In this document: piece by piece, positions 1 through 64,000 of the stretch
Layout of the letters: the number at the start of each line of letters is the position of its first letter
Position numbering within the stretch: position 1 is the first letter of the stretch
From: Escherichia coli
GTDB lineage: Bacteria > Pseudomonadota > Gammaproteobacteria > Enterobacterales > Enterobacteriaceae
Assembly (NCBI RefSeq): GCF_003018255.1
Contig: NZ_CP027440.1
Reading direction: 5' to 3' (one strand)
DNA length: 64,000 nt
Notes under the pieces: model-generated
The model's database searches: none
Told to the model about the DNA's origin: nothing
What the model saw: only the letters and a program-made list of their open reading frames with translations
Program-made: the position numbers and the translations under genes

Positions 1-735
1 TACACCATTGGTCGTGCGATGAGCGATCTGCAAACGCCAGAGTGGGTCGGGGCCGACTGTGCTCGCCGCACTTTATCGCGTCTGTCACCGCGTAAACTCT
101 CCACCATGAAAGCGCCGGTCATTTTTGCCAATGAAGTGGCAACCGGGCTTTTTGGGCATCTGGTTGGGGCGATAGCGGGTGGATCGGTTTACCGTAAATC
201 TACCTTCCTGCTGGATTCGCTGGGTAAACAAATTCTGCCGGACTGGCTGACCATTGAAGAGCATCCGCATCTGCTGAAAGGGCTGGCCTCTACGCCATTC
301 GACAGCGAAGGTGTGCGCACCGAGCGTCGCGATATTATTAAAGATGGCATCCTGACTCAGTGGCTGCTGACCAGCTATTCGGCGCGGAAACTGGGGCTGA
401 AAAGCACCGGACATGCGGGCGGTATTCACAACTGGCGGATTGCCGGACAAGGGCTAAGCTTCGAACAAATGCTCAAAGAGATGGGCACCGGGCTGGTGGT
501 GACGGAGCTGATGGGCCAGGGCGTGAGTGCCATTACCGGTGATTATTCCCGTGGTGCAGCGGGCTTCTGGGTAGAGAATGGCGAAATTCAGTATCCGGTT
601 AGCGAAATCACCATCGCAGGTAATTTAAAAGATATGTGGCGCAATATTGTCACCGTCGGTAACGATATTGAAACACGCAGTAATATACAGTGTGGTTCTG
701 TGCTGTTGCCGGAGATGAAAATCGCCGGGCAGTAA
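1..735 (+). CDS. pmbA: Metalloprotease PmbA/TldE, C-terminal part (5' end lies upstream of window)
   Basis: Open frame from position 1; translation recognised as PmbA C-terminus; K-12 synteny with cybC/nrdDG. Confidence 0.88.
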
Positions 736-914
736 AAAACTGGCGCGACCTGCCGCGCTATAAACTAAAAAATTACACAAAATCATTCGCACTGCATCGA
801 GACGGAAAGTGAATGAGGACCGGGGAGCGTACTCGCAGTACGTGACTCGGGCGAATGAGCGTAGCCGTCGATGAGGCAGTGTGAAGGATGAAGTGTAAAT
901 AAAAAAGGAAGTGA

Positions 915-1304
<390 letters not shown>

Positions 1305-1348
1305 TTCCTTATTTCCCTGTTGCCTGCACTCAGGTAACAGGGAACTTA

Positions 1349-1813
1349 TCATCGCAAATGATGCACCACCTGATTGCTGCTGCCGCGCCAGATCAGGGAA
1401 GGGTCTTTTAAATCCTGCACAAATTTGCCGTCGACCAGCACGTTAATCAAATCAACAACCTGCATTTGCGCAGCGTTGAGTTCGTCGAGTTTATAGCCTG
1501 TCCACACCCAGATGTCTTTACCCGGACATTCGGCGCGGATGCGTTGTACCAGTTTCAGAATATCCGGCACGTTTTGCGGATGCAGCGGATCGCCGCCGGA
1601 GAGGGAAATACCCTGGCGTTTGATGCGAGTGTCATTCAGATCGTTAATGATCTGGTCTTCCATTGCTTTGGTAAATGGCTGACCGGAATTTACCCGCCAG
1701 GTGCTTTTGTTATAGCAACCGGGGCATTCATGAACACACCCGGAGACAAACAGGGTGCAGCGAGTGCCGGGGCCGTTGACGATGTCGACAGGATAGTACT
1801 GATGATAATTCAT
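1349..1813 (-). CDS. nrdG: Anaerobic ribonucleotide reductase activating protein (radical SAM)
   Basis: 154 aa, CxxxCxxC motif region (CVHECPGCYN), directly downstream of nrdD. Confidence 0.93.
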   Translation of the reverse strand: MNYHQYYPVDIVNGPGTRCTLFVSGCVHECPGCYNKSTWRVNSGQPFTKAMEDQIINDLNDTRIKRQGISLSGGDPLHPQNVPDILKLVQRIRAECPGKDIWVWTGYKLDELNAAQMQVVDLINVLVDGKFVQDLKDPSLIWRGSSNQVVHHLR

Positions 1814-1860
1814 TATTTCGCCTGGCTTATCAGTCCGCGTGTAGGCTGCATCCAGTAATC

Positions 1861-1955
<95 letters not shown>

Positions 1956-1970
1956 AACGCAGAGTGAAGA

Positions 1971-4109
1971 TTAACCTATCTGCCCATTCCCCAAATGTTT
2001 AACGCGGCGCTTAACTTCTTCCTGCTTACCGGCGTTAAATGGACGTGCATCCGGGCTACCTAAATATCCGCACACGCGGCGAGTCACCGACACACGGGAG
2101 GCGTCATGGTTACCACATTTCGGACAAGTGAAGCCTTTGCTGGTGCACTCGAACTCACCGGTAAAGCCACACTCGTAGCACTCATCGATCGGCGTATTGG
2201 TGCCGTAATACGGTACATGCTGATAGCTGTAATCCCAGACATCTTCCAGCGCCTTCAGGTTGTGCTGAATGTTTGGATACTCGCCGTAGCAAATGAAACC
2301 ACCGTTCGCCAGCGGCGGGTAAGGCGCTTCAAAGTCGATCTTGTCATACGGGTTCACCTTTTTCTCCACATCAAGGTGGAAACTGTTGGTGTAGTAACCT
2401 TTATCGGTCACGCCCGGCACCACGCCAAACTCAGCGGTATCGAGACGGCAGAAGCGGTCGCACAGGTTTTCACTTGGCGTGCTGTAGAGACTGAAACCAT
2501 AACCCGTTTCTTCTTTCCACTGATCCACCGCCTGACGCAGACGCTCAACAATCGCAATACCTTTCGCGCGCAGCTGCTCGTTGTCGTAAACATGCTCGCC
2601 GCCGAACAGCGCGTTAATGGTTTCGTGGATGCCGATGTAACCCAGCGAAATAGACGCACGACCGTTTTTGAAGATTTCAGAAACGTCGTCGTCAGCATTC
2701 AGACGCACGCCACAAGCACCTTCCATATAGAGGATCGGGGCCACGCGCGCTTTCACGCCTTCGAGACGAGCGATACGGGTCATCAACGCCTTACGTGCCA
2801 GCACCAGACGTTCATCCAGCAGCTTCCAGAAGGTGGCTTCATCGCCTTTTGCCTCCAGAGCAATACGCGGCAGGTTCAGGCTGATCACGCCGAGGTTGTT
2901 ACGACCATCGTGGATCTGCTCGCCGTTTTCATTTTCCCACACGCCGAGGAAGCTGCGGCAGCCCATCGGGGTTTTAAACGAACCGGTGACTTTCACTACC
3001 TGATCGTAGTTCAGGATATCCGGATACATGCGCTTGCTTGCGCACTCCAGCGCCAGCTGTTTGATGTCGTAGTTCGGATCGCCTTTTTTATGGTTCAGGC
3101 CATCGCGAATCGCAAACACCAGTTTCGGGAACACCGCCGTTTTACGGTTTTTACCGAGGCCGGCGATACGGTTACGCAGGATAGATTCCTGAATCAGGCG
3201 CGACTCCCAGCTGGTGCCCAGACCAAAACCAAAGGTTACAAACGGCGTTTGACCGTTGGCGGTGTGCAGGGTGTTTACTTCGTACTCCAGCGACTGGAAG
3301 GCATCGTAGCACTCTTTGATGGTACGAGAGTTAGCGTAGCCTTCGGCGTCCGGGATGTTCCACTCTTCTGCGGTCTTGCGATGTTTGTTGTAGCTGGCGG
3401 TGACAAACGGTGCCAGCACTTCATCGATACGGTTAATGGTGGTGCCGCCATAAATATGGCTGGCGACCTGGGCAATAATCTGCGCAGTTACCGCGGTTGC
3501 CGTAGAGATCGACTTCGGCGGTTCAATCTCGGCGTTCCCCATTTTAAAGCCCTGGGTCAGCATGCCTTTCAGGTCGATCAACATGCAGTTGAACATCGGG
3601 AAGAACGGTGAGTAATCGAGATCGTGATAGTGAATATCACCACGTTCATGTGCCTGCACCACGTCACGCGGCAGCAGGTGCTGGCGTGCATAGTGTTTAG
3701 CCACAATCCCGGCCAGCAGGTCGCGCTGGGTTGGAATCACCTTGCTGTCTTTGTTGGCGTTTTCGTTGAGCAACGAGGCGTTGGTCTGCTCAACCAGACC
3801 ACGGATCTCCTGATTCAGGCGACCGCGTTTTTCACGTTCAATGTCGCGATCGTGACGGTACTCGATGTAAGCACGAGCCAGTTGTTTGTATGGACCCGAC
3901 ATAAGCTGGTTTTCAACGGCGGTCTGGATCTCGTTGATATCCACCTGGCTGCGGCCCTGCATCTGCTCGCTGACAACCGCGGCAACAGTGGCGCAATAAT
4001 CTGCATCATCGACTTCCGCTGCTTTAGCTGCACGCAGAATCGCTTCTTTGATGCGCTCTGATTTAAACGGCACTTTGCAGCCGTCTCGTTTCATCACATG
4101 CGGTGTCAT
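1971..4109 (-). CDS. nrdD: Anaerobic ribonucleoside-triphosphate reductase
   Basis: 712-aa product, C-terminal glycyl-radical region and Zn-ribbon cysteines; recognised sequence. Confidence 0.95.
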   Translation of the reverse strand: MTPHVMKRDGCKVPFKSERIKEAILRAAKAAEVDDADYCATVAAVVSEQMQGRSQVDINEIQTAVENQLMSGPYKQLARAYIEYRHDRDIEREKRGRLNQEIRGLVEQTNASLLNENANKDSKVIPTQRDLLAGIVAKHYARQHLLPRDVVQAHERGDIHYHDLDYSPFFPMFNCMLIDLKGMLTQGFKMGNAEIEPPKSISTATAVTAQIIAQVASHIYGGTTINRIDEVLAPFVTASYNKHRKTAEEWNIPDAEGYANSRTIKECYDAFQSLEYEVNTLHTANGQTPFVTFGFGLGTSWESRLIQESILRNRIAGLGKNRKTAVFPKLVFAIRDGLNHKKGDPNYDIKQLALECASKRMYPDILNYDQVVKVTGSFKTPMGCRSFLGVWENENGEQIHDGRNNLGVISLNLPRIALEAKGDEATFWKLLDERLVLARKALMTRIARLEGVKARVAPILYMEGACGVRLNADDDVSEIFKNGRASISLGYIGIHETINALFGGEHVYDNEQLRAKGIAIVERLRQAVDQWKEETGYGFSLYSTPSENLCDRFCRLDTAEFGVVPGVTDKGYYTNSFHLDVEKKVNPYDKIDFEAPYPPLANGGFICYGEYPNIQHNLKALEDVWDYSYQHVPYYGTNTPIDECYECGFTGEFECTSKGFTCPKCGNHDASRVSVTRRVCGYLGSPDARPFNAGKQEEVKRRVKHLGNGQIG

Positions 4110-4493
4110 GATCGCTCCATATTTTTAAGAACAGGTTATCCACAGAAATTGGGAAAGGTGTTTTCCGGTTTTTTCGTTTCGTTTTCCGGCGCTTTCCGCA
4201 ATCGCCATCCGCTTATCCACAACGCCGCACCTTTTTCGTGGGGAGTTGTAGTAGCAATTATAGTCGATTAATACAACATATTGGGTCGGGACGCATTTTA
4301 AAGTCTATATATAGTGCTTTGCATCAAGGATGTTTGAACTTTTTTTGATGTAGCTCAAAGTAAAAAGCAGAGCGTACGGATGACGGGCGCTACAGCGTTA
4401 TGTAAATTTTTTAATGAATTTTTTGATTATAAAATCAACATGCTGAAAGGCAAAACCCCGGAATGACCAGTATTACCGGGGCTTAGCGGATAC

Positions 4494-6149
4494 TTACTTC
4501 TGTAACCACCAGACAGCCTCAAAAGGCCGTAAAGTCATGGCACAGGGTTGTGGTGAGGCTTCTTCGTAGTTATGCATCACAAGCTGCCAGTTGCCGAGCA
4601 TTTTCCCTGGCTGCCAGGGTTGGGTCTCACGGCTAAGGTTGGCAATGACCAGTAAGGTTTGCCCCTTCCACTCACGGCGATAGCACCACAATACAGGGCT
4701 GTTTGGCAGCAGATCCTGGTAATCGCCCCATGTCAGGACGGCTTCTTGCTTACGCAGTGCGATTAACTTTTGGTAGGTGTAAAACACCGAGGACTCATCG
4801 GCCAGCGCTGCTTCTACGTTGATTTCCTGATAGTTATCGCCCAGGCCAATCCACGGTTCGCCAGCCGTAAACCCGGCATTATCGCCGTTGCTCCATTGCA
4901 TGGGTGTGCGACTGTTGTCACGGGATTTACTGGCGAGGATTGCCAATAACTCGTCGGCATCACGACCATCGTTGCGCAGCTCGGCAAACATATTGAGGCT
5001 CTCCACGTCGCGATAGTCAGTAATGCGCGTGAAATGCGGGTTGGTCATGCCAATCTCTTCGCCCTGGTAGATATACGGCGTTCCCTGCATGCCATGCAGC
5101 ACCATCGCCAGCATTTTTGCCGCAGGCACGCGGTATTCACCTTCATCACCAAAGCGAGAAACAATGCGCGGCTGATCGTGGTTACACCAGAACAAGGCAT
5201 TCCATGCCACGTTGTGCATTCCTTGTTGCCAGTGGCGGAACAATGTTTTCAACGCCACAAAGTCAGGTTTAGCCAGCGTCCATTTTTCACCACTGGGATA
5301 ATCGACTTTCAGGTGATGAAAATTAAAGGTCATCGACAATTCACTGCCTGTCAGTGTCGCATATCGCTGGCAATGCTCAAGGCTGGTGGAGGACATTTCA
5401 CCTACGGTCATTAACCTGCGTGGCGTAAACACATCGCGGTTCATCTCGTGCAAAAACTCGTGTGCTCGTGGCCCGTCGGTGTAGAAGCGACGCCCGTCGC
5501 CATCCAGGTCATCAGGGAAACGCGGGTCTTTGGAGATCAGATTCACCACATCCAGGCGCAACCCGTCGACCCCACGATCGGCCCAGAACTCACAGACTTT
5601 TTTCAGCTCTGCGCGTACCGCTGGATTCTCCCAGTTGAGATCCGCCTGTTCTGGTGCAAAGAGATGCAAATAGTACTGTTCGCTTTCCGCATGCCAGCGC
5701 CACGCACTACCGCCAAATTTTGAACGCCAGTTGTTCGGTGGCGTTTCTGATTCTCCATCGCGCCAGATATAAAACTGGCGGTAAGGGCTTGCTTTGTTCA
5801 GCGCCTCGCGAAACCAGGCATGTTGGGTAGAGGTATGGTTAAACACCATATCGAGAATGATACGAATCCCGCGCGATTTTGCCTGTGTCACCAGTTCGTC
5901 AAAATCGTCCAGCGTGCCGTAGGTGGGATCAATAGCCGTATAGTTCGCTACGTCGTAACCGTTATCAACCTGGGGAGAGACATAAAAGGGGGTTAGCCAG
6001 ATGGCATCAACGCCCAGTTTATGCAGATAGTCCAGGCGCTGGATAACGCCACGTAAATCGCCGGTGCCGCTACCCGTGGTGTCCTGAAAACTCTTTGGAT
6101 AAATCTGGTAGATAACGCCGTTTTGCCACCAGTGGGGAAGATTAGTCAT
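4494..6149 (-). CDS. treC: Trehalose-6-phosphate hydrolase
   Basis: ORF trimmed to internal ATG giving MTNLPHWWQNGVIYQ N-terminus (551 aa); GH13 motifs. Confidence 0.93.
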   Translation of the reverse strand: MTNLPHWWQNGVIYQIYPKSFQDTTGSGTGDLRGVIQRLDYLHKLGVDAIWLTPFYVSPQVDNGYDVANYTAIDPTYGTLDDFDELVTQAKSRGIRIILDMVFNHTSTQHAWFREALNKASPYRQFYIWRDGESETPPNNWRSKFGGSAWRWHAESEQYYLHLFAPEQADLNWENPAVRAELKKVCEFWADRGVDGLRLDVVNLISKDPRFPDDLDGDGRRFYTDGPRAHEFLHEMNRDVFTPRRLMTVGEMSSTSLEHCQRYATLTGSELSMTFNFHHLKVDYPSGEKWTLAKPDFVALKTLFRHWQQGMHNVAWNALFWCNHDQPRIVSRFGDEGEYRVPAAKMLAMVLHGMQGTPYIYQGEEIGMTNPHFTRITDYRDVESLNMFAELRNDGRDADELLAILASKSRDNSRTPMQWSNGDNAGFTAGEPWIGLGDNYQEINVEAALADESSVFYTYQKLIALRKQEAVLTWGDYQDLLPNSPVLWCYRREWKGQTLLVIANLSRETQPWQPGKMLGNWQLVMHNYEEASPQPCAMTLRPFEAVWWLQK

Positions 6150-6198
6150 TACGTTATTCCTGCAAATGCGAGGGGGCGCAATTGCGCCCCGAAGAAAA

Positions 6199-7620
6199 TT
6201 AAACAATGTCCAGCGTGCCCAGGCGGTATTTCCGCTGATAGATAAACGAGGTGAGTACAATCGGGATGATGATGGCGATAGCCATTGCCAGCGCAAACAC
6301 CTGCCAGTAGCTCGGTTGAATCGAGAGAATTCCCGGCAGGCCGCCTACGCCGATGCCATTCGCCATAACGCCGTTCAGGCCGCATAGCAATCCTGCCAGA
6401 CCAGAACCAATCATCGCGCACAGCATCGGGAAGCGATATTTCAGGTTGATGCCGTACATAGCAGGCTCAGTGACTCCAAGCCAGGCGGAGATAGCGGCAG
6501 GCACGGAGATCTCGCGTTCATTGTGCTTGCGGCTGGAAATGATAATGCCTATCACGGCGGAACCCTGAGCGATATTCGACAGCGCAATCAGCGGCCACAC
6601 TGGCGTACCACCCATGCTTTGAATCATCTGCAAATCAATAGCAAGCGTGGTCTGATGTACGCCGGTGATCACCAGCGGGGCGTACAGGAAGCCAAACAAT
6701 GCCGCGCCAATCGGAGCAAAGCTGCCGGTCATCAGGTGACGTACCGCAAAGGCAACGCCATCGCCAATCATGCGACCAAACGGACCAATCAGCGCATGGG
6801 CGAGGAACACCGCGAGGATCAGCGAACAAACGGGCACCACCACCAGATAGAGGTAATCCGGCACGATGCGCTTAAGACGAGTTTCAATAACGCCCAGCGC
6901 CAGCCCGGCTAACAGTGCCGGGATCACCTGCGCCTGATAGCCCACTTTGGCGATGCTGAACATGCCAAAGTCCCACACTTCCGGCAGCTGCTGCCCGAGC
7001 AGATAAGCGTTCATCAGCTGTGGAGAAACCAGCGTTACGCCAAGCACGATACCAAGGATCGGCGTGCCGCCCATTTTTTTCACCGCTGACCAGCAAATCC
7101 CGACCGGCAGGTAGAAGAAGATCGCTTCACCGATCAACCACAGAAAATCGTAGATCGTTTGCAGGGAAGGGTACATTTGCGCCAGCGTTTGACCGTTGCT
7201 CATGGGCAAATCGCCGATCACATTGCGAAAACCGAGGATCAAACCGCCGCTAATCAACGCGGGCAGCAACGGGAAGAAAATCTCCGCGAAATGAGAGATC
7301 AACTGCTCATGCCATTTCATATTCTGCCGGGCGGCTTTTTTTACCTGCTCTTTATCAACCTGCGCCTGTCCGGTTGACGCTATCAGTGCTTGATAGTAAT
7401 CACCCACGTTGGTGCCAATCACCACCTGAAATTGCCCGGCATTGGTGAAACAGCCTTTCACCATGGGGAGTTGCTCAATTTCTTTCGGTCTGGCATTGGC
7501 CGGTTGGTTGAGGACAAAGCGCAGACGAGTAATACAGTGGCTCACCGTCGCAATATTGCCGCGCCCGCCGACCAGTTCAATCAACCGATCGATATCCGTT
7601 TGGTTTATTTTGCTCATCAT
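6199..7620 (-). CDS. treB: PTS trehalose-specific EIIBC component
   Basis: 473 aa membrane protein, PTS EIIB cysteine motif region; tre operon synteny. Confidence 0.93.
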   Translation of the reverse strand: MMSKINQTDIDRLIELVGGRGNIATVSHCITRLRFVLNQPANARPKEIEQLPMVKGCFTNAGQFQVVIGTNVGDYYQALIASTGQAQVDKEQVKKAARQNMKWHEQLISHFAEIFFPLLPALISGGLILGFRNVIGDLPMSNGQTLAQMYPSLQTIYDFLWLIGEAIFFYLPVGICWSAVKKMGGTPILGIVLGVTLVSPQLMNAYLLGQQLPEVWDFGMFSIAKVGYQAQVIPALLAGLALGVIETRLKRIVPDYLYLVVVPVCSLILAVFLAHALIGPFGRMIGDGVAFAVRHLMTGSFAPIGAALFGFLYAPLVITGVHQTTLAIDLQMIQSMGGTPVWPLIALSNIAQGSAVIGIIISSRKHNEREISVPAAISAWLGVTEPAMYGINLKYRFPMLCAMIGSGLAGLLCGLNGVMANGIGVGGLPGILSIQPSYWQVFALAMAIAIIIPIVLTSFIYQRKYRLGTLDIV

Positions 7621-7739
7621 AAAGCCCCATGGCAGATGACATTTTTGGTTGGCTGCAGAATATATTGCGCTGAAAAATTTAAAAAACGGGAACGTTCCCG
7701 AAACGCAGCGAAGATCACAATTTATCGTTCAGGAAACGA

Positions 7740-8687
7740 TCAGGACAGGGTGGCGGGAATGATGATTTGTTGCGGTTCGCTGCGCCCGGTTACCTGCGCG
7801 ATCAACTGGCAGGCCGCCTGGCGTCCAGCTTCGGCGTAACCGGGATCTACGGTGACGATCTCCGGATGGAGGAATTTCATTAACGGCGTATTACCGACGC
7901 TCGCCAGTTGCAAGGTGTCGATGCGTTGCTCTTGCAGGTATTTACTTGCGCCAAGTGCCAGCGTGTCGGTTGCGCACAGTAACGCGGTAGTTTCAGGCGT
8001 AATCACTTTTGCTACGTTCTCATAGCCTTGCTTCATAGCAAGCCCTGGCAGAGCGGCAACGGGATGCAATTTATGCGCTTTGCAGAACGCCAGGTAGGCT
8101 TCGTGACGTCGCTTACCGGTCGTCACGTCACTGTGCGGCACGCCGAGATAACTGATATTACGATGTCCCTGGTCATACAGCCGTTGCATCAGGATCTTGA
8201 TTGCCCCTTCGTCGTCATAACAGACCGAAGCAAAGCCTTTTGCGTCACGCGCCAGCAGAACCAGCGATGACTGCCAGTGGGCTAACATTTCTTCTGTTAT
8301 GCCGGTAAAACCGAACAGCACTACGCCGTCGATATTACGCCGTTTCAGCACCCCCAAATGTTCGGCAACTAATTGTGGGGAAAACTGACTTTCCATCATG
8401 ATTGGATCGTAACCTTGTTCATAGAACGCTGGCAGCATGGTTTGAACGGCGAGATTTTCTGACAACGAATCCAGACGGGTAACAATGATGGCGACCACTT
8501 TATCGCTTTGCCCACGCATAGCGCGCGCAGAGCGGGAAGGGGAAAATCCATGCTGATTCATCACTGCTTCAACACGCTCGCGCGTGCGCTGGCTCACGCC
8601 GCTTTCGTTATTCAGCACCCGGGAAACCGTAGATTTCCCCACGCCGCTTAAGCGCGCGATGTCTTTGATGGTCAGCCGATTTTGCAT
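7740..8687 (-). CDS. treR: Trehalose operon repressor (LacI family)
   Basis: 315 aa, N-terminal LacI-type HTH (TIKDIARLSGVGKSTVSRVLNN). Confidence 0.93.
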   Translation of the reverse strand: MQNRLTIKDIARLSGVGKSTVSRVLNNESGVSQRTRERVEAVMNQHGFSPSRSARAMRGQSDKVVAIIVTRLDSLSENLAVQTMLPAFYEQGYDPIMMESQFSPQLVAEHLGVLKRRNIDGVVLFGFTGITEEMLAHWQSSLVLLARDAKGFASVCYDDEGAIKILMQRLYDQGHRNISYLGVPHSDVTTGKRRHEAYLAFCKAHKLHPVAALPGLAMKQGYENVAKVITPETTALLCATDTLALGASKYLQEQRIDTLQLASVGNTPLMKFLHPEIVTVDPGYAEAGRQAACQLIAQVTGRSEPQQIIIPATLS

Positions 8688-8759
8688 CCTGTTGTCCCAT
8701 AACGTGTTGTTTAATTATTTGAGCCTAACTTTACCTGTGCATTCAGCAATGGGTAAAGT

Positions 8760-9065
8760 CTGGTTTATCGTTGGTTTAGTTGCCAGCAGGTATTATATCG
8801 CCATAAATGCTACGAATATTATTGGATTCTCCTTATTATTTGCGGCGCTTTTTTCACTTACCGGAGGTTATATGGAACCTGATCCCACGCCTCTCCCTCG
8901 ACGGAGATTAAAACTTTTCCGGTAAGCCCGTCTTTTCACGGCGTTACCGGATGCGTAAGGCCGTGACGTTTTAACGTCCCTGCTCAGCTTTATTACCTTC
9001 AGGTAAGGCTTCGCCACGCCTGAAGACATTTCTGTACTGTTTCAGACAGTGCGGAGGGACTCCTT
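8760..9065 (+). promoter_or_regulatory. mgtA 5' leader region (Mg2+/proline-responsive leader containing mgtL)
   Basis: Long untranslated region between treR and mgtA containing the Pro-rich mgtL mini-ORF; established K-12 regulation. Confidence 0.6.
8872..8925 (+). CDS. mgtL: mgtA leader peptide ([17 protein letters not shown])
   Basis: 17-codon proline-rich ORF at 8872-8925 upstream of mgtA. Confidence 0.7.
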
Positions 9066-11762
9066 ATGTTTAAAGAAATTTTTACCCGGTTCATTCGCCA
9101 TTTACCTTCCCGTCTGGTTCATCGCGATCCATTGCCTGGCGCGCAGCAGACAGTGAATACGGCGGTCCCGCCGTCCTTAAGTGCGCATTGCCTGAAAATG
9201 GCGGTGATGCCCGAAGAAGAATTGTGGAAAACGTTCGACACCCATCCGGAAGGATTAAATCAGGCGGAAGTGGAATCTGCCCGCGAACAACATGGTGAAA
9301 ATAAATTACCCGCACAACAACCGTCGCCGTGGTGGGTTCATTTATGGGTCTGCTATCGCAACCCCTTTAATATTTTACTCACCATTCTCGGCGCTATTTC
9401 TTACGCCACGGAAGATTTATTTGCCGCGGGCGTTATCGCGCTAATGGTCGCTATTTCTACGTTGCTGAACTTTATTCAGGAAGCACGTTCCACTAAAGCG
9501 GCAGATGCCCTGAAAGCGATGGTCAGCAATACTGCGACGGTGCTGCGCGTAATTAACGACAAAGGCGAAAATGGCTGGCTGGAGATCCCGATCGACCAAC
9601 TGGTGCCCGGCGATATTATAAAACTGGCGGCAGGGGATATGATCCCGGCAGATTTACGTATCTTGCAGGCGCGGGATCTGTTCGTCGCTCAGGCGTCGTT
9701 AACCGGTGAGTCTCTGCCCGTGGAAAAAGCCGCTACTACTCGCCAGCCGGAGCACAGCAATCCGCTGGAGTGCGACACCCTGTGTTTTATGGGCACCACC
9801 GTGGTGAGCGGTACGGCACAAGCAATGGTGATTGCCACAGGGGCCAATACCTGGTTTGGTCAACTGGCGGGGCGTGTTAGTGAGCAGGAAAGCGAGCCGA
9901 ATGCCTTTCAGCAAGGGATTAGCCGCGTCAGTATGCTGCTGATTCGCTTTATGCTGGTGATGGCTCCGGTGGTGTTGCTTATCAACGGTTACACCAAAGG
10001 CGACTGGTGGGAAGCGGCACTGTTTGCGCTTTCGGTCGCGGTAGGCTTAACGCCAGAAATGTTGCCGATGATTGTTACCTCGACGCTGGCGCGCGGCGCA
10101 GTAAAGCTGTCGAAACAGAAAGTGATCGTCAAACATCTGGATGCCATTCAGAACTTTGGCGCAATGGATATTCTGTGCACTGATAAAACCGGCACCCTGA
10201 CGCAGGACAAAATTGTGCTGGAGAATCATACCGATATCTCCGGTAAAACCAGCGAACGCGTGCTGCATAGCGCGTGGTTGAACAGTCATTACCAGACCGG
10301 ACTTAAAAACCTGCTTGATACCGCGGTGCTCGAAGGTACGGATGAAGAGTCAGCGCGTTCGCTGGCCAGCCGTTGGCAAAAAATTGATGAGATTCCGTTT
10401 GATTTCGAGCGTCGTCGGATGTCGGTGGTAGTGGCAGAAAATACCGAACACCATCAGCTGGTTTGCAAAGGTGCATTGCAGGAAATCCTCAATGTGTGTT
10501 CGCAGGTGCGTCACAATGGCGAGATTGTGCCGCTCGATGACATCATGCTGCGTAAGATTAAGCGGGTTACTGATACGCTGAATCGTCAGGGGCTGCGCGT
10601 GGTTGCGGTGGCGACGAAATACCTGCCAGCGCGTGAAGGAGATTACCAGCGGGCGGATGAATCCGACCTGATCCTCGAAGGATATATTGCTTTCCTTGAT
10701 CCGCCAAAAGAGACAACCGCTCCGGCACTGAAGGCATTAAAAGCGAGTGGAATTACCGTAAAAATCCTTACTGGCGACAGTGAGTTAGTTGCAGCGAAAG
10801 TGTGCCATGAAGTGGGGCTGGATGCGGGAGAGGTGGTCATTGGTAGTGATATTGAAACGCTATCTGACGATGAACTGGCAAATCTCGCACAGCGCACCAC
10901 GCTGTTTGCCCGCCTGACGCCGATGCATAAAGAACGCATTGTGACCTTACTGAAGCGCGAAGGGCATGTGGTTGGCTTTATGGGCGATGGTATTAATGAT
11001 GCGCCCGCCTTACGCGCTGCGGATATCGGCATTTCTGTGGACGGCGCGGTAGATATTGCCCGTGAAGCGGCTGATATCATCCTGCTGGAAAAAAGCCTGA
11101 TGGTGCTGGAAGAGGGGGTTATTGAGGGACGTCGCACTTTCGCCAACATGCTGAAATACATCAAAATGACGGCGAGTTCTAACTTCGGTAATGTGTTCAG
11201 CGTGCTGGTGGCGAGTGCTTTCTTGCCCTTCCTGCCGATGTTGCCGTTACACTTGCTTATTCAGAACTTGCTGTACGATGTGTCACAGGTGGCGATCCCG
11301 TTTGATAACGTCGACGACGAGCAAATTCAAAAGCCGCAGCGTTGGAATCCGGCGGATCTGGGGCGCTTTATGATCTTCTTCGGACCGATCAGCTCGATCT
11401 TCGATATTCTGACGTTTTGCCTGATGTGGTGGGTATTCCATGCCAACACGCCGGAAACGCAAACGCTGTTCCAGTCGGGCTGGTTTGTGGTGGGCTTACT
11501 GTCGCAAACGCTGATTGTGCATATGATCCGTACCCGTCGTGTACCGTTTATTCAGAGCTGTGCATCGTGGCCGTTAATGATCATGACCGTGATCGTGATG
11601 ATTGTCGGGATCGCATTGCCGTTTTCACCGCTGGCCAGTTATCTGCAGCTGCAGGCGCTGCCGTTAAGCTATTTCCCGTGGCTGGTTGCGATTCTGGCAG
11701 GGTATATGACGTTAACCCAGTTGGTGAAAGGGGTCTATAGCCGTCGTTACGGCTGGCAGTAA
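9066..11762 (+). CDS. mgtA: Mg2+-importing P-type ATPase
   Basis: 898 aa; DKTGTLT phosphorylation motif and GDGINDAPAL motif present. Confidence 0.95.
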   Translation: MFKEIFTRFIRHLPSRLVHRDPLPGAQQTVNTAVPPSLSAHCLKMAVMPEEELWKTFDTHPEGLNQAEVESAREQHGENKLPAQQPSPWWVHLWVCYRNPFNILLTILGAISYATEDLFAAGVIALMVAISTLLNFIQEARSTKAADALKAMVSNTATVLRVINDKGENGWLEIPIDQLVPGDIIKLAAGDMIPADLRILQARDLFVAQASLTGESLPVEKAATTRQPEHSNPLECDTLCFMGTTVVSGTAQAMVIATGANTWFGQLAGRVSEQESEPNAFQQGISRVSMLLIRFMLVMAPVVLLINGYTKGDWWEAALFALSVAVGLTPEMLPMIVTSTLARGAVKLSKQKVIVKHLDAIQNFGAMDILCTDKTGTLTQDKIVLENHTDISGKTSERVLHSAWLNSHYQTGLKNLLDTAVLEGTDEESARSLASRWQKIDEIPFDFERRRMSVVVAENTEHHQLVCKGALQEILNVCSQVRHNGEIVPLDDIMLRKIKRVTDTLNRQGLRVVAVATKYLPAREGDYQRADESDLILEGYIAFLDPPKETTAPALKALKASGITVKILTGDSELVAAKVCHEVGLDAGEVVIGSDIETLSDDELANLAQRTTLFARLTPMHKERIVTLLKREGHVVGFMGDGINDAPALRAADIGISVDGAVDIAREAADIILLEKSLMVLEEGVIEGRRTFANMLKYIKMTASSNFGNVFSVLVASAFLPFLPMLPLHLLIQNLLYDVSQVAIPFDNVDDEQIQKPQRWNPADLGRFMIFFGPISSIFDILTFCLMWWVFHANTPETQTLFQSGWFVVGLLSQTLIVHMIRTRRVPFIQSCASWPLMIMTVIVMIVGIALPFSPLASYLQLQALPLSYFPWLVAILAGYMTLTQLVKGVYSRRYGWQ

Positions 11763-11819
11763 AGAATAAACTGGGCATGGTGGCCCGGATTCAGATTGCA
11801 GACAAAGTGAGCTTTGTTC

Positions 11820-22231: not shown

Positions 22232-25087
22232 TTACAGTGCGGCGATAACAGCCTGCTGTTCAATCAGCTTGGCTTTCGCTTCTGCATAACCTTCCAGCTT
22301 CTCACGCTCTTTCGCGATAACCGCTTCCGGTGCGCGGGCGACAAAGCCTTCATTTGCCAGCTTGTTCTCGATGCGGCTGATTTCACCTTCGATCTTCGCC
22401 ACTTCTTTCGCCAGGCGCGCCAGCTCATCTTCTTTGTTGATGAGGCCAGCCATCGGGATCAGCAGCTCTGCGCCGTCGATGATCTTGGTAACGGAAACCG
22501 GACCTTTGTCATCGGCAGGCAGCACGGTGATGCTTTCCAGACGCGCCAGCGTTTGCAGGAAGCCACGGTTTTCATTTACGCGACGCTCTGCATCCGCGCT
22601 GCAACCACGAAGCAACAGCTCCAGCGGTTTGCCCGGCGCGATGTTCATTTCTGCACGGATGTTACGTACAGCAACGATCGCCTGTTTCAGCCACTCGGTG
22701 TCGGCCAGTGCGGCTTCATCAACCTGAGATGCATCATACTGCGGGAATGGCTGCAGCATGATGGTGTCGGCAGTGATACCGCAAAGTACTTTCACACGCT
22801 GCCAGATGGTTTCGGTGATGAACGGAATGATCGGATGCGCGAGGCGCAGCAGACCTTCCAGTACAGTCACCAGCGTATGGCGAGTACCGCGCAGTTCGGC
22901 TTCTGTTCCACCGTTCATTACCGGCTTGGTCAGCTCCAGATACCAGTCACAGAACTGGTTCCAGGTGAACTCATACAAAATGCCTGCGGCGATATCGAAG
23001 CGGAAGCTGTCCAGCGCTTCGCGGTACGCTTTGATGGTCTGGTTGAACTCCGCCAGAATCCAGCGGTCCGCCAGCGATAGCGTCATTTCGCCGCCGTTGA
23101 AGCCGCAATCCTGACCTTCTGTGTTCATCAGCACAAAGCGGCTGGCGTTCCACAGCTTGTTACAGAAGTTACGGTAGCCTTCCAGACGCTTCATATCCCA
23201 GTTGATGTCACGACCGGTAGAAGCCAGCGCCGCCAGGGTGAAGCGCAGCGCGTCAGTACCGTGCGGCTCAATGCCGTTCGGGAACTGCTTCTCGGTGCGC
23301 TTACGGATTTTGTCCGCCAGCTGCGGCTGCATCATATTGCCGGTACGTTTTTCCAGCAGTTCCGGTAGCGAAATACCGTCAACCATATCCAGCGGGTCAA
23401 TCACGTTACCCTTGGATTTGGACATCTTCTGGCCTTCGTCATCACGAATCAGGCCGGTCATGTAAACGGTGTGGAACGGCACCTGCGGTTTGCCATTTTC
23501 ATCTTTGATGAAGTGCATGGTCATCATGATCATGCGGGCAATCCAGAAGAAGATGATGTCGAAGCCGGATACCATCACGCTGGTTGGGTGGAACTGGCGC
23601 AGTGCGTCGGTGTTTTCCGGCCAGCCGAGCGTGGAGAAGGTCCACAGCGCGGAGGAGAACCAGGTGTCGAGAACGTCTTCGTCCTGACGCAGCGCGACGT
23701 CCGCGCTCAGGTTATTTTCTTTACGCACTTCGTCTTCGTTGCGGCCAACATAAACGTTACCCGCTTCGTCGTACCATGCCGGGATACGGTGACCCCACCA
23801 CAGCTGACGAGAGATACACCAGTCCTGAATATCGCGCATCCAGGAGAAGTACATGTTTTCGTACTGCTTCGGTACGAACTGAATGTCGCCGTTCTCAACC
23901 GCTTCAACCGCCGGTTTCGCCAGGACATCGGCACGCACGTACCACTGGTCGGTCAGCATCGGTTCGATAACTACGCCGCCACGGTCGCCGTAAGGAACGG
24001 TCAGGTCGTGCGGTTTAATTTCTTCCAGCAGGCCGAGTGCGTCAACCGCAGCAACGACCGCTTTACGTGCGGCAAAACGCTCGAGTTTCTGGAACTCTGC
24101 CGGGATTTCGCTGGAATAAACGTCAGATTCGTTACCTTTGGTATCGAACACCTGGGCGCTTTCACGGATATCACCGTCAAAGGTCAGGATGTTGATCATC
24201 GGCAGGGCGTGACGTTTACCCACTTCATAGTCGTTAAAGTCGTGCGCCGGGGTGATCTTCACGCAGCCGGTGCCTTTTTCCATGTCGGCGTGTTCGTCGC
24301 CAACGATCGGAATACGACGGTTAACCAGCGGCAGAATGACATATTTGCCAATCAGATCTTTGTAACGCGGATCTTCCGGGTTAACGGCCACGCCGGTATC
24401 GCCCAGCAGGGTTTCCGGACGGGTAGTCGCAACCACCAGATAATCTTTACCATCTGCGGTTTTCGCGCCGTCAGCCAGCGGATAGCGGATGTGCCACATC
24501 GAACCTTTCGATTCGCGGTTTTCCACTTCCAGGTCAGAGATAGCGGTACGCAGTTTCGGGTCCCAGTTTACCAGGCGTTTGCCACGGTAAATCAGGTCTT
24601 CTTTATACAGACGAACGAAAACTTCTTTCACCGCATTGGACAGGCCTTCGTCCATAGTGAAGCGTTCACGCTCCCAGTCTACGGAGTTGCCGAGACGGCG
24701 CATCTGACGGGTAATGGTGCCGCCAGATTCCGCTTTCCATTCCCAGATTTTGTCGATGAAAGCTTCGCGGCCGTAGTCGTGACGGGTTTTACCTTCTTCT
24801 GCGGCAATCTTGCGCTCAACGACCATCTGGGTAGCGATCCCGGCGTGGTCAGTACCGACCTGCCACAGGGTGTTTTTGCCCTGCATGCGCTGATAGCGGA
24901 TCATGGTATCCATGATGGTTTGCTGGAAGGCGTGACCCATATGCAAACTGCCGGTGACGTTCGGCGGCGGGATCATGATGCAGAAACTTTCCTGGCTTTC
25001 ATCGCCATTAGGCTTAAAGTAGCCCTGCTTTTCCCAGTGCTCGTAAAGCGGCTGTTCGATATCTTGTGGGTTATATGTCTTTTCCAT
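22232..25087 (-). CDS. valS: Valine--tRNA ligase
   Basis: 951 aa; HMGH and KMSKS motifs present. Confidence 0.97.
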
Positions 25088-25530
25088 TATTTCCAGGTTG
25101 CCGTATTCAGGTTGAAACCAGCCACGCGGTAGGCTTTATAGCGTTCGCGCGCCAGTTGTTTCAGAGAATCTTCATAAGGAACGAAGTCTACCACTTCTGT
25201 GAAAGCGGTGGCAAAATCTGCAAAGCTTGTTCGCAGACTAATCAATATATCGCGCGGGCTGCTGCTACGCTTTTGCGGCCAGGCGATCTCCACCGGCGCA
25301 CCGCCGCGCGGTCCTTCTCCCGCTAAATTATGCGGAACAAAGCTTTCTGCCGGACGCGCCCACAGGGCTTCATCCAGCCGGTAAGCCTGCTTTTCATCTT
25401 CACAGGCGATGAGTACGCGCTTACCGCTGCGCCAACGTTCTGCGGCAATTTCACACACCAGTTGCTCAACGGCGCTTAAGCCATCGACGGTGGTGTCATT
25501 GTCCAGAAGGTAGAACGTTGCGTTTTTCAT
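25087..25530 (-). CDS. holC: DNA polymerase III chi subunit
   Basis: Trimmed to [12 protein letters not shown] start (147 aa); stop overlaps valS start by 1 nt. Confidence 0.9.
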
Positions 25531-25570
25531 ATATGGGGCTTCTTGTGGTGGATTTAAATATTGCTGCATT

Positions 25571-25655
25571 CCTCACCCTGAAAGATGAGCAATGAATTTC
25601 TATTGCGCTCGATCGGTTCCCTCTCCCTTAGGGAGAGGGTTAGGGTGAGGGTAAA
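25571..25655. repeat. Intergenic palindromic repeat element (copy 1), contains gggagagggttagggtgaggg
   Basis: Nested inverted repeats cctcaccct...ccctctccc tta gggagaggg ttagggtgaggg; 21-nt core shared with 29704-29724. Confidence 0.45.
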
Positions 25656-25663
25656 ACGCAAAC

Positions 25664-27178
<1,515 letters not shown>

Positions 27179-27441
27179 CTACGCTCCTGAATCTTAAAGA
27201 CAACGGCGGTGGCTACAGATAGAATTGCAAGCTTTCGTAACTCATGTCCGCTGTTGCGATGACTTCGTGTTAATCTTAACGTTATTACGGCATTGGCACG
27301 TCAGAACAAAATCTGAGAGGTGAATCCGTTGAGTATAATTATCTTAGCGACGATTTCGACGACTCAAGAGAATAAATGACGTTTAAGCCATGAAACAAGC
27401 TAAAATCCTGCAAAAGACGAGTTTTTACGGGCGTATTTAAA

Positions 27442-28542
27442 GTGATAATCATAAGATATCTGGTGCGGGAGACGCTCAAAAGCCAGCTGGCGATACTCTT
27501 CATCTTGCTTTTGATCTTCTTCTGTCAAAAGTTAGTGAGGATCCTCGGCGCAGCGGTTGACGGCGATATTCCGGCGAATCTGGTGCTCTCCCTTCTCGGG
27601 TTGGGCGTGCCGGAAATGGCGCAGCTTATCCTGCCATTAAGCCTGTTCCTCGGGCTGCTGATGACGCTGGGCAAACTGTATACCGAAAGTGAAATTACGG
27701 TAATGCATGCCTGCGGCCTGAGCAAAGCGGTTCTGGTGAAAGCGGCAATGATCCTTGCGGTATTCACGGCAATCGTCGCGGCGGTTAACGTGATGTGGGC
27801 GGGACCGTGGTCATCGCGTCATCAGGATGAAGTGTTAGCAGAAGCGAAAGCGAACCCTGGCATGGCGGCGCTGGCGCAAGGGCAATTCCAGCAAGCGACT
27901 AATGGCAGCTCGGTGCTGTTCATCGAAAGCGTTGACGGCAGCGATTTCAAAGATGTGTTCCTCGCGCAAATTCGACCAAAAGGTAATGCACGTCCTTCTG
28001 TGGTGGTGGCCGATTCCGGACATTTAACCCAGCTGCGCGACGGCTCCCAGGTCGTCACTCTCAACCAGGGAACGCGCTTCGAAGGCACTGCACTGTTACG
28101 TGATTTCCGCATTACGGACTTCCAGGATTATCAGGCGATCATTGGTCACCAGGCGGTGGCGCTCGACCCGAACGATACCGACCAGATGGACATGCGCACA
28201 TTGTGGAACACTGACACCGATCGTGCCCGTGCAGAACTGAACTGGCGTATCACGTTGGTATTCACCGTGTTTATGATGGCACTTATGGTCGTACCGCTGA
28301 GCGTGGTTAACCCGCGTCAGGGACGCGTACTGTCGATGCTGCCAGCCATGCTGCTGTATCTACTTTTCTTCCTGATCCAGACCTCCCTGAAATCGAACGG
28401 CGGTAAAGGTAAGCTGGACCCGACGCTGTGGATGTGGACCGTTAACCTGATTTATCTGGCTTTGGCGATTGTTCTCAACCTTTGGGACACCGTGCCGGTC
28501 CGCCGCCTGCGCGCCAGTTTTTCGCGTAAAGGAGCGGTGTGA
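27442..28542 (+). CDS. lptF: LPS export ABC permease LptF
   Basis: 366 aa, multi-TM; overlaps lptG start by 4 nt. Confidence 0.95.
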   Translation: MIIIRYLVRETLKSQLAILFILLLIFFCQKLVRILGAAVDGDIPANLVLSLLGLGVPEMAQLILPLSLFLGLLMTLGKLYTESEITVMHACGLSKAVLVKAAMILAVFTAIVAAVNVMWAGPWSSRHQDEVLAEAKANPGMAALAQGQFQQATNGSSVLFIESVDGSDFKDVFLAQIRPKGNARPSVVVADSGHLTQLRDGSQVVTLNQGTRFEGTALLRDFRITDFQDYQAIIGHQAVALDPNDTDQMDMRTLWNTDTDRARAELNWRITLVFTVFMMALMVVPLSVVNPRQGRVLSMLPAMLLYLLFFLIQTSLKSNGGKGKLDPTLWMWTVNLIYLALAIVLNLWDTVPVRRLRASFSRKGAV

Positions 28543-29624
28543 TGCAACCTTTTGGCGTACTTGACCGCTATATCGGTAAAACTATTTTCACCACCATCAT
28601 GATGACGCTGTTCATGCTGGTGTCGCTGTCGGGCATTATCAAGTTTGTCGATCAGCTGAAAAAAGCCGGGCAGGGGAGTTACGACGCGTTAGGCGCAGGA
28701 ATGTATACCTTGCTGAGCGTGCCGAAAGATGTGCAAATCTTCTTCCCGATGGCGGCTCTGCTTGGGGCGTTGCTTGGTCTTGGGATGCTGGCGCAGCGCA
28801 GCGAACTGGTGGTGATGCAGGCTTCTGGTTTTACCCGTATGCAGGTAGCGCTGTCGGTGATGAAAACCGCCATTCCACTGGTCTTGCTGACGATGGCGAT
28901 TGGCGAATGGGTCGCGCCGCAGGGCGAGCAGATGGCGCGTAACTACCGTGCGCAGGCGATGTACGGCGGCTCGTTGCTCTCTACCCAGCAAGGCTTATGG
29001 GCGAAAGATGGCAACAACTTCGTCTACATTGAGCGGGTTAAAGGTGACGAGGAGTTAGGTGGCATCAGTATTTATGCCTTTAACGAGAATCGTCGTCTGC
29101 AATCCGTACGTTATGCCGCTACCGCGAAGTTTGACCCGGAACATAAAGTCTGGCGTCTGTCGCAGGTTGATGAATCTGACCTGACCAATCCGAAACAGAT
29201 TACCGGTTCGCAGACGGTGAGCGGCACCTGGAAAACCAACCTCACGCCAGACAAACTGGGCGTGGTGGCGCTGGACCCGGATGCACTCTCCATCAGTGGT
29301 TTGCACAACTACGTGAAGTATCTGAAGTCGAGCGGTCAGGATGCCGGACGTTATCAGCTCAACATGTGGAGCAAAATCTTCCAGCCGCTATCCGTGGCGG
29401 TGATGATGCTGATGGCGCTGTCGTTCATCTTTGGCCCACTGCGTAGCGTACCGATGGGCGTGCGTGTGGTCACCGGTATCAGCTTCGGTTTTGTCTTCTA
29501 CGTACTGGACCAGATCTTCGGCCCGCTGACGTTGGTTTATGGCATCCCGCCGATCATCGGCGCACTGTTGCCAAGCGCCAGCTTCTTCTTAATCAGCCTG
29601 TGGCTGTTAATGAGAAAATCGTAA
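28539..29624 (+). CDS. lptG: LPS export ABC permease LptG
   Basis: 361 aa, multi-TM, operon with lptF. Confidence 0.95.
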   Translation: MMQPFGVLDRYIGKTIFTTIMMTLFMLVSLSGIIKFVDQLKKAGQGSYDALGAGMYTLLSVPKDVQIFFPMAALLGALLGLGMLAQRSELVVMQASGFTRMQVALSVMKTAIPLVLLTMAIGEWVAPQGEQMARNYRAQAMYGGSLLSTQQGLWAKDGNNFVYIERVKGDEELGGISIYAFNENRRLQSVRYAATAKFDPEHKVWRLSQVDESDLTNPKQITGSQTVSGTWKTNLTPDKLGVVALDPDALSISGLHNYVKYLKSSGQDAGRYQLNMWSKIFQPLSVAVMMLMALSFIFGPLRSVPMGVRVVTGISFGFVFYVLDQIFGPLTLVYGIPPIIGALLPSASFFLISLWLLMRKS

Positions 29625-29630
29625 TCTAAC

Positions 29631-29660
29631 AAGGGAGCGAAAGCTCCCTTTATTATTGTT
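29631..29660 (+). terminator. Rho-independent terminator after lptG
   Basis: aagggagc gaaa gctccctt followed by tattattgtt. Confidence 0.6.
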
Positions 29661-29688
29661 GACAAAGTCAAATACGAGTTCGAACGGT

Positions 29689-29725
29689 CCCCTCGCCCCT
29701 TTGGGGAGAGGGTTAGGGTGAGGGG
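29689..29725. repeat. Intergenic palindromic repeat element (copy 2)
   Basis: cccctcgcccctttggggagagggttagggtgagggg; shares 21-nt core with copy at 25631-25651. Confidence 0.45.
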
Positions 29726-29742
29726 CACAGATCACGTCTGAC

Positions 29743-31245
29743 TTATCTTTTTCTCCCCCCCAGCAAACTCCCCAACATCCCGCGTACAATCTGATTCGTC
29801 ACCTGGCGAGCGGCGCTTTTCGCCATTGTTTGCACCACACCATCTTTCTTCCCGCCGCGTGGTCCGGTAGTGCCAAACAAAATATCCTTCAATCCACCAA
29901 GAATACCGTCATCCACCGCCACCTCTTTCCCTTTCACGGGGGGATTATTTTGCTGCTCGGTACTGGCCTGAAAGCCTTTTTGCAGCATCTCATAGGCGGA
30001 CTCGCGGTCCACCTCATCTTCATATTTGCCATACACCGGGGAGTGATTAATCAGGCCATTACGCTCATCTTCCGTCACCGGCCCCATTCGCGAACAAGGT
30101 GCGATCACCATCGCCCGTTCCACCACAGAAGGACTCCCTTTTGCATCGAGAAACGAGATTAACGCCTCGCCGGTCCCCAGTTCCTGGATTGCCTTTTCGG
30201 TATCAAATGCCGGATTGGCCCGCATGGTTTGCGCCGCAGCTTTTACTGCTTTCTGATCTTTGGGCGTAAAAGCCCGCAAAGCGTGTTGAACACGATTACC
30301 GAGCTGCCCGAGCACATTATCCGGAATATCAGACGGGTTTTGCGAAACGAACCAGACGCCCACGCCTTTTGAGCGAATAAGCCTTATCACCTGCTCAATC
30401 TTATCCAGCAGTACCTGAGGCGCATCGTTAAACAGCAGATGTGCTTCGTCGAAGAAAAACACCAGTTTTGGTTTCTCCAGATCGCCCGCTTCAGGCAATT
30501 GTTCATATAACTCTGAAAGCATCCACGGCAGGCTGGCGGCGTACAGTTTCGGCATCTGATAAAGTTTCTCGGCGCTGAGGATATTGATAACGCCTTTACC
30601 GTTGGCATCGGTGCGCATCCAGTCTTTGATATCCAGCATCGGCTCACCAAAGAAGTGTGCTGCGCCTTGCTGTTCCAGCGACAGTAATCCGCGCTGGATG
30701 GCACCAACCGATGCGCTACTGATATTTCCGTACTGATTCTGGAAGGATTTGGCGTTATCGCCGATGTACTGGGTAATCGCCCGCAAATCTTTAAAGTCGA
30801 GCAGCAACAATCCCTGATCGTCCGCAATGCGGAAGATAATATTCAGCACGCCAGATTGCACATCGTTGAGATTCAACAGTCGCGCCAGCAACAGCGGCCC
30901 CAGATCCGAAACCGTCGCCCGCACCGGGTGGCCTTTCTCGCCAAAGATATCCCACACCACCACCGGATTAGCATGAGGTTGCCAGTCATTTACGCCGATA
31001 TTTTTAAGCCTTGCGAGCAGTTTTTCCGAAGAAGTACCTTCCTCCGCTACTCCCGTTAAATCACCTTTCACATCGGCCATAAACACCGGCACGCCGATTT
31101 CAGATAGAGACTCTGCCAGTTTTTGCAGCGTAACGGTTTTACCCGTCCCCGTTGCGCCAGTAATCAGCCCGTGACGATTCGCCATTCCCGGCAATAAAAA
31201 CAGTTCTGTGTCCGACGTGCGGGCAATTAACAGGGGTTCGCTCAT
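29743..31245 (-). CDS. yjgR: DUF853-family P-loop NTPase YjgR
   Basis: Trimmed to [12 protein letters not shown] start (500 aa); Walker A GATGTGKT. Confidence 0.85.
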
Positions 31246-31374
31246 GAGATATCCTCCAGTTTCCTGCCTGGAGTATAGGCAACGGCTGCGCACTCTTCAC
31301 CGCTAAATTCAGCAGATTGCGAGACGCCTTCCAAAGAGATTTAAACGCCGGGCGACAGGCACCCGGCAAAGGGA

Positions 31375-32394
31375 TCAGAAGTCGGCTTTCAGAACCACGC
31401 GGTAGCGCGCTTTACCATCGCGTACATGCTGGATAGCGTCGTTAATTTTCGACATCGGGAACAGTTCGGTAGTCGGCGCAACCTTGCTGCGGGCGGCAAA
31501 GCGCATCAGCTTACGCAGCTCATAAGGCGTGCCGGTAGCAGAACCAGAGACGCTGCGGTCGCCCGCAATTAACGTAAAGGCCGGAACAGACAGCGGCGTG
31601 AGAACCGCACCGACCGTATGGAAATTACCGCCATACGTCAGCGCCTCAAAATAAGGCTGCCAGTCGAGGCTGACGTTGACGGTGTTGATAATGAGATCAA
31701 ACTGCCCCGCCAGTGCTTTGAGTGCCTGCGGATCGCGGCTATTCACCACTTTATCGGCACCCATCGCCAGTACTTCCTGCTCTTTCGCCGGATTAGAACT
31801 AAAGGCTGTCACCTCGCATCCCATTGCGTGCAGAAGTTTTATAGCGATATGCCCCAGCCCGCCAATACCAATCACGCCGACGCGGCTGGTGGCAGTGATA
31901 TGGTGCATCAACAGTGGTTTAAAGACCGTGATACCGCCGCACAACAGCGGCCCAGCAGATTCAATGTCGATATTTTCTGGCAGTGGGATTACCCATTGCC
32001 AGTCCGCACGCAACTTCTCGGCAAAACCGCCGCGATTCAAAATCGTCGGCACCGCACCTTGCTCGCAGTTGATCTGATTACCGCTAATACAGGCGTCGCA
32101 GTGACCACAGCTACGCGCCGTCCAGCCAATCCCGACACGCTGACCGACCTGCAAACCTTTATCCTGCGCGGCGCTACCCAATGCAACCACGCGCCCAATC
32201 ACCTCATGCCCGGCAACCAGCGGATACTGTGAAAATCCCCATTCGTTGTCGATCATCGACAGATCGGAATGGCAGATCCCGCAGTAATCCACCTGAACTT
32301 CAACATCTTGTGGCTTCAGTTCACCGGGATCGTACTCATAAACTTCCAGTTCGCCGCCAGCCTCTTTTGCGGCATAACTTTTTATCATCGACAT
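31375..32394 (-). CDS. ahr: NADPH-dependent aldehyde reductase Ahr (YjgB), Zn-dependent ADH family
   Basis: Trimmed to [18 protein letters not shown] start (339 aa); GHEVIG and GIGGLG motifs. Confidence 0.9.
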
Positions 32395-32589
32395 GTTTTT
32401 ATCCTTCTCTGGTGTGGTCTGGGAAGTGTAGAGCATGGCAGGGCGGGGCGCCTGGAGTGTGACAAAGGTTACACATCGCGGTATGCAATGCTGAAAATTT
32501 CAGCACTTAGCGAGGTGCGAGCAAGCTGGCGCTTGCATGGTGGCGTGCGACAGGTATAATCCACAACGTTTTCCGCATACCTCTTCAGT

Positions 32590-32674
32590 GCCGAAGTGGC
32601 GAAATCGGTAGACGCAGTTGATTCAAAATCAACCGTAGAAATACGTGCCGGTTCGAGTCCGGCCTTCGGCACCA
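32590..32674 (+). tRNA. leuX: tRNA-Leu (anticodon CAA)
   Basis: 85-nt sequence GCCGAAGTGGCGAAATCGGTAGACGCAGTTGATTCAAAATCAACC...GGTTCGAGTCCGGCCTTCGGCACCA with cloverleaf arms and encoded CCA. Confidence 0.95.
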
Positions 32675-32896
32675 AGTGATGCAATAATTAGCTACCTAAG
32701 GGTGGCTTTTTTTGTGTCCATTTCCGTCCAAATTCGTCCATATCCGTTTGTAATTCAAAGGTAATTTATTTTTCCACAATAACCATATTTATTTTGTGGT
32801 CTTTCCGTGTTGGTCATTTTTCATCCATTGACATCCACGCGATTTGGGGGCCAAATTGGGGGCTTAGACGTAGTTCGATAATAGTGAGGCCCCCAA

Positions 32897-34573
32897 ATGG
32901 CACTAACAGATCGCGCTATAGTCCACGCCAAGCCTTGTGGCAAGCCGTATAAGCTCAGTGACTCGCATGGACTTTACCTGCTGGTTAACCCTAACGGTTC
33001 AAAACGCTGGTACATCAAGTACCGCTTTGTAAACAAAGAGAAAAAGCTCGCTTTAGGCCCTTATCCGCTTTTGACGCTTGCACAGGCAAGACGCATGCGT
33101 GAAGAGGCACAATTATTGCTGATTTCCGGCATCGATCCGAGTGCACGCCGAAAAGCAGAACGCCTTGCGATAACGCCGGAACATACGTTTGAGTCTGTGG
33201 CACGTGAATGGGTCACCAGTAACGTGAACTGGTCGGCGGAACATAAGAAGCGGGTGCTGCGTTATTTCGAGCTTTACGTATTCCCCACGAACGGCAGCTG
33301 TGACATCACCAAAATGAAGGTCAAAGATCTGCTGGTGCCCATCAAGGAAGTGGAGAAAGCGGGCAAACTGGATGTTGCTTCCCGGCTTCAGCAGCGCACT
33401 GCCTGCGTGATGCGCTACGCCGTCCAGAACGGCATTATCGATCATAACCCTGCATCAGATTTAACCGGCGCGGTCTCCACGCCCAAAGTACGGCATCACC
33501 CGGCGTTGGATCTGAATCTTATCCCTGATTTCCTGGAAAGAATCGACGATTACAAAGGCCGTCAACTGACTCAACTGGCGGTAAAACTGGCACTGCTGCT
33601 GTTTATCCGCTCCAGCGAACTGCGCTTTGCCCGCTGGGATGAAATTGATCTGCGTAACGCCATGTGGACCATCCCCGCTGAGCGTGAGCCGATCCCCGGC
33701 GTTAAATATTCAGCGCGTGGGGCGAAGATGCACTCCCCACACCTGGTCCCATTGTCACGTCAGGCCATCGAACTGCTGCACGAGGTGCGGCAGCATTGCC
33801 GACCGGGAACTGAACTGGTGTTCCCCGGCGATCACAATTACCGCAAGCCGATGAGTGAAAACACCATCAACAAAGCGCTGCGGGTGATGGGCTACGACAC
33901 CCAGAAAGATGTCTGTGGCCACGGTTTTCGCACTATGGCCTGTAGCGCGCTGGTGGAGTCGGGGCTGTGGTCAAGCGACGCGGTAGAGCGCCAGATGAGC
34001 CATCAGGAGCGCAAGCGCGTGCGTGCGGCGTATATCCACAAGGCGCAGCATCTCGAAGAACGTTGGGAGATGATGCAGTGGTGGGCGGATTATCTGGATG
34101 CAAACCGGTTCAGGCATGTTGTGCCGTATGGCTTCAAAAAGTCGCCGGGAGGCGCACTCGACCATATGAGTTTCCAGGAGCGCAATGACCGGCAGCTAGA
34201 GGAGCTGAAAGCCAGAATACTGGCTGACTCGGAATGGCTGACGGCGTCTGAATTATCCGCAAAAGCGGGCTTTCGTTCCGCCGATCCTGATGCTGGTCCG
34301 AAAGGCTGGAAAGCCGCCGGGAAGATATTCTCGCTGAAGGTCGATGGTGAGGATTTATACCCTGATTATGTTCTGGATGAGAAAATGCGGCCTCTCAAGG
34401 TTGTCCGTTTGATTCTTTCACTGTTTAAGGAGCGTAAAACACCGTGGGGGCTGGCTATCTGGTTTGGCTCGGCTAATCGCAGGTTGAGAGGTGGGAGGCC
34501 GAAAGACCTGCTGATTTCGAAGTCAGAGTTGGTTCTGATGGCGGCGCAGGAGGAGGTGGAGTCGGGGGAGTAG
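32897..34573 (+). CDS. P4-type tyrosine integrase with ~150-aa C-terminal extension
   Basis: 558 aa; N-terminal arm-binding region, catalytic HGFR and Tyr (AAYIH) region at ~aa 350-375; extension ends in a GGRPKDLL-type motif. Confidence 0.85.
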   Translation: MALTDRAIVHAKPCGKPYKLSDSHGLYLLVNPNGSKRWYIKYRFVNKEKKLALGPYPLLTLAQARRMREEAQLLLISGIDPSARRKAERLAITPEHTFESVAREWVTSNVNWSAEHKKRVLRYFELYVFPTNGSCDITKMKVKDLLVPIKEVEKAGKLDVASRLQQRTACVMRYAVQNGIIDHNPASDLTGAVSTPKVRHHPALDLNLIPDFLERIDDYKGRQLTQLAVKLALLLFIRSSELRFARWDEIDLRNAMWTIPAEREPIPGVKYSARGAKMHSPHLVPLSRQAIELLHEVRQHCRPGTELVFPGDHNYRKPMSENTINKALRVMGYDTQKDVCGHGFRTMACSALVESGLWSSDAVERQMSHQERKRVRAAYIHKAQHLEERWEMMQWWADYLDANRFRHVVPYGFKKSPGGALDHMSFQERNDRQLEELKARILADSEWLTASELSAKAGFRSADPDAGPKGWKAAGKIFSLKVDGEDLYPDYVLDEKMRPLKVVRLILSLFKERKTPWGLAIWFGSANRRLRGGRPKDLLISKSELVLMAAQEEVESGE

Positions 34574-34735
34574 GAATGGTTACTCAACCCTGAAAGAATG
34601 CGTCCAACTACTCTTTACCCTTCTTTCTTTAATGGAAAATGACGTTTGGAAGGTTGAATAAGGCATCGCATTTCTGGCGGTCTTTTTTTGATCATTTACG
34701 TTGCTTCTTTCTTTATTTGTTCATAACATTGTTTT

Positions 34736-34752
34736 GTTCATGATTCATGAAC
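34736..34752. promoter_or_regulatory. 17-bp palindrome GTTCATGATTCATGAAC (candidate operator) just upstream of start codon
   Basis: Perfect 8-bp arms around a central base; candidate -35 TTGCTT / -10 TAACAT immediately upstream; TTGTTCA half-sites repeated nearby. Confidence 0.5.
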
Positions 34753-34756
34753 AGTT

Positions 34757-35770
34757 ATGAGGTGTGAACAAATGAAGGAAGAACAGCTTTTGTCTGATGC
34801 GATAGAGAATCTGCCAAAAGGATTCCATTTGCAGTATGAACATAGCGGTAGACATGGTAAGCACGATGCCTGGGGTAAGCTAACAGGGCCGGATGGTGAG
34901 TCAGTGATATTTGCTCTGGAAGTAAAATTTATCCACCGTAAAGAGTCACTGATGGCTGTTCGCGAACAAATGGTTCGCTTTCCTGCGGATTTTCCTGTGC
35001 TGCTGGTGTGTAACCGCCTGACGTCTGCACTGGCGGAATATTGCGCCGACAGCCAGATCAACTTTATCGATACGGCAGGGAATGCCCGTATCCAGGTTCC
35101 AGGCTTGTATGTGCGGATCGAAGGCCGCTATGAAAAGAAACCCGTTTCCGCCAGCAGTCGTTTTGCTGAAGGGGTGATGAAGCTTCTTTTTGTTTTGCTG
35201 TCTAGCCCAGAGACCCTGAACGAGACTTACCGCAGTCTGGCCGGAAAGGCAGGTATCTCTCTGGGAATGGTCAGCAAGGCTTTTGATTATCTCGAAGCGC
35301 AACGCTATTTCCGCAAATCGAAGAAGGGGCGTCGCTTAATCAATGAAGGCGAGTTAGAGGCTTTGTGGCTGAAAGATTATGCTACAGCTTTGCGCCCTAA
35401 GCTGGATTCGCTTTCTTTATCCGCGCCTGTTTCATGGGATGAGTTGACGCTTGCGTCCGGGGAATACTGGAGCGGCGAGATTGCGGCGGCAAAGCTGAGC
35501 GGAGGATACCTGATACCAGAAAATGGCGTGATTTTTACATCCCATCCGTTGTTACAAAGGCGAAAGGAACTGGGACTAAAACCTGTTCCGGGGGGGAAAC
35601 TACAGCTGATCGCCGGTTTTTGGGGGAACTTTGTACTGAATCACAAAGCCGAGGCGATGCTATGCGTGGCTGAACTGCTGGCAAGCGGGGATGACAGAAA
35701 CTGGGAAACAGCAAGGATAATCAATGACAAATATCTTCACCTTAATGAATCCGATCTCTTCAGCTACTGA
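34757..35770 (+). CDS. Hypothetical protein with N-terminal PD-(D/E)xK-like motif and central winged-HTH
   Basis: 337 aa; GPDGESVIFALEVKF (PD...ExK pattern) and ISLGMVSKAFDYLEAQRYF HTH-like segment; alternative ATG at 34772. Confidence 0.6.
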   Translation: MRCEQMKEEQLLSDAIENLPKGFHLQYEHSGRHGKHDAWGKLTGPDGESVIFALEVKFIHRKESLMAVREQMVRFPADFPVLLVCNRLTSALAEYCADSQINFIDTAGNARIQVPGLYVRIEGRYEKKPVSASSRFAEGVMKLLFVLLSSPETLNETYRSLAGKAGISLGMVSKAFDYLEAQRYFRKSKKGRRLINEGELEALWLKDYATALRPKLDSLSLSAPVSWDELTLASGEYWSGEIAAAKLSGGYLIPENGVIFTSHPLLQRRKELGLKPVPGGKLQLIAGFWGNFVLNHKAEAMLCVAELLASGDDRNWETARIINDKYLHLNESDLFSY

Positions 35771-36533
35771 AACGTTACTGAGTCAGATCAACCGTATTTG
35801 CACCGCTCAGGGGATCCCGTTTTTTATTGCAGGTGCAACGGCTCGTGAAATTCTGCTCCATCATATACACAGCAGAAGTATTGGTCGCCGAACCCGTGAT
35901 ATTGATATTGCCGTCTTTGTGGATAGCTGGCCGAGATTTGATGCGCTTAAAAATGCTTTCCTTGCTGAAGGGGCAGAAGTTGTCCAAGGTAATGCCCATC
36001 GTATGATTGTCAAAGGGATCGAGCTAGATATTATTCCTTTTGGTGGTGTTGCTGAAGGAAATCAAATTGCCTGGCCACCAGAACGTGAGATCATAATGGC
36101 TGTGGATGGATTTGCCGAAGTCTTTTCTCATACCGTAGTTGTGCGGCTGGATAACAGCGAAAATATTCCGTTCTGCTCCTTGCCAGGACTGGCTCTGTTA
36201 AAACTTTTTGCATGGCGTGATCGTGGGCATGGGAGTACTAAAGACGCGACCGATCTCTTTAAGATTATCTGTGAATATGGTGTTATCGAGAATGAACGCA
36301 TCTATGAATCGCCCGTCGAAGGGGAACGCCTGAACTGGGATCCCATACGTATGGGCGCTTTTCTGTTGGGAAGCGATATAGCGACAATTAGTGAACACTC
36401 ATCCTTGCAGGATTTACTCCATCTTGATAAAGAACGCCTGATCGATGTGATAGTACGACAACATGACGTGGGTGATGCTGGGATTGAGCAGATCATCAAT
36501 GATTTCTGGGATGGTATGGCAAGTGATGGTTGA
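35724..36533 (+). CDS. Pol-beta-superfamily nucleotidyltransferase (AbiEii/DUF1814-like motif pattern)
   Basis: 269 aa; AGATA...GRRTRDIDIAVFV then DIIPFGG acidic motif; overlaps upstream gene by up to 47 nt. Confidence 0.6.
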   Translation: MTNIFTLMNPISSATETLLSQINRICTAQGIPFFIAGATAREILLHHIHSRSIGRRTRDIDIAVFVDSWPRFDALKNAFLAEGAEVVQGNAHRMIVKGIELDIIPFGGVAEGNQIAWPPEREIIMAVDGFAEVFSHTVVVRLDNSENIPFCSLPGLALLKLFAWRDRGHGSTKDATDLFKIICEYGVIENERIYESPVEGERLNWDPIRMGAFLLGSDIATISEHSSLQDLLHLDKERLIDVIVRQHDVGDAGIEQIINDFWDGMASDG

Positions 36534-36571
36534 GGATGTAGTTTTAGATGAAATGTTCACAACAGAGTTTT

Positions 36572-36588
36572 GTTCATGAATCATGAAC
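36572..36588. promoter_or_regulatory. Second copy of the 17-bp palindrome (GTTCATGAATCATGAAC) within a ~40-bp duplicated block
   Basis: Block agagttttgttcatgaatcatgaacggtattattgtgaacaatgg matches 34730-34774. Confidence 0.45.
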
Positions 36589-36678
36589 GGTATTATTGTG
36601 AACAATGGCAGGGCGTAACGCCAACTGCCCGATTAAGATGCGCTTATGTTATCAATAATGCCAGCCCAGAGTCAGTCG

Positions 36679-36800
36679 CGACATCATCAAACTGAAGGTC
36701 AAAGGCTTGCTGGTTCCCATCAAAGATAGTGGAGAACGCAGGTAAACTTGATGTTCCACCTTCCACGGCGCACCGCACCTTCGGCATGATGCGCTAATAT
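36679..36800 (+). pseudogene. Internal fragment of a P4-type integrase gene (frameshifted)
   Basis: About 75-80 percent nucleotide identity to 33302-33420 of the intact integrase (by-eye alignment); reading frame breaks. Confidence 0.6.
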
Positions 36801-36840
36801 TATGGCTATATAGGTATTGAAAAGATAAAATATTATCACT

Positions 36841-37329
36841 ATGGCTAAAAAAACGGCTCCCTTAGTTCCCGGTACTAATCAGTTGCTTGCTGAGTTTGGC
36901 GAACGGCTTAAGCTGGCGCGACTGCGACGTAAGCTCACAGCGAAGCGGGTTGCTGAGCGAGCCGGGATGTCGCCAATGACCTTGCGTTCTCTTGAATCAG
37001 GCGGGACGGGCGTGACAATCGGCGCTTATTTGTCAGTTATGCAGATTTTGGGTCTTGAAAAGGATCTGAACAAACTTGCCGCTGAGGATGAACAGGGACG
37101 CCAACTTCAGGATTCCCGGCTAATAAATAAAACGCGTGTTTCTCGTCCTGCTGCTATCTCTCACACAAACAGGCATACCGGAAACGTGATAAAAAACGAT
37201 GCCTTCGACAAGCAATTCTCGACATCACAAGAAAAATCAATCGATTCTGAAGTTAAAACAGAAGTCGTGACATCTGCATCTCTTGCTGCACTGCTAAAAC
37301 CAATAAAGAAACCCAGAAAAGGTAGCTGA
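36841..37329 (+). CDS. XRE-family HTH protein
   Basis: 162 aa, N-terminal HTH_3-type segment ([32 protein letters not shown]). Confidence 0.7.
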
Positions 37330-37692
37330 CACGCTGGAATTTTTGTATTGAAACGAGGGACTATAGATTTCGATAGCAAAAAATAAAGCCTGCTGATGAT
37401 ATGTTTAAAAAATGCCAAAAAATGTACATATGGCGTTGATATGTCGATGCTGTAAACATATTTTGGCGTTATGTCGATAAAACTGGTTTTTTTAAACATA
37501 TCGTCATGCTTAATCCAACCGCTCAATCAGTCTTATATCTGTTATGGAAAATGCTTGTAAAATGGCGCGTTCTGCCATCTGGCAATGTTCATATTTACTG
37601 GCTCGAGGAATATCGTCCCCCCTTAATTTCCATGAAAAGTAATTTTAATTCATTTAGTTATTAATCTTTTCTCCGCTGAGAATATGAATTTT

Positions 37693-37710
37693 TATCCCCT
37701 ATAGGGGATA
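37693..37710. promoter_or_regulatory. 18-bp perfect palindrome TATCCCCTATAGGGGATA matching HipB operator consensus TATCC-N8-GGATA
   Basis: Perfect palindrome 30 bp upstream of the HipB-like ATG; a related TATCC...GGATA site at 37724-37737. Confidence 0.6.
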
Positions 37711-37739
37711 TGCTCAAAATATCTATCCTGGGGGATAAA

Positions 37740-38081
37740 ATGAACGTAACCTCACCCAAAATGTTGTCTCAGGCAATCAGGGATGCACGCAAGCAACGTA
37801 ACCTGACCCAGCGTGAAACTGCAGCAAGTATGGGCATGAAACAGTCAACGGTTTCAGAGTTTGAGAACCATCCTGAGGGGACCAGCCTGGATACGCTCTT
37901 TAAGCTGCTTGCCGCTCTGGACCTTAAGCTTCAGGTCGTAAGCTGGAGGGGTAAAAAAACTCTTCTGATGGCTGGGAGCAGGAGTGGTGATCTGTGGAAA
38001 TATGAACAAAAAGGCCATGGCGCTATCCGGACGGAACCACCATTTTCACTAGCGTACCATCTGGATTTCCAGAGCACATAA
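37740..38081 (+). CDS. HipB-like XRE-family HTH regulator with C-terminal extension
   Basis: MNVTSPKMLSQAIRDARKQRNLTQRETAASMGMKQSTVSEFENHPEGTSLDTLFKLLAALDLKLQVV resembles HipB; operator palindrome upstream. Confidence 0.65.
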   Translation: MNVTSPKMLSQAIRDARKQRNLTQRETAASMGMKQSTVSEFENHPEGTSLDTLFKLLAALDLKLQVVSWRGKKTLLMAGSRSGDLWKYEQKGHGAIRTEPPFSLAYHLDFQST

Positions 38082-38207
38082 GAGAAGCTATTTTTGCATC
38101 AGTCAGCGCGTATTCCGTAGCCATCTCGGCAGTAGTTGAAACAGTAAAAAATGCCCCTATTTCATGGCTAATTAACCGCTAAATTCCAGCCATGGAGGAA
38201 ACCACCG

Positions 38208-38474
38208 ATGTCACCTCGGACACACCGCCAGCTCGTAAGTGTTGAAGTGATGTGGCCTGCTCAGACGCTACCGCTTCCCCTACAACAGGTAGTCGAAGCA
38301 TTGAATCAGGGCGAAACGCCCGATCAGATTATTATCCGCATGAACCAACGGGGTCTGCTGGCGTGGCGTGAGGATGCATCCGCGCAGGATACACACGATA
38401 TCTTTCAGGTACGTCTGGACAACCAGAATGAGGCGCGATTTCTCTGCCGCTACGTTACGTTGCCGCTGCACTGA
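38208..38474 (+). CDS. Hypothetical protein (88 aa)
   Basis: ORF with GGAGGA RBS 7 nt upstream of ATG; no recognisable domain. Confidence 0.4.
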   Translation: MSPRTHRQLVSVEVMWPAQTLPLPLQQVVEALNQGETPDQIIIRMNQRGLLAWREDASAQDTHDIFQVRLDNQNEARFLCRYVTLPLH

Positions 38475-38585
38475 TGCCCCTATCCCGGTAACGCGAAATT
38501 GAAGAGTGCTGTTTATCACCGGATAAATTAATATGCTATAAAATAAAGAGTTAGCAAATGTCGTTTCAGGGATGATGAGTTGTAA

Positions 38586-39239
38586 ATGAAGAAGAAACTG
38601 CCAGACCAGCTTTCCAGGGAATGCATTATTGCGGCTATGCGTGCCTATGATGAAGGTGTACGCCACCAGTTCAGCGAGTCCCGGCTGTATGATGTGGTCT
38701 TTGAAGGGCGCAGTTATCCACCGAAAGCTATAGTCGGTATTGCTGCTTCAAATATGACTGGCGTTGAGTTTTCCCCTGAAGATTTTAGTGGTGGTATCAA
38801 GTCGAAATGCGTCAAGTTGCTTACCGATCAAGGGTTCCAGATCGTTGAGAAACATTTGGGTAACGAGCAGCCCGCCATCAGTATTTTTCCTGATGAACTG
38901 CCACCGCAGAGCGTATTTACTGAAGGTGCAGCTACGCAGGTAACGGTTAATCGCTATGAACGCGACCGTAAGGCCCGACAGGCCGCATTAGCCTGGCATG
39001 GTTGTCTGTGCAAAGTATGTGGTATTGATATGATGAAGGTGTATGGCGAGATAGCGAAAGGTTTTATCCATATACACCACCTGATTCCGCTATCAGACAT
39101 CAAAGAGAATTACTCTCTGGATCCCAAAAAAGATTTTATTCCCGTCTGCCCAAATTGCCACGCCATGTTGCATCGGCGTAATCCGCCTTTTTCGCCTGAA
39201 GAATTGAAATCAATTATTGAATATCATGCGGCTCTTTAG
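38586..39239 (+). CDS. HNH endonuclease family protein (McrA-like HNH core; unknown N-terminal domain)
   Basis: CKVCG...HIHHLIPLS...CPNCH motif set typical of HNH nucleases in the C-terminal third. Confidence 0.75.
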   Translation: MKKKLPDQLSRECIIAAMRAYDEGVRHQFSESRLYDVVFEGRSYPPKAIVGIAASNMTGVEFSPEDFSGGIKSKCVKLLTDQGFQIVEKHLGNEQPAISIFPDELPPQSVFTEGAATQVTVNRYERDRKARQAALAWHGCLCKVCGIDMMKVYGEIAKGFIHIHHLIPLSDIKENYSLDPKKDFIPVCPNCHAMLHRRNPPFSPEELKSIIEYHAAL

Positions 39240-39294
39240 GTATTAAAGCCCATTCGCTGTAGCTCGGTGGAAGAGAGTATTTTGATATAAATAG

Positions 39295-40884
39295 CTATTC
39301 GCGCAGCAACTTCAGCCACGGATTATTCACCGGCACTTTCTCCCCCAACACCTGCTTCGGATCTTCCATCAGAAACCCTTTCAACTGACTACTTTTCTTT
39401 TGTGGAACCCGAACCTCGCAGATCCAGATAAAACTGTCATCATTACAGCGCAGGGCCAGCCCTGACTCCTGAAACATTCGTTGCGCCAGTTTCCAGCCGT
39501 CGCCGCTATCGCCTGTGGTTTCTGCTGCGTATGTTTTAAAGATCCCCGGCGAAATCAAGAAAAGATGGTTTTCCACCACATGTACCTTGCCGTTCCGGGT
39601 ATTCACCGTGGCTGAAGGACTAGTGTGGTTCTTCAGCCACTGCAGGAAATTGTTATTGTCACCAAGCCTCGGATCGTCTGCTATCTCCGGTAACGGTTGA
39701 GTCGGTGCGCTAAGTTCAGGAGCGGGTTCGGCTTCAATTACCGGCGTTACATCACCATCGAAACAGGCCGGACGTTGATCATCCTGCCCCCAGATTACAG
39801 ACGGCGTCAGGCGCAGTAGCGTCAGCGGTTCAACGGGCGACCAGCCTTTATCCGATCGGATAATGCAGCGCCAAATCGCTTTATCTTCGTTGGCAACAAT
39901 AAGCTGATGCGTCAGCAGTTCGTCAAACAGGCGGTTATTGTTTTCCGGCACGCTGGAAACTCCATGCTGGAGCAGCCAGGCGCGAACCCGGTCGGCGGTG
40001 GTTTTGCTGATAAGCCACAGCGCATCCTCCGTCAGCCAGCCATCGGATCCGCATTCGGGATTATTGAGCCGGTACTCGTTCTGTACCAGCGACCGCAAGG
40101 CTGTAAGAAGTTGCTGGGGGAAGGAAGAGGGCTTTTGCGCCAGCGCGGTTTTGATATCGCCGCCGAGGTATCGGGCGACAGAGGCTTTATCGGCCTGCTG
40201 CACCAGTTCAGCCAGTGCGCCAGACCGTTCGTAGTGTCCGGTGAGCTGGTAAATCAGGGACGCAAAAGCCGCCGGGTATCCGGCCAGCCAGTCCAGTAAT
40301 GGCGAGGGTATCAACTGATTAATCAGCATTGCGGTAGCCGCCGGATGCAGATGATAGTCGCGACCGTGGCTCTGGTACTGCCAGCGATAAGGCTGTGCCA
40401 GATAACCCTGCCACGAATGCCAGCGGGTGCCATCACGTTGATGAATCTCCATATCCACGGCGATTTTTCCCGTATCGTGCAGTAATGCCACGCAGACCAC
40501 TGCGACCGTCCATGCGCTGGCCTGCCGGGCCTGTTCTTCCGCGCCCGCTTCCGGTGGTAGCAGATAACCCTGGCGCAGTCGGATGGCGTTGCAGGCAACC
40601 TCCAGCGAATGATCCAGCAACCCGCCGGGAGTGGAATGGTGATGACTTTGTGAGGCGGGAAGCAGTTGTACCAACGCGGCGAAGCGATGAATCGCCGCGA
40701 GGATCCAGCTATCAAACAGGGTATCCGGCAGCGGGGTCAGTTGCCGTAACTGGTGCAAACAGGACTGGCGTAACGGCGTCGCCAGCAATTGTTCTGCGGA
40801 TTGTGGCGCAAACCAGCCCTCCGGCAGCGTAGCGTCTGGCGTAGGTGGCTGGCTCTGGGATGGTCTTTTTAGCCACTTCAGCAT
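39295..40884 (-). CDS. HD-domain protein, putative MobH-family conjugative relaxase (TraI-like)
   Basis: 529 aa; H...HD metal-binding pattern (LLDHSLEV...ALLHDTGK); neighbours are conjugative-element genes. Confidence 0.55.
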   Translation of the reverse strand: MLKWLKRPSQSQPPTPDATLPEGWFAPQSAEQLLATPLRQSCLHQLRQLTPLPDTLFDSWILAAIHRFAALVQLLPASQSHHHSTPGGLLDHSLEVACNAIRLRQGYLLPPEAGAEEQARQASAWTVAVVCVALLHDTGKIAVDMEIHQRDGTRWHSWQGYLAQPYRWQYQSHGRDYHLHPAATAMLINQLIPSPLLDWLAGYPAAFASLIYQLTGHYERSGALAELVQQADKASVARYLGGDIKTALAQKPSSFPQQLLTALRSLVQNEYRLNNPECGSDGWLTEDALWLISKTTADRVRAWLLQHGVSSVPENNNRLFDELLTHQLIVANEDKAIWRCIIRSDKGWSPVEPLTLLRLTPSVIWGQDDQRPACFDGDVTPVIEAEPAPELSAPTQPLPEIADDPRLGDNNNFLQWLKNHTSPSATVNTRNGKVHVVENHLFLISPGIFKTYAAETTGDSGDGWKLAQRMFQESGLALRCNDDSFIWICEVRVPQKKSSQLKGFLMEDPKQVLGEKVPVNNPWLKLLRE

Positions 40885-41057
40885 ATTTCCCCTTTCCGGG
40901 CAGGCCCCTTTGCCCTTGTCGCCCTTCCTTTGCAGTGTCTCCCTTTGGGCCTTTTACATTTTTATTAGTAAAAACGGTATGCTCTCATGTGTATATCTGG
41001 CGCTGTATTTCTGGCCGACGAGGCAAAGTGACCGACGTTTTGTCGGCCACTTTAATA

Positions 41058-41363
41058 CTACCACCAGGCATAAAACATCAGCCTGTCTCGCTCAAAATCA
41101 AACGTCTCCAGCGTCTCCTTCACCCAGAGAGTGACGGTGCGAACGTCTTTCCAGTAGTGTTCTCCATAATCGGTATAACCATAGAAAAAGCCGTCAATCG
41201 TCGGATAAACCGCGCCGCAGTTATCCGGCGTCAGGCTCTGCAGGTCGCTCAGAAGCGCCTGCAAATTTGCTTTGGTGACTTCTAACAGCACTTGGTTGCG
41301 CACCAGCCCAACGTGTTTATCCACCCATTTAAGCAGCGGATTCACCTTGCGGAAATAACCCAC
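41058..41363 (-). CDS. Hypothetical protein (101 aa)
   Basis: ORF between ArdC-like gene and relaxase-like gene, same strand. Confidence 0.4.
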   Translation of the reverse strand: MGYFRKVNPLLKWVDKHVGLVRNQVLLEVTKANLQALLSDLQSLTPDNCGAVYPTIDGFFYGYTDYGEHYWKDVRTVTLWVKETLETFDFERDRLMFYAWW

Positions 41364-41495
41364 TCTGGCGTACTGGCTTTCATCGGGCGCGTTTTTTTTT
41401 CCGTTCGAAAAAGAAGAGATCGAGTCCCATACATTGATCCTCAGAAAAAGGGGAGCAACTTCCCGGCGGGGAAGGCTCCCCGTGCGGGTGGGCTG

Positions 41496-42401
41496 TCAGG
41501 CGCTAAGCTGACAGGGTTGTGGTACAGCGTTGAGCAGCCATTCACTGGCGTGGCGCGCCATACCGCTGGCGCGGATCACCGCCCGCTTGTCCTGGCGCAG
41601 GATATCCAGCCAGTAGCCGATATAGCTGGCGTGCTGGAGCCTGCCCTGAATGCCGCAATGGGCGCACAGGAAGGCGCTACCCATCTCCTCCACTAACTCT
41701 TCAGCAGCGTAGAGTGCTTCGGTGCGTTCCGCTCCGGCAATACCGGGGCGGTTAAGGCGTGAAGCGTGTCCGGTAGCGTGCGTCAGTTCATGCAGCAGCG
41801 TGGCGTAGTACGCCTCGCTGCTTTCAAACTGTTGCGGGTGCGGCATCATCACCAGATCGGTCGCGGGTTTGTAATACGCTTTCGACTGGCGGCGATGGCG
41901 CAGCGTCACACCGCTATTCATCGTAATGGCTTCAGCCATCTCCACAGGCGTTGCGGGCCGGGTAAACGGCTCGGACAGCGCCTGCGGCAGGCCGTCGCAC
42001 TGCGACAGGTTAAACAGCCAAAATTCACGAATAATCCCGAAATGCCGCACCTTCGGCTCGCCGTCTTTATCCAGCAACGGCTGGCCGAGTGCGTCGGTCT
42101 CTTCCTGCGTGCGCGGCAGATACAACACCGCCAGAGAGGATTTCTCCCCCCGGCGCACCTGCCCGCCGAGCGCGCTGACCTGATGGAACGTCAGCCAGCG
42201 GTCGCTGGCGAAGCTCTGCCTGTCGGCGCTGTTCCACAGCAGCGGTACATTGATGCCGTGATACGGACGACCGGATAACGCATTGATCGGGAACGGCGGC
42301 TCGCCATCGCGCCACGGGCGGAGCCACGGCACATTGCCGTTTTCCAGCTCAGCGATAATCTGGTCGGTGACTTTCTGGTAGATATCGTTGCTTCTGTCCA
42401 T
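41496..42401 (-). CDS. ArdC-like antirestriction protein (ssDNA-binding N-domain plus HExxH metallopeptidase-like domain)
   Basis: LLHELTHATGH zincin motif; start placed at ATG 42401 with GAGGA RBS (ORF track start 42440 lacks RBS). Confidence 0.65.
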   Translation of the reverse strand: MDRSNDIYQKVTDQIIAELENGNVPWLRPWRDGEPPFPINALSGRPYHGINVPLLWNSADRQSFASDRWLTFHQVSALGGQVRRGEKSSLAVLYLPRTQEETDALGQPLLDKDGEPKVRHFGIIREFWLFNLSQCDGLPQALSEPFTRPATPVEMAEAITMNSGVTLRHRRQSKAYYKPATDLVMMPHPQQFESSEAYYATLLHELTHATGHASRLNRPGIAGAERTEALYAAEELVEEMGSAFLCAHCGIQGRLQHASYIGYWLDILRQDKRAVIRASGMARHASEWLLNAVPQPCQLSA

Positions 42402-42466
42402 CGTGTGGTCCTCATGGAAAGAAGCCGGAGCCTCCTCCATCCGGAAGCGACTCCGGCGGGGAGAGG

Positions 42467-42757
42467 TTATGCCTGTTCAGCCATCGAGACCTGCACATAG
42501 TGGCCGTGATAGTTGAGCGATAGCGGTAATGCGACAGGGACTTTCATATCGCCCTGCGGCGGCTGGCAGTAGATCGTAAAGGTGACTTTCTTGCGGGATG
42601 TCCCGGCGGTGCGCAGGGTCAGCAGTACGACGAGCAACAGATTGCCCAGCCGTTCTTCCACCTGCTGCGGGTCGGCGGGAAATTCCACTGCGGATTGCCA
42701 GACATCAGGGGCGATAACCACCGGCATTAACGACGGTTTTTTATCGAAAAGCGACAT
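42467..42757 (-). CDS. Hypothetical protein (96 aa), conjugative-element associated
   Basis: Start at MSLFDK with AGGAGA RBS; same strand and tight spacing with ArdC-like gene. Confidence 0.45.
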   Translation of the reverse strand: MSLFDKKPSLMPVVIAPDVWQSAVEFPADPQQVEERLGNLLLVVLLTLRTAGTSRKKVTFTIYCQPPQGDMKVPVALPLSLNYHGHYVQVSMAEQA

Positions 42758-43048
42758 GGTGTTTCTCCTGTAAATGAGCAGGGAACACCCTTCGCAGGGC
42801 GTTTCCCTGCGGGATGGAATGGTACGGGTATCCTGCGCATCTGCGCCGTTCGCACCTTCCGGATACATGGCGAACTTACTGCATGGCTGGCGGTAGTGTT
42901 TTCTGCGCGGGTGATAAAAGGGAGGGGAAAATCATTACTGGGGCTGAAGAGTTTTGTCGTTCCTGAAATGTGAACACAGGTAGATTGATGCGCACGCATC
43001 GCTCAAAAAACGATCTTTTTCAGGCGGATACTGAAATCAGAAAAGCAT

Positions 43049-43291
43049 ATGACCTTGAACAGTAAACACAATGACTGGAGGGATATGCTAATGAACCGAC
43101 AAGATATAAACGCATTAAAGAATTTTGATTTTCTGGCGCGCAGTTTTGCCCGTATGCACGCCCTGGGCCAGCCAGTTGATATCGATGCCGTTACCGGCAA
43201 TATGAGTGATGAACAGCAAGCATGGTTCCGGGAGCGATACGACCACTACCGAAAGCAGGCTGAGCGGGCGAGAGTGATAGAACTGCGGTGA
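43049..43291 (+). CDS. Hypothetical small protein (80 aa)
   Basis: ORF followed by a terminator hairpin at 43302-43330. Confidence 0.35.
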
Positions 43292-43301
43292 TGTAACGAA
43301 C

Positions 43302-43330
43302 AACGGGCTTAACGGCCCGTTGCGTTTTTT
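43302..43330 (+). terminator. Rho-independent terminator
   Basis: aacgggc ttaacg gcccgtt then gcgtttttt. Confidence 0.55.
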
Positions 43331-43435
43331 CAGACTCCAGCTACCTACCACGAGATTGTCACTGACACGACAGTTTATGCGGTGCGCATAAACTCAGCTA
43401 CAAGCCCTGTTCATCACACCGTCAGTACGAAATCT

Positions 43436-53255: not shown

Positions 53256-54203
53256 ATGAGAAAAATTCTTTTCTTCCTGCTGTTGATGATAGCCGTCCTG
53301 CCGGAGGTTCAGGCCACCTGTTCGTTCTACGGTGGTGTGACATCAGAAGTATCGGGTTACCTGAATTTCGGCAACGTGGTTATCCAGCGGGATGCACAGG
53401 TCGGCAGCACGATTGCCACTGCCATTACAGGGGCATACAACAATGGCGACGGCATTGCCGGGTGTAAGCGGGAGGCCTGGACCGCCCGCTGGGAACTGAC
53501 GCAATGGGGGACGCTGAGTGGCTATGGGAATGGTGTCTACAACACCAACCTGCCAGGGGTAGGATTACGTCTGAGTGCGGCCTCGACAGGTAAAACATTG
53601 CCCTATGAAACCAGCTACGCCTACAACGCTGGCGGCACCTGGGTATCCATTCCCGGTGATGGCATCAAGGGCGAGCTTATCAAAACCGGGGATATCACCA
53701 GCGGTACATTAACGGACGGTGTGCTGGCGCGCGCTTCGGTAGTGAATCAGTTTTATTTTGCCAACGTCACGTTGAACGGGATGAACACAGTGAAATCAGA
53801 AGCTTGTACTGTGACCACGCCCTCTGTTGATGTCCCGATGGGGGATCACGATAAAAGCGAATTCAGTGGTGCGGGATCTTCAACCGACTGGGTGAGCTTT
53901 GATATTGGTTTGAGCTGCGATGTCGGGGCGAGAATAAACGTACGTATCGATGCCACTGCGGATGCTTCCGCCGGTTCGCAAGGCGTCATGCTGATTGATA
54001 GCGGCGGGGCGTCTGGCGTGGGGATACAACTTCATTACCGCCCGGATGATGCCGCTGTCCAGTACGGTCAGGAACGGTTTTACTGGCAGTCGGTATATGG
54101 TGACGAGATCGTGCAGCTTAAGGCGCGATATTACCAGACTGCAGGCTCGATCACGCCAGGTGCGGCAAACGGTACGGCGACGTTTACGATGAGTTATAAA
54201 TAG
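53256..54203 (+). CDS. Fimbrial adhesin-like two-domain subunit (paralogue 2)
   Basis: 315 aa; C-terminal half aligns with paralogue 1 (…QLKARYYQTA…ATFT.SYK), N-terminal half diverged. Confidence 0.7.
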   Translation: MRKILFFLLLMIAVLPEVQATCSFYGGVTSEVSGYLNFGNVVIQRDAQVGSTIATAITGAYNNGDGIAGCKREAWTARWELTQWGTLSGYGNGVYNTNLPGVGLRLSAASTGKTLPYETSYAYNAGGTWVSIPGDGIKGELIKTGDITSGTLTDGVLARASVVNQFYFANVTLNGMNTVKSEACTVTTPSVDVPMGDHDKSEFSGAGSSTDWVSFDIGLSCDVGARINVRIDATADASAGSQGVMLIDSGGASGVGIQLHYRPDDAAVQYGQERFYWQSVYGDEIVQLKARYYQTAGSITPGAANGTATFTMSYK

Positions 54204-54214
54204 CGCGTAATCAT

Positions 54215-55762
54215 ATGGAATATTCTATGTCGGATATTGTCGCCGGGAACAGGATTGCTGCTCAATATTTAAGAATGTCTACCGAGCATCAGAAATATTC
54301 GCCGGAGAACCAGCGGGAATATATCGAGAAGTATGCAAAAGAACACTGTATTACCATTAAATATACCTATGACGACGCTGGCCGAAGTGGGCTGAGCCTG
54401 GATAACAGGCCTGGCCTGCGTTCGCTGTTATATGATGTTGAAAACGGAATAATAAAAGTCTCGTTAATTCTTGTTTACGATGTCAGTCGGTTTGGTCGTT
54501 TTCAGGATATTGAAGAGGCTGCTCATTACTCGTGGCTACTGAAGCGTAATGGTGTGCGCATTATTTATTGCGCGGAGCCTTTCTCGGAAGAACAGACCGA
54601 ATTGTTTATGCTGGGATTATCTTACTCCCGCTATGGCGCCGCAACTTACAGTAAAAACCTTTCACAAAAAGTTTTTCTTGGCCAGGCAAACCTCGTTCGG
54701 CGGGGTTATTATCAAGGTGGTATGCCTGGCTATGGCATTCGGAGATTATTAATTGATGAACATACTAATCCGAAAGGCATGCTTCTGCCGGGGCAAAGGA
54801 AAAGCCTGCAAACTGACAGAGTAATATTGATCCCGGGGCCCGCGGAAGAGGTGGTAATAGTCAATAAAATCTATGACATGTTTATTGATGAGGGCAAGCC
54901 TGAGTTTGTTATTGCTTCAGAACTGAACCGGAAGAACATCCCCGCCGAGAATGGGCTCCAGTGGAGCCGATGTAAAATTCATCAGATACTGACCAATGAA
55001 AAATATATTGGCAATAATGTTTATAACAGAACCTCCGGACGATTGAAGACCCGAAGTGTCAGGAATCCTCAGGATCAGTGGATCAGATGTGACGGCGCGT
55101 GGGACCCTGTGGTATCAGTAGAGAAATTTGAGGCGGCTAAAAGGATTATTGAAGCCAGGGCCGTTCAGTACAGTGATGATGAACTGCTGGATAAACTACG
55201 CCATCTGCTGAAGCTTCGTGGCAGATTATCCGGGATTGTGATTGATGAAGAGGAACTGTTTCCATCGAGCAGCATTTTTCGTTCACGGTTTGGTGGGTTA
55301 GTCAGGGCTTACACCCTTATTGGTTATCACCCGCGCCATGATTACTCTTATCTTGAAATAAAAAAGCAGATTGCAGAATGCCATCTCACTTTCATGGATA
55401 ATTTGGTGCAGGATATATACCGATATGGCGGTTGGGCAGAGATGCATCAGGATGGTTCATTATATATTAATGATGAGTTTTTTGTTTCCGCTAATCTGGT
55501 TCGCTGCCAACGTTTGTCGTCAGGTAAGCTTCGTTGGAAGATAAAATTTAATGTATCCCATTATTGTGATGTCATGATCTTTCCACGGTTGGATAGCACA
55601 AATAACTCCGTGGTTGATTACTTTATGTTTCCGGCTATTGATGTGTTGTATAACGATTTAACGCTTCATGAGAACAATGGTTTTATCCTCGAACTATATC
55701 GATTTGATGATTTGTCATGTCTGGAAAATCTTGTAAAACGAACTGGTCTGGAGAGTAAATAA
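54215..55762 (+). CDS. Large serine recombinase
   Basis: 515 aa; N-terminal resolvase catalytic motif YLRMSTEHQ; starts 11 nt after adhesin stop. Confidence 0.8.
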   Translation: MEYSMSDIVAGNRIAAQYLRMSTEHQKYSPENQREYIEKYAKEHCITIKYTYDDAGRSGLSLDNRPGLRSLLYDVENGIIKVSLILVYDVSRFGRFQDIEEAAHYSWLLKRNGVRIIYCAEPFSEEQTELFMLGLSYSRYGAATYSKNLSQKVFLGQANLVRRGYYQGGMPGYGIRRLLIDEHTNPKGMLLPGQRKSLQTDRVILIPGPAEEVVIVNKIYDMFIDEGKPEFVIASELNRKNIPAENGLQWSRCKIHQILTNEKYIGNNVYNRTSGRLKTRSVRNPQDQWIRCDGAWDPVVSVEKFEAAKRIIEARAVQYSDDELLDKLRHLLKLRGRLSGIVIDEEELFPSSSIFRSRFGGLVRAYTLIGYHPRHDYSYLEIKKQIAECHLTFMDNLVQDIYRYGGWAEMHQDGSLYINDEFFVSANLVRCQRLSSGKLRWKIKFNVSHYCDVMIFPRLDSTNNSVVDYFMFPAIDVLYNDLTLHENNGFILELYRFDDLSCLENLVKRTGLESK

Positions 55763-56649
55763 TGAAATCTTTTGATGAACAGATAGAACTTGTCGATATC
55801 AGTGATATTTATATCGCAAATCCACGGAAAAGGAATAAATTCATTCATAATGAAATAAAAGAGAACATAAAAACCATTGGTCTGAAACGGCCTGTTAGCG
55901 TGCGCCCAGTGAATAATGAAAACTATAAATATGCCCTGATTTGTGGTCAGGGACGACTTGAAGCGTATATTGAGTATGGTGAAACGAAAATTCCTGCAAT
56001 CATCAAGCAGGTTGATGAAGAGACAGCGCACCTGATGAGCCTGGCTGAAAACATCGCAAGACGTAATCCCCGGGCGGCAGAGCTAATGGAAGATATCAGA
56101 AGAATGAAGACCAGTGGCCTGACCGATCGTGAAATAGGCTTGCGGCTTGGGTATAATTCGAGTTGGGTAAATGGGGTGATCACTCTGTTGTCATCCGGAG
56201 AGAAGCATCTTTTGCGGGCATTTGAGACTGGCGATATTCCCTTGTATCTTGCTGTGGAAATATCCCGGTCAGGAGATGAGGAAACTCAGGAACTGCTGAC
56301 GGTCGCCCTGAAAGAAGGACATATCAAGGGTGGGCAAATTAATAAGATCAGGCGCATACTTGAACAACGTAAGAAAGGCGATAAAGGTACGATTAGTACG
56401 GCTTTTTTTCCTGGGAAAAAACAGAAAAAACTGACCCCGGAAGAACTGGCTAATGTCTACCAGGAAAACATTAATGAGCAAAAAGCCATTCTGCTGAAAT
56501 CCACAATGGTTAAAGAGAAAATTCTGGCAGTAAAGCAAATATTTGGTTATTTACTTAAAGATAATGATTTTGTTACATTGCTGCACAGTAATAATATCCA
56601 CGATATTCCTTCTTTACTGGATGGCAGTGATGTATCGGGGGAGAAATAA
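55762..56649 (+). CDS. ParB-like protein (ParB/Srx N-domain plus HTH)
   Basis: PVSVRPV...ICGQGRLEA...IPAIIK...ENIARRN pattern resembles ParB boxes; TAATG overlap with recombinase. Confidence 0.7.
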   Translation: MKSFDEQIELVDISDIYIANPRKRNKFIHNEIKENIKTIGLKRPVSVRPVNNENYKYALICGQGRLEAYIEYGETKIPAIIKQVDEETAHLMSLAENIARRNPRAAELMEDIRRMKTSGLTDREIGLRLGYNSSWVNGVITLLSSGEKHLLRAFETGDIPLYLAVEISRSGDEETQELLTVALKEGHIKGGQINKIRRILEQRKKGDKGTISTAFFPGKKQKKLTPEELANVYQENINEQKAILLKSTMVKEKILAVKQIFGYLLKDNDFVTLLHSNNIHDIPSLLDGSDVSGEK

Positions 56650-56650
56650 G

Positions 56651-57541
56651 ATGATTTCACAATGTTTTGACTCCCGATTTTATACCTTTAAGGTGGAATC
56701 ACTGGTGTATGCCAGAACGCTGCCGGTTAATGTTAAATTCAGTACGAAGTACAAACAAATTAAAGCCTCTGTCGATGAAATTGGGTTAATTGAACCCATT
56801 GTGGTTTATATCAATGACGCCAATGATAAAGTCATTCTGGATGGACATCTTCGCGTTGAAGTTTTGAAAGAACTCGGAATAACTACTGCTCATTGTCTGA
56901 TATCCCCTGTGGAGGATACATATTCATATAACAAACGTGTTAGTCGCCTTACCATTGTGCAGGCCCAAAACATGCTGCTTAAAGCGGTTGAATCTGGCGT
57001 TTCAGTTGAAAAACTATGCGCCGTACTGGGTGTCACGCCAGATACGCTGATTGGTAAACTGAAAATTTCTGATGGCATTGCCCCTGAAGTCATGGCGTTA
57101 CTGGCAGAAAAAAATGTACCGCAGACCATTTTCTCTGTGTTGAAAAAACTAAAGTTCTATAAGCAGATAGAAATGGTTAACACCATGATCAGTATTAATA
57201 ATTTCACCCGCAAATTTGCGATGTCGATGCTGCATGCCGTTGCCCCTGAACATCTTGTAGCGCCTAAAAAAGATGCCAGCAGAGAAACAGATATCAGAAA
57301 AAATCTCGAAAGACTGGAAAAAGAAATGGCTTCCGTTCAGGTGGAAACGCAGCATCTTCAGGATGAATATGCTGAGAATAACCTTCGGCTGGTTATCATT
57401 AAAAATCACATTGAACGTCTGCTGGCGAACGGTCAGGTACTTAACTGGCTTTATGATAACCATCAGGAGTACCTTTCTGTGCTCAAGCAAATCTCGGGGC
57501 TGGATGATTTGAATAAGCTTGGCCAGACAATTGAGGAATGA
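56651..57541 (+). CDS. ParB-like protein, second paralogue
   Basis: Start ATG 56651 with GGGGGAG RBS, 1 nt after previous stop; VILDGHLRVEVLKELG ParB/Srx-like motif. Confidence 0.6.
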   Translation: MISQCFDSRFYTFKVESLVYARTLPVNVKFSTKYKQIKASVDEIGLIEPIVVYINDANDKVILDGHLRVEVLKELGITTAHCLISPVEDTYSYNKRVSRLTIVQAQNMLLKAVESGVSVEKLCAVLGVTPDTLIGKLKISDGIAPEVMALLAEKNVPQTIFSVLKKLKFYKQIEMVNTMISINNFTRKFAMSMLHAVAPEHLVAPKKDASRETDIRKNLERLEKEMASVQVETQHLQDEYAENNLRLVIIKNHIERLLANGQVLNWLYDNHQEYLSVLKQISGLDDLNKLGQTIEE

Positions 57542-57740
57542 CACATTTTTAAAGCAAGGACTGCTGTTTTACAGATTGCCACTATGATGGGATGCACTGA
57601 GAGAGGAGGGCGTGCTGGTGGTTGACGTGATTCAACTGGTGCGGAAAATCTTGCTCAAAGGACGATGGCTTAAAATCAAGTTGCTGTTTCAAAAATGAAA
57701 AAGTAGATTTACATCCACTTTTCTTACTGAGGTAAAAATA

Positions 57741-58199
57741 GTGCATATAGATGCGGATTTCATAAGCTTGAGCACATTGGTGGCTAATCAACAAGCTGCA
57801 AAATGGGCGGGGGTTGCTGCTATTGCTGCCTGTTTGACGTTTGTTGTGACAACGATAGGTTTACTACTTGCTTGGCGGTCGTTGCATCAGTGGAAGCCTC
57901 AATACAAAGAAAACTCTAGACTTCTCCTAATCGAAGCTTTAATCGCATTTCAGAAATGTTTAATAACTATACCAAAAAATCTCGATAACGATCCCACCTA
58001 TCAAAGCCGAAAGGAATTTTTGAAGGCAAGTACTGAAGTTGAGCTAAGAGGACAAATATATCTTAAGCAACACAGCAACGAAAAATTAAAAGATGAATTA
58101 GCAAATCTCAGGAGTAAATGTGCAGAATTTGTTGGTGGTAAGGTGACTAAACCTGAACTGTCATTCATCTCAGCAATAATATTACTCATTGAAGTATAA
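57741..58199 (+). CDS. Hypothetical small membrane protein (152 aa, GTG start)
   Basis: AT-rich ORF with one predicted TM helix (AAIAACLTFVVTTIGLLLAW). Confidence 0.4.
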   Translation: MHIDADFISLSTLVANQQAAKWAGVAAIAACLTFVVTTIGLLLAWRSLHQWKPQYKENSRLLLIEALIAFQKCLITIPKNLDNDPTYQSRKEFLKASTEVELRGQIYLKQHSNEKLKDELANLRSKCAEFVGGKVTKPELSFISAIILLIEV

Positions 58200-58301
58200 T
58201 AGATTCTGGGCTAACACCAATCGGTTACCCGGTTGGGATATCGCTTCCGGGTAACCTGTGGAAAGGCAAAAGCCACTCCACAGGTTGCCCGAGCATATCG
58301 A

Positions 58302-59093
58302 TTACATGTTTGCGTCTTTATTTAACGCATATTGCCAGTTAGCTGCATCCAGCTTTCTCAGCAACGCGCAAAGCACATCCACCAGACAGGCGAGGATCCG
58401 CTGGCCTTTTTCCGCCGTGGCGCAGCGCGGATCGCCGGTTGCTCCGGTGGCGCTGATTTCCCCGATATCCCAGATCCGGTTCACGCCATAATCAGCGAAC
58501 ACCTCCACCGGGATCTGTTTCTGCGCATATTTCAGTTCCACCAGCTCCGGAATCAGCGCCATCATGACGGACGTTTCGCCCTCGCCGCCGTGTCCTAGTC
58601 CGGTGTTATCCCATGAGTCGAAAAATCCCTTCCCGAGATGATGTCCCACCAGATCCCACCACGCCGGAACCACGACAATCGCTGCCTGCGTATGTCGGGC
58701 CTTCACATTGCGGGCGGCGATTTCAATCGCCGGAATATTACCGTCATGGCCGTTAATCACCAGGATCCGGCGAATACCGTGGTGCAGCAGGCTGATGAAG
58801 ATATCTTCCGCCAGCGCGATATTGGTCTCGTAGCGTAGGGTGACCGCCAGTGGATAGGCATTGTAGTGAACGGATGTGCCGAACGGCGTGCAGGGCAGCA
58901 CAAGGGTATTATCCACCCGCTGCGCCACCCGGCAGGCGACGATTTCGGGTACAAACATATCGGGGCCGAGTGGCAGGTGATCGGCGTGGTTCTCACAACT
59001 GCCGAAGTTGACGATAGCAGTGAGTTCCTTACCAGACTGCAACAGCTCGCGGATTTCCCGGCCAGTCAGTTCATTGAGCATGACTTTTTTCAT
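58302..59093 (-). CDS. Creatininase (creatinine amidohydrolase) family protein
   Basis: Product recognised as creatininase-fold family; start MKKVMLNELTG; overlaps permease stop. Confidence 0.65.
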   Translation of the reverse strand: MKKVMLNELTGREIRELLQSGKELTAIVNFGSCENHADHLPLGPDMFVPEIVACRVAQRVDNTLVLPCTPFGTSVHYNAYPLAVTLRYETNIALAEDIFISLLHHGIRRILVINGHDGNIPAIEIAARNVKARHTQAAIVVVPAWWDLVGHHLGKGFFDSWDNTGLGHGGEGETSVMMALIPELVELKYAQKQIPVEVFADYGVNRIWDIGEISATGATGDPRCATAEKGQRILACLVDVLCALLRKLDAANWQYALNKDANM

Positions 59094-60429
59094 CGGACAG
59101 CCTCCTGTTTTTTCGGACGACAAAGATGTAGTACGCGCTGGCGAGGGCCAGCCAGATCAGGACGGTAACCAGGGTAATGCCGCCGCCGTCGGTGAAAAAT
59201 TGCCCGGCCATGATCAGCGCAATCAGCCCCACGGTGAGTGGCTGGATGTAGCGGGCGGCCGGAGCCTTGTATTTCAGCGTTCCGTCGTGCAGGGCTATTC
59301 GGTGCAGGGTGGGCTGGCTTAAGGCAATCATCAGCCAGGTGAACAGAAAGCCGAATCCGGAAATCCCGGCGAGGATGACATACGCATCTGGCGAGAGAAT
59401 GGCGATGATGACGCCGGTAAACAGCACCAGGCTGCTGGCAAGAATGGCGTTATCCGGTGTTTTATGTGCCGGGTGCAGGCGGGCAAACCAGGCCGGGAAA
59501 TAGCCGTCAGACGCCATGGCGTGCAGCATCCGCGAGGTGGCGTAAACCCCGGTATCGATGCAGGAGAGCGCGGCGGTCAGCACCACAAAGTTCATGATAT
59601 GCCGCGCCATATGGCCACCGAGAATGCCGGAAGCTTCGACATACGGGCTGCTGCTGACACCTGCCTGCTGCCAGGGGAGAACGAGCAGCAGAACGGTCAA
59701 TGAGCCGACATACAGCAACAGGATCCGCACCACGGTGCCACGCAGCGTACGAGGAATATCACGCTGTGGGTTCTCGCTTTCACCCGCGGCGGTGCCGATG
59801 GCCTCTGTCCCGCCGAAAGAGAAAATCACCATTAACATCGCGCCGAGAAATCCGGGCAGCCCGCCAGCAAAAAAGCTGCCGCTGTCGGTCGGATGACTGA
59901 TGCTGGCGGGTGAGGCGTTATCCAGTCCCAGGCTGTAGCAGCCCGCGACGATAAAGGCCAGCAGCGCCACGACTTTCACCAGGCTCAGCCAGAACTCCAC
60001 TTCACCGAAAAAATGAACGCCGACCATGTTGATGGCAGTCAGCGACGAAGCGATCACCAGGCAAAACAGCCAGACGGGGACTCCGGGAAACCACAGGTTC
60101 AGGAAGGTGCCTGCAGCGATGGCCTCCGACGCCGGGCCAATCAGGAAGGCCAGCCAGTAGGTCCACCCGGTGATAAAGCCACACCATGGGCCAAAGGCGG
60201 TGCGGGCATAGGATTCAAAGGAACCGGAGACGGGCCTGGCGACCGCCATTTCGGCAAGCAACAGCATAATGAACAGGGTGATGACACCGCCGATAAGGTA
60301 GGCCAGCACCACCGACGGCCCGGTACGGGCAATGGCCGCGCCTGCGCCGAGGAAAAATCCGGCACCAATCACGCCTCCCACGGAAATCATCGTCAGGTGA
60401 CGGGCTTTCAGACTTCTGTTGAGTTCCAT
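59071..60429 (-). CDS. APC-family amino acid permease
   Basis: 452 aa multi-TM protein, start MELNRSLKARHLTMISVGGVIGAGFF. Confidence 0.8.
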   Translation of the reverse strand: MELNRSLKARHLTMISVGGVIGAGFFLGAGAAIARTGPSVVLAYLIGGVITLFIMLLLAEMAVARPVSGSFESYARTAFGPWCGFITGWTYWLAFLIGPASEAIAAGTFLNLWFPGVPVWLFCLVIASSLTAINMVGVHFFGEVEFWLSLVKVVALLAFIVAGCYSLGLDNASPASISHPTDSGSFFAGGLPGFLGAMLMVIFSFGGTEAIGTAAGESENPQRDIPRTLRGTVVRILLLYVGSLTVLLLVLPWQQAGVSSSPYVEASGILGGHMARHIMNFVVLTAALSCIDTGVYATSRMLHAMASDGYFPAWFARLHPAHKTPDNAILASSLVLFTGVIIAILSPDAYVILAGISGFGFLFTWLMIALSQPTLHRIALHDGTLKYKAPAARYIQPLTVGLIALIMAGQFFTDGGGITLVTVLIWLALASAYYIFVVRKNRRLSDEKSHAQ

Positions 60430-60472
60430 AATGTCTTCTCTTTTGTTGTTGTGGATGGATTCAAGGCAGCGC

Positions 60473-60847
60473 TTATGGCCGTCCCTCCTCAATCAGCAGT
60501 TCACCGTACAGGTCGTGAAGTTTAGGGATTGGGCCGGAGAGATGAACGGCTCCCGAATGGCAGGCATTCAGGCTGCCGTTAAACACCATGGTCAGGTGGC
60601 CAAGTTCAAACAAAGACTGCTGTGCCTCTTTACCCACGGCGGTCACCAGGTAGTCATGGCTCGCCAGCAGCAGCCGATCGCCGGGCAGGATCAGCAGGTC
60701 GTCTTCGCGGAATGAGGGTTCCAGCGACAGGGAATAGTCCAGGCAGTCTTTCGGTCCGTTGCTGTCAAAGGTGATAAGCGTCCTGTCTGCCAGTCCGTCG
60801 GCGACAAACAGCCCGATAGCAACGATGCGTGCGCAGTAGGTCATCAT
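60473..60847 (-). CDS. Hypothetical protein (124 aa), first gene of permease/creatininase operon
   Basis: ORF immediately upstream of permease on same strand. Confidence 0.4.
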   Translation of the reverse strand: MMTYCARIVAIGLFVADGLADRTLITFDSNGPKDCLDYSLSLEPSFREDDLLILPGDRLLLASHDYLVTAVGKEAQQSLFELGHLTMVFNGSLNACHSGAVHLSGPIPKLHDLYGELLIEEGRP

Positions 60848-61065
60848 GGCTCGTTCTCCCGTTTGTCGGGCATGAGAGTACGGCCTGGTGTAGGTGAGCA
60901 GGCATGTAGCCTGAATAGGTGAATAAAGCCTTCAGTCCGGGAGGCCGGGTGAAGGTGGCCTCCGGTTGTAAGAGCGATGGAGCAAGGGTGTGGTTCGGTG
61001 TGCATAAACAACTCTCCTGTCAGGTGTCGTTGATTAATGCGTCCTGCCACTCACAGCGCGGGTCG

Positions 61066-61341
61066 TTATGTCCCGGAGTTTTCTGTTGTTGTCATGAGGT
61101 GAAGCGGTTTACGGGGTTCACGTTTATTTCCCGTATTGAGGTAACGTTCCGGCCAGATTTCTGACGGATGCTTTCCCAGCGCAATGGCAATCAGCCACTC
61201 ACCTTTCGGCCACGGTCGGTTCAGGGCATTCGCCAGCGTTGACGAGGCCAGTCCCGCTTCCCGCGAGAGTTTCGCCAGACTGGTGCCGCGCTTGTGTAAG
61301 GCGGCAATGATATCGGCGGGGTGCCAGTCTTTTTTAGTCAT
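61066..61341 (-). CDS. Nlp/Ner-family DNA-binding protein
   Basis: WHPADIIAALHKRGTSLAKLSREAGLASSTLANALNRPWPKGEWLIA resembles E. coli Nlp and phage Mu Ner. Confidence 0.75.
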   Translation of the reverse strand: MTKKDWHPADIIAALHKRGTSLAKLSREAGLASSTLANALNRPWPKGEWLIAIALGKHPSEIWPERYLNTGNKREPRKPLHLMTTTENSGT

Positions 61342-61448
61342 TCCGTTTACCTCTATTGTTGACTATGAGTCACGAATGTATGCTAGCACGCTTTTTATGT
61401 GACTCATAGTCCGTGGACTGATAATCAACGAAGATTGATGCTGGCTAG

Positions 61449-61712
61449 ATGGAAAAGACGGGATCAATCAAAAAGGTACTGGGTAAAAGAATCAGGGCTC
61501 TACGCCGTGAGATGGACCTATCCCAGGAAGCTTTAGCCGACAAATGCGGTATCGATCGCACCTATATGAGTGGAATTGAGCGAGGAGTAAGGAACCCCAC
61601 GCTTGTTGTCATTTGTGCAATCTCGGACGGTCTGGGGATGGATCTTAGCCATTTATTTATGTTTGACGATGGCGCAGAAAAGGACGCCGAATCAACGAAG
61701 TGTGACTCATAG
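61449..61712 (+). CDS. XRE-family HTH regulator (paralogue A)
   Basis: 87 aa; HTH segment LSQEALADKCGIDRTYMSGIERGVRNPT. Confidence 0.7.
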   Translation: MEKTGSIKKVLGKRIRALRREMDLSQEALADKCGIDRTYMSGIERGVRNPTLVVICAISDGLGMDLSHLFMFDDGAEKDAESTKCDS

Positions 61713-61751
61713 TCCGTGGTCTGATAGACAACGTAAGTTCATTTTATCTGG

Positions 61752-61976
61752 ATGAAAAATACATCCAGTATTCAGGCGCAGTTTGGCGCACATCTCAAAA
61801 AACTCAGACTCCAGTCGGGCCTGTCTCAGGAAGCATTCGCGGATAAGTGTGGTCTCGATCGTACTTATGTGAGCGGTATTGAGCGGGGAGTAAGGAATCC
61901 AACCCTTGAGGTGATAAGTGTTTTAGGAAAAGGGTTGGACATGGACATCAAAGAATTATTCAACTTTGAAAGATAG
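61752..61976 (+). CDS. XRE-family HTH regulator (paralogue B)
   Basis: 74 aa; near-identical HTH segment LSQEAFADKCGLDRTYVSGIERGVRNPT. Confidence 0.7.
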   Translation: MKNTSSIQAQFGAHLKKLRLQSGLSQEAFADKCGLDRTYVSGIERGVRNPTLEVISVLGKGLDMDIKELFNFER

Positions 61977-61978
61977 GT

Positions 61979-62923
61979 TTATCTATTAGTAGCAACTCTA
62001 TCCGCAGCAGTACGGGTAACTTGATTTCCAACATCCCAGCCGTTTTCATCTGGGAGTGACATCCCATCCATTGGCATTAGGATAAAACCACCAATAGTTG
62101 GTCCAAATGACTCAGTAGTGTTAATTCCTGCATAGCTTGTTCTGATAATATTTTCATTCAAATTGGTCAAAAATGATATTCGAGTACCAAGTGGGTGCGC
62201 GGTTACCATTTGGATGTATCCACCAATAGTATTGACTGTTTCTTGGTTAATCCAATTATTCAAAGCAATAAACGGGGTACGCCACCAATTTATTGTGTTA
62301 GGAGTAAATTGTTGCCTGGTATTCTCTATAAACTCATTAAGTTCATGCAAGTTATCACCTAATAAAACAGGTCTGCCTGTTGATAAATTTTGAATATCTT
62401 CAATCTGGAGGTTGGCTGGGTGCTCAATAGAGTTATTGAGTTTTATAATTTTGTAGGTTTGTGTTCTCCAGCAAAAACCAAAAATTATCATCTGTATTCT
62501 TACTGCTTGGGGAAAGGATTGGCCGATATCAGACATATATTGCTCGGCAATATTTTTTGCTAATGAAGCTATTTCATTAAGACTTGGGAATGCTTCGGTC
62601 GATATTTGTTGTTCTGGATTATTGTTCGCAATCTCATGAAGTCTTGCTAATGATACTGCAAGCATTTCTTTGACATTAATTCCAATCATTGTACTTCCTG
62701 CAAATCCGAAGCCAAATTCGAATATTTTTTGCGGGTGAATTCGATAAACGTCCGAAGAGCGAATAACTGATACGGGGATTGAGAATAATTTCGGACAATG
62801 GTCAGTTAGTCTGCTATTTTGCTGAGTGATTCTTGAGTCGCTGACTGCCCAAATACTATCGCTTTCCTCTCTATTAAACCAACATGCAATTGCGGTCATA
62901 AGGTTTTTCCAGTTATTTAACAT
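61979..62923 (-). CDS. Hypothetical protein (314 aa), AT-rich
   Basis: Long ORF in low-GC DNA convergent with the XRE pair; no recognised motif. Confidence 0.5.
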   Translation of the reverse strand: MLNNWKNLMTAIACWFNREESDSIWAVSDSRITQQNSRLTDHCPKLFSIPVSVIRSSDVYRIHPQKIFEFGFGFAGSTMIGINVKEMLAVSLARLHEIANNNPEQQISTEAFPSLNEIASLAKNIAEQYMSDIGQSFPQAVRIQMIIFGFCWRTQTYKIIKLNNSIEHPANLQIEDIQNLSTGRPVLLGDNLHELNEFIENTRQQFTPNTINWWRTPFIALNNWINQETVNTIGGYIQMVTAHPLGTRISFLTNLNENIIRTSYAGINTTESFGPTIGGFILMPMDGMSLPDENGWDVGNQVTRTAADRVATNR

Positions 62924-62947
62924 TAATGCGAATAGCTTAGCATATTT

Positions 62948-64000: not shown

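Follow-up and report, generated by a model that had tools for sequence, protein, structure and literature searches.

The yjgR–ahr interval without idn genes: the majority form of an accessory metabolic locus in Escherichia coli

In Escherichia coli K-12 MG1655, the region of the GntII or L-idonate subsidiary gluconate system, yjgR and ahr–leuX included, is found at positions 4,488,561–4,496,489 of NC_000913.3, where the annotated gene order is yjgR-idnR-idnT-idnO-idnD-idnK-ahr-leuX. In published pangenome studies, idn is already counted among the accessory genes. One scan lists idnO, idnD, idnR, idnK and idnT for 83% of pks-positive E. coli and for about 31% of those that are pks-negative (PMC8545132). 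The gene idnK is reported missing from ST131 H30 and H22 strains but present in H41 (PMC5369007), and genes for the degradation of L-idonate are enriched in part of the STEC (PMC4216125). Outside the species, Salmonella Typhi is without idnDOTK and fails to grow on L-idonate (PMC6138749). Here we analyzed one 64-kb stretch of E. coli DNA, called the window throughout, in which yjgR and ahr are direct neighbors. A preliminary description of this DNA had placed the idn genes between yjgR and ahr in K-12, had named idn a known type of variable region and had suggested that the strain lacks the cluster. The K-12 order given there proved to be the annotated one, K-12 has five idn genes between yjgR and ahr rather than a direct adjacency, and the variability of idn is borne out by the studies cited above. 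The idn-less form of the interval is hence an instance of already documented accessory-locus variation, and the finding is correct but ordinary.

The window and K-12 have the backbone order pepA, lptF, lptG, yjgR, ahr, leuX in common, with pepA, lptF and lptG lying beyond yjgR on the side away from ahr. In the window, yjgR extends from 29743 to 31245 on the minus strand according to the list of open reading frames, with its start codon (CAT on the plus strand) at 31243–31245, and encodes a HerA-like C-terminal/DUF853 P-loop protein. The 500-aa product gives 836.9 bits against Pfam HerA_C (the former DUF853) and 98.8% amino acid identity to K-12 YjgR, the same-strand orthologue that flanks the interval there; the match to this gene carries the yjgR annotation in thousands of RefSeq genomes. 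The gene for the NADPH-dependent aldehyde reductase Ahr is found at 31375–32394, also on the minus strand, and was assigned with the NCBIfam AldhRedAhr equivalog, against which the product scores 553.5 bits, above the cut-off of 470 bits. It is 99.4% identical over its 339 aa to K-12 Ahr, again the same-strand orthologue at the edge of the interval. The ahr stop codon (TCA on the plus strand) is at 31375–31377, and the mechanical open reading frame runs on to 32436. By these matches, the identities of yjgR and ahr are secure. To the right follows leuX, a tRNA-Leu(CAA) at 32590–32674 on the plus strand (ARAGORN; Rfam tRNA, 59.4 bits), in a K-12-like position relative to ahr. It forms the right edge of the conserved backbone, after which a strain-specific island begins. 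The genes yjgR and ahr are thus arranged tail-to-head on the minus strand, and the start and stop codon coordinates put the spacer between them at exactly 129 bp (31246–31374), in agreement with the roughly 130 bp given in the preliminary description. No gene-sized open reading frame of the window falls into this spacer.

When the window was aligned with the K-12 locus by blastn, as the preliminary description had proposed, we obtained three colinear blocks, and homology was broken at the yjgR–ahr interval, the place of the five idn genes in K-12. The blocks cover 26001–29668 (pepA–lptG, 98.2% nucleotide identity), 29727–31284 (yjgR, 94.4%) and 31375–32675 (ahr–leuX, 96.2%). The left break lies 39 bp upstream of the yjgR start codon (31284/31285), and the right break lies exactly at the ahr stop codon (31375). 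Between them, the 90 bp at 31285–31374 find no counterpart at the K-12 locus even when the word size is lowered to 7 bases, and stand in place of 5,087 bp of K-12 sequence (6104–11190 of the K-12 locus record). The difference between the window and K-12 is therefore a replacement and neither a clean insertion nor a clean deletion. A tblastn search of the 64-kb window with the five K-12 Idn proteins returned no orthologue, only unrelated paralogues at 21–33% identity, which confirms for this stretch that the idn cluster is absent. The surroundings of the two flanking genes change accordingly. In K-12, idnK and ahr are convergent, their stop codons 3 bp apart, and yjgR comes after the idnDOTR operon with idnR nearest, whereas in the window the 129-bp spacer follows ahr and yjgR lies downstream of ahr. 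Because of this arrangement, the transcriptional context of yjgR and ahr should differ between the idn-less and the idn-carrying form.

The 129-bp spacer consists of two parts. The 39 bp at 31246–31284, directly upstream of yjgR, belong to both forms: their edge is set by the blastn boundary, and in the idn-carrying genomes listed the homology boundary likewise falls at query position 185, which is window position 31284. This part is also conserved in E. albertii, C. werkmanii and Citrobacter sp. FP75. Read directly from the sequence, it holds the yjgR Shine-Dalgarno motif GGAGGA within an inverted repeat, CTCCAG-N8-CTGGAG, and a TATACT hexamer resembling a −10 element in the yjgR sense. A promoter scan of the minus strand of the spacer gave no sigma-70 promoter for yjgR, only this TATACT with a poor −35. 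The inverted repeat around the Shine-Dalgarno motif is kept in K-12, E. albertii and both Citrobacter loci, and it could be a translation-control hairpin for yjgR. The remaining 90 bp (31285–31374), which take the place of idnR-idnT-idnO-idnD-idnK and have no K-12 match, are specific to the idn-less form and have homologous counterparts in E. albertii and Citrobacter werkmanii. Within them, a terminator scan and folding located a terminator-like hairpin followed by a U-rich tail at 31333–31367 on the minus strand. Starting 8 nt past the ahr stop codon, the hairpin consists of a G+C-rich stem of 8 bp (GCCGGGUG/CGCCCGGC) and a 5-nt loop; the scan match itself is at 31364–31343 on the minus strand. 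The stem is found in both the minimum free energy and the centroid fold, while the whole 81-nt fold, with z = −1.24, is not unusual compared with shuffled sequences. In C. werkmanii a hairpin occupies the corresponding position, with a partly different sequence. We take this element as the predicted terminator of ahr, a call based on consensus and fold prediction. An Rfam search at E≤1 over 29600–32800 matched only the tRNA and no RNA family in the spacer.

How common this arrangement is was counted among 5,426 complete RefSeq E. coli genomes, where a window-type junction was scored when a single place covered at least 80% of a 421-bp query. The idn-less junction was found in 3,213 genomes (59%) at 93–99.5% identity to the query, and a 3-kb query gave 3,212. 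The idn block is present in 2,055 genomes (38%), and in a further 160 (3%) the 3′ end of ahr is missing; the three classes sum to 5,426 within two. The idn-less form is thus the majority state of E. coli, and K-12 belongs to the 38% minority. Among the idn carriers, 2,052 of the 2,055 have the K-12 yjgR–idnR junction and 2,051 the K-12 idnK–ahr junction, and therefore idn is essentially never located elsewhere in the genome. Examples without idn are O157:H7, O145:H28, the type strain ATCC 11775 and JNE23-011, and examples with idn are K-12, a B-strain derivative, ABU 83972, an ST95 strain and SMS-3-5, so that the distribution looks patchy among well-known lineages. The architecture of the window, with its 129-bp spacer and hairpin after ahr, is identical to that of other idn-less E. 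coli and of E. albertii NBRC 107761. The yjgR–ahr allele of the window is, however, relatively divergent. Over the 3-kb segment it is 94–95% identical to most E. coli, and even JNE23-011, otherwise near-identical, reaches no more than 97.7%; the 421-bp junction of M7424 matches at 99.5%. In one strain of the ahr-truncated class, 20KM2228, a deletion with one end within the idn-less spacer and the other in ahr has left a pseudogene fragment of 236 bp (record positions 7144–7669). The three frequencies together with the fixed junctions may serve as a reference when this locus is typed.

From these data we consider it very probable that the window contains the natural, common and old idn-less form of the yjgR–ahr interval, in which the GntII cluster (idnK; idnD-idnO-idnT-idnR) is missing neither through a recent deletion nor through an assembly error. 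A recent deletion of idn, specific to this strain, from an idn-carrying ancestor is conceivable in so far as deletions do happen at the locus, where about 160 genomes such as 20KM2228 are without the ahr 3′ end, and idn loss in Salmonella Typhi has been treated as adaptive gene loss (PMC6138749). The 90 bp at 31285–31374, however, have no counterpart in the idn-carrying form, and therefore a simple deletion of idn cannot yield this spacer. The same spacer moreover occurs in 3,213 E. coli genomes, in E. albertii and in C. werkmanii, and the nearest relatives, JNE23-011 and JNE112863, are idn-less too, so that we judge a recent deletion to be highly improbable. That the adjacency arose as an assembly artefact, or that idn sits elsewhere in the genome, is an idea to which we attach almost no credence. 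It draws on the fact that only the 64-kb window is visible and on the public record of strain MLI104K2, which has a corrupted, homopolymer-ridden sequence at exactly the yjgR–ahr interval. The junction in the window, by contrast, is clean, its flanking open reading frames are intact, and it is matched in thousands of independent complete genomes. As to a relocated cluster, 2,051–2,052 of the 2,055 carriers hold idn at yjgR–ahr with both K-12 junctions and relocation is essentially unknown; it is from this population pattern that we infer that the genome beyond the visible 64 kb is without idn as well.

The MLI104K2 record (NZ_CP116925.1) was also considered as an intermediate of idn decay, which would have made the idn-less spacer a leftover of the idn genes. 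Its 928-bp homopolymer-rich interval (record positions 7395–8322), in which a ‘hypothetical protein’ is annotated, holds idnR and idnT fragments at about 88% identity beside idn-less spacer sequence. We rejected it as an intermediate in view of its long G, C and A homopolymers and an arrangement that is unique among the 5,426 genomes; the interval almost certainly goes back to a local failure of assembly or polishing. With this record set aside, an 11-nt likeness of the window spacer (GCGAGACGCCT) to the idnT 5′ end is best explained by chance.

Beyond E. coli, a YjgR scan with one genome per species gave Budvicia, Yersinia, distant taxa and five Enterobacteriaceae loci that have a yjgR–ahr interval, one from Escherichia, two from Citrobacter and two from Enterobacter. 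In E. albertii NBRC 107761 and in Citrobacter werkmanii, ahr adjoins yjgR with spacers of 129 bp and 136 bp, respectively, and both spacers align with that of the window over the whole length, the hairpin position included. Citrobacter sp. FP75, on the other hand, has the order ahr-idnK-idnD-idnO-idnT-idnR-yjgR, with a left junction homologous to that of K-12 and a right junction unlike it. Different again from the window, Enterobacter cloacae DSM 26481 and Enterobacter sp. Ag1 each carry one gene of the Dak1/Dak2 dihydroxyacetone-kinase family between ahr and yjgR; the two domains were assigned on the E. cloacae protein. The Enterobacter gene encodes a protein of 548–579 aa (record positions 8125–10000 in E. 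cloacae and 8192–10000 in Ag1). Because of this different content in Enterobacter, the ahr–yjgR interval can be said to hold different cargo by genus. Since both the empty and the idn-carrying arrangement are found in Escherichia and in Citrobacter, both either predate E. coli or have passed from one genus to another. This sharing across genera makes the locus a modest case of gene-content polymorphism at a fixed slot without a mobile element.

Which of the two arrangements came first can be approached through base composition. The G+C content of the idn block is 47.3% (43.4% for idnK), compared with 53.6% for the pepA–yjgR flank and 55.6% for ahr. This lower G+C content, together with an intact terminator-bearing spacer in three species, speaks for the view that the empty arrangement may be the original one and that idn may have been acquired by insertion. 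The polarity is weakened by the fact that the idn arrangement crosses genera with a divergence of the Idn proteins (80–96% identity between FP75 and K-12) similar to that of the flanking proteins (91–94%).

The preliminary description had spoken of an idn island. The composition of the block fits this term, as its G+C content is lower than that of its flanks, but the other marks of an island are missing. The K-12 annotation contains no integrase, transposase or IS element between yjgR and ahr, only the five idn genes, and at the block boundaries we found no direct repeats or microhomology beyond a single 9-mer, CCGGCAAAG. This 9-mer stands directly after the left boundary in K-12 and again at the last bases of the idn-less spacer, with a chance expectation of about 0.01 by a rough estimate. 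It hints that the idn block may have entered beside the ahr stop codon with a loss of 77 bp of the spacer, and it is too short to build on. The gene leuX and its integrase lie beyond ahr and are part of a separate island.

Because the idn block is without mobility functions and its boundaries are fixed in about 2,050 genomes, we infer that homologous recombination through the flanking genes is the simplest route between the two forms. The forms would be switched by crossovers in yjgR or lptG on one side and in ahr or leuX on the other, with a donor of the other form. A comparison of the window with JNE23-011 gives direct evidence of such a process at this place. Upstream, 21.7 kb show 99.7% identity, and beyond leuX 24.3 kb of the island (32700–57000) are reported as 100.0% identical. 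In the match covering 29738–57581, 68 of the 74 differences fall within about 29.5–32.2 kb, that is, in yjgR, the spacer and most of ahr, and from 31000 to 32200 their density reaches about 4.6%. This cluster at 29500–32200, beside leuX, looks like a short imported recombination tract. It joins two idn-less strains, and what is seen is thus the recombination process and no actual switch of form. A second cluster of 37 differences to JNE23-011 lies at 9000–10500 of the window, in the mgtL/5′ mgtA region of that strain, and is probably another recombination tract.

One may speculate, at well below even confidence, that yjgR–ahr is a slot fixed in its place and variable in its cargo. The empty spacer, with its terminator, and the idn block would have coexisted there since ancient times, with the dak kinase gene of Enterobacter as a third form; the first two, common to Escherichia and Citrobacter, would be swapped through recombination in the flanks and may be kept by niche-dependent selection on L-idonate use over drift. 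The related explanation that the forms are more than neutral variants of gain and loss, namely a long-lived polymorphism of the Enterobacteriaceae, maintained by such niche-dependent selection and crossing genera by descent or by recombination between genera, is likewise possible but doubtful to us. It agrees with the homologous junctions of both forms in Escherichia and Citrobacter, with their intermediate frequencies in E. coli (59% and 38%), with the tie between idn presence and particular pathotypes in published pangenome scans and with host-dependent fitness effects of idnD in Salmonella. Yet the sample contains one Citrobacter genome per form, the right junction of FP75 differs from that of K-12, and the association with pathotypes may merely mirror clonal structure.

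The GntII pathway is established knowledge, and this is the basis for the phenotype that we expect for the strain. Without IdnD, IdnO and IdnT it would be unable to use L-idonate or 5-keto-D-gluconate by this route, and it would lack the IdnK gluconokinase; the use of gluconate through GntI would be unaffected. We predict negative growth on L-idonate and 5-ketogluconate because the idn genes are absent and because Salmonella Typhi provides a precedent. The result matters little beyond the annotation itself, as it concerns an accessory metabolic capacity already known to differ between E. coli lineages and between Salmonella serovars.

Two neighboring features of the window deserve a short description. 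The island after leuX, which covers 32700–57000 and beyond, starts with an open reading frame for a P4-type integrase (32897–34573, 558 aa), whose domains Arm-DNA-bind_3, Phage_int_M and Phage_integrase end near residue 384; in JNE23-011, the gene that occupies this place after leuX bears the annotation of a pseudogene with a truncated C terminus. According to the JNE23-011 annotation, the island contains an AbiEi/AbiEii toxin–antitoxin pair, a MobH relaxase, ArdC, TraG and other genes of integrating conjugative elements, as well as a tyrosine invertase, a chaperone-usher fimbrial operon and ParB-like genes. Coverage of the island reaches 80% or more in only 6 of the 5,426 genomes, and 100.0% identity is reported only for JNE23-011 and JNE112863. 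On the other side of yjgR, the lptG–yjgR intergenic region (29669–29726) carries a G+C-rich palindromic repeat (cccctcgcccctttggggagagggttagggtgagggg) that has no aligned counterpart in K-12, where 91 different bases stand instead, and that looks like a small enterobacterial intergenic repeat element.

What the first reader, a model, noticed from the sequence alone, without database searches (positions are those of the whole stretch)
32675..32896. Repeat-rich att/arm region between leuX and the integrase
Directly 3' of the tRNA are three tandem 10-bp units (TCCATTTCCG, TCCAAATTCG, TCCATATCCG), likely integrase arm-type sites. There is also an inverted repeat ATTTGGGGGCC...GGCCCCCAAAT (about 32846-32896) overlapping the integrase ribosome-binding region. 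These define the left junction of the island.
Basis: seen in the sequence. Interest (0 to 1): 0.25.

Follow-up and report, generated by a model that had tools for sequence, protein, structure and literature searches.

The report
P4-type attachment-site arm beside leuX
The DNA between the leuX tRNA gene and the integrase gene is the attachment-site arm of a roughly 60-kb conjugative island, built like the attachment site of satellite phage P4, so it is a real but ordinary, already understood kind of feature.

Summary
The region is the attL junction (P' arm) of a PFGI-1/PAPI-type conjugative element integrated in leuX.

The "inverted repeat" is a set of three TTGGGGGC sites. Two are direct copies 12 bp apart (32844, 32856). 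One is inverted and abuts the int ATG (32889-32896). Phage P4's GenBank record annotates the same motif in the same layout as "attP arm sequence repeat". Among 43 P4-family integrase loci, 35 show this layout, with a motif that differs between clades. A further copy lies about 58 bp before the distal leuX-end repeat.

The three 10-bp GTCCA units (32716-32746) follow an element-borne leuX terminator. Together with an ATCCA pair at 32823-32837, they correspond to two helically phased boxes in P4's P' arm. They occur on one arm only. They are more likely binding sites for the element's Vis/AlpA-type excisionase than integrase arm sites. This assignment is inferred, not shown.

This is a new member of a known kind, of low interest.

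The parts
32590..32674 (+). leuX, tRNA-Leu(CAA). Its 3' end is the att core.
   Evidence: ARAGORN and Rfam tRNA at 59.4 bits. Similarity to other E. coli genomes ends at 32674-32677.
32654..32674 (+). Core sequence CGAGTCCGGCCTTCGGCACCA, repeated at the distal end of the element (attR).
   Evidence: There is a 15-nt exact match plus GCACCA at L002 12283-12310 in JNE23-011. The same core, lacking one G, is present in strains S10, KW21 and DS26-1. P4's annotated 20-bp attP core covers the same tRNA segment.
32690..32714 (+). Element-borne rho-independent terminator for leuX: stem AGCTACC/GGTGGCT, loop TAAG, then T7.
   Evidence: Terminator scan. Folding gives -10.6 kcal/mol, z -2.8. The T-run is invariant and the stem is kept through wobble changes in 15 relatives. 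Other clades carry analogous hairpins at the same place.
32716..32746 (+). Three tandem 10-bp units GTCCATTTCC / GTCCAAATTC / GTCCATATCC(G). This is the core-proximal phased box, a probable binding array for the Vis/AlpA-type excisionase (inferred).
   Evidence: (1/3000 shuffles). GTCC of units 1-2 is at least 90% conserved. Unit 3 is degenerate, and one unit is precisely deleted in Franconibacter. The P4 counterpart is ATCCGAGAAAGTCCA.
32749..32768 (+). Conserved A/T-rich block TGTAATTCAAAGGTAATTTA, function unknown.
   Evidence: AAAGATAATTT is nearly invariant in alignment A2. It has no IHF consensus match with one mismatch or fewer.
32811..32838 (+). Most conserved block of the spacer, TGGTCATTTTTCATCCATTGACATCCAC. 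It holds two ATCCA units 10 bp apart (32823, 32833) and a perfect -35-like TTGACA (32828-32833). This is the arm-site-proximal box and probable int promoter -35.
   Evidence: Invariant in 15 relatives. Detected as RTCCR-N5-RTCCR. It is homologous to P4's GTCCGTTGAAATCCG, which contains the -35 TTGAAA annotated in X05947.
32842..32853 (+). Arm-type integrase site P'1 (ATTTGGGGGCCA, core TTGGGGGC 32844-32851).
   Evidence: Same motif and position as the P4 'attP arm sequence repeat'. Conserved in A2.
32852..32857 (+). -10-like hexamer CAAATT, 18 nt after TTGACA, lying between P'1 and P'2 (inferred by position only).
   Evidence: It is positionally homologous to P4's annotated -10 CATAAT between its two direct arm repeats, with the same 18-nt spacer. 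The generic promoter scan did not call it.
32854..32865 (+). Arm-type integrase site P'2 (AATTGGGGGCTT, core 32856-32863), 12 bp after P'1.
   Evidence: The 12-bp period is invariant in 35 relatives.
32873..32882 (+). Conserved box GTTCGATAAT between P'2 and P'3, function unknown.
   Evidence: GTTCGATA is invariant in A2. It is present in clades that have different arm motifs.
32886..32889 (+). Probable Shine-Dalgarno sequence GAGG of int.
   Evidence: Read from the sequence. It lies inside the predicted P'1:P'3 RNA hairpin.
32888..32901 (-). Arm-type integrase site P'3, inverted (GGCCCCCAAATGGC, core 32889-32896), overlapping the RBS and ATG of int.
   Evidence: P4 has an inverted arm repeat annotated across its int start codon.
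32897..34573 (+). int, a P4-family tyrosine integrase of 558 aa with a roughly 140-aa C-terminal extension.
   Evidence: Pfam Arm-DNA-bind_3, Phage_int_M and Phage_integrase. It is 58% identical to P4 Int. Full-length homologs of 80-99% identity occur across Enterobacterales.

Best explanation
Window 32654-32901 is the attL junction (tRNA core plus P' arm) of a roughly 60-kb PFGI-1/PAPI-type integrative conjugative element. The element uses a phage-P4-type integration module to sit in the 3' end of leuX.

Reading 5' to 3', the arm contains the following parts:
1. The core, which is the last roughly 21 nt of leuX.
2. A terminator supplied by the element, which replaces the tRNA's own terminator.
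3. A core-proximal array of three helically phased GTCCA units.
4. A highly conserved block with two more phased ATCCA units around a TTGACA -35 element.
5. Three arm-type sites TTGGGGGC. Two are direct copies 12 bp apart and bracket the -10 position. One is inverted and lies over the ribosome-binding site and ATG of int.

Shown here: the sequence features, their non-randomness, their homology to P4's annotated arm repeats, the conservation of the layout across the family, a further arm-type copy on the distal (P) arm, and the distal core repeat.

Inferred: the N-terminal arm-binding domain of Int binds the TTGGGGGC sites on both arms to assemble the recombination complex. Because these sites cover the int promoter and start codon, binding would also repress int, as reported for P4 and KplE1. 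The phased GTCCA/ATCCA boxes are probably bound by the element's Vis/AlpA-family excisionase, one monomer per helical turn, to bend the arm for excision. In transcripts reading through from leuX, P'1 can pair with P'3 and hide the int start.
For: Integrase and insertion site:
- The integrase carries Arm-DNA-bind_3, Phage_int_M and Phage_integrase domains. It is 58% identical to P4 Int, and P4 also inserts in leuX.

Match to P4:
- P4's GenBank record X51522 annotates 12-bp 'attP arm sequence repeats': two direct copies in the P arm, two direct copies just before int, and one inverted copy across the int start.
- The P4 sequence is TTGGGGGCATAATTGGGGGCAT...GCCCCCAAatg. This is the same motif, spacing and orientation as window 32844-32896.

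Distribution of the motif:
- All three TTGGGGGC copies in the 64-kb window lie within this 53-bp stretch.
- The only copy in the 49.9-kb distal locus lies 58 bp upstream of the distal core repeat. It is conserved there in four genomes.

Family-wide layout:
- In 35 of 43 relatives (Int identity 36-99%; tRNA-Leu, Phe, Asn, Arg, Met, Thr and tmRNA), a motif X occurs twice exactly 12 bp apart and once inverted near the int start. Only 161 of 2150 shuffles show this.
- X differs between clades, for example GTTGGTA, GYGGGTA, TAGGGGT and TGACAGT.

Literature on arm sites and autoregulation:
- For the P4-family IntS of ICEMlSymR7A, five arm-type motifs TGKTGGTATC are all required for integration (PMC11963761). 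That is the same X as in the Proteus and tRNA-Phe clades.
- P4 Int represses its own promoter, according to PMC7286903. It does so by binding DNA near the transcription start, at positions like the KplE1 IntS arm sites that overlap the -10, according to PMC2951348. Both papers cite Piazzolla 2006 for this.

Phased boxes:
- RTCCR-N5-RTCCR occurs three times in the window, all in this spacer and on the + strand. It is absent from the distal 50 kb.
- It occurs twice in the whole P4 genome, both times between the core and int.
- In the 3-5.6-kb loci of ICE-lineage, P4 and Photorhabdus relatives, strict matches occur only between the core and int.
- RDF sites are typically direct repeats one helix turn apart (PMC7498355). 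RdfS binds about 40 bp just upstream of an arm site, one protein per 10 bp (PMC11963761). P4 Vis binds P4 attP by EMSA and footprinting (PMC2603039, citing Cali 2004).
- The element encodes an AlpA-family protein 43% identical to P4 Vis.

RNA hairpin:
- The predicted hairpin has -29.7 kcal/mol, z -3.9. Read-through from a tRNA promoter, attenuated by 5'-UTR stem-loops, is documented for ICEKp1, ICEclc and ICEEc1 (PMC13023037).
Against: - No binding, excision or transcription data exist for this element.
- P4's 'arm repeat' annotation was originally made from sequence.
- The RDF assignment of the 10-bp units rests on analogy. Unit 3 is poorly conserved and one relative lacks a unit. A crude 3-mer phasing test was not significant for the window (43/400) and was mixed across relatives. 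I could not read Cali 2004 to check where Vis footprints in P4.
- The -10-like hexamer CAAATT is weak, and the promoter scan found no promoter.
- Identity of the arm-binding domain does not group by arm motif.
- The distal end and the alpA gene were seen in a 99.8%-identical genome, not in the window itself.
Confidence: 0.8

Rival explanations
1. The three tandem 10-bp GTCCA units are the integrase arm-type sites, and the GGGGGCC inverted repeat is merely a structure at the RBS.
For: The units are real and non-random. They lie in the arm next to int. A single GTCC(C)A also sits immediately 5' of the arm-type copy in both arms: ATGTCCCATTTTGGGGGC in the P arm and CATCCACGCGATTTGGGGGC in the P' arm. 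An extended composite Int site therefore cannot be excluded.
Against: P4's annotated arm repeats are the GGGGGC type, not the TCC type. Phased RTCCR pairs are absent from the distal (P) arm, whereas arm-type sites are expected on both arms. Unit number and sequence vary among close relatives, while the TTGGGGGC sites are invariant. The family-wide covarying layout concerns the X motif only.
Confidence: 0.12
2. The inverted repeat acts mainly as an RNA element. A stem-loop in the int 5' leader hides the RBS and AUG, or attenuates transcription reading through from leuX. The DNA sites are secondary.
For: The hairpin is predicted to be strong: -29.7 kcal/mol, z -3.9, with 0 of 200 shuffles as stable. 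P4's hairpin is -24.8 kcal/mol, z -4.1. Direct and inverted copies change together across clades, as a stem would. In ICEKp1, stem-loops in the int 5'-UTR attenuate tRNA-int co-transcripts (PMC13023037).
Against: A hairpin explains neither the second direct copy at a fixed 12-bp period nor the copy on the other arm 60 kb away. In P4, the annotated promoter would start transcription within the second direct repeat, which would exclude the 5' half of the stem. The strong element-borne terminator at 32690-32714 should already stop most read-through. The two roles are not mutually exclusive.
Confidence: 0.25
3. The three 10-bp units have no function. They are a slippage-generated duplication of a single ancestral GTCCA-containing site or of spacer DNA.
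For: Copy number varies. Franconibacter lacks exactly one 10-bp unit. The third unit is degenerate in Salmonella, Kosakonia and others. Clades with other arm motifs have only one similar unit, TTTTTTTGTATCTGAAATCC, at this place.
Against: GTCC of units 1 and 2 is at least 90% conserved across Int identities of 77-100%. P4, at 58% Int identity, has phased TCC units at the equivalent place, with 5 phased pairs and 0 of 400 shuffles reaching that number. Strict phased pairs occur nowhere else in these loci.
Confidence: 0.2

Closest known systems
Satellite phage P4 attP-int region (GenBank X51522 and X05947; Pierson & Kahn 1987 as cited in PMC7286903)
   Same: Both target leuX and use the same core segment. 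Both have the arm motif TTGGGGGC in the same layout: two direct copies 12 bp apart before int, one inverted copy at the int start, and copies on the far arm. Both have two phased RTCCR boxes between core and int, a -35 inside the second box, and a conserved TTCGAT box. Both carry an Int with an arm-binding domain and a Vis/AlpA-type RDF.
   Different: Int is only 58% identical and here carries a roughly 140-aa C-terminal extension. The element is a roughly 60-kb conjugative element, not an 11.6-kb satellite phage. It supplies a terminator hairpin after the core, which P4 lacks. The core-proximal box has three clean tandem units. In this lineage the P arm has one intact arm copy instead of two direct ones. 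P4's sixth repeat inside int has no exact counterpart; one search found one single-mismatch copy at 34444.
ICEMlSymR7A attP / IntS / RdfS (PMC11963761)
   Same: It is a P4-family integrase next to a tRNA gene, with five arm-type motifs required for integration. The RDF binds about 40 bp immediately upstream of the int-proximal arm sites at one protein per 10 bp. Int represses its own promoter.
   Different: The arm motif differs (TGKTGGTATC), as do the tRNA (Phe) and the RDF family (RdfS wHTH versus AlpA/Vis). RdfS activates intS.
KplE1 attL / PintS (PMC2951348)
   Same: The int promoter is embedded in attL. An arm-type site overlaps the -10, and RDF (TorI) sites lie next to the -35. Both Int and the RDF down-regulate int.
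   Different: The integrase lineage, motifs and tRNA (argW) all differ. In KplE1 the sites were mapped experimentally.
ICEKp1 / ICEclc / ICEEc1 state-dependent int transcription (PMC13023037)
   Same: int lies just downstream of, and on the same strand as, the target tRNA gene. Structured RNA in the spacer could attenuate tRNA-int read-through.
   Different: In those elements the tRNA terminator is displaced and not replaced. Here the element brings a canonical hairpin plus T7 terminator directly after the core.
PAPI-1/PFGI-1/pKLC102-family ICEs in enterobacteria (ICEEc2, ICEKp2; PMC6761156)
   Same: The conjugation and maintenance backbone is the same: MobH relaxase, TraD, TIGR037xx ICE proteins, and ParB- and STY45xx-type genes.
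   Different: ICEEc2 and ICEKp2 sit in tRNA-Phe, and the Pseudomonas members in tRNA-Lys. This element sits in leuX with a P4-like module.

Membership tests
P4-family tRNA-targeting integrase attachment site (attL / P' arm) | An adjacent heterobivalent tyrosine integrase with an N-terminal arm-DNA-binding domain. | tested here: met
   Pfam Arm-DNA-bind_3 (1.8e-24), Phage_int_M and Phage_integrase. It is 58% identical to P4 Int over 408 aa.
P4-family tRNA-targeting integrase attachment site (attL / P' arm) | The core equals the 3' end of a tRNA gene, the tRNA is left intact, and variable DNA starts at the CCA end. | tested here: met
   The tRNA is intact. Similarity to 5,424 genomes ends at 32674-32677, and only 45 genomes continue into this element.
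P4-family tRNA-targeting integrase attachment site (attL / P' arm) | A direct repeat of the core at the distal end of the element. | tested here: met
   It is not in the window. It was found about 59.9 kb downstream in JNE23-011, which is 99.8% identical to the window, and in three other strains. It is imperfect, with one G missing.
P4-family tRNA-targeting integrase attachment site (attL / P' arm) | Arm-type repeats on both arms. On the int side there are two direct copies 12 bp apart plus one inverted copy at the int start. | tested here: met
   (35/43 relatives versus 7.5% of shuffles).
P4-family tRNA-targeting integrase attachment site (attL / P' arm) | Int binds the arm repeats, and the element excises and integrates. 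| not testable with these tools
   This needs EMSA or footprinting and attP/attB junction PCR.
RDF (Vis/AlpA-type excisionase) operator array, for the 10-bp units | Direct repeats spaced about one helical turn (10-11 bp) apart. | tested here: met
   Three units at exactly 10 bp, plus a second pair at 10 bp. The criterion comes from PMC7498355.
RDF (Vis/AlpA-type excisionase) operator array, for the 10-bp units | A cognate RDF gene is carried by the element. | tested here: met
   A 64-aa Phage_AlpA protein (1.8e-18), 43% identical to P4 Vis, lies in the same element of JNE23-011. It is outside the window.
RDF (Vis/AlpA-type excisionase) operator array, for the 10-bp units | The sites are confined to one arm and conserved in relatives that share the RDF type. 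| tested here: inconclusive
   The one-arm distribution is met. Conservation is partial: units 1-2 are conserved, unit 3 is not, and one relative lacks a unit. The generic phasing test gave mixed results.
RDF (Vis/AlpA-type excisionase) operator array, for the 10-bp units | The protein footprints on the repeats. | not testable with these tools
   Cali 2004, the P4 Vis footprint paper, is not held in the library.
   There are no phased RTCCR pairs in the distal 50 kb. P4's annotated arm repeats are the GGGGGC type.
Rho-independent terminator (32690-32714) | A G+C-rich hairpin followed by a T-run, conserved in relatives. | tested here: met
Rfam RNA families | A match to any curated covariance model other than tRNA. 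| tested here: not met
   Only RF00005 tRNA matched at E<=1 in 32300-33200.

The most novel reading that the evidence does not exclude
The two helically phased RTCCR boxes (32716-32746 and 32823-32837) are a conserved operator for Vis/AlpA-family excisionases, shared by satellite phage P4 and a PFGI-1/PAPI-type conjugative element. This would mean that a complete P4 integration-excision module (Int, Vis, both arm architectures and the embedded int promoter) has been transplanted onto a conjugative backbone. In addition, the invariant GTTCGAT box between P'2 and P'3, whose extended form GGTTCGA in most relatives equals the tRNA T-loop heptamer (the window itself reads AGTTCGA), would be a decoy core-type half-site that lets Int bridge arm and core domains on its own promoter.
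Probability: 0.15. Interest if true: 0.4.

Novelty: new member of a known kind. Interest (0 to 1): 0.2.

Why it matters
The result gives a site-by-site map of the left attachment junction of a leuX conjugative element. That element is present in 45 of 5,426 complete E. coli genomes and has 80-99% identical integrases across Klebsiella, Enterobacter, Citrobacter, Salmonella and Edwardsiella.

The result also shows that the P4 att layout is a usable signature. The layout is two direct arm sites 12 bp apart plus one inverted site on the int start, with a clade-specific motif. It can be used to annotate arm sites of tRNA-associated islands automatically.

None of this is conceptually new. Heterobivalent integrases with arm sites overlapping their own promoter are textbook biology, and P4's repeats have been annotated since the 1980s.

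Tried and rejected
- Tandem Repeats Finder found nothing in 32500-33000 at minimum score 30, because the array is too short.
- Rfam at E<=1 found only the tRNA.
- The generic sigma-70 scan found no promoter. The promoter proposal therefore rests only on positional homology to P4's annotation.
- No repeat of the leuX 3' end exists inside the window with up to 3 mismatches. It had to be sought in a near-identical complete genome.
- The IHF consensus WATCAANNNNTTR has no match with one mismatch or fewer in the spacer or in P4's P' arm. The conserved A/T block and the GTTCGAT box therefore remain unassigned.
- I tested whether identity of the N-terminal arm-binding domain groups by arm motif. It does not: identity to the window's domain is 42-57% in every other clade tested, whatever the arm motif. 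This is uninformative.
- A generic 3-mer helical-phasing test gave mixed results. It was strong for P4 and Marinicella (0/400), about 1% for five loci, and not significant for the window (43/400) or several others.
- I looked for GTCC-type motifs at P4's PLL/vis leader as an independent Vis operator. Several GGAC copies are present but not at 10-bp spacing, so this was not used as evidence.
- The primary P4 papers (Cali 2004, Piazzolla 2006) and the ICEEc2 paper are not held in the library. Their content is cited only through papers that quote them.
- The Int C-terminal extension gave only a sub-threshold Pfam hit (E 0.17) and no PDB relative.

Full report
**Observation**

ARAGORN finds a single tRNA gene in the window, tRNA-Leu(CAA), at 32590-32674 on the + strand. 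A 558-codon ORF starts at 32897. The finding's coordinates are therefore exactly the leuX-int spacer.

The three 10-bp units are present. In the clearest register they read GTCCATTTCC, GTCCAAATTC and GTCCATATCC(G), at 32716-32746. They are not directly 3' of the tRNA. A hairpin (AGCTACC-TAAG-GGTGGCT, 32690-32707) followed by seven T lies in between and scores as an intrinsic terminator.

The triple repeat exceeds chance. Only 1 of 3000 dinucleotide-preserving shuffles of the spacer contains an equally good triple, and only 2 of 575 real tiles of the window do. Tandem Repeats Finder misses it because the array is short.

The inverted repeat is also real: arms 32839-32852 and 32888-32901, 93% complementary. 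Two copies are direct and 12 bp apart (32844, 32856). One is inverted and abuts the ATG (32889-32896). These are the only three copies in the 64 kb.

**What the island is**

Window 30580-64000 is 99.8% identical to E. coli JNE23-011. The annotation of that genome shows a PFGI-1/PAPI/SPI-7-type integrative conjugative element following leuX. It carries a MobH relaxase, TraD, many TIGR037xx ICE proteins, and ParB- and STY45xx-type genes, plus cargo.

Of 5,426 complete E. coli genomes, 5,424 match the leuX part of the query. In nearly all of them similarity stops at window 32674-32677. Only 45 genomes continue into this spacer.

The integrase has the Arm-DNA-bind_3, Phage_int_M and Phage_integrase domains. 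Full-length homologs of 80-99% identity occur in Klebsiella, Enterobacter, Citrobacter, Salmonella and Edwardsiella.

**The distal repeat**

The window contains none.

In JNE23-011, however, the sequence CGAGTCCGGCCTTCG[ACCTTC]GCACCA lies about 59.9 kb downstream of leuX. Strains S10, KW21 and DS26-1 carry related elements and have CGAGTCCGGCCTTCGCACCA at the equivalent place, with one G fewer than the tRNA.

Immediately after this attR comes the P' arm and the decayed integrase gene of a second, different leuX island. The element therefore sits in tandem with an older island.

**The TTGGGGGC repeats are the arm-type sites**

The integrase is 58% identical to that of satellite phage P4, which also integrates in leuX.

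P4's GenBank record annotates 12-bp 'attP arm sequence repeats'. Two direct copies lie 54-77 bp before the core. Two direct copies lie just before int. One inverted copy lies across the int start codon.

The P4 sequence reads TTGGGGGCATAATTGGGGGCAT-cttaacTTCGATtagaaatgt-GCCCCCAAatg. The window reads TTGGGGGCCAAATTGGGGGC-ttagacgtagTTCGATaatagtgag-GCCCCCAAatg. Motif, spacing, orientation and position are the same.

The single TTGGGGGC in the 49.9-kb distal locus lies 58 bp upstream of the distal core. It is conserved there in four genomes. The motif therefore marks both arms, as arm-type sites should.

**The layout is family-wide**

A scan of one genome per species returned 54 loci with related integrases of 29-99% identity. 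Most lie 150-230 bp downstream of a tRNA or tmRNA gene.

In 35 of the 43 loci analysed, a 7-mer X occurs twice exactly 12 bp apart and once inverted close to the int start. Only 7.5% of shuffled controls show this.

X differs between clades. Examples are GTTGGTA (Proteus, Providencia and tRNA-Phe islands), GYGGGTA, TGAGTATA, TAGGGGT and TGACAGT. The direct and inverted copies always change together.

In ICEMlSymR7A, which has a P4-family integrase, five arm-type motifs TGKTGGTATC are all required for integration (PMC11963761). That is the same X as in the Proteus and tRNA-Phe clades.

**Likely regulation of int**

X05947 annotates P4's int promoter with its -35 (TTGAAA) just upstream of the first direct arm repeat. 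Its -10 (CATAAT) spans the gap between the two direct repeats.

At the homologous positions the window has a perfect TTGACA (32828-32833) and, 18 nt later, CAAATT (32852-32857). This -10 is weak, and the generic scan did not call a promoter.

P4 Int represses its own promoter (PMC7286903, citing Piazzolla 2006). It is described as binding near the transcription start, at positions like the KplE1 IntS arm sites that overlap the -10 (PMC2951348). I therefore infer, but have not shown, that Int bound to P'1, P'2 and P'3 represses int here.

In RNA, P'1 can pair with P'3 (-29.7 kcal/mol, z -3.9) and bury the GAGG Shine-Dalgarno sequence and the AUG. This could silence any transcript reading through from leuX, as described for ICEKp1, ICEclc and ICEEc1 (PMC13023037). 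Unlike those elements, this one supplies a canonical terminator right after the core.

**The three 10-bp units**

Alignment of 15 loci of this ICE lineage (Int identity 77-100%) gives the following picture:
- The core, the terminator T-run, the block TGGTCRTTTTTCATCCATTGACATCC (32811-32836), P'1, P'2, GTTCGATA and P'3 are essentially invariant.
- GTCC of units 1 and 2 is at least 90% conserved.
- Unit 3 is degenerate (GTGCA, GTCTA, GTGTG, GTACA).
- Franconibacter lacks exactly one 10-bp unit.

The pattern RTCCR-N5-RTCCR occurs three times in the whole window, all in this spacer on the + strand: 32716, 32726 and 32823. It does not occur in the distal 50 kb.

It occurs twice in the entire P4 genome. 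Both copies lie between the core and int, one near the core and one abutting the arm repeats. In the 3-5.6-kb loci of ICE-lineage, P4 and Photorhabdus relatives, strict matches likewise occur only between the core and int.

There are thus two helically phased boxes, confined to one arm, and P4 does not annotate them as arm repeats. Recombination directionality factors typically bind direct repeats one helical turn apart (PMC7498355). RdfS binds about 40 bp just upstream of the int-proximal arm sites at one protein per 10 bp (PMC11963761). TorI sites flank the -35 of PintS (PMC2951348). P4 Vis binds P4 attP (PMC2603039, citing Cali 2004).

The element encodes a 64-aa AlpA-family protein that is 43% identical to P4 Vis.

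I put this at about 0.5. The rivals are an extended Int site, or a slippage product with little function. I recall, but could not verify, that Cali 2004 reported two Vis boxes between int and the core. The paper is not held in the library.

**Comparison and novelty**

In function and in membership this is a P4-type att site. Every sequence-level defining feature I could test was met. Binding and recombination could not be tested.

The differences from P4 are these:
- The backbone is conjugative.
- The element supplies its own terminator after the core.
- The core-proximal box is a clean triple tandem.
- Only one arm copy remains intact in the P arm. Strain KW21 retains a palindromic TGGGGGCAAACCCCCA there.
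- Int has a C-terminal extension.

This is a new member of a known kind, and its interest is low.

**Dead ends**

Rfam found only the tRNA. The IHF consensus has no match. Identity of the arm-binding domain does not group by arm motif. A generic 3-mer phasing test gave mixed results. The P4 PLL leader showed no usable pattern. Sequence searches on the Int C-terminal extension returned nothing significant.

Noticed in passing
window 34145-34573 (Int residues ~417-558): The integrase has a roughly 140-aa C-terminal extension beyond the usual ~415-aa P4-type enzyme. It is conserved at 80-99% identity across Enterobacterales. PGAP calls the gene a truncated pseudogene in JNE23-011 but intact in strain C11. 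The only domain hint is a sub-threshold match to the antitoxin Xre/MbcA/ParS toxin-binding domain (E 0.17). A RES-domain gene follows the 559-aa integrase in a K. pneumoniae relative (L069). No relative was found in the PDB.
   Followed up: partly
window 32873-32882; also loci L012-L052 and P4 (L062 879-884): A box (G)TTCGAT(A) lies between the second direct and the inverted arm site. It is conserved in clades whose arm motifs differ completely. In most relatives it reads GGTTCGA, the same heptamer as the tRNA T-loop. The window itself has AGTTCGA. Its function is unknown, and it does not match the IHF consensus.
   Followed up: partly
L002 12283-12520 (JNE23-011); L063, L064, L066: The distal core copy lacks one G relative to leuX (CTTCG-CACCA) in four strains, and JNE23-011 has an extra ACCTTC(G) duplication. 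Directly after it lie the terminator, phased TCAAC repeats, arm repeats (TGAGTATA or GCGGGTA type) and the decayed integrase gene of a second leuX island. The islands are therefore stacked in tandem.
   Followed up: partly
L064 (strain KW21) ~150 bp before the distal core; L002 12218-12236: The distal-arm arm site is part of a palindrome, TGGGGGCAAACCCCCA, in KW21 and S10, giving two head-to-head sites. In the JNE23-011/window lineage this has decayed to TTGGGGGCAAATCCTCA.
   Followed up: no
window 34757-36533: An AbiEi antitoxin / AbiEii nucleotidyltransferase toxin pair lies immediately downstream of int (ORFs; annotation).
   Followed up: no
window ~47400-56200 (L001 16864-25182): The element's cargo includes a tyrosine-type DNA invertase next to a chaperone-usher fimbrial operon, followed by a large 'recombinase family protein' and ParB-like genes. 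This may be a phase-variable fimbrial module carried by the ICE.
   Followed up: no
L002 4932-11821 (outside the window): Between the ICE backbone and attR lie DUF262/DUF3696 genes and a Dcm methyltransferase with a Vsr endonuclease. These are probable defence cargo.
   Followed up: no
L065 (strain 2013C-4974) and about 50 other E. coli genomes: The same distal P arm plus a core copy lies next to an intact fosA7.5 fosfomycin-resistance gene in many genomes. JNE23-011 keeps only an 84-nt remnant, annotated as a VOC-family pseudogene.
   Followed up: no
L023 (Yersinia thracica) 1517-2001: Two arm-site modules (TGGGGGTCA type) lie in series between leuX and int. The first is followed by a disrupted start region. 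This suggests a duplicated or nested att arm.
   Followed up: no

What the first reader, a model, noticed from the sequence alone, without database searches (positions are those of the whole stretch)
32897..34573. P4-type integrase with ~150-aa C-terminal extension resembling an Xre/MbcA/ParS-type antitoxin domain
The catalytic region (HGFR ... AAYIH ... WWADYLD) ends near residue 405, where P4-family integrases normally stop. The ORF continues for ~150 aa, containing an HTH-like stretch (LTASELSAKAGF) and ending in WFGSANRRLRGGRPKDLLISKSELVLMAAQEEVESGE. That tail matches the pattern of the DUF2384 toxin-binding domain of Xre-type antitoxins. This could be a true fusion, or a lost stop codon merging the integrase with a downstream regulator gene.
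Basis: partly seen in the sequence, partly recalled or inferred. Interest (0 to 1): 0.5.

Follow-up and report, generated by a model that had tools for sequence, protein, structure and literature searches.

The report
ICE integrase fused to antitoxin module
The integrase that inserts a conjugative element next to the leuX tRNA gene carries, as a conserved and selected part of the same protein, a complete copy of the kind of small antitoxin that normally neutralises RES toxins, although no such toxin is present here, so the module has probably been recruited for a new, still unknown job.

Summary
Window 32897-34573 (+) is one 558-aa ORF, 222 bp after tRNA-Leu(CAA). Residues 1-415 are a complete P4-type tyrosine integrase. 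Residues 416-558 are an extra tail.

It is not a lost stop codon or a sequencing error. Integrases of 557-564 aa with the same in-frame junction occur in Escherichia, Klebsiella, Citrobacter, Enterobacter, Salmonella and Edwardsiella, and as a 3'-truncated 512-aa form in Pectobacterium. The tail is under purifying selection (dN/dS 0.05-0.11, against 0.02-0.045 for the integrase core).

The antitoxin reading is supported, but only indirectly:
- Pfam finds nothing in the tail itself.
- The closest free-standing homologues (53-60% identity, about 230 aa) sit directly upstream of a RES toxin gene in 5 of 5 loci examined.

The tail equals a whole minimal antitoxin: a winged helix plus a DUF2384-like domain on a disordered linker. 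The element is a PFGI-1/ICEclc-class ICE. No RES gene was found in the window or in the identical ICE of strain JNE23-011. The terminal His-Gly of the free-standing family (117 of 149) is kept in only 2 of 84 fused proteins.

I infer that an antitoxin-RES cassette was captured, the toxin was later replaced, and the module was kept for an integrase-linked role. That role is untested.

The parts
32590..32674 (+). tRNA-Leu(CAA) gene (leuX), the integration target; left boundary of the ICE
   Evidence: ARAGORN. PGAP annotation of the 99.98%-identical strain JNE23-011.
32897..34573 (+). Whole fused ORF, 558 aa plus stop: ICE integrase with antitoxin-derived tail
   Evidence: ORF list. Full-length homologues of 557-564 aa in several genera.
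32903..33160 (+). Arm-type DNA-binding domain (aa 3-88)
   Evidence: Pfam PF13356, E 4e-24.
33188..33472 (+). Core-binding domain (aa 98-192)
   Evidence: Pfam PF22022, E 7e-24.
33557..34141 (+). Catalytic domain to the normal integrase end (aa 221-415). Candidate catalytic residues, assigned by inspection of motifs: R238, H342, R345, H368, Y379.
   Evidence: Pfam PF00589 covers aa 221-384. NCBIfam PRK09692 extends to aa 405. Tail-less homologues stop 1-3 residues after VVPYGF. Motif positions.
34136..34141 (+). Fusion junction (codons AAA AAG, K414-K415). Nucleotide homology to the short-integrase ICE variant ends here.
   Evidence: Position-by-position identity with L029 collapses at about 34137. 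Junction codons compared across alleles.
34142..34171 (+). Disordered linker (aa 416-425). The low-confidence stretch of the full-length model, aa 353-424, also takes in the poorly modelled end of the catalytic domain.
   Evidence: pLDDT below 50 in both AlphaFold models.
34172..34228 (+). Long leading helix of the module (aa 426-444). Homology to free-standing antitoxins begins here (ERNDRQLEELKARILAD).
   Evidence: Alignments A1 and A2. DSSP on the models.
34235..34363 (+). Winged helix-turn-helix (aa 447-489): strand, helix, loop, helix, two-strand wing
34388..34564 (+). DUF2384-like (Xre/MbcA/ParS C-terminal type) helical domain (aa 498-556)
34565..34756 (.). Boundary between conserved ICE sequence and variable cargo. 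Homology among ICE variants ends within about 10 nt of the stop codon. An AT-rich spacer (35.5% GC) follows.
   Evidence: Identity profiles against L008, L019, L021 and L024, and GC values.
34757..36533 (+). First cargo genes here: AbiEi antitoxin (34757-35770) and AbiEii toxin (35724-36533). This is the position a RES gene would occupy in a free-standing operon.
   Evidence: ORFs. PGAP names in JNE23-011.

Best explanation
This is the integrase of a roughly 61-kb PFGI-1/ICEclc-class integrative conjugative element inserted at leuX. It is a genuine, conserved two-part protein.

Residues 1-415 are a complete P4-type tyrosine integrase. A disordered linker of about 10-20 residues then tethers an independently folding 130-aa module. 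The module is a leading helix, a winged helix-turn-helix and a DUF2384-like helical domain. That is the full architecture of a minimal RES-toxin antitoxin of the Xre/MbcA/ParS kind.

Inferred history. An antitoxin-RES cassette sat in the cargo hotspot directly downstream of int. An in-frame deletion joined int to the conserved half of the antitoxin gene. The overlapping RES gene was later replaced by other cargo, which clipped the antitoxin's last codons.

Inferred present function. The module no longer serves mainly as a RES inhibitor. It has been retained as an accessory domain of the integrase. It most plausibly acts as a tethered DNA-binding or protein-docking regulatory domain that affects recombination or int expression. 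This functional step is inference only.
For: Shown:
- The ORF and the integrase domains are present.
- The element is an ICE: MobH relaxase, TraD, TIGR037xx/PFL_ genes and PilL2. The window is 99.98% identical to that annotated strain.
- The fusion is conserved at 80-99% identity in several genera, in more than 80 clusters.
- The junction is in frame in all intact alleles inspected.
- The tail is under purifying selection: omega 0.05-0.11, against 0.02-0.045 for the core. This holds among six alleles that carry five different downstream cargo sets.
- GC content of the tail (54.5%) equals that of the core (54.9%).
- The tail folds confidently and independently: pLDDT 84-92 for aa 430-558, linker below 50, whole-chain pTM 0.33.
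- AFDB50 neighbours are annotated DUF2384, Xre/MbcA/ParS or TIGR02293 antitoxin, and some are only 135-149 aa long.
- Free-standing homologues at 53-60% identity are followed by a RES gene in 5 of 5 loci.
- A profile search finds 1429 clusters at E <= 1e-10. Only one integrase-fused representative is among the best 150 listed, which suggests a single fusion lineage.

For loss of the toxin role:
- No RES was found in the window, in the ICE annotation, or in the 14 hypothetical and HTH-annotated ICE proteins scanned with Pfam.
- 117 of 149 free-standing representatives end in His-Gly. Only 2 of 84 fused proteins do, and the rest show more than 20 different endings.
- Homology between ICE variants breaks exactly at the stop codon, where a toxin gene would overlap.
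Against: - No experiment or direct computation here shows what the tail does.
- The Pfam DUF2384 HMM does not detect the tail.
- Profile searches against PDB sequences found none of the solved antitoxins.
- The ICE has its own AlpA-like excisionase/regulator, so a built-in directionality factor is not obviously needed.
- Deleting the antitoxin's promoter region would have removed any ancestral operator, so a DNA target for the winged helix would have to be new.
- Lineages exist in which the tail is cut off by a frameshift at the junction (P0140) or is absent (P0138). The integrase may therefore work without it.
- Strong conservation of the DUF2384-like domain is also what a still-active antitoxin would show.
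- One large K. pneumoniae lineage does have a RES-domain gene as the first gene after the fused int.
Confidence: 0.55

Rival explanations
1. The tail is still a working antitoxin. It binds and neutralises RES-family NAD+-degrading toxins, either one encoded next to it (as in the K. pneumoniae variant) or toxins of other elements in trans. It would then act as an anti-addiction or immunity function, or tie cell survival to continued production of the ICE integrase.
For: - The tail has the complete minimal-antitoxin architecture and the DUF2384-type fold.
- It is 53-60% identical to proteins paired with a RES gene.
- It is under strong purifying selection.
- In the K. pneumoniae cluster P0096 (814 member sequences) a 264-aa RES-domain ORF (Pfam RES, E 1.2e-8) lies 420 bp after the fused int, with no antitoxin ORF between them.
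- The one lineage whose tail is frameshifted away has no RES downstream.
- Related antitoxin genes occur on E. coli and Salmonella plasmids.
Against: - No RES gene was found in this window or in the identical ICE of strain JNE23-011.
- Selection on the tail is equally strong in alleles followed by AbiE, Fic, DndB/HipA or unknown cargo.
- The near-invariant terminal His-Gly of the free-standing family is lost in 82 of 84 fused proteins.
- The K. pneumoniae RES has 38.6% GC against 55% for the tail. It is only marginally similar to a RES paired with a free-standing homologue (E 0.012).
- Its plasmid relatives are also solitary long RES proteins with no neighbouring antitoxin, so the adjacency may be coincidental.
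Confidence: 0.25
2. The tail is a functionless relic of a deletion that happened to stay in frame and is simply carried along with the integrase.
For: - There is no cognate toxin, and no function has been demonstrated.
- Variants without the tail exist.
- The extreme C-terminus is variable.
Against: - dN/dS is 0.04-0.11, with synonymous divergence up to saturation (dS > 1.4 against the L033 allele), and the reading frame is intact across genera.
- The tail is the most confidently folded part of the full-length model.
Confidence: 0.08
3. It is an artefact or a strain-specific pseudogene: a lost stop codon, an assembly error, or, as PGAP annotates in strain JNE23-011, an incomplete integrase 'missing C-terminus'.
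For: PGAP annotates only codons 1-416 and flags the gene as a pseudogene in the 100%-identical genome. It flags the 92.6% allele as frameshifted.
Against: - The same 558-aa product is a normal annotated protein in many NCBI records from other genera.
- The frameshift in the 92.6% allele lies at codon ~106, not at the junction.
- The catalytic domain is complete relative to tail-less homologues.
- The junction sequence is identical in independent assemblies.
Confidence: 0.02

Closest known systems
Xre/MbcA/ParS/NatR antitoxins of RES and ParT toxins (Pfam PF09722 DUF2384; TIGR02293)
   Same: - AFDB neighbours carry these names.
- The closest free-standing homologues precede RES genes.
- The size of the module equals a minimal antitoxin.
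   Different: - It is fused to the C-terminus of a 415-aa integrase.
- There is no toxin gene next to it or elsewhere in the ICE.
- The Pfam HMM does not detect it.
- The conserved terminal His-Gly is lost.
- The DNA-binding part is a winged helix of the Rv2175c type rather than a Cro/C1-type HTH.
Rv2175c of Mycobacterium tuberculosis (PDB 2kfs)
   Different: Sequence identity is 14%. Rv2175c is a free-standing protein from a different phylum, with no link to recombinases.
IntB13 of ICEclc (Pseudomonas knackmussii B13)
   Same: It is a P4-family integrase of an ICE of the same broad ICEclc/PFGI-1 class, noted for 'unusual long length' (review PMC5812530). It is likewise encoded at the tRNA-proximal end with variable genes downstream (PMC10732049).
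   Different: From my own knowledge IntB13 is 657 aa and targets tRNA-Gly. No protein of about 650 aa is among the best 150 hits of the tail profile.
Ordinary P4-type integrases of genomic islands (414-424 aa), often with a separate AlpA/Xis gene
   Same: They share 61-86% identity over residues 1-415, the same three Pfam domains, and integration at a tRNA gene. A neighbouring island in K. pneumoniae shows the usual int plus AlpA arrangement.
   Different: Those proteins stop 1-4 residues after VVPYGF/VVPYEF. Here 143 further residues follow.
Orphan antitoxins as anti-addiction modules (a concept from chromosomal ccd systems; my own knowledge)
   Same: An antitoxin-type domain is maintained without a linked toxin.
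   Different: Here it is covalently part of a recombinase, and no target toxin has been identified.

Membership tests
P4-type tyrosine integrase | N-terminal arm-type DNA-binding domain (DUF4102/Arm-DNA-bind_3) | tested here: met
   PF13356, aa 3-88, E 4e-24.
P4-type tyrosine integrase | Core-binding and catalytic domains with the R..HxxR..H..Y signature | tested here: met
   PF22022 and PF00589. R238, H342-R345, H368 and Y379 were located by inspection. NCBIfam PRK09692 covers aa 3-405, though at 213.7 bits it is below the 434-bit cut-off.
P4-type tyrosine integrase | Encoded next to the 3' end of a tRNA gene at the edge of a mobile element | tested here: met
   leuX lies 222 bp upstream. ICE genes lie downstream.
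P4-type tyrosine integrase | Catalyses integration and excision | not testable with these tools
   Needs excision or integration assays.
Xre/MbcA/ParS (DUF2384) antitoxin | Match to the Pfam PF09722 / NCBIfam Xre_ParS_antitoxin models at their thresholds | tested here: not met
   The tail gives no hit even at E <= 10. Homologues give only weak hits: best 1e-3 for Pfam and 0.008 for NF049845.
Xre/MbcA/ParS (DUF2384) antitoxin | Fold of the toxin-binding domain as in solved antitoxins | tested here: met
   [not shown]
Xre/MbcA/ParS (DUF2384) antitoxin | Encoded directly upstream of, or overlapping, a RES or ParT toxin gene | tested here: not met
   The next genes are AbiEi/AbiEii. No RES was found in the window or the ICE. 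The feature is met for free-standing homologues in 5 of 5 loci.
Xre/MbcA/ParS (DUF2384) antitoxin | Neutralises its toxin and autoregulates its operon | not testable with these tools
   Needs co-expression, binding and reporter assays.
IntB13-like long ICE integrases | P4-type core plus a long C-terminal extension, encoded on an ICEclc/PFGI-1-class ICE | tested here: met
   The review statement on IntB13 length is in PMC5812530.
IntB13-like long ICE integrases | Extension homologous to that of IntB13 | not tested
   The IntB13 sequence was not obtainable here. The original paper (PMC107606) is not held.
Rv2175c-like winged-helix regulators | HTH_17-type winged helix plus helical C-domain | tested here: inconclusive
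   [not shown]

The most novel reading that the evidence does not exclude
The integrase tail is a live antitoxin. The ICE would then run a toxin-antitoxin circuit whose antitoxin is the integrase itself. In the K. pneumoniae variant the solitary RES-domain gene just downstream of int would be held in check by Int. Loss of the ICE, or shut-off or turnover of Int, would then release an NAD+-destroying toxin. In toxin-less variants such as this E. coli ICE, the tail would give immunity to related RES modules on plasmids or other islands. This would be a direct physical coupling of site-specific recombination to post-segregational killing.
Probability: 0.12. Interest if true: 0.8.

Novelty: new variant of a known kind. 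Interest (0 to 1): 0.55.

Why it matters
Integrases of conjugative elements decide when resistance- and virulence-carrying islands enter and leave chromosomes. This family is common in clinically important Enterobacterales; one K. pneumoniae protein cluster alone has 814 member sequences.

Databases label the protein simply 'integrase'. They give no domain for its last 143 residues. PGAP sometimes calls the gene a pseudogene. Free-standing RES antitoxins have been mis-named 'integrase' through this fusion.

Recognising the tail as a captured antitoxin module does three things:
- It corrects those annotations.
- It gives a concrete example of a toxin-antitoxin part being recruited into a recombinase.
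- It suggests simple experiments on whether integrase activity or ICE stability is tied to toxin-antitoxin biology: tail deletion, toxin rescue and DNA binding.

Tried and rejected
- **Pfam and NCBIfam on the tail alone.** No hit.
- **Lost stop codon or sequencing error.** Rejected.
- **A RES gene elsewhere in the window or ICE.** tblastn with the Mixta RES was negative. The later tblastn with both the K. pneumoniae and Mixta RES proteins against the window and all loci held at that point gave no hit in the window or in L002, L006 or L007. PGAP annotation has none. A Pfam scan of 14 ICE proteins (hypothetical and HTH-annotated) found none.
- **The K. pneumoniae RES as the ancestral partner of the tail.** Unlikely. 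Its GC is 38.6% against 55%. It is only marginally similar to a RES paired with a free-standing homologue. Its relatives are solitary RES proteins. It is absent from complete E. coli genomes.
- **A conserved internal start that would make a separate tail protein.** Met423 is not conserved in divergent alleles.
- **Programmed frameshifting at the junction AAA AAG.** The divergent allele L033 has AAG AAA, so no conserved slippery site. The A-run does act as a mutational hotspot.
- **The tail as a built-in excisionase replacing a missing one.** Weakened, because the ICE has its own AlpA-like gene.
- **Homology of the tail to the IntB13 extension.** Could not be tested.
- **ICEKp2 as the same element.** No; it sits at tRNA-Phe with different integrases.
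- **Genome-collection scan.** It returned only 6 loci because of its exact-peptide patterns.
- **Literature searches for an integrase-antitoxin fusion.** Nothing relevant. One paper used the DUF2384 HMM as one of its 'excisionase' profiles.
Full report
**Observation.** The window has a single 558-aa ORF at 32897-34573 on the + strand. It starts 222 bp after a tRNA-Leu(CAA) gene at 32590-32674. Pfam places an arm-type DNA-binding domain (aa 3-88), a core-binding domain (98-192) and a tyrosine-recombinase catalytic domain (221-384), and nothing after that. NCBIfam PRK09692 covers aa 3-405.

**Where the integrase ends.** The closest integrases that lack the tail are 414-417 aa long and 68-86% identical (alignment A5). 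They stop one to four residues after VVPYGF/VVPYEF. The integrase proper therefore ends at about residue 415, and the extension is about 143 residues.

**Is the fusion real?** Yes.
- A protein search returned more than 80 clusters (at 90% identity) of 540-564 aa covering the whole query at 80-99% identity. They come from Escherichia, Klebsiella, Citrobacter, Enterobacter, Salmonella and Edwardsiella. A 3'-truncated 512-aa relative occurs in Pectobacterium. Some clusters are very populous, such as 814 and 541 member sequences.
- In complete E. coli genomes the gene occurs in 58 of 5426. Two are identical to the window and 42 carry a 92.6%-identical allele.
- That allele has a 1-bp deletion, but at codon ~106 in the N-terminal part. 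Its junction and tail remain in frame.
- The junction codons are the same in independent assemblies from different genera.
- PGAP annotates only codons 1-416 in the identical strain and calls the gene 'incomplete, missing C-terminus'. Other NCBI records carry the 558-aa product as a normal protein, so this looks like an annotation artefact.

**Selection.** I compared six intact alleles that are followed by five different sets of downstream genes. The integrase core has dN/dS 0.02-0.045. The tail has 0.04-0.11 in the 13 of 15 pairs that could be estimated. This includes comparisons in which synonymous sites are saturated (first estimate). The tail has the same GC content as the core (54.5% against 54.9%), whereas the DNA after the stop codon drops to 35%. 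The tail is therefore a selected, long-resident part of the gene.

**What the tail is.**
- Sequence models are nearly blind to it. There is no Pfam or NCBIfam hit and no PDB sequence hit with family profiles.
- Its homologues are informative. Apart from fragments of the fused gene, the tail matches free-standing proteins of about 230 aa from Yersinia, Mixta, Pantoea and Klebsiella at 53-60% identity. One is named 'MbcA/ParS/Xre antitoxin family protein'. Homology begins at residue ~426 of the integrase and covers the C-terminal ~135 residues of those proteins.
- In all five loci of free-standing homologues that I inspected, the next gene is a RES-domain toxin gene, often overlapping. The loci are Mixta, Enterobacter sp. 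Ag1, two further contigs and a Sphingobium plasmid.
- Ten of 13 sequences of alignment A1, mostly free-standing homologues, give weak PF09722 hits.
- An AlphaFold model of the tail (pLDDT 77.5; 84-92 for aa 430-558 with a deeper alignment) shows a long helix, a winged helix-turn-helix and a four-helix domain.
- Foldseek against AFDB50 gives 602 hits at E <= 1e-3. After the fused family itself, these are proteins annotated DUF2384, 'Antitoxin Xre/MbcA/ParS-like toxin-binding domain' or TIGR02293 antitoxin. Some are only 135-149 aa long.

The tail therefore corresponds to an entire minimal antitoxin. The full-length model has a low-confidence linker (aa 403-424) and pTM 0.33, consistent with a flexibly tethered independent domain.

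**How unusual the architecture is.** A profile of the module finds 2677 clusters (50% identity level) at E <= 1e-3 and 1429 at E <= 1e-10. Among the best 150, nearly all are 124-300-aa proteins with the module at their C-terminus behind variable N-terminal regions. Only one representative is an integrase fusion. One longer member has an FHA domain. The fusion thus looks like a single lineage within a large antitoxin family.

**Context.**
- Window 32580-64000 is 99.98% identical to E. coli JNE23-011.
- The annotation of that strain shows a roughly 61-kb ICE of the PFGI-1/ICEclc/SPI-7 class. It has a MobH relaxase, ArdC, TraD, a conjugative ATPase, many TIGR037xx/PFL_ ICE proteins, PilL2 and ParB. 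It lies between leuX and the nan/fim genes.
- No RES protein is annotated in it. A tblastn with a RES query is negative. Fourteen hypothetical or HTH-annotated ICE proteins show no RES domain.
- The DNA right after int is a cargo hotspot for defence and toxin-antitoxin genes. It holds AbiEi/AbiEii here; Fic in the 92.6% E. coli allele and in L024-L026; DndB plus HipA; a Gabija-like OLD/UvrD pair; unknown genes; and, in the large K. pneumoniae cluster, a RES-domain ORF followed by AbiGi and AbiEii genes.
- Nucleotide homology among these ICE variants runs to within about 10 nt of the int stop codon and then vanishes. In a variant with a short integrase it vanishes at the fusion junction instead.

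**History (inferred).** In free-standing operons the RES gene begins inside or immediately after the last codons of the antitoxin gene. Of 149 free-standing representatives, 117 end in His-Gly, as do 24 of 25 close homologues. Only 2 of 84 fused integrases do, and the others show more than 20 different endings. The simplest reading has three steps:
1. An antitoxin-RES cassette once lay immediately downstream of int.
2. An in-frame deletion fused int to the conserved half of the antitoxin gene.
3. The RES gene was later replaced by other cargo through recombination at its start, which clipped the antitoxin's last codons.

**Function (inferred).** The following observations favour recruitment of the module as an accessory domain of the integrase over a continuing role as a RES inhibitor:
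- selection on the tail is maintained whatever the downstream cargo;
- there is no RES gene in this ICE;
- the otherwise near-invariant C-terminal dipeptide is lost;
- the best structural match is a DNA-binding regulator that is not part of a toxin-antitoxin pair.

The accessory role could be a tethered winged-helix DNA binder or a docking domain that influences recombination or int expression. I put this at about 0.45-0.55.

Several points count against it:
- the ICE has its own AlpA-like excisionase/regulator;
- no DNA target is known;
- variants without the tail exist.

**The main rival.** The module may still neutralise RES toxins. I give this about 0.25. In K. pneumoniae a 264-aa RES-domain ORF (Pfam E 1.2e-8) follows the fused int by 420 bp with no antitoxin ORF between them. 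The one lineage with a frameshifted tail lacks it. However, that RES has 38.6% GC and is barely similar to a RES paired with a free-standing homologue. It also belongs to a group of solitary long RES proteins. A functionless relic is unlikely given the selection data.

**Comparison with known systems.**
- The N-terminal 415 residues meet the tested features of a P4-type integrase.
- The tail works like, and derives from, the Xre/MbcA/ParS antitoxin family. It fails two defining tests for membership as an antitoxin: HMM detection and an adjacent toxin. I therefore call it antitoxin-derived rather than an antitoxin.
- ICEclc's IntB13 is the known precedent for an unusually long P4-type ICE integrase (PMC5812530). 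Whether the two extensions are related could not be tested.
- I found no paper describing an integrase-antitoxin fusion. One study used the DUF2384 HMM among its profiles for excisionases (PMC8138268).

**Verdict.** It is a new variant of known kinds: a common but unrecognised ICE integrase architecture that carries a captured, selected antitoxin module whose present function is unknown. Interest is moderate (0.55).

Noticed in passing
window 34574-37329 and loci L001, L008, L012, L019, L021, L024, L033: The DNA immediately after the int stop codon is a hypervariable hotspot for defence and toxin-antitoxin cargo (AbiEi/AbiEii, Fic, RES+AbiGi/AbiEii, DndB+HipA, OLD/UvrD Gabija-like, DUF6088+AbiEii). 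Homology between ICE variants ends within about 10 nt of the stop codon.
   Followed up: partly
L008 8099-8893 (K. pneumoniae; also L009-L011): A solitary 264-aa RES-domain ORF (GC 38.6%) lies 420 bp after the fused integrase with no antitoxin ORF between them. Its distant plasmid relatives (Polaromonas, Cupriavidus) are also solitary long RES proteins.
   Followed up: partly
L035-L039 (K. pneumoniae, protein P0140), equivalent to window 34133-34145: A 1-nt deletion in the A-run at the fusion junction (TTCAAAAAGTCG to TTTAAAAGCAGC) truncates the integrase at 423 aa. The tail remains out of frame but is still 89.7% identical. The junction A5G run is thus a mutational hotspot. It is not conserved as a slippery site in the divergent allele L033.
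   Followed up: yes
L001 6300-6345 (42 E. coli genomes) and L016 about 7170-7240 (Kosakonia): Two independent frameshifts hit the same short region (about codon 105, between the arm and core-binding domains) of the fused integrase in different genera. These ICE copies are probably immobilised.
   Followed up: partly
L013 10940-11225 (Atlantibacter subterranea): A degenerate second copy of the tail's coding sequence lies 2.4 kb downstream of the intact fused integrase, after an HTH gene and a HipA-like gene. It may be a remnant of tandem accretion or of cargo exchange by recombination within the tail.
   Followed up: no
database records: Many free-standing RES-partner proteins of about 230 aa are named 'integrase' in NCBI and UniProt. 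This is apparently annotation transfer from the fused protein. Conversely, PGAP flags the intact fused gene as an incomplete pseudogene in strain JNE23-011.
   Followed up: partly
free-standing homologues (P0162-P0310, P0011-P0035): 79% of diverse free-standing members of this antitoxin family end exactly in His-Gly, and about 87% have His as the penultimate residue. This points to a functional role for the extreme C-terminus that, as far as I know, has not been described for this subfamily.
   Followed up: partly
NZ_AP045067.1 475191-475385 (outside the window; same ICE): The ICE encodes a 63-aa AlpA-like excisionase/regulator (phrog_2790, E 1e-9) next to a ParB-family gene, far from int.
   Followed up: partly
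window about 54400-60500 (from L006 15822-23182 and 14864-15454): The ICE cargo includes a chaperone-usher fimbrial operon with its own tyrosine-type DNA invertase and a serine recombinase. In JNE23-011 the ICE topoisomerase III gene has an internal stop (L006 45306-47111, beyond the window end).
   Followed up: no
window 36841-37329 and 37710-38081: Two Xre-type HTH genes follow the AbiE pair. A homologue of the first is followed by a HipA-like kinase gene in Atlantibacter (L013 8818-10575), whereas no HipA gene follows it here. It may be an orphan HipB-like regulator.
   Followed up: no

What the first reader, a model, noticed from the sequence alone, without database searches (positions are those of the whole stretch)
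34690..36620. Compact overlapping two-gene module (PD-(D/E)xK-like/wHTH protein + nucleotidyltransferase) bracketed by 40-bp repeats with a 17-bp palindrome
Genes 34757-35770 and 35724-36533 overlap by 26-47 nt, indicating translational coupling. Gene 1 has an N-terminal PD...ExK pattern (GPDGESVIFALEVKF) followed by a winged-HTH-like segment. Gene 2 has a Pol-beta nucleotidyltransferase signature (GRRTRDIDIAV ... DIIPFGG) resembling AbiEii/DUF1814-type toxins. The domain order of gene 1 does not fit a canonical AbiEi antitoxin (wHTH at the N-terminus), so this may be a variant or undescribed toxin-antitoxin/abortive-infection-like pair. The pair sits next to a P4-type integrase, a position often occupied by defence cargo. 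A ~40-bp block containing the perfect palindrome GTTCATGA(T/A)TCATGAAC occurs just upstream of the start codon (34730-34774) and again 40 bp after gene 2 (36565-36605). The upstream copy overlaps a plausible sigma70 promoter, so it is a candidate autoregulatory operator; the second copy may mark a deleted tandem paralogue or a cassette boundary.
Basis: partly seen in the sequence, partly recalled or inferred. Interest (0 to 1): 0.78.

Follow-up and report, generated by a model that had tools for sequence, protein, structure and literature searches.

The report
AbiE-like toxin-antitoxin pair, conserved operator
This is an E. coli copy of a widespread, already annotated but never experimentally studied branch of the AbiE/MenAT toxin-antitoxin family, whose regulator carries an apparently undescribed nuclease-like domain and sits behind a binding-site palindrome that stays the same in very distant relatives.

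Summary
Two genes overlap by 47 nt: gene 1 at 34772-35770 (better start than 34757) and gene 2 at 35724-36533. Two copies of a ~52-bp element bracket them, each with a 17-bp perfect palindrome.

The pair belongs to the COG4861-COG4849 family. Dy et al. 2014 noted it as an AbiE-like pair, and RefSeq labels it "AbiEi family antitoxin / AbiEii toxin". I found no experimental study of a COG4861 protein.

Gene 2 is a DUF1814 nucleotidyltransferase. All four family motifs are present, and an invariant Thr57 aligns with the MenT1 autophosphorylation site.

Gene 1 has three domains: a PD-(D/E)xK-fold N-domain with no Pfam match, a winged helix, and the AbiEi_2 C-terminal domain. This architecture is the norm in about 5,900 sequence clusters.

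The upstream element has four TGTTCA half-sites over a conserved promoter. It recurs in every enterobacterial homologue examined. The exact central palindrome lies next to gene-1 homologues of only 24-36% identity in 60 of 120 metagenome hits.

The downstream copy is an old paralogue found only in this sublineage. Homology between genomic contexts ends just after it.

Verdict: a new member of a known but uncharacterised kind, with two family-level features that seem undescribed. Interest is moderate.

The parts
32590..32674 (+). tRNA-Leu(CAA) (leuX), the integration site of the island. Context only.
   Evidence: ARAGORN; RefSeq annotation
32897..34573 (+). P4-type tyrosine integrase, 558 aa, with an unexplained ~170-aa C-terminal extension. 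Context only.
   Evidence: Pfam Arm-DNA-bind_3, Phage_int_M and Phage_integrase up to residue 384. The whole ORF is 88% conserved in Franconibacter.
34665..34689 (+). Terminator-like hairpin plus T-run that closes the integrase transcript upstream of the module.
   Evidence: Pattern scan. This is a consensus match only.
34701..34729 (+). Inferred sigma70 promoter: -35 TTGCTT (34701-34706), 17-nt spacer, -10 TAACAT (34724-34729). The -10 follows directly after the left outer half-site, which lies at the end of the spacer.
   Evidence: TTGC and TAAnAT sit at fixed positions in all enterobacterial homologous loci, while the surrounding bases vary. It falls below the threshold of the generic scan. 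Inferred, not shown.
34718..34770 (.). Upstream operator. Four TGTTCA half-sites (-> -> <- <-) at 34718-23, 34735-40, 34748-53 and 34765-70. The central 17-nt perfect palindrome is 34736-34752.
   Evidence: Matches itself on both strands with 0 mismatches. Conserved in 14 of 15 genome loci; the Vibrio locus changes all four half-sites symmetrically. The exact central 19-mer lies next to COG4861 genes in 60 of 120 metagenome hits.
34772..35770 (+). Gene 1, 332 aa: COG4861 / AbiEi_2-type putative antitoxin and repressor.
   Evidence: Pfam PF09952, E 4.6e-15. 118 full-length homologues. 5,890 cluster representatives. AlphaFold2 model, pLDDT 90.9.
34772..35131 (+). Gene 1 N-terminal domain (aa 1-120): PD-(D/E)xK (restriction-endonuclease-like) fold with D32, E50-x-K52 and an invariant D100-x-x-G103-N104.
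35159..35341 (+). Gene 1 winged helix-turn-helix (aa ~130-190); recognition helix around S163-K169.
35345..35767 (+). Gene 1 C-terminal AbiEi_2 domain (aa ~192-332), the presumed toxin-neutralising domain.
   Evidence: PF09952 match. Invariant or near-invariant W199, E236, F283, W284, R309. No solved structural relative found.
35724..36533 (+). Gene 2, 269 aa: COG4849 / DUF1814 (AbiEii/MenT-type) nucleotidyltransferase, the putative toxin.
   Evidence: Pfam AbiEii, E 3e-4 for this protein; 40 of 45 family members match, best 5.8e-13. The profile hits MenT1 8an4 at E 3.9e-4. Invariant T57, D59, D61, D102, K160, W164, D174, D177.
36554..36604 (.). Downstream paralogous copy of the operator. Half-sites at 36554-59, 36571-76, 36584-89 (last base degenerate) and 36599-604. 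Central palindrome 36572-36588. No Shine-Dalgarno, weakened -10, and the right spacer is 2 nt shorter.
   Evidence: Shared with Franconibacter (L003) and the E. coli remnant (L002). Absent from the other genome loci where an intact gene-2 ORF allowed its 3' flank to be examined.
36673..36796 (+). Internal fragment of another P4-like integrase gene (aa ~134-173). A decay product that marks a rearranged junction just after the module.
   Evidence: About 80% identical to 33295-33417. tblastn.

Best explanation
The locus is a two-gene toxin-antitoxin module of the COG4861-COG4849 branch of the AbiE/MenAT (DUF1814) family. It sits in a small integrase-bearing islet at tRNA-Leu (leuX), in front of an integrative conjugative element.

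Gene 2 (inferred by homology) is a Pol-beta-fold nucleotidyltransferase. Like MenT1/MenT3/AbiEii, it probably adds nucleotides to tRNA acceptor ends and stops translation.

Gene 1 (inferred) is both the repressor and the antitoxin. Its winged helix binds the four TGTTCA half-sites, probably as a dimer of dimers. These sites cover the -10 element, the predicted transcription start and the stretch between the Shine-Dalgarno and the ATG, so binding would shut off the operon. Its C-terminal AbiEi_2 domain would neutralise the toxin. It may do so by promoting autophosphorylation of the invariant Thr57, the residue aligned with the MenT1 T39 phospho-acceptor, or by occluding the active site.

The 47-nt overlap couples translation of the toxin to that of the antitoxin.

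The N-terminal PD-(D/E)xK-fold domain is a constant third part of the family and its role is unknown. My best guess is oligomerisation or an extra DNA contact, possibly a sensor function.

The downstream copy is an old paralogous binding site kept only in this sublineage. It is most likely the remaining operator and start codon of a lost neighbouring unit, and is probably still bound by the gene 1 protein.

Shown: the gene anatomy, family membership, folds, and conservation of the sites. Inferred: toxicity, tRNA target, repression, phosphorylation, and any phage-defence role.
For: - Family placement. PF09952 on gene 1. PF08843 on gene 2 and on 40 of 45 of its homologues. Gene 2 carries the COG4849 motif III KLxAaxxR as KLFAWRDR, plus motifs I, II and IV, all invariant (motif definitions from PMC3985639). 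The best solved relative is MenT1 (8an4), with T57 aligned to the T39 position (PMC11375011). RefSeq names agree.
- Pairing. All 20 fetched genome loci that hold a full-length gene-1 match (L003-L021, L023) have gene 2 (intact or degraded) immediately downstream, overlapping gene 1's 3' end, by 47 nt where the start is clear. Dy 2014 reports a 99% STRING association.
- TA-like decay pattern. In Serratia sp. DD3, UBA2655, Budvicia and Marinomonas the toxin gene is deleted or frameshifted while gene 1 stays intact.
- Operator. The site is symmetric with 0 mismatches. It is conserved with the -35 and -10 in 14 of 15 genome loci at 43-97% protein identity, and all four half-sites co-vary in Vibrio (GTTCA to TTTCA). 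The exact 19-mer lies next to COG4861 genes of 24-36% identity in 60 of 120 metagenome hits. Among 47 unique loci, the outer-left half-site is present in 44 and the outer-right in 32.
- Precedent. Canonical AbiEi and Rv2827c autorepress through inverted repeats (PMC3985639; PMC7319586 abstract).
- Downstream copy. The three downstream copies group together and keep their half-sites, while their spacers differ at about half the positions.
Against: - No experiment on any COG4861 protein was found, so antitoxin and repressor functions rest on analogy.
- COG4861 has no detectable sequence similarity to the characterised AbiEi (COG5340), and none of the top fold-search hits is described as an AbiEi/COG5340-type antitoxin.
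- The Pfam and PDB matches of this particular gene 2 are borderline (E about 3e-4).
- PADLOC models do not call the pair AbiE, and NCBIfam has no model for it.
- The promoter is below the threshold of the generic scan.
- The explanation gives no necessary role to a well-conserved nuclease-like domain. This may mean the mechanism is richer than a plain TA.
- The central palindrome in the metagenome set was fixed by the search pattern, so only its association with the gene and the outer half-sites count as independent evidence.
Confidence: 0.75

Rival explanations
1. Gene 1 is not just an antitoxin. It is an active, sequence-directed nuclease or DNA sensor, a PD-(D/E)xK domain fused to a winged helix as in DpnI-type enzymes. 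In this reading the module is an anti-phage system. Gene 1 would recognise or cut foreign DNA, or be titrated by it, and thereby release the nucleotidyltransferase toxin.
For: - The N-domain has a restriction-endonuclease-like fold, with D32, E50 and K52 at the canonical positions in this protein.
- D100, G103 and N104 are invariant in 151 of 151 representatives, which points to a selected site.
- PD-(D/E)xK plus winged-helix fusions are known as type IV restriction enzymes (PMC11037411, abstract).
- An E. coli remnant of the module lies among type I RM and BREX genes.
Against: - The canonical triad is complete in only 81 of 151 family representatives (D 77%, E 66%, K 82%). Catalysis is therefore not conserved family-wide.
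- The protein's own operator would be a self-target.
- There are no PADLOC or PHROGs hits.
- The palindrome is not enriched in viral contigs: 3 hits.
Confidence: 0.13
2. The pair is a signalling system of the CBASS type. The nucleotidyltransferase would make a nucleotide second messenger that activates the nuclease-like gene 1 protein through its C-terminal domain.
For: The only support is the general layout: a nucleotidyltransferase next to a protein with a nuclease-like domain and a C-terminal domain of unknown function.
Against: - Gene 2 belongs to DUF1814/AbiEii, and MenT1 is its nearest solved relative. It matches no CD-NTase family.
- Gene 1 has no SAVED, CARF or other known sensor domain.
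- Gene 1 is kept intact where gene 2 has decayed. This fits an antitoxin or regulator, not an effector that needs its cyclase.
- No PADLOC CBASS hit.
Confidence: 0.03
3. The downstream repeat has no present function. It would be a neutral scar of a deleted tandem module or of palindrome-stimulated illegitimate recombination.
For: - It lacks a Shine-Dalgarno, has a weakened -10 (CAACAG in the window), and its right spacer is 2 nt shorter.
- It is absent from most homologous modules; Buttiauxella has an ordinary terminator there instead.
- An integrase-gene fragment lies 70 nt further on, showing local decay.
- Homology between three contexts stops within about 10 nt of it.
Against: In three lineages that differ by about 14% in nucleotide sequence, the four half-sites are almost unchanged, while the spacers differ at about half their positions. 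That pattern suggests continued selection for binding. With only three sequences, the test is weak.
Confidence: 0.35

Closest known systems
COG4861-COG4849 gene pair (Pfam AbiEi_2 PF09952 + AbiEii PF08843), noted by Dy et al. 2014 (PMC3985639)
   Same: - Gene 1 matches PF09952.
- Gene 2 carries the COG4849 motif III KLxAaxxR and the Pol-beta catalytic aspartates.
- The regulator gene precedes the NTase gene.
- The 332-aa three-domain length is the family norm.
   Different: Nothing structural differs; this locus is a member. The family itself has only been described bioinformatically. In the papers I could search, I found no description of its N-terminal PD-(D/E)xK-fold domain or of its operator.
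Canonical AbiE of Streptococcus agalactiae / Lactococcus (AbiEi COG5340 + AbiEii COG2253)
   Same: - Bicistronic antitoxin-then-toxin operon.
- DUF1814 nucleotidyltransferase toxin with motifs I-IV.
- Antitoxin with a winged helix plus a C-terminal domain.
- Inverted repeats in the promoter, which AbiEi binds for autorepression (PMC3985639).
   Different: - Gene 1 shows no sequence or fold match to AbiEi or Rv2827c.
- The winged helix is central, not N-terminal, and an extra nuclease-fold domain precedes it.
- The toxin is of the COG4849 subfamily, not COG2253.
- The operator has four short half-sites, not two 23-bp inverted repeats.
- PADLOC AbiE models do not hit.
MenA1-MenT1 of Mycobacterium tuberculosis (PDB 8an4/8an5)
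   Same: MenT1 is the only characterised COG4849 toxin and the best solved match to gene 2. Thr57-x-Asp59-x-Asp61 aligns with MenT1's T39-R-D41-x-D.
   Different: - MenA1 is a small protein without a winged helix and is not a COG4861 member (bioRxiv 10.64898/2026.01.19.700257).
- MenT1 is 196 aa against 269 aa here.
- The match is weak (E 3.9e-4).
PD-(D/E)xK nucleases (AF1548, XisH, NucS, CdiA-CT tRNases, DpnI-like nuclease-wH fusions)
   Same: - The alpha-beta-beta-beta-alpha-beta core.
- Aspartate before strand 2, and E-x-K at the end of strand 3.
   Different: - No sequence-profile match.
- The triad is degenerate in about half the family.
- The invariant motif is instead D-x-x-G-N after strand 5.
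- No activity data exist.

Membership tests
COG4861-COG4849 AbiE-like pair | Upstream gene matches PF09952 (AbiEi_2 / DUF2186) | tested here: met
   E 4.6e-15, model positions 1-142 of 143. All listed homologues of >=245 aa carry PF09952; only three shorter fragments (222-282 aa) lack it.
COG4861-COG4849 AbiE-like pair | Downstream gene is a COG4849-type NTase with motif III KLxAaxxR | tested here: met
   KLFAWRDR at residues 160-167. K160 and W164 are invariant; R167 is at least 90% conserved. Motif definition quoted in PMC3985639.
COG4861-COG4849 AbiE-like pair | The two genes are adjacent, regulator first | tested here: met
   Window, genome loci, and many metagenome loci.
Canonical AbiE (Dy et al. 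2014) | Antitoxin is a COG5340 AbiEi: N-terminal wHTH plus C-terminal domain | tested here: not met
Canonical AbiE (Dy et al. 2014) | Toxin is a DUF1814 NTase with motifs I-IV | tested here: met
   PF08843 at E 3e-4 here; 40 of 45 homologues at E <= 1e-3. D59, D61, D102, K160, D174 and D177 are invariant.
Canonical AbiE (Dy et al. 2014) | Negative autoregulation through inverted repeats in the promoter | tested here: inconclusive
   Conserved, co-varying inverted half-sites overlap a conserved -35/-10. Binding and repression were not measured.
Canonical AbiE (Dy et al. 2014) | Toxicity neutralised by the antitoxin; abortive-infection phenotype | not testable with these tools
   The only indirect evidence is that the toxin gene has decayed while gene 1 is intact in 4 lineages.
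PADLOC AbiE / any PADLOC system | Both proteins match the system's HMMs | tested here: not met
   Gene 1 has no hit at E <= 1. Gene 2 hits only PDC-M21B, at E 0.0035.
MenAT1-type (type VII-like) TA | Phospho-acceptor Thr/Ser two residues before the first catalytic Asp | tested here: met
   T57 is invariant in 45 of 45 sequences and aligns with MenT1's T in RFTRDVDI. The role of T39 comes from PMC11375011. Phosphorylation itself was not tested.
MenAT1-type (type VII-like) TA | Small MenA1-like antitoxin | tested here: not met
   Gene 1 is a 332-aa, three-domain COG4861 protein. MenA1 lacks a wHTH and is not a COG4861 member.
PD-(D/E)xK phosphodiesterase superfamily (gene 1 N-domain) | Alpha-beta-beta-beta-alpha-beta core fold | tested here: met
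PD-(D/E)xK phosphodiesterase superfamily (gene 1 N-domain) | Catalytic D...(D/E)xK at the start of strand 2 and in strand 3 | tested here: inconclusive
   Present in this protein (D32, E50, K52). Complete in only 81 of 151 family representatives.
PD-(D/E)xK phosphodiesterase superfamily (gene 1 N-domain) | Sequence-profile match to a known PD-(D/E)xK family | tested here: not met
   No Pfam family matches any of 28 N-domain sequences at E <= 1e-3.
CBASS | CD-NTase cyclase plus an effector with a nucleotide-sensor domain | tested here: not met
   The NTase is DUF1814, not a CD-NTase. Gene 1 has no sensor domain. No PADLOC hit.

The most novel reading that the evidence does not exclude
The COG4861 "antitoxin" may really be a DNA-sensing nuclease-like protein. 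Its winged helix reads one fixed 19-bp palindrome (TGTTCATGAWTCATGAACA) across phyla. Its restriction-endonuclease-fold domain, with an invariant D-x-x-G-N site, would act on or sense DNA. The family would then couple a DpnI-like DNA-recognition module to a tRNA-modifying toxin, rather than being a plain autoregulated TA. Orphan copies of the site would be functional targets or decoys. These include the copy after gene 2 here, copies in other genomes, and one in a viral contig.
Probability: 0.12. Interest if true: 0.8.

Novelty: new member of a known kind. Interest (0 to 1): 0.45.

Why it matters
The COG4861-COG4849 pairs form one of the two large branches of the AbiE/MenAT family: about 5,900 clusters at 50% identity. 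All mechanistic work so far concerns the other antitoxin types.

This E. coli copy is a convenient model:
- It is small.
- It comes from a host that is easy to work with.
- Its predicted operator is clearly defined.
- Its candidate phospho-acceptor (T57) is easy to mutate.

Two family-level points from this analysis can be tested directly and appear undescribed.
1. The antitoxin always carries a restriction-endonuclease-fold domain with an invariant D-x-x-G-N motif.
2. The same 19-bp palindrome, flanked by outer half-sites, lies next to family members that share only about 30% protein identity. I would not expect a TA operator to stay unchanged over that distance (general expectation from my own knowledge, not tested here). 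It suggests the site does more than local autoregulation.

For genome annotation, the result also warns that "AbiEi family antitoxin" is a label by analogy here, not by demonstrated homology.

Tried and rejected
- NCBIfam: no model hits either protein.
- PADLOC: no AbiE call; only a weak PDC-M21B hit.
- PHROGs: no hit, so there is no sign the pair is phage-borne.
- PDB by sequence, single sequence and profile: gene 1 gives nothing beyond generic HTH matches at E > 0.3.
- Foldseek against PDB with the full model: no hit at E <= 1e-3.
- First search for related loci attempt failed because alignment A1 was too diverse. A second attempt found the queue full. It succeeded with A2.
- Plasmids: only one distant hit, on a Pantoea megaplasmid, so the module is not typically plasmid-borne.
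- attR search: I looked for a direct repeat of the tRNA 3' end near 36611-36680 that would bound a mini-island. None was found.
- L074, with two palindromes, looked like a tandem module. It is an inverted duplication with frameshifts, probably an assembly artefact.
- ORFs next to "orphan" palindromes in metagenome loci do not belong to one common family.
- My recollection that the integrase C-terminal extension resembles an Xre/DUF2384 antitoxin domain was not supported by Pfam.
- The downstream palindrome as an intrinsic terminator: the hairpin is weak (-7.4 kcal/mol for the core) and lacks a proper U-run.
- Supplements of the PD-(D/E)XK survey (PMC3424549) are not held, so I could not check whether DUF2186 is listed there.
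Full report
**1. What is in the sequence**

The window is Escherichia coli chromosome. The region lies directly after yjgR, ahr and tRNA-Leu(CAA) (leuX, 32590-32674), in an island that continues into a PFGI-1-type integrative conjugative element.

Both reported ORFs are present.
- Gene 1. The better start is ATG 34772. It has GAGGTG 8-13 nt upstream, RefSeq uses the same start, and it aligns with the starts of homologues. The protein is 332 aa.
- Gene 2. It starts at ATG 35724, preceded by AAGGA, and encodes 269 aa.
- Overlap. The two genes overlap by 47 nt. The same overlap recurs in the homologous loci where the start is unambiguous.

The repeat is real. GTTCATGAWTCATGAAC occurs exactly twice in 64 kb, and no shuffle of the window gave a match even with 2 mismatches. 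The flanks are also similar: 38 nt at 87% identity, then 16 nt after a 2-nt indel.

It has four TGTTCA half-sites arranged -> -> <- <-, symmetric about 34744 (34718-34770). The 53-nt pattern matches on both strands with no mismatch.

**2. Gene 2**

- Pfam gives AbiEii (PF08843) at only E 3e-4 for this sequence. However, 40 of 45 homologues match, the best at 5.8e-13.
- An alignment of 45 homologues (A3) has these invariant residues: T57, D59, D61, D102, K160, W164, D174 and D177.
- These correspond to DUF1814 motifs I-IV. K160-L-F-A-W-R-D-R167 is exactly the COG4849 motif III KLxAaxxR quoted by Dy et al. (PMC3985639).
- The family profile finds one meaningful solved relative, MenT1 of M. tuberculosis (8an4, E 3.9e-4). 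"gRaTrDiDi" aligns with MenT1 "RFTRDVDI".
- The aligned threonine is T39 in MenT1. It is the residue autophosphorylated on antitoxin binding, which switches the toxin off (PMC11375011).

Gene 2 is therefore a COG4849-type DUF1814 nucleotidyltransferase. By homology, the expected activity is nucleotide addition to tRNA acceptor ends. This is inferred, not shown.

**3. Gene 1**

- Pfam AbiEi_2 (PF09952, E 4.6e-15) covers only the C-terminal ~140 aa.
- NCBIfam, PADLOC, PHROGs and PDB sequence searches give nothing.
- The word-indexed search returned 118 homologues. Nearly all are 320-360 aa and aligned end to end, from Enterobacterales, Shewanella, Vibrio and metagenomes.
- The exhaustive profile search found 5,890 cluster representatives at E <= 1e-3 and 1,860 at E <= 1e-30. 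Nearly all of the best 150 matched over nearly the full profile, positions ~3-325. The architecture is the family norm, not a local fusion.
- AlphaFold2 with 48 sequences gives a confident model (pLDDT 90.9). It has three parts: an N-domain (aa 1-120), a disordered linker (123-128), a winged helix (about 130-190) and a C-terminal domain.
- The N-domain modelled on its own (pLDDT 89.3, pTM 0.84) gives a clean list of restriction-endonuclease-fold proteins:
  - AspBHI, Card1, PaqCI, HamA, NucC, VRR_NUC, Hjc
- D32 sits just before strand 2, and E50-x-K52 at the end of strand 3. These are the canonical positions.
- Across 151 representatives, D32 is 77% conserved, E50 66% and K52 82%. The full triad is present in 81 of 151. 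By contrast, D100, G103 and N104 ("IDTAGNA") are invariant in 151 of 151.
- No Pfam family matches any N-domain sequence.

**4. The operator**

In all enterobacterial homologous loci (protein identity 43-97%) the same layout precedes gene 1:
- TTGC (-35)
- 17 nt downstream, TAAnAT (-10), immediately following the outer-left half-site TTGTTCA
- the central (T/C)GTTCATGAWTCATGAACA
- a purine-rich Shine-Dalgarno
- GTGAACA and then the ATG

Both outer half-sites are present in 14 of 15 distinct loci.

The Vibrio locus is the exception, and it is informative. All four half-sites change together: TTTTCACG...TTTTCATGATTCATGAAAA...CGTGAAA. This is the signature of a site that co-evolves with its binding protein.

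In 60 of them a COG4861 gene lies adjacent to the palindrome, although these proteins are only 24-36% identical to the E. coli one. The central sequence was fixed by the query, so it does not count as evidence. The association with so rare a gene family does count, and so do the outer half-sites: among 47 unique loci, left in 44 and right in 32. In several loci the whole 53 nt is a perfect palindrome.

With the -10 at 34724-34729, transcription should start at about 34736, the first base of the central palindrome. A bound protein would then block RNA polymerase. Autorepression through promoter inverted repeats is established for AbiEi and Rv2827c (PMC3985639; PMC7319586, abstract seen). Here it is inferred.

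**5. The downstream copy**

A second copy follows gene 2 in only three places:
- this window
- Franconibacter helveticus (L003, protein 97% identical)
- a remnant present in 47 of 5,426 complete E. coli genomes

The remnant keeps only the last ~250 nt of a gene-2 homologue plus the repeat, at 86% identity. It sits between a degraded M48 peptidase gene with type I RM genes on one side and ParB/Srx and BREX genes on the other. Among the other modules whose intact gene 2 allowed the 3' flank to be read, none has a copy there, and Buttiauxella (L004) has a visible GC-rich hairpin followed by a T-run, an ordinary terminator, in its place.

The three downstream copies resemble each other more than they resemble the upstream copies. 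They share the central A, the left flank TTTTAGAT.AA, a right spacer 2 nt shorter and the absence of a Shine-Dalgarno. The half-sites are almost unchanged, while the spacers differ at about half their positions. It is therefore an old paralogue that probably still binds the protein, not a recent duplication.

Homology between the window and L003 runs from inside the tRNA (32632) to 36611. Homology with the E. coli remnant ends at 36602. All three contexts therefore diverge within about 10 nt after ...GTGAACAATG.

Seventy nucleotides further on lies a ~125-nt internal fragment of another P4-like integrase gene (36673-36796), so this junction has been rearranged.

I cannot decide between two readings: a relic of a lost downstream unit, or a functional second site (looping, roadblock, or control of whatever lies downstream). 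No attR-like repeat of the tRNA end was found there.

**6. Evidence for toxin-antitoxin behaviour**

All 20 genome loci with a full-length gene-1 match have gene 2 (intact or degraded) directly downstream. In four lineages gene 2 is damaged while gene 1 is intact:
- Serratia sp. DD3: deletion of residues 56-113, which includes the catalytic aspartates
- UBA2655: frameshift
- Budvicia: deletion of residues 41-164
- Marinomonas: truncation

Preferential loss of the toxin with retention of the partner is what I would expect of a TA pair (an argument from general TA biology; no source for it was examined here). It argues against a cyclase-effector (CBASS-like) arrangement.

**7. Comparison with what is known**

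- Dy et al. 2014 already described COG4861-COG4849 as a highly associated pair parallel to AbiE (COG5340-COG2253). They predicted a regulator followed by an NTase.
- Later work on MenT1-4, AbiEii and the Serratia AbiE systems concerns COG5340, AbiEi_3, AbiEi_4, DUF4095 or MenA1 antitoxins. None is a COG4861 protein.
- Two recent papers mention COG4861 antitoxins as still to be understood.
- RefSeq labels the two genes "AbiEi family antitoxin" and "AbiEii/AbiGii toxin family protein".

The locus is therefore a new member of a known, bioinformatically described kind. It fails the membership test for canonical AbiE on the antitoxin, but it very probably works like AbiE.

In the searchable literature I found no mention of the nuclease-fold N-domain or of the operator. 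This is absence of evidence in an incomplete library.

**8. Distribution and context**

- The complete module is in 6 of 5,426 complete E. coli genomes, always chromosomal.
- It has one distant plasmid hit.
- Neither protein matches any phage protein family (PHROGs). The three viral-contig hits for the palindrome are orphan sites; the one examined (L145) has no adjacent module.
- The integrase neighbour is shared only with Franconibacter. "Defence cargo next to an integrase" is therefore circumstantial.

**9. Verdict**

The most likely mechanism is an autoregulated AbiE/MenAT-like toxin-antitoxin module. Two features make it more than routine: the constant nuclease-like domain, and the operator that stays the same in very distant relatives. 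A richer mechanism remains possible.

Interest is 0.45.

Noticed in passing
window 32897-34573: The P4-type integrase ORF is 558 aa. The Pfam integrase domains end at residue 384, and a ~170-aa C-terminal extension has no Pfam match. The whole ORF is 88% conserved in Franconibacter helveticus, yet RefSeq flags the E. coli gene as "incomplete, missing C-terminus".
   Followed up: partly
window 36673-36796: A ~125-nt internal fragment of a second P4-like integrase gene (aa ~134-173, about 80% identical to 33295-33417) lies just after the downstream repeat. It points to stacked or decayed islands at leuX.
   Followed up: partly
L002 6001-6317 (E. coli RM10466 and 46 other complete genomes): A remnant consists of only the last ~250 nt of a gene-2 homologue plus the downstream operator copy (86% identity). 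It sits in the leuX island between an M48 peptidase pseudogene with type I RM genes and ParB/Srx and BREX genes.
   Followed up: partly
metagenome loci L054, L059, L129, L043, L082/L100, L134, L141, L144 (around the palindrome): Complete four-half-site elements occur with no detectable COG4861 gene in the fetched DNA. Some are perfect 53-57-nt palindromes. They may be orphan operators, sites used by other regulators, or artefacts of short contigs.
   Followed up: partly
L145 about 7317-7369 (57-kb viral contig IMGVR_UViG_3300024054_000020): An intergenic copy of the four-half-site element lies in a phage-like contig, upstream of a 302-aa ATPase-like ORF, with no module nearby. Whether it is chance, a regulatory site or a decoy is unknown.
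   Followed up: partly
L039, L086, L127 (around the palindrome): The same 19-bp palindrome sits directly after a near-consensus TTGACA-N17-TACAAT promoter, in front of a short ORF with a strong Shine-Dalgarno. No COG4861 gene is detectable in the fetched DNA of these loci.
   Followed up: no
L005-L008 (Serratia sp. DD3), L011, L014, L023: The toxin gene is internally deleted, frameshifted or truncated while the gene-1 homologue is intact. Serratia sp. DD3 carries the same degraded module on four different contigs.
   Followed up: partly
window 36841-39239: Downstream of the module lie two Xre-type HTH genes (36841-37329 and 37740-38081), an 88-aa ORF with no match, and an HNH endonuclease gene (38586-39239). 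After these come the MobH relaxase and the conjugation genes of the ICE.
   Followed up: partly
L024 22646-23165 (same E. coli genome, beyond the window): The ICE also carries a RelE/ParE-CopG type II toxin-antitoxin pair and a chaperone-usher fimbrial operon with a tyrosine-type invertase.
   Followed up: no

What the first reader, a model, noticed from the sequence alone, without database searches (positions are those of the whole stretch)
36679..36800. Internal fragment of a second P4-type integrase gene downstream of the two-gene module
By-eye alignment shows 36679-36800 is about 75-80 percent identical to 33302-33420 of the intact integrase (codons ~136-175) but is frameshifted. This indicates a degenerate second integrase copy, that is tandem or nested island acquisitions at leuX with later deletion. 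It helps delimit the mosaic modules on either side.
Basis: seen in the sequence. Interest (0 to 1): 0.35.

Follow-up and report, generated by a model that had tools for sequence, protein, structure and literature searches.

The report
Dead integrase remnant inside leuX ICE
A 124-base, frameshifted leftover of a second P4-type integrase gene sits in the cargo region of a conjugative element inserted at the leuX tRNA gene; it is real and it records past recombination between related elements, but it has no apparent function and is an ordinary kind of genomic scar.

Summary
Window 36673-36796 aligns to 33295-33417 of the intact integrase at 78% identity, BLAST E=3e-21. The local alignment score is 104, against a maximum of 28 in 1000 dinucleotide shuffles. 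The piece covers only codons 134-173, in the central core-binding domain, and carries a frameshift and indels. It is a dead relic that RefSeq does not annotate.

It lies in the variable cargo slot (34582-38123) of a ~60 kb PFGI-1/pKLC102-class ICE at leuX. Its neighbours are an AbiEi/AbiEii module and an orphan hipB-like antitoxin gene.

The right border is a junction inside TGATGCGCTA. That sequence occurs in the integrase at codons 170-173, and as TGATGTGCTA just upstream of hipB in intact integrase-hipBA left ends in Salmonella and Atlantibacter. There the two sites are direct repeats 1389 nt apart. One microhomology deletion in such an arrangement reproduces the junction.

The relic and hipB are therefore most likely the remains of the left end of a second, roughly 20% diverged, related leuX element. 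No internal att site and no full-length parent were found, so tandem integration is plausible but unproven.

The relic was inherited with a cargo block shared by E. coli and Salmonella ICEs. Interest is low.

The parts
36673..36796 (+). Relic of a second P4-type tyrosine integrase gene. It covers codons ~134-173, in the central/core-binding domain, and carries a frameshift and indels.
   Evidence: falls inside the Phage_int_M region (residues 98-192) of the intact copy; not annotated in 6 RefSeq genomes
36787..36796 (+). Right junction. TGATGCGCTA is shared between integrase codons 170-173 and the native upstream end of the hipB module (TGATGTGCTA), a 9/10 microhomology.
   Evidence: hipB-module homology begins at 36787-36793 in seven independent contexts
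36612..36672 (.). 61-nt filler of unknown origin between the AbiE module flank and the integrase relic (left junction).
   Evidence: no significant match to any fetched locus or elsewhere in the window; an exact-match metagenome scan finds it only in this same arrangement
36841..37329 (+). Orphan hipB-like XRE/HTH antitoxin gene (162 aa) with no hipA partner. Its upstream region starts at 36793.
   Evidence: Pfam HTH_31/HTH_3; 76-80% nt identity to HTH genes that directly precede HipA toxin genes; no hipA remnant in the window
34757..36533 (+).
   Evidence: Pfam AbiEi_2 and AbiEii, the latter just below the curated cut-off; PGAP names
36554..36605 (+). Downstream copy of a 54-nt repeat containing the palindrome TGTTCATGAaTCATGAACA. 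It marks the right end of the AbiE module; the partner copy is at 34718-34771.
   Evidence: (D6); terminator-like hairpin at 36570-36590
32897..34573 (+). Intact 558-aa P4-type integrase next to leuX. The relic is homologous to 33295-33417 of this gene.
   Evidence: Pfam Arm-DNA-bind_3 + Phage_int_M + Phage_integrase; 58% aa identity to phage P4 Int
32590..32674 (+). tRNA-Leu(CAA) leuX, the attachment site and left end of the ICE.
   Evidence: PGAP
34582..38123 (.). Variable cargo slot of the ICE family, between the integrase and the conserved 88-aa ORF. The relic lies inside it.
   Evidence: backbone homology to S10-type E. coli, Atlantibacter, Citrobacter and metagenome ICEs stops at 34574-34581 and resumes at 38124-38139

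Best explanation
Window 36673-36796 is a non-functional scar: 40 frameshifted codons from the core-binding domain of a second P4-type, leuX-class integrase allele (called int_B here), about 20% diverged in DNA from the resident integrase. Together with the adjacent orphan hipB-like gene it is most likely what remains of the left end (leuX-int_B-hipB-hipA) of a second, related PFGI-1/pKLC102-class ICE. That element probably came to lie downstream of an int_A-AbiE left end by site-specific integration in tandem at leuX. Three changes then followed. A large deletion fused the AbiE flank, plus 61 nt of filler, to int_B codon ~134. A 1.4-kb deletion between the 10-nt microhomology TGATG(C/T)GCTA in int_B and the same motif upstream of hipB removed the rest of int_B. 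hipA was lost. This happened once in an ancestral element. The resulting AbiE-relic-hipB block now travels as ICE cargo between E. coli and Salmonella and keeps decaying. What is shown: the homology, the pseudogene state, the module borders, the microhomology, the existence of intact int-hipBA left ends, and the spread of the block. What is inferred: the tandem array, and the order and number of deletions.
For: The homology is real and specific. It has E=3e-21 and z=38. At DNA level it is detectable only against the 558-aa leuX-ICE integrase subgroup among 5426 E. coli genomes and 54 cross-species loci; the best matches are 84-86% over 77-83 nt to Citrobacter, Kluyvera and S10-type integrases. 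The piece has a frameshift and indels, lacks the Arm and catalytic domains, and another lineage carries a further 20-nt deletion. It lies inside the cargo slot of an ICE that has one attL (leuX) and one attR-like repeat. Relative to Franconibacter (int-AbiE-37 nt-37396...) and RM10466, the block 36612-37395 (filler, relic and hipB) is an extra insert. Intact leuX-int(558 aa)-hipB-hipA left ends exist in Salmonella L074 and Atlantibacter L028. In both, TGATGCGCTA (integrase) and TGATGTGCTA or TAATGTGCTA (hipB upstream) are direct repeats 1389 nt apart. The window junction reads TGATGCGCTA|ATATT, exactly the product of a deletion between them. The relic's divergence from the integrase (77-78%) matches the divergence of hipB from hipB (80%). 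Secondary integrase remnants recur in this integrase family: L006, L014, L016, L028, L036, L046, L059. Tandem ICE arrays that resolve by deletion or recombination into hybrids are documented for SXT/R391 and ICESt1 (PMC5812530).
Against: No internal att or leuX repeat lies near the relic. The element carries only one set of conjugation genes. No genome with a full-length int_B closely matching the relic was found. The 61 nt at the left junction are unexplained. At least three separate deletions must be assumed. The microhomology could be coincidental, since a 10-mer in a 1.7-kb gene is not vanishingly rare. The relic plus filler are somewhat better conserved between E. coli and Salmonella (98.4-98.6%) than the flanking abiE genes (94.3%). 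This fits mosaic exchange, but it is also what weak constraint would give.
Confidence: 0.7

Rival explanations
1. The relic did not come from a tandem array at leuX. A short int-hipB piece was instead captured from a co-resident element (another island, plasmid or incoming ICE DNA) by illegitimate recombination directly into the cargo hotspot downstream of AbiE.
For: Relative to Franconibacter and RM10466 the 784-bp block 36612-37395 looks like a simple insertion or replacement between the AbiE flank and the 37396 region. The slot is visibly a hotspot for illegitimate replacement: Fic genes in S10, McrB/MTase in L080, AbiE deletion in L063. There is no att remnant and no second backbone.
Against: The inserted piece still has to come from an integrase-hipB arrangement, so the integrase-hipBA left-end origin stands. 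Two integrase alleles of the same leuX subgroup in the same orientation are most simply brought together by site-specific integration. No donor was identified.
Confidence: 0.22
2. The relic region is retained because it functions. It might supply the promoter or operator context for the orphan hipB-like gene, or a cis or antisense element affecting the resident integrase.
For: The filler and relic are 98.4-98.6% identical between E. coli and Salmonella copies, while abiE is 94.3% and the backbone ~92%. In L080 the relic and the hipB upstream region are kept although hipB itself is replaced. The native hipB upstream homology is only ~48-54 nt long, so upstream promoter elements would have to lie in the relic.
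Against: The consensus scan finds no promoter-like site in 36600-36840. There is no Rfam match. L063 carries a 20-nt deletion inside the relic. The sample is small: 2 differences in 124 nt. Mosaic exchange of the block explains the uneven identity. Seventy-eight per cent identity with indels is poor for antisense pairing.
Confidence: 0.06
3. The similarity is due to chance or low complexity and is not homology.
For: None beyond the short length.
Against: E=3e-21; score 104 against a shuffle maximum of 28. The same stretch matches orthologous positions of many integrases from other genera.
Confidence: 0.01

Closest known systems
Integrase pseudogenes and remnants in tRNA-associated genomic islands formed by tandem accretion and deletion (ICESt1-type accretion; SXT/R391 tandem arrays and hybrids)
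   Same: A second integrase allele of the same att-specificity class lies in the same orientation downstream of the functional one. It is truncated and decaying, and it sits at a border between modules of different ancestry. Arrays are known to resolve by deletion or recombination (PMC5812530).
   Different: No internal att site and no second backbone are left. Only 124 nt of an internal domain survive, both ends are illegitimate junctions, and the scar now circulates as part of the cargo.
Phage P4 integrase family (leuX-specific; Arm-DNA-bind_3 / Phage_int_M / Phage_integrase)
   Same: The resident integrase is 58% identical to P4 Int over 408 aa and sits next to leuX. That leuX is P4's own attachment site is from my own knowledge. 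The relic is 78% identical in DNA to residues 134-173 of that integrase.
   Different: The relic lacks the Arm and catalytic domains and has no reading frame. The resident integrase has an extra ~140-aa C-terminal extension that P4 Int lacks.
PFGI-1 / pKLC102 / PAPI-1 / SPI-7 class integrative conjugative elements
   Same: The host element carries TIGR037xx ICE genes, PilL2, a MobH relaxase, TraD, ParB and STY45xx-type replication genes, with the integrase next to a tRNA gene.
   Different: This family member is at leuX in E. coli and Salmonella and is rare: 6 of 5426 complete E. coli genomes have this cargo version and about 36-40 have the S10 version. I found no paper describing this particular leuX ICE in two literature searches.
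HipBA type II toxin-antitoxin modules (long HipB-like HTH + ~420-aa HipA kinase, e.g. downstream of rplI in E. coli B2 strains)
   Same: The gene to the right of the relic is a full-length homologue of the HTH partner of such HipA toxins: 62-63% aa identity to the rplI-linked copy and 79-81% to ICE-borne copies.
   Different: The toxin gene is absent, so the gene is an orphan antitoxin or regulator.

Membership tests
P4-type tyrosine integrase gene (the relic as a member) | Sequence homology to P4-family integrases | tested here: met
   78% nt identity to the resident integrase, E=3e-21, z=38. The resident integrase is 58% aa identical to P4 Int.
P4-type tyrosine integrase gene (the relic as a member) | Three-domain architecture: Arm-binding, core-binding and catalytic | tested here: not met
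   Only residues 134-173 of the central domain are present. The reconstructed 40-aa peptide gives no Pfam hit.
P4-type tyrosine integrase gene (the relic as a member) | Intact reading frame with the catalytic R-K-H-R-H-Y residues | tested here: not met
   There is a frameshift between codons ~151 and 152 and further indels. The catalytic domain is absent.
P4-type tyrosine integrase gene (the relic as a member) | Adjacent att site (tRNA 3' end repeat) | tested here: not met
   The only match to the leuX 3' end in the window is leuX itself. The attR-like repeat lies ~47 kb downstream in JNE23-011.
Tandem-accretion composite element | Two integrase genes of the same specificity class in direct orientation | tested here: met
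   Integrase at 32897-34573 and relic at 36673-36796, both on the + strand. The relic matches only the leuX-ICE integrase subgroup.
Tandem-accretion composite element | Internal att site between the two elements | tested here: not met
Tandem-accretion composite element | Remains of two element backbones | tested here: not met
   There is a single set of conjugation, partition and replication genes in the ~60 kb between leuX and attR. Only cargo from two sources (AbiE, hipB) is present.
HipBA toxin-antitoxin module (neighbouring gene) | HipB-like HTH antitoxin followed by a HipA kinase | tested here: not met
   The HTH gene is present. tblastn with three HipA proteins finds nothing in 36500-38600.
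PFGI-1/pKLC102-class ICE (host element) | Signature conjugation genes, a tRNA-adjacent integrase and flanking direct repeats | tested here: met
   PGAP annotation of the identical element in JNE23-011; leuX; an attR-like 15-nt repeat with a 6-nt duplication. Transfer was not tested.

The most novel reading that the evidence does not exclude
The relic, the 61-nt filler and the hipB upstream stretch (36534-36840) may be kept under selection as a regulatory cassette. It could, for example, provide the promoter for an orphan HipB-like antitoxin that the ICE uses as an anti-addiction or immunity factor against HipA toxins of competing elements. That would explain its higher conservation than neighbouring genes across E. 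coli and Salmonella, and its retention in L080 when hipB itself is replaced.
Probability: 0.05. Interest if true: 0.45.

Novelty: new member of a known kind. Interest (0 to 1): 0.15.

Why it matters
The value is mainly for annotation and reconstruction. The relic is unannotated in RefSeq. It marks a module border to the base and, with the microhomology junction, gives a concrete example of how cargo regions of tRNA-integrated ICEs are built. Related elements meet at the same att site, most of one is deleted, and fragments of defence or toxin-antitoxin modules (AbiE, an orphan hipB) are left stitched together and then spread as a block between E. coli and Salmonella. It does not reveal a new mechanism or function.

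Tried and rejected
1. I looked for a second leuX/att repeat near the relic and across the ICE. None was found, apart from one attR-like site ~47 kb downstream of the relic.

2. I looked for a full-length parent integrase in four ways: an E. coli 'distant' search, a cross-species scan with the integrase protein (54 loci), hipB-like homologues with their contexts, and an exact-match metagenome scan of the 61-nt filler. The best DNA match stays at 84-86% over ~80 nt. Every occurrence of the filler is in the same arrangement.

3. I tested whether the 61-nt filler is degenerate integrase or att sequence. It has no similarity above chance.

4. I looked for hipA remnants after the hipB-like gene and found none.

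5. I looked for known RNA families and promoter-like sites in the relic and found none.

6. L063-type elements (integrase followed closely by the hipB-like gene) initially looked like the parental arrangement. They are rejected as the parent because they keep the last ~26 nt of abiEii, the filler and the same relic. They are AbiE-deletion derivatives of the window arrangement.

7. Tandem Repeats Finder on 36400-38200 found nothing.

Full report
**Observation.** BLASTN of the region against the intact integrase gives a single strong alignment. Window 36680-36796 matches 33302-33417 with 94/121 identities (78%), 9 gap columns and E=3e-21. With related integrases as guides the homology begins at 36673.

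- A Smith-Waterman score of 104 compares with mean 19.5, sd 2.2 and maximum 28 in 1000 dinucleotide-preserving shuffles.
- In translation the piece covers integrase residues 134-151 in one frame and 148-173 in another, with more indels toward the 3' end.
- This stretch lies within the Phage_int_M (core-binding) domain of the intact protein. That protein has the Arm-DNA-bind_3 / Phage_int_M / Phage_integrase architecture and is 58% identical to phage P4 Int over 408 residues.
- No other integrase remnant exists in the window.
- The piece carries no annotation in the six RefSeq genomes that contain it.

**Context.** The window reads as follows:

- ahr (31375-32436, minus strand)
- leuX tRNA-Leu(CAA) (32590-32674)
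- a 558-aa integrase (32897-34573)
- AbiEi/AbiEii (34757-36533)
- the relic
- a 162-aa XRE/HTH gene (36841-37329)
- a second HTH gene (37710-38081)
- an 88-aa ORF, an HNH endonuclease, then a MobH relaxase, ArdC and conjugation genes

The identical element in E. coli JNE23-011 is annotated with the TIGR037xx ICE genes, PilL2, TraD and ParB. It is a PFGI-1/pKLC102/SPI-7-class ICE. An attR-like repeat, CGAGTCCGGCCTTCG[ACCTTC]GCACCA, lies about 60 kb from leuX. No other leuX-end repeat is present in the window or in the rest of the ICE.

**Mosaic map.**

- Backbone homology to related leuX ICEs stops just after the integrase (34574-34581) and resumes at 38124-38139. This holds for E. coli S10 type, Atlantibacter, Citrobacter and metagenome contigs. 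So 34582-38123 is a variable cargo slot.
- S10-type elements carry Fic genes in that slot.
- The AbiE module ends at about 36605-36611. Franconibacter has int-AbiE, then 37 nt, then sequence matching window 37396 onward.
- The RM10466 leuX island keeps an abiEii 3' remnant up to 36602, followed by sequence like 37469 onward.
- Relative to both, 36612-37395 is an extra block. It holds 61 nt of unknown origin, the relic, the HTH gene and 66 nt.

**The neighbour is a hipB.** The 162-aa HTH gene is a full-length homologue of the HTH gene that directly precedes a ~420-aa HipA toxin.

- This pairing occurs downstream of rplI in more than 1000 E. coli genomes.
- It also occurs on related ICEs.
- The window has no hipA remnant.
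- In seven independent contexts the hipB module's homology begins at window 36787-36793.

**The junction.** Native hipB upstream regions read TGATGTGCTAATAT (TAATGTGCTAATAT in Atlantibacter). Integrase codons 170-173 read GTGATGCGCTACGCC. The window reads TGATGCGCTAATATT.

- In Salmonella L074 (ahr-leuX-int558-hipB-hipA-McrBC) and Atlantibacter L028 these two 10-mers are direct repeats exactly 1389 nt apart.
- One microhomology-mediated deletion in such a left end yields the relic's right junction.
- The relic's divergence from the integrase (77-78%) is similar to this hipB's divergence from those hipB genes (about 80%).
- I infer that the relic and hipB were contiguous in a second, diverged member of the same ICE family.

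**How two integrase alleles met.** Two integrases of one att class in direct orientation are most simply produced by tandem site-specific integration. Such arrays are known to collapse by deletion or recombination into hybrids (SXT/R391, ICESt1; PMC5812530).

- Supporting signs are that the resident integrase is itself mosaic. Window versus C11 is 66-80% identical in 32938-33337 but 88-96% afterwards.
- Secondary integrase remnants also recur in loci of this integrase family (L006, L014, L016, L028, L036, L046, L059). They include a degenerate integrase 3' end downstream of hipBA in Atlantibacter.
- Against the model, there is no internal att site, no second backbone and no full-length parent. 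The 61-nt filler matches nothing. At least three deletions are needed.
- Direct illegitimate capture of an int-hipB piece into the hotspot cannot be excluded.

**Inheritance and decay.**

- The block 34538-38276 is 99-100% identical between the window and E. coli C11, whereas the integrase and backbone are 66-97%.
- The same layout occurs in Salmonella (L066-L069). There the relic is 98.4% identical, against 94.3% for abiE and 92-93% for the hyp88 and mobH backbone.
- Variants include L063-65, with AbiE deleted from 34636 to 36507 and a further 20-nt deletion inside the relic.
- L080 is another variant, with hipB cut after 18 nt and replaced by McrB-like and methyltransferase cargo.
- The scar therefore arose once, spreads with the cargo and continues to erode.

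**Function.** I found no promoter-like site, no Rfam family and no reading frame of note. The slightly higher conservation of the relic plus filler than of abiE between E. coli and Salmonella rests on four differences in 263 nt. It is explained as well by mosaic exchange. A regulatory role for the hipB-like gene is the only non-trivial reading left, and I rate it at about 5%.

**Verdict.** This is a real but ordinary feature: an unannotated integrase pseudogene fragment that marks a recombination joint in the cargo slot of a leuX ICE.

Noticed in passing
window 34718-34771 and 36554-36605: A 54-nt direct repeat (83-87% identical) containing the perfect palindrome TGTTCATGA(t/a)TCATGAACA brackets the AbiEi/AbiEii pair. 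One copy sits just before the abiEi start codon and one just after the abiEii stop. Both copies are conserved in Franconibacter and Salmonella, and the downstream copy survives with the abiEii remnant in RM10466. It could be an AbiEi operator plus terminator, or the ends of a mobile cassette.
   Followed up: partly
window 34157-34573: The leuX integrase carries a ~140-aa C-terminal extension beyond the usual P4-type end (...WWADYLDANR). Only the closest Enterobacteriaceae relatives have it; others stop at ~415 aa. It has no significant Pfam hit, the best being Xre_MbcA_ParS_C at E=0.16. PGAP calls the gene a truncated pseudogene in JNE23-011 and intact in C11.
   Followed up: partly
window 37693-38081: A second orphan HipB-like HTH gene (37710-38081) is preceded by a HipB-operator-like palindrome TATCCCCTATAGGGGATA (37693-37710). 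No hipA follows it.
   Followed up: partly
L028 9961-10362 (Atlantibacter subterranea): A different integrase relic lies downstream of an intact hipBA pair. It is a degenerate copy of the 3' end of the integrase (residues ~385-548, including the C-terminal extension), 72-78% identical in DNA. The hipBA module is therefore bracketed by diverged integrase 3' ends.
   Followed up: partly
window 32738-33337 vs L002 (E. coli C11): The resident integrase gene is itself mosaic. Its 5' third is only 66-85% identical between two E. coli carriers, while the rest is mostly 92-96%. The switch falls near 33338, close to where the relic's homology begins.
   Followed up: partly
L006 3693-9513 (E. coli RM10466 leuX island): Another leuX island (hsdS/hsdM, ParB/Srx, BREX) holds an abiEii 3' remnant with its downstream repeat and two separate integrase remnants (residues 1-75 and 246-285). 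This shows the same kind of scarring at this hotspot in 47 E. coli genomes.
   Followed up: partly
window 37429-37506: Short hairpin-forming repeats here recur, in both orientations and in several copies, near the right end of the cargo slot in other ICE variants (L027 4906-5077, L028 9843-9949, L070 6889-6996). C11 has a 61-nt indel at this spot.
   Followed up: no
L062 4983-5010 (JNE23-011, outside the window): The putative attR of the ICE is CGAGTCCGGCCTTCG ACCTTC GCACCA. This is the leuX 3' end with a 6-nt internal duplication, so a 24-nt pattern search with 3 mismatches misses it.
   Followed up: partly
window 47444-55762: The ICE cargo includes a tyrosine-type DNA invertase next to a chaperone-usher fimbrial operon, followed by a serine recombinase and two ParB-like genes. 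The layout suggests a phase-variable fimbria carried by the ICE.
   Followed up: no
L008 9815-9886 (Franconibacter helveticus): The contig ends in what I recognise from memory as an IS1 terminal inverted repeat (GGTGATGCTGCCAACTTACTGATTTAGTGTATGATGGTG...). It is inserted right after the sequence that matches window 37396-37424.
   Followed up: no

Follow-up and report, generated by a model that had tools for sequence, protein, structure and literature searches.

Probable remains of a hipBA toxin–antitoxin cassette on an Escherichia coli conjugative element

The hipBA operon of Escherichia coli K-12 is a type II toxin–antitoxin system in which HipB is the repressor and HipA a Ser/Thr kinase. 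HipB binds four TATCCN8GGATA operators (PMC3920265), and its residues 73–88, which are unstructured, act as a Lon degron and are not needed to bind DNA or HipA (PMC3376134). A related arrangement, HipBST, is recognised by hipB followed by hipS (~100 aa, resembling the HipA N-terminal subdomain) and hipT (a kinase of ~335 aa). In Klebsiella pneumoniae, orphan antitoxins are very frequent for the HipA and Fic toxin groups specifically (Horesh et al. 2020, PMC7192599).

Here, we analyze a locus within a 64,000-nucleotide stretch of E. coli DNA (the window). An earlier sequence-only reading had offered two explanations for it, either decay of a hipBA locus or recruitment of a HipB-type regulator to another effector. 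We find that the locus is most probably a decayed hipBA toxin–antitoxin cassette on a conjugative element, with a probability of roughly 85%. The first explanation is borne out by a frameshift in hipB, by a hipA start and last ~40 codons that can still be recognised, and by other pieces of hipA in sister elements. This is ordinary toxin–antitoxin decay: the locus is a pseudogenised member of HipBA, not a functional system, and does not belong in counts of functional or novel toxin–antitoxin or defence systems. The features are listed below by position in the window; L numbers denote loci with which it was compared.

36841–37329, plus strand: 162-aa HTH gene, a second orphan Hip-type antitoxin (NCBIfam couple_hipB TIGR03070, E = 5.5e-7)
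37394–37506, plus strand: array of inverted and direct repeats (ATATGTCGAT / TAAACATAT half-sites, ~35-bp period), a presumed relic of a fic upstream region
37436–37464, plus strand: sigma-70-like match TTGATA-17-TATTTT in the array, directed toward the would-be fic start (consensus only)
37693–37710, no strand: HipB operator at −47, a perfect TATCC-N8-GGATA palindrome equivalent to O3 of four
37709–37714, plus strand: −10-like hexamer TATGCT, the last two operator bases plus 4 nt; a putative, not a mapped, promoter element
37720–37737, no strand: second HipB operator at −20 (TATCT-N8-GGATA, 1 mismatch), equivalent to O4 and overlapping the ribosome-binding site GGGGGA
37740–38081, plus strand: annotated 113-aa HTH ORF, a frameshifted hipB; codons 1–73 native, 74–113 out of frame and running through the hipA remnant
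37953–37959, plus strand: A7 run left by the 1-nt deletion that puts hipB out of frame (GGTAAAAACAAT in intact relatives)
37960–37990, plus strand: native hipB 3' end, out of frame (NSSDGWEQEW, then stop TGA at 37988–37990), from frame-3 translation against homologues
37994–38000, plus strand: hipA start remnant (GTG GAA A, V-E-K...), aligned with ATGGAAAAG of Yersinia and GTGGAAAAA of L018; the deletion junction follows directly
38008–38121, plus strand: hipA 3' remnant, approximately HipA residues 349–366 and 407–431, from tblastn and alignment with L021; native stop TAG at 38119–38121
38208–38474, plus strand: 88-aa conserved hypothetical gene of this ICE (integrative conjugative element) family, outside the hipBA cassette; present without hipB in L003 and L004
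38586–39239, plus strand: HNH endonuclease gene (ScoMcrA_N + HNH), resembling type IV restriction enzymes

The HTH gene had been called HipB-like from the sequence, and the homology is real. Its product, a small Xre/Cro-type HTH protein, scores 67.9 bits against the NCBIfam HipB model NF007271 (E = 5.7e-19), which is below the 79-bit equivalog cut-off, and matches E. coli HipB structures in the PDB at E = 1.6e-13 with the KQ(S/A)T(V/I)S recognition-helix motif kept; its Pfam matches are HTH_3/HTH_37, and homologues are paired with HipA in Yersinia and Marinobacter. Most of the HipB homologues (n = 86) are 83 aa long and end in DGW(D/E)QEW. The 83-aa proteins terminate in GKNNSSDGWDQEW, and the window carries KNSSDGWEQEW and a stop codon in another frame. 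By alignment it has one base fewer than the intact hipB genes of Klebsiella, Salmonella and Yersinia, and the native tail with its conserved Trp is out of frame. The frameshift is common to all six locus-bearing E. coli genomes and is therefore no sequencing error. The C-terminal extension of ~45 aa seen in the earlier reading is no domain: because of the 1-nt deletion, translation runs on out of frame for 40 codons. Hence WP_024196150.1, the 113-aa 'helix-turn-helix domain-containing protein' of these E. coli genomes, is frameshifted hipB plus hipA debris.

Two HipB operators precede the gene. The perfect 18-bp palindrome reported upstream of its ATG is present (TATCCCCTATAGGGGATA) and ends 29 nt before the ATG at 37740; the second site (TATCTATCCTGGGGGATA, 1 mismatch) had been missed. 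TATCC-N8-GGATA alone is not significant, with 3 matches at ≤1 mismatch in 64 kb against 1.2 expected, and the two sites are meaningful because they are placed at −47 and −20 as in intact hipBA loci. The third match, at 56901, was rejected as an operator and attributed to chance; it falls within a ParB-like CDS and has no HTH gene close by. Operators of the Yersinia hipBA stand at −102, −75, −47 and −20. The −47 position is common to the window, the Yersinia hipBA and the Klebsiella and Salmonella ICEs, and the −20 position to the window, Yersinia (where the site is perfect), L018 and L021. K-12 has four operators, L018 three and the window two, the distal pair having been lost. Homology of L018, L021 and L023 to the window begins precisely at 37693, and the left edge of the operator is a rearrangement breakpoint. 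Elsewhere a TTGAnn −35 hexamer adjoins the O3 equivalent (TTGAAA in L018); the window has AATTTT instead. The −10 position, 16 nt past the TTGAnn hexamer, is TATACT in Yersinia, TATATT in L018 and TAAAAC in K-12. A consensus scan found no canonical sigma-70 promoter at hipB, which fits the lost −35 hexamer, and the promoter would presumably be crippled.

That no HipA-type kinase follows hipB, as the sequence-only reading had stated, holds at the level of ORFs: an adjacent kinase (Couple_hipA + HipA_C, ~430–440 aa) is absent. The statement fails for the DNA itself, in which the start codon and a ~115-nt 3' remnant of hipA persist. A tblastn search, its query the Yersinia HipA that is paired with the HipB homologue there, gives two matches downstream of hipB, at 38008–38091 and 38054–38125. 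Their E-values are 3.9e-4 and 6e-3, against 2.9e-7 in the sister locus L008; the matches are short (24–38 aa) and the E-values modest and from a tiny search space. In a phmmer search of the PDB the C-terminal remnant matched nothing relevant; it became recognisable only when the query was the HipA encoded next to a close HipB homologue. A stop codon, frameshifts and the loss of 11 nt disrupt the remnant, and its native stop was placed by alignment to L021, which ends in SEAIFEGLRHQSARIP and a stop codon. The clear HipA pseudogene remnants that the earlier reading had named as refuting it are present in substance, but they lie between hipB and the 88-aa ORF and do not replace the downstream ORFs.

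Other elements retain other parts of the toxin gene. The ICE of K. pneumoniae MGH 78578 keeps HipA residues 1–160 (69% identical to Yersinia HipA) at the equivalent position, preceding the same 88-aa ORF, HNH and mobH genes. The hipA deletion junction differs among all four of the window type, L018, L021 and L023 (homology to the window ends at 38007 for L018 and at 37999 for L023), hipB is spared in each, and three of the four lineages carry an intact orphan 83-aa hipB. The hipBA-less ICE L003 becomes homologous to the window 3 nt past the hipA stop codon, which marks the cassette boundary.

From these complementary fragments a complete ancestor can be reconstructed. It would have lain between the repeat array and the 88-aa gene of the ICE and comprised four TATCC-N8-GGATA operators, a promoter, hipB and hipA. 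A rearrangement at 37693 would have removed the two upstream operators and the −35 hexamer. Deletion of hipA codons ~4–348 would have left the start codon and a scrambled ~115-nt 3' end, in which a further 11 nt would have been lost. On the E. coli branch, hipB lost one nucleotide, which created the A7 run and put 40 out-of-frame residues in place of the native 10-residue tail (...NSSDGWEQEW). Residues 1–73 of HipB, its HTH and dimerisation core, are intact, with no toxin to neutralise; if made from the crippled promoter, this core probably still binds the two remaining operators and represses itself. No complete hipBA of the exact window lineage was found inside an ICE, and none was intact among 5426 complete E. 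coli genomes, of which only six hipB'-bearing ones matched. The divergent HipB alleles P0029 and P0028 were checked for an intact ICE-borne hipBA, and both proved to be orphans again, with new deletion junctions. The path of decay can be followed to the base pair: the toxin would have been lost first and repeatedly, with the antitoxin and proximal operators lingering and later eroding.

Four independent losses of hipA, each sparing hipB and the proximal operators, could also mean that selection maintains the orphan hipB for immunity or anti-addiction, to neutralise or repress incoming HipA toxins of the same lineage on competing plasmids and ICEs. The anti-addiction idea is established in literature cited by PMC7192599. 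Intact 83-aa hipB is widespread (clusters on 154–328 contigs), and its presence with conserved operators on hundreds of contigs in three of the four deletion lineages may reflect selection and not merely a lack of decay. However, decay can run in one order only, because a cell that loses the antitoxin before the toxin dies, and toxin-first loss therefore requires no selection for hipB. Moreover, frameshifted alleles are fixed in two lineages, the commonest hipB allele carries an L-to-P change in a beta-strand, and the window has lost the native C-terminal tail including the conserved Trp. The dN/dS of hipB is 0.16 versus L018 and 0.11 versus Yersinia; within the deletion lineage it is 0.75–1.5, from very small counts (only 1–2 synonymous versus 3–6 non-synonymous changes). 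The gene diverges by 2.3–3.2% compared with 2.8–5.6% in flanking non-coding DNA, and is thus not conserved above its surroundings. These figures suggest relaxed constraint on hipB, and we consider selection for the orphan distinctly unlikely.

The second explanation of the earlier reading would make orphan HipB a co-opted repressor of the 88-aa ORF and the HNH nuclease, genes that came to lie 127 nt behind hipB after the hipA deletion and are possibly transcribed from the HipB promoter. No terminator-like site was found between hipB and the 88-aa ORF, leaving transcriptional coupling possible, the order hipB, 88-aa ORF, HNH recurs in Klebsiella, Salmonella and E. coli elements, and the operators are conserved. 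Against this, both downstream genes occur without hipB in sister ICEs. The 88-aa ORF is also found behind fic or other cargo and has its own conserved 84-nt upstream region, which begins right past the hipA stop codon, where homology to the hipBA-less element restarts. The gene 3' of it is variable, with a GNAT gene or McrBC in place of HNH at the same position in sister elements, and the HNH gene is independent defence cargo. The proposed regulator is itself frameshifted in both the window and the MGH 78578 lineage, its dN/dS is near 1, and its promoter lacks the −35 hexamer and two operators. Recruitment to a different effector is therefore highly improbable. The length of the 88-aa ORF is constant down to ~62–66% identity. 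It has no match in NCBIfam, PADLOC or PHROG and only a non-significant one in Pfam (BrxA, E = 0.085), and a Foldseek search of the PDB with its AF2 model (pLDDT 82.5, confident) returned nothing below E = 0.1.

Decay of a hipBA cassette leaves the upstream repeats to be explained, which had been described as iteron-like and linked to the HipB operator. The array is bounded by a 19-nt inverted repeat (37394–37412 / 37488–37506). The direct repeats reported in this AT-rich intergenic region are present at 37426–37448 / 37456–37478, far above chance. So are the three 9-mers (ATATGTTTA/TAAACATAT at 37399, 37453 and 37493), but these do not alternate in orientation as had been stated, one copy facing one way and two the other. 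The composite TGTCGAT-N(2-16)-AAACAT occurs twice in the array against 0.07 expected in the window, and five ATATGT/ACATAT hexamers fall within 121 nt, a count reached by none of 5000 shuffles. The sigma-70-like match in the array is weak (1 found versus 2.4 expected from shuffles). The array is present in every related ICE, including those without hipB. In L003, L023 and 164 Salmonella plasmids the last repeat, ending in TAAACATATG, contains the start codon of fic; the ~105 nt directly 5' of these fic genes are 77–79% identical to the window array and have the same half-sites. The window has no fic after its array and no detectable fic remnant in the stretch 37250–38250. We infer that the array is the upstream, presumably promoter/operator, region of a lost fic gene, and its supposed link to the HipB operator does not stand.

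The repeats could instead be functional themselves, as an origin of transfer (oriT), as replication-origin iterons or as sites of recombination at cassette boundaries. The array is retained without fic in the window, L004, L018 and L021, and the last repeat is exactly where conservation stops in three of these, L004, L018 and the window. Palindromic half-sites recur regularly in the array at a ~35-bp period, and a mobH relaxase gene lies ~1.8 kb away. However, iterons are commonly direct repeats of ~17–22 bp beside a rep initiator gene; here inverted and direct half-sites are intermixed and form no tandem direct array, and no rep gene is near. The array directly adjoins the fic ATG in L003, L023 and the 164 plasmids as a 5' regulatory region would, the tandem-repeat expansion of the array in one strain (L002) is typical of unconstrained DNA, and an Rfam scan of 37200–38650 returned no RNA family. 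The literature searched gave no oriT sequence or position for this ICE family. A XerC/D (dif-like) identity of the repeat units was dropped as unsupported, the match being weak and from comparison by eye. A function of the array in its own right appears unlikely, and the 'iterons' mark no replication origin.

A composite of these ideas is likewise improbable. Orphan HipB and its two proximal operators would be maintained, either as immunity or anti-addiction against rival HipA or as a repressor gating read-through into the 88-aa ORF and HNH gene; frameshifted alleles might still yield a little native HipB through −1 slippage at the A7 run, and in parallel the fic-associated array could serve as a cassette-boundary recombination site.

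Loss of toxins extends beyond hipBA. The 162-aa HTH gene has a homologue in E. coli CFT073 (74% identical) that is followed 3 nt on by a 'HipA family toxin' gene. Its partner would be a HipA_C kinase of ~422 aa that is absent in the window; no remnant of this second HipA-like kinase was found in 37250–37760 or across 37250–38250. Three neighbouring modules (HipA-like kinase, fic and hipA) have thus each lost the toxic or enzymatic gene and kept harmless parts, and the cargo zone of this MobH-type ICE is in all likelihood a graveyard of toxin modules. The pattern agrees with published surveys, in which HipA- and Fic-associated orphan antitoxins are very common. The host ICE of the window is inserted beside a tRNA-Leu gene.

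Compared with hipBA of E. coli K-12, the locus has a homologous HipB HTH core with the same recognition-helix motif, TATCC-N8-GGATA operators at ~27–28-bp spacing with the promoter interleaved with the last two, and a native hipB C-terminus that likewise ends in EW. In contrast to K-12, the window has two operators and not four, no −35 hexamer, a hipB frameshifted after codon 73 and, of hipA, just the start codon plus ~115 nt from the 3' end. In the window the ribosome-binding site is overlapped by the last operator, which in K-12 lies 22 nt upstream of the ATG, and the window locus is on an ICE whereas hipBA of K-12 is in the core chromosome. The nearest intact relative found is the chromosomal hipBA of Yersinia massiliensis (L012), in which the −47 and −20 operators are just as far from the start codon as in the window, an 83-aa HipB terminates in WDQEW, and HipA matches both the window remnants and the N-terminal fragment of Klebsiella. 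Unlike the window, L012 is intact: all four of its operators are perfect, its −35 hexamer reads TTGATT, and the gene for a HipA of 431 aa starts 4 nt after hipB.

In HipBST of E. coli O127 and the Haemophilus HipA(N)/HipA(C) systems (PMC9438503), as in the window, a HipB-type HTH gene is followed by something shorter than full HipA, and the 171-aa Couple_hipA fragment of the Klebsiella variant superficially resembles HipS or HipA(N). This fragment was rejected as a native split gene: it ends in out-of-frame sequence shared with the window remnant (QRVFRSHL(V/G)SS) and is a deletion product. Unlike in these systems, no HipT- or HipA_C-type kinase gene lies downstream in the window, and the 88-aa ORF has no Hip family match (NCBIfam, Pfam, PADLOC). 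With the SoFic-like fic cassettes (Fic_N + Fic + SoFic-like_C) of Salmonella conjugative plasmids and sister ICEs, whose protein carries a winged-helix domain at its C-terminus, the window shares the upstream array; unlike them it has no fic, diverging at the position of the fic ATG (ATATG to ATATC). The closest parallel in kind is with the orphan antitoxins of Klebsiella (PMC7192599), which likewise persist without a toxin in the original genetic context. Unlike in that catalogue, the course of decay in the window is known at single-base-pair resolution, and there are four independent deletions of the toxin gene to compare.

The palindrome and the HTH gene starting at 37740 read as a pseudogenised member of the HipBA family, one of two possibilities raised by the sequence-only reading: HipB homology and operators are present, hipB is frameshifted, and a hipA start and 3′ remnants persist. 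The window DNA is E. coli chromosome, and 36800-39300 is 100% identical to JNE23-011 and JNE112863 and ~94% identical to four further strains. The hipB locus is part of the cargo zone of an integrative conjugative element (ICE) of MobH type, inserted beside a tRNA-Leu gene, in the order integrase, AbiEi/AbiEii, 162-aa HTH gene, hipB-like HTH gene, 88-aa ORF and HNH endonuclease, beyond which the mobH relaxase, ardC and conjugation genes follow on the opposite strand.

By homology, the HTH gene is a true HipB relative. Its product matches solved E. coli HipB structures (E=1.6e-13, residues 3-72) with the recognition-helix motif KQ(S/A)T(V/I)S conserved, and reaches 67.9 bits with the NCBIfam equivalog model for HipB, NF007271, short of its 79-bit cut-off. 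Most of its 86 relatives in a 5.8-billion-protein collection are exactly 83 aa and end in VVSRRGKNNSSDGWDQEW; in the window this native tail lies in another frame (KNSSDGWEQEW, stop at 37988-37990). DNA alignment places the window hipB one base short of its intact counterparts in Klebsiella, Salmonella and Yersinia (GGTAAAAACAAT to GGTAAAAAAAC), a loss that produces an A7 run at 37953-37959, and the annotated 113-aa product is therefore native residues 1-73 plus 40 out-of-frame residues. What had been taken for a C-terminal extension of ~45 aa is thus a frameshift. It is a real mutation and not an assembly error: all six E. coli genomes carrying the locus share the allele, which also turns up in a protein cluster of 30 members. 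Residues 73-88 of E. coli HipB form an unstructured degron for Lon, and neither operator binding nor HipA binding requires them (PMC3376134), so the window may still encode a functional DNA-binding core. The A7 run recurs at the same place (~4214-4220) in L018, the related element of K. pneumoniae MGH 78578, and a ribosomal -1 slip or insertion of one A by RNA polymerase on it would restore a native-like tail (GKKNSSDGWEQEW, then stop).

The 18-bp perfect palindrome TATCCCCTATAGGGGATA is present at 37693-37710 as described, and a second operator-like site that had been missed (TATCTATCCTGGGGGATA, 37720-37737, one mismatch) overlaps the ribosome-binding site of the gene. The TATCC-N8-GGATA motif is not rare alone, with three matches (one mismatch or fewer) in the 64-kb window versus 1.2 expected. 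The third, an exact match at 56901-56918 (TATCCCCTGTGGAGGATA), falls within a 332-aa ParB-like ORF (56543-57541) that adjoins a second ParB-like ORF (55762-56649); no HipB-like gene lies nearby, and this match is best attributed to chance. The textbook layout has four operators with this consensus, to which HipB binds cooperatively (PMC3920265). The intact chromosomal hipBA of Yersinia massiliensis, the nearest intact relative found, carries four perfect sites (-102, -75, -47 and -20 relative to the start of hipB). K-12 also has four, comparably spaced, against three in L018, and the window lineage retains just the pair at -47 and -20. The window becomes homologous to L018, and to the related elements L021 (Salmonella) and L023, precisely from 37693 onward, where the -47 site has its left edge. 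In every locus retaining the upstream part, a TTGAnn hexamer abuts this edge and is followed after 16 nt by a TAnnnT -10 formed by the final two bases of the operator and the four beyond it. The window lineage has AATTTT in place of the hexamer, so the -35 is gone, and keeps a -10-like TATGCT (37709-37714). A consensus scan found no promoter at hipB, which is probably expressed weakly or by read-through.

More distant HipB homologues, from Yersinia massiliensis and Marinobacter, have a HipA gene 4 nt downstream (431-439 aa, Couple_hipA and HipA_C domains). The sequence-only reading had seen no HipA-type kinase and proposed tblastn downstream of hipB; with Yersinia HipA, this recovered remnants at 38008-38091 (KKAMALSGRNHHFH, then stop; HipA residues 349-380, E=3.9e-4) and 38054-38125 (VPSGFPEHIREAIF; residues 407-430, E=6e-3), and a stronger match in the Klebsiella element L008 (E=2.9e-7). 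The hipA start codon is kept at 37994 (GTG GAA A versus ATG GAA AAG in Yersinia), and alignment to a Salmonella element retaining the tail SEAIFEGLRHQSARIP with its stop places the native stop at 38119-38121 and reveals a further 11-nt deletion in the window. Related elements have lost hipA at four different junctions, with hipB spared in all four: codons ~4-348 are deleted in the window type; L018 keeps HipA residues 1-160 (69% identical to Yersinia HipA), joined to the same last few bases before the same 88-aa ORF, HNH and mobH genes; L021 fuses residues ~22-47 to ~417-431; and in L023 an inverted fic gene replaces hipA from codon 3. These sister elements show that hipBA was at one time a complete cassette, from which hipA has been lost more than once. 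Toxin-first loss is the sole viable order of decay.

The other original proposal, a HipB-type regulator recruited to a different effector, finds no support at the cassette boundary. Homology to L003, a sister ICE without hipBA, resumes at ~38124, 3 nt past the hipA stop, which marks hipBA as having been a self-contained cassette and leaves the 88-aa ORF, together with its leader of 84 nt, outside it. This ORF (38208-38474) encodes a small, conserved protein that is confined to Enterobacterales elements belonging to this ICE family and constant at 88 aa down to ~62-66% identity. Its AF2 model is confident (pLDDT 82.5, beta-alpha-alpha-beta3) but matches no PDB fold, and the protein falls into no family; an internal stop makes the ORF a pseudogene in E. 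coli C11, and L004 (E. coli O152:H23) has a truncated copy.

Intact 83-aa hipB alleles persist widely, as they might if the orphan were retained in an anti-addiction role, which is possible. Against this, dN/dS over codons 1-73 is 0.75-1.5 within the deletion lineage (tiny counts of 1-2 synonymous and 3-6 non-synonymous changes; 0.16 versus L018 and 0.11 versus Yersinia), hipB diverges by 2.3-3.2%, much like the non-coding DNA on either side (2.8-5.6%), the most frequent intact allele has an L-to-P change in the C-terminal strand, and MGH 78578 is a second lineage frameshifted at the same A-run. Together, at low power, these comparisons favour neutral erosion.

The direct and inverted repeats upstream of hipB are real and far beyond chance. 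The three 9-mers described as alternating are oriented one-plus-two, and the supposed tie to hipB dissolves, given that the array also occurs in the hipB-less L003 and L004 and abuts fic elsewhere. The palindromic half-site array (ATATGTCGAT / TAAACATAT, ~35-bp period) is conserved at:

Window, 37394-37506
L003, 4746-4917
L023, 6377-6548
NZ_AP026951.1 (a Salmonella conjugative plasmid), 34993-35097

The composite TGTCGAT-N(2-16)-AAACAT occurs at one place per element in 1-4 copies, L003 and L004 included. In L003, L023 and 164 Salmonella conjugative plasmids, NZ_AP026951.1 among them, the array lies directly 5′ of a fic gene (Fic_N, Fic and SoFic-like_C) whose start codon comes from the last repeat (TAAACATATG), with no Shine-Dalgarno sequence. 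The window departs at this start-codon position (ATATC) and holds no detectable fic remnant. The most economical reading is that the array would be a relic fic promoter/operator region. Three further sister elements (L004, L018 and L021) retain it in the absence of fic, and in the window, L004 and L018 conservation stops precisely where the last repeat does, which leaves a slim chance that the array serves in its own right, for instance as a recombination site or oriT. At the array's left edge, C11 (L002 6610-6680, window ~37407-37424) carries the 10-nt unit AATGCCAAAA in ~7 tandem copies versus one in the window, which accounts for a 61-nt length difference between strains.

Next to this putative fic relic, the 162-aa HTH gene (36841-37329) has a match to the antitoxin model couple_hipB/Y4mF. 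Its 74%-identical CFT073 homologue has a frameshifted HipA-family toxin gene 3 nt downstream, and ~1040 of 5426 complete E. coli genomes carry that chromosomal homologue. The gene is therefore an orphan too, an antitoxin whose partner is another HipA-type kinase (~422 aa, with HipA_C alone), present as an apparently intact 422-aa gene in L021 (1-407), where an inserted McrBC system separates it from the array, and as a two-piece remnant in L004 (4034-4663); no remnant was found in the window. With this kinase, fic and hipA lost, three adjacent modules each lack their toxic or enzymatic gene. Just 5′ of them, the AbiEi/AbiEii type IV toxin-antitoxin (abortive-infection) pair (34757-36533) is apparently intact; AbiEii diverges from that of L008 by an unusually high 8.4%, versus 1.6-3.9% in flanking segments. 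The 558-aa integrase ORF (32897-34573) has a ~140-aa C-terminal part (WFGSANRRLRGGRPKDLL) past the recombinase domains, which we take to resemble an Xre/MbcA/ParS-type antitoxin toxin-binding domain; PGAP calls the identical gene a partial pseudogene in NZ_AP045067.1 and an intact 558-aa integrase in C11.

The chief worth of these results is an annotation correction, along with a clean illustration of how a toxin-antitoxin cassette decays on an ICE. Compared with known HipBA systems, the locus shares homology to HipB as well as operators of the right motif and geometry; it lacks a full-length HipB and any HipA gene. It is not a functional HipBA system, nor is it a HipBST-type variant. The finding is real yet ordinary: orphan antitoxins are well documented, with the HipA and Fic toxin groups specifically included (PMC7192599).

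What the first reader, a model, noticed from the sequence alone, without database searches (positions are those of the whole stretch)
38208..39239. HNH nuclease with an uncharacterised N-terminal domain downstream of HipB-like regulator
The 217-aa protein has a McrA-like HNH core (CKVCG...HIHHLIPLS...CPNCH) but an N-terminal ~120-aa domain I cannot assign (ESRLYDVVFEGRSYPPKAIVGIAAS). The architecture resembles modification-dependent (Type IV) restriction enzymes, where an N-terminal modified-base reader is fused to HNH. Together with the 88-aa ORF and the upstream HTH regulator it may be a small defence operon.
Basis: partly seen in the sequence, partly recalled or inferred. Interest (0 to 1): 0.5.

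Follow-up and report, generated by a model that had tools for sequence, protein, structure and literature searches.

The report
Standalone head-domain HNH restriction-like nuclease
This 217-residue E. coli protein joins an intact McrA-type DNA-cutting (HNH) domain to the small "head" domain of the Streptomyces restriction enzyme ScoMcrA, whose function nobody knows; it rides alone as a swappable cargo gene on an integrative conjugative element and most likely cuts foreign DNA, but its two upstream neighbours are not its partners.

Summary
The ORFs are real and sit at the stated coordinates. These are a 217-aa HNH protein (38586..39239, +), an 88-aa ORF (38208..38474) and a HipB-like HTH (37710..38081).

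The C-terminus is a catalytically intact Cys4-zinc HNH. It is closest to EcoKMcrA.

Head domains occur in about 2,900 cluster representatives. They are fused mainly to HNH, NOV_C or McrB-like modules, often alongside EVE, SRA or DUF3427 readers. Homologues have no conserved neighbour and no methyltransferase, and often lie in defence islands. A Type IV-like restriction role is therefore the best reading, but it is unproven and the target is unknown.

The "operon" idea fails. The gene is a single-gene cassette (38478-39306, 45% GC) in an ICE at leuX, and sibling ICEs carry a GNAT gene in that slot. The 88-aa ORF belongs to the ICE backbone and is a pseudogene in a strain whose HNH gene is intact. 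The HTH is orphan cargo.

Between two ICE alleles the head-coding part has been swapped by recombination.

Novelty is moderate: an uncharacterised sensor in a familiar enzyme design.

The parts
38478..39306 (.). Single-gene cargo cassette (variable slot 2 of the ICE) holding only the head-HNH gene and its upstream region
   Evidence: blastn of the window against sibling ICEs: homology to E. coli S10 stops at 38477 and resumes at 39307. S10 has a 656-bp GNAT segment there instead. GC is 45% against 55-61% for the flanking backbone genes.
38478..38585 (+). AT-rich upstream region that travels with the gene; presumed own promoter and RBS
   Evidence: It is part of the cassette. The consensus scan found no promoter or terminator here, so a promoter is inferred, not shown.
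38586..39239 (+). CDS of the 217-aa ScoMcrA_N (head)-HNH protein, WP_001561262.1
   Evidence: ORF list; RefSeq annotation; 3,058 homologous clusters carrying PF26345+PF01844; dN/dS about 0.1.
38598..38855 (+). Head domain (residues ~5-90), homologous to the ScoMcrA N-terminal head domain; presumed targeting module
38856..38930 (+). Low-confidence, length-variable linker (residues ~91-115)
   Evidence: Residues 92-101 and 103-105 have pLDDT <50; ten-residue blocks covering 91-120 average 44-51. Indels in the family alignment fall here.
38931..39236 (+). HNH nuclease domain (residues ~116-217): Cys4 zinc site C142/C145/C188/C191; H165, D183 and H192 at the H-N-H positions
   Evidence: Pfam HNH E 1.2e-5. 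EcoKMcrA 6ghc E 2e-6. All listed residues are invariant in 36 homologues. Equivalence to ScoMcrA H508/N522/H531 and C484/C489/C527/C530 comes and the supplement read; the H165 and D183 equivalences are by motif inspection.
38440..38890 (.). Recombination patch: the head-coding part plus upstream region is ~60-85% identical to the strain C11 allele, while flanking DNA is 95-100% identical
   Evidence: 60-nt sliding identity. N-domain dS 1.38 against HNH dS 0.08 between the two alleles.

Best explanation
The gene encodes a standalone, Type IV-like restriction nuclease. It is carried as single-gene cargo on a PFGI-1/SPI-7-type integrative conjugative element inserted at tRNA-Leu (leuX, identified from the flanking genes).

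Shown:
- The protein has a ~90-residue ScoMcrA_N head domain, a flexible ~25-residue linker, and a McrA-type beta-beta-alpha-metal HNH domain.
- The HNH domain has an intact Cys4 zinc site and intact catalytic histidines.
- The gene has no conserved partner gene, no cognate methyltransferase and no immunity gene.
- It moves as an autonomous cassette.

Inferred:
- The enzyme probably dimerises through its HNH domains, as EcoKMcrA, TagI and ScoMcrA do.
- The two tethered head domains dock on a feature of incoming DNA that the host's own DNA lacks.
- The HNH domains then nick or cut nearby.
- The host is E. coli (Dam/Dcm by general knowledge), and the same ICE encodes a cytosine methyltransferase. 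The target therefore cannot be Dam, Dcm or that enzyme's mark. Candidates are phage hypermodified bases, foreign methylation patterns or backbone modifications.
- Allelic replacement of the head-coding segment on a constant HNH suggests that the head sets specificity.
For: Head-domain homology:
- phmmer and profile matches to ScoMcrA 5ZMM residues 4-93.
- Homologues carry PF26345:ScoMcrA_N.

Intact nuclease:
- Pfam HNH and an EcoKMcrA match.
- Invariant C142, C145, H164, H165, D183, C188, N190, C191, H192 and H196.

Purifying selection in both domains: dN/dS 0.11-0.12.

Architectural company. Of 88 diverse head-domain proteins, counts at E<=0.001 were: HNH 35, HNH_2 16, EVE 12, NOV_C 9, AAA_5 6, DUF3427 4, SRA 2, MrcB_N 2, AspBHI_N 1. 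Six of 10 long ones are McrB homologues. AFDB names agree.

Neighbourhoods. There is no conserved partner in 8 contexts, and defence genes are adjacent in several:
- Type I R-M, Mrr_N-HNH and SBD-HNH in K. aerogenes.
- Type I R-M in Enterobacter.
- GmrSD_N and NACHT in Shewanella.
- Wadjet, Zorya and SBD-HNH in E. coli LD67-1.
- AbiEi/AbiEii 2 kb upstream in the window.

Cassette behaviour is shown. The head-segment swap is shown. The full-length protein is absent from 50,697 phage records.
Against: - No biochemical or genetic datum exists for any head-HNH protein in the literature I could search.
- The only solved head domain, in ScoMcrA, is described as small, flexibly attached and of unknown function. 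In ScoMcrA, PT-DNA is recognised by the SBD, and the SRA domain is credited with 5mC/5hmC recognition.
- In many proteins the head sits beside bona fide readers, so it could be an accessory rather than a reader.
- PADLOC and NCBIfam give only partial or no family matches.
- Three of eight homologue neighbourhoods show no defence genes.
- No promoter was detected.
Confidence: 0.55

Rival explanations
1. The head domain is not a modification reader. It is an accessory module, for example a generic DNA or protein anchor, or a regulatory switch. The protein would then be a nuclease with some other trigger or role: an abortive-infection effector activated by a phage cue, or a structure- or end-specific nuclease acting on entering DNA.
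For: The ScoMcrA head has no assigned function, and its SBD and SRA domains account for that enzyme's known DNA recognition. The head frequently co-occurs with established readers such as EVE, SRA, DUF3427 and MrcB_N. In McrB homologues it sits in long multi-domain N-terminal regions, not alone. No similarity to known reader folds was found.
Against: HNH-family domains are the commonest partners of the head domain. In the ~215-aa head-HNH homologues, which dominate the full-length search, the head is the only non-catalytic domain. With no immunity or methyltransferase partner, something in the protein must discriminate self from non-self. The head-coding segment is exchanged between alleles while the HNH stays constant, as is typical of specificity modules. 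Polar residues in the head are strictly conserved across architectures: S32 and D36 invariant, H27, Y35 and K47 nearly so.
Confidence: 0.25
2. One reading: the HipB-like HTH, the 88-aa ORF and the HNH gene form one small defence or toxin-antitoxin operon. The HTH or the small protein would regulate or neutralise the nuclease, possibly to stabilise the ICE.
For: The three genes are co-oriented and close together. The HTH resembles the antitoxin HipB at 68.5 bits. TA and Abi modules are common ICE cargo, for example AbiEi/AbiEii just upstream.
Against: - Homology breakpoints separate the three into different blocks.
- S10-type ICEs keep the 88-aa ORF but have GNAT instead of HNH and Fic instead of the HTH.
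- Strain C11 has an internal stop in the 88-aa ORF with an intact HNH.
- The Res13 variant has the HNH without this HTH.
- The 88-aa family has only 58 clusters, all named ones from Enterobacterales, against 3,058 for the HNH.
- Elsewhere the 88-aa homologue lies between traD and a DtrJ-like gene.
- None of the 8 homologue neighbourhoods has either partner.
Confidence: 0.05
3. The nuclease serves the element itself. It would be a conjugation accessory working with the adjacent MobH relaxase, or a selfish homing-type HNH like those of phages.
For: The gene lies 55 bp from the 3' end of mobH, convergent with it. HNH-only relatives occur on conjugative plasmids and in phages.
Against: Sibling ICEs with the same mobH backbone (94% identical) lack the gene. 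Homologues occur outside ICEs, next to housekeeping or defence genes. A paralogue sits at a fixed chromosomal site near nanS, and that locus (paralogue plus flanks) is at least 80% covered in 723 or more E. coli genomes. No full-length copy is found in phages. The gene is not inserted into another gene, intron or intein.
Confidence: 0.07

Closest known systems
ScoMcrA (Sco4631; PDB 5ZMM), a Type IV PT- and 5mC-dependent head-SBD-SRA-HNH endonuclease of Streptomyces coelicolor
   Different: The window protein has 217 aa against 561 in the ScoMcrA chain. It has no SBD and no SRA domain, which are the domains that give ScoMcrA its known specificities. At four positions invariant across 88 diverse head proteins (S32, D36, P46, F67) the ScoMcrA head has A, F, S and L. 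The two HNH domains are only weakly similar (7.3 bits).
EcoKMcrA (PDB 6GHC), the NEco-HNH Type IV enzyme of the E. coli e14 prophage
   Same: It is also a small two-domain enzyme with an N-terminal targeting domain and a C-terminal HNH, encoded by a single gene without a methyltransferase on a mobile element (the e14 location is from established knowledge). Among PDB sequences other than ScoMcrA, whose match rests on the head domain, its HNH is the closest (E 2e-6).
   Different: The N-terminal domains are unrelated. Only residues ~177-269 of EcoKMcrA align, and NEco is not among the structural matches. The structural Asn of the H-N-H motif is Asp183 here.
EcoWI-type SBD-HNH phosphorothioate-dependent endonucleases
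   Same: They have the same reader-linker-HNH design and similar size. They are carried in slot 3 of sibling ICEs. They sit divergently next to head-HNH paralogues in E. coli LD67-1 and K. aerogenes.
   Different: Their sensor is the sulfur-binding domain (PF26340) and their nuclease is HNH_2 (PF13391). Their PT dependence is demonstrated (PMC7461809), whereas nothing has been demonstrated for head-HNH.
SRA-HNH (TagI) and EVE-HNH (VcaM4I) modification-dependent endonucleases
   Same: They follow the same sensor-plus-HNH logic. Some head-domain proteins also contain EVE or SRA domains.
   Different: The head fold is not PUA, EVE or SRA. TagI matches only in the HNH part (E 0.019).

Membership tests
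ScoMcrA_N head-domain family (Pfam PF26345) | Sequence match to the head domain of ScoMcrA or to the family model | tested here: met
   phmmer 26-88 vs 5zmm_A 30-93. Profile E 4.1e-8 over residues 6-88. Homologues at 46-97% identity carry precomputed PF26345, which the tool names ScoMcrA_N. The Pfam copy used by profile_search did not report this family.
ScoMcrA_N head-domain family (Pfam PF26345) | Same three-dimensional fold as the solved head domain | tested here: met
HNH (beta-beta-alpha-metal) nucleases, McrA-like Cys4-zinc subgroup | HNH motif with catalytic His, metal-ligand His and two CxxC pairs | tested here: met
   PF01844 E 1.2e-5. C142, C145, H164, H165, C188, C191, H192 and H196 are invariant. 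The central Asn position is an invariant Asp183, a variant of the motif.
EcoKMcrA family | NEco N-terminal 5mC/5hmC-binding domain | tested here: not met
   Only the HNH region of 6ghc aligns. PADLOC model PDLC03656 matches only positions 181-257 of 277. There is no NEco structural match.
ScoMcrA/SprMcrA/EcoWI PT-dependent endonucleases | Sulfur-binding domain (SBD, PF26340) | tested here: not met
Type IV (modification-dependent) restriction enzymes, functional class | No cognate methyltransferase; acts as a solitary nuclease gene | tested here: met
   No conserved methyltransferase or any other conserved neighbour in 8 neighbourhoods.
Type IV (modification-dependent) restriction enzymes, functional class | Cleaves modified DNA but not unmodified DNA | not testable with these tools
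   This needs enzymology or phage and plasmid challenge. No published data were found.
HipBA toxin-antitoxin module (for the upstream HTH) | HipB antitoxin followed by a HipA kinase gene | tested here: not met
   The HTH scores 68.5 bits against a cut-off of 79 for HipB. No HipA-like sequence lies downstream in any frame. A HipA fragment exists only in another ICE variant.

The most novel reading that the evidence does not exclude
The ScoMcrA_N head domain is a previously unrecognised class of non-self-DNA sensor, reading a modified base, a modified backbone or another DNA feature. Head-HNH would be its minimal effector form. This would define a widespread new family of Type IV restriction enzymes: about 2,900 cluster representatives at 50% identity carry the domain, and the chromosomal locus holding a paralogue is present in at least 13% of complete E. 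coli genomes. Specificity would be retuned by swapping head alleles. A weaker corollary is that the recurrent divergent SBD-HNH/head-HNH gene pair is a split counterpart of ScoMcrA.
Probability: 0.4. Interest if true: 0.6.

Novelty: new variant of a known kind. Interest (0 to 1): 0.42.

Why it matters
Modification-dependent restriction enzymes are both phage barriers and tools for mapping DNA modifications; EcoWI-seq, for example, maps phosphorothioates. Every new sensor domain has so far brought a new specificity.

The head domain is common. About 2,900 cluster representatives carry it, fused to HNH, NOV_C and McrB-like modules. Yet it has no known ligand, and its only structure (ScoMcrA) gave no clue to function.

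The 217-aa head-HNH protein is the simplest system in which to find out what the head does. It is one gene from E. coli, with a natural pair of head alleles on an almost identical nuclease.

The finding also shows how ICEs of the leuX family shuffle single-gene defence cargo in fixed slots. If the protein turns out to be an ordinary non-specific nuclease, the value is limited to better annotation.

Tried and rejected
- **Pfam-A scan of the protein.** It found only HNH. The head family is missing from that library copy, so the assignment rests on PDB sequence and structure matches and on precomputed annotations.
- **NCBIfam.** No family matched.
- **PADLOC.** Only partial matches to two mREase_IV models, one to the ScoMcrA-like N-terminus and one to the McrA-like HNH. 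None of the library's other defence-system models matched.
- **Foldseek of the full-length model against the PDB.** It added only weak Cap5 and Cas9 HNH matches.
- **Operon or TA model with the 88-aa ORF and the HTH.** Rejected. The 88-aa protein has no Pfam match (BrxA at 0.085 is noise).
- **Search for a HipA remnant downstream of the HTH.** None found.
- **Promoter and terminator scan.** Nothing at the gene.
- **Literature searches** for the head domain, PF26345 and the protein accession. The only statement found was 'unknown function'. END nucleases (PMC12191111) are an analogy only, because their sensor is an inactive EndoIII domain.
- **First blastn attempt.** It failed because of file naming and was repeated successfully.

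Full report
**1. Observation**

- a 217-aa ORF at 38586..39239 (+);
- an 88-aa ORF at 38208..38474 (+);
- an HTH ORF at 37710..38081 (+), with a second HTH at 36841..37329.

The quoted motifs are present. The window is 100% identical to the chromosome of E. coli JNE23-011 (NZ_AP045067.1). There the genes are annotated 'helix-turn-helix', 'hypothetical protein', 'HNH endonuclease' (WP_001561262.1) and, convergent with them, 'MobH family relaxase'.

**2. The C-terminal half**

Pfam finds HNH on residues 142-198 (E 1.2e-5). Among solved structures the HNH part is closest to EcoKMcrA (6GHC). The single sequence gives E 7.5e-4 and a 36-sequence family profile gives 2e-6; TagI is weaker.

In an alignment of 36 homologues (46-86% identity), these residues are invariant: C142, C145, H162, H164, H165, D183, C188, N190, C191, H192 and H196. 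I compared them with the ScoMcrA active site and zinc ligands, which are H508/N522/H531 and C484/C489/C527/C530 (supplement of PMC6224610; alignment). This gives a Cys4 zinc site, with H165, D183 and H192 at the H-N-H positions. An invariant Asp replaces the usual Asn. The H165 and D183 equivalences rest on motif inspection, because the HMMER alignment is shifted around the HH motif. The nuclease looks catalytically competent.

**3. The N-terminal half is assignable**

- phmmer aligns residues 26-88 to residues 30-93 of ScoMcrA (5ZMM).
- A profile of 28 N-terminal domains matches ScoMcrA residues 4-93 at E 4.1e-8, with nothing else credible.
- An AlphaFold2 model of residues 1-100 is confident (pLDDT 88.5). 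Its order of elements is helix, beta-hairpin, helix, helix, strand.

Precomputed annotations on homologues call the domain PF26345, which the tools name ScoMcrA_N. UniProt names in AFDB say 'ScoMcrA-like N-terminal head domain'. The domain is therefore catalogued but functionally blank. The ScoMcrA structure paper describes it as small, flexibly attached and of unknown function (PMC6224610). A later biochemical paper only lists it (PMC7461809). Five literature searches found nothing more.

In the full-length model, residues 92-101 and 103-105 have pLDDT <50 and the 91-120 blocks average 44-51. This stretch also varies in length across the family, so it is probably a flexible linker.

**4. What the head domain keeps company with**

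A profile search of 1.84 billion cluster representatives found 2,934 proteins at E<=1e-3 and 1,082 at E<=1e-10. Their lengths run from about 100 to more than 1,500 residues.

I scanned 88 diverse full-length hits against Pfam. Counts at E<=0.001 were:

| Pfam family | Proteins |
|---|---|
| HNH | 35 |
| HNH_2 | 16 |
| EVE | 12 |
| NOV_C (a restriction-endonuclease-like nuclease, from my own knowledge) | 9 |
| AAA_5 | 6 |
| nSTAND3 | 5 |
| DUF3427 | 4 |
| SAD/SRA | 2 |
| MrcB_N | 2 |
| AspBHI_N | 1 |

Six of ten long members are McrB homologues by NCBIfam. This is the company kept by Type IV restriction modules.

The evidence cuts two ways. The head is often beside known modified-base readers, so it may be an accessory. 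Against that, HNH-family domains are its commonest partners. In the ~215-aa head-HNH proteins that dominate the full-length search, the head is the only non-catalytic domain.

Across these 88 architectures F29, S32, D36, P46, G51, F67 and G70 are invariant, and H27, Y35, P45, K47 and A48 nearly so. This aromatic and polar set would suit a ligand pocket (inference). ScoMcrA's own head has A, F, S and L at S32, D36, P46 and F67, and Y at H27. The one head domain studied structurally is thus atypical, and its lack of evident function may not generalise (inference).

**5. Genomic context of homologues**

Eight neighbourhoods were inspected, and no gene is conserved next to head-HNH:

| Organism or sample | Neighbours |
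|---|---|
| K. aerogenes | Type I R-M, an Mrr_N-HNH and an SBD-HNH |
| Enterobacter sp. C2 | Type I R-M |
| Shewanella algae | GmrSD_N and NACHT genes |
| Pantoea stewartii | a helicase-PLD gene, CdiI, SymE |
| E. coli LD67-1 | Wadjet JetD and type II Zorya, divergent from an intact SBD-HNH |
| three metagenomic or genomic contexts | ordinary genes |

The full-length protein is absent from 50,697 phage records and nearly absent from true plasmids. A solitary nuclease with no methyltransferase or immunity partner, often in defence islands, fits a Type IV-like enzyme. It does not fit a toxin-immunity or homing system.

**6. The local context refutes the operon idea**

The island sits at tRNA-Leu next to ahr/yjgR. 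It is an ICE of the PFGI-1/SPI-7 kind, with MobH, ArdC, TraG_N, TIGR0375x ICE proteins and PilL2. blastn against sibling ICEs gives the following map:

| Window coordinates | Content |
|---|---|
| to 34581 | integrase region, conserved |
| 34582-38123 | variable slot 1: AbiEi/AbiEii plus two HTH genes here; Fic genes in strain S10 |
| 38124-38477 | the 88-aa ORF block, conserved at 92% |
| 38478-39306 | variable slot 2: the HNH gene here; a GNAT acetyltransferase on the other strand in S10 |
| 39307-43329 | mobH to glgS, conserved at 94% |
| 43330-43400 | slot 3: empty here; an 873-bp SBD-HNH 'phosphorothioated DNA-binding restriction endonuclease' in S10 and C11, also annotated in Res13 |

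About 38 complete E. coli genomes have the 88-aa block without the HNH gene. Only 7 have the HNH: six matches cover the whole 1.8-kb query and one covers 62% of it.

Further points against an operon:
- In strain C11 the 88-aa ORF has an internal stop while the HNH is intact.
- The 88-aa family has 58 clusters. All members named by a source come from Enterobacterales, and none has a Pfam domain.
- In other ICEs an 80%-identical homologue lies between traD and a DtrJ-like gene, overlapping traD. It is therefore most likely a backbone gene of the conjugation apparatus.
- The HipB-like HTH scores below the HipB cut-off and has no HipA downstream.
- The HTH is absent from two ICE variants. One of them (Res13) carries the HNH and retains a HipA fragment.

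The HNH cassette has 45% GC against 55-61% for the adjacent backbone genes. It is an autonomous single-gene cargo.

**7. A head-allele swap**

I compared the window with the C11 ICE. The DNA is 95-100% identical on both sides of a ~450-bp patch (about 38440-38890), which falls to about 60-85% identity. The patch covers the gene's upstream region and codons 1 to ~100.

| Region | dS | dN | dN/dS |
|---|---|---|---|
| Head (codons 1-100) | 1.38 | 0.16 | 0.12 |
| HNH (codons 116-217) | 0.08 | 0.008 | 0.11 |

Both halves are under purifying selection, but the head-coding module was replaced by recombination on a constant nuclease. That is what one expects of a specificity module. It is also compatible with neutral mosaicism.

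**8. Mechanism proposed**

Shown: the domain composition, intact catalytic and zinc residues, purifying selection, solitary cassette behaviour, and association with restriction-type modules.

Inferred:
- dimerisation through the HNH domains, as in EcoKMcrA, TagI and ScoMcrA;
- docking of the head domains on a feature absent from host DNA;
- cleavage nearby by the tethered HNH.

The host is E. coli (Dam/Dcm by general knowledge), and the same ICE encodes a cytosine methyltransferase with Vsr. The target therefore cannot be those marks. Hypermodified phage bases, foreign methylation patterns or backbone modifications remain open.

I put 0.55 on 'defence nuclease whose head domain targets non-self DNA'. 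I put 0.25 on 'a nuclease whose head has another role'. The operon/TA reading and the element-service or homing readings get small residual probabilities.

**9. Comparison and novelty**

The protein works like EcoKMcrA, SRA-HNH, EVE-HNH and SBD-HNH enzymes. It is a member of none of those families, because each is defined by a sensor domain that is absent here (see the membership table). It is a member of the ScoMcrA_N domain family and of the HNH superfamily.

RefSeq already annotates it, uninformatively, as 'HNH endonuclease', and Pfam already holds the domain. What is new is the case that head-HNH is a distinct, widespread, uncharacterised Type IV-like architecture, with a tractable E. coli representative and natural head alleles. 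I rate it a new variant of a known kind, with interest 0.42.

Noticed in passing
outside the window: L020:36775-37425 (NZ_AP045067.1 484774-485424); also L023:2772-4432 and L002:4952-6636: The same genome carries a second head-HNH paralogue (61% identical) beside nanS/nanM/nanC/fimB. It is divergent from a 150-bp remnant of an SBD-HNH 'phosphorothioated DNA-binding restriction endonuclease'. At least 80% of this locus is present in 723 or more of 5,426 complete E. coli genomes. Intact divergent SBD-HNH/head-HNH pairs exist in E. coli LD67-1 and K. aerogenes. ScoMcrA joins head and SBD in one chain, so the pair could be a split counterpart or just defence-island clustering.
   Followed up: partly
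window 43330-43400: ICE slot 3, between glgS and the TraG_N gene, is empty here. It holds an 873-bp SBD-HNH (EcoWI-like) gene in strains S10 and C11, and the same gene is annotated there in Res13.
   Followed up: partly
window 38208-38474: The 88-aa ORF is a conserved small gene (58 clusters; all named ones from Enterobacterales) with no Pfam domain. In other ICEs an 80%-identical homologue lies between traD and a DtrJ-like/DUF4400 gene and overlaps traD by 38 nt. Here it lies near mobH instead, while this ICE's own traD abuts DUF4400 directly. It may be a relaxosome or coupling-protein accessory that has been relocated.
   Followed up: partly
window 34757-36533: An AbiEi/AbiEii (type IV TA, abortive infection) pair is annotated in variable slot 1 of the ICE. 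It is followed by two orphan HTH genes (36841-37329 and 37710-38081). Sibling ICEs carry Fic genes or a HipA fragment in this slot.
   Followed up: partly
window ~32897-34144, and outside the window (NZ_AP045067.1 469305-471110): The ICE integrase next to tRNA-Leu is annotated as a partial pseudogene lacking its C-terminus, and the ICE topoisomerase III has an internal stop. The element may no longer be able to excise or transfer. Strain C11 has a full-length integrase.
   Followed up: no
window ~47443-54200: A tyrosine-type DNA invertase is followed by a complete chaperone-usher fimbrial operon, carried as ICE cargo in the middle of the conjugation genes. A recombinase and ParB/RepB genes follow it. 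The fimbriae may be phase-variable.
   Followed up: no
window ~43090-43290: The ICE backbone carries its own copy of a glgS-like 'cell surface composition regulator' gene. It is conserved in all sibling ICEs examined.
   Followed up: no
outside the window: NZ_AP045067.1 476631-483520: The far end of the same ICE carries further likely defence cargo: a DUF262 + DUF3696 gene pair, and a DNA cytosine methyltransferase with a Vsr endonuclease and an adjacent hypothetical gene.
   Followed up: no
phage collection hits H65-H71 (Vibrio cyclitrophicus 'PE' elements): Related ~37-kb Vibrio elements carry, at nearby positions in similarly sized records, either a head-domain-only match (query residues 5-89) or an HNH-only match (residues 125-216). 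This hints at modular exchange of the two halves in another lineage.
   Followed up: no
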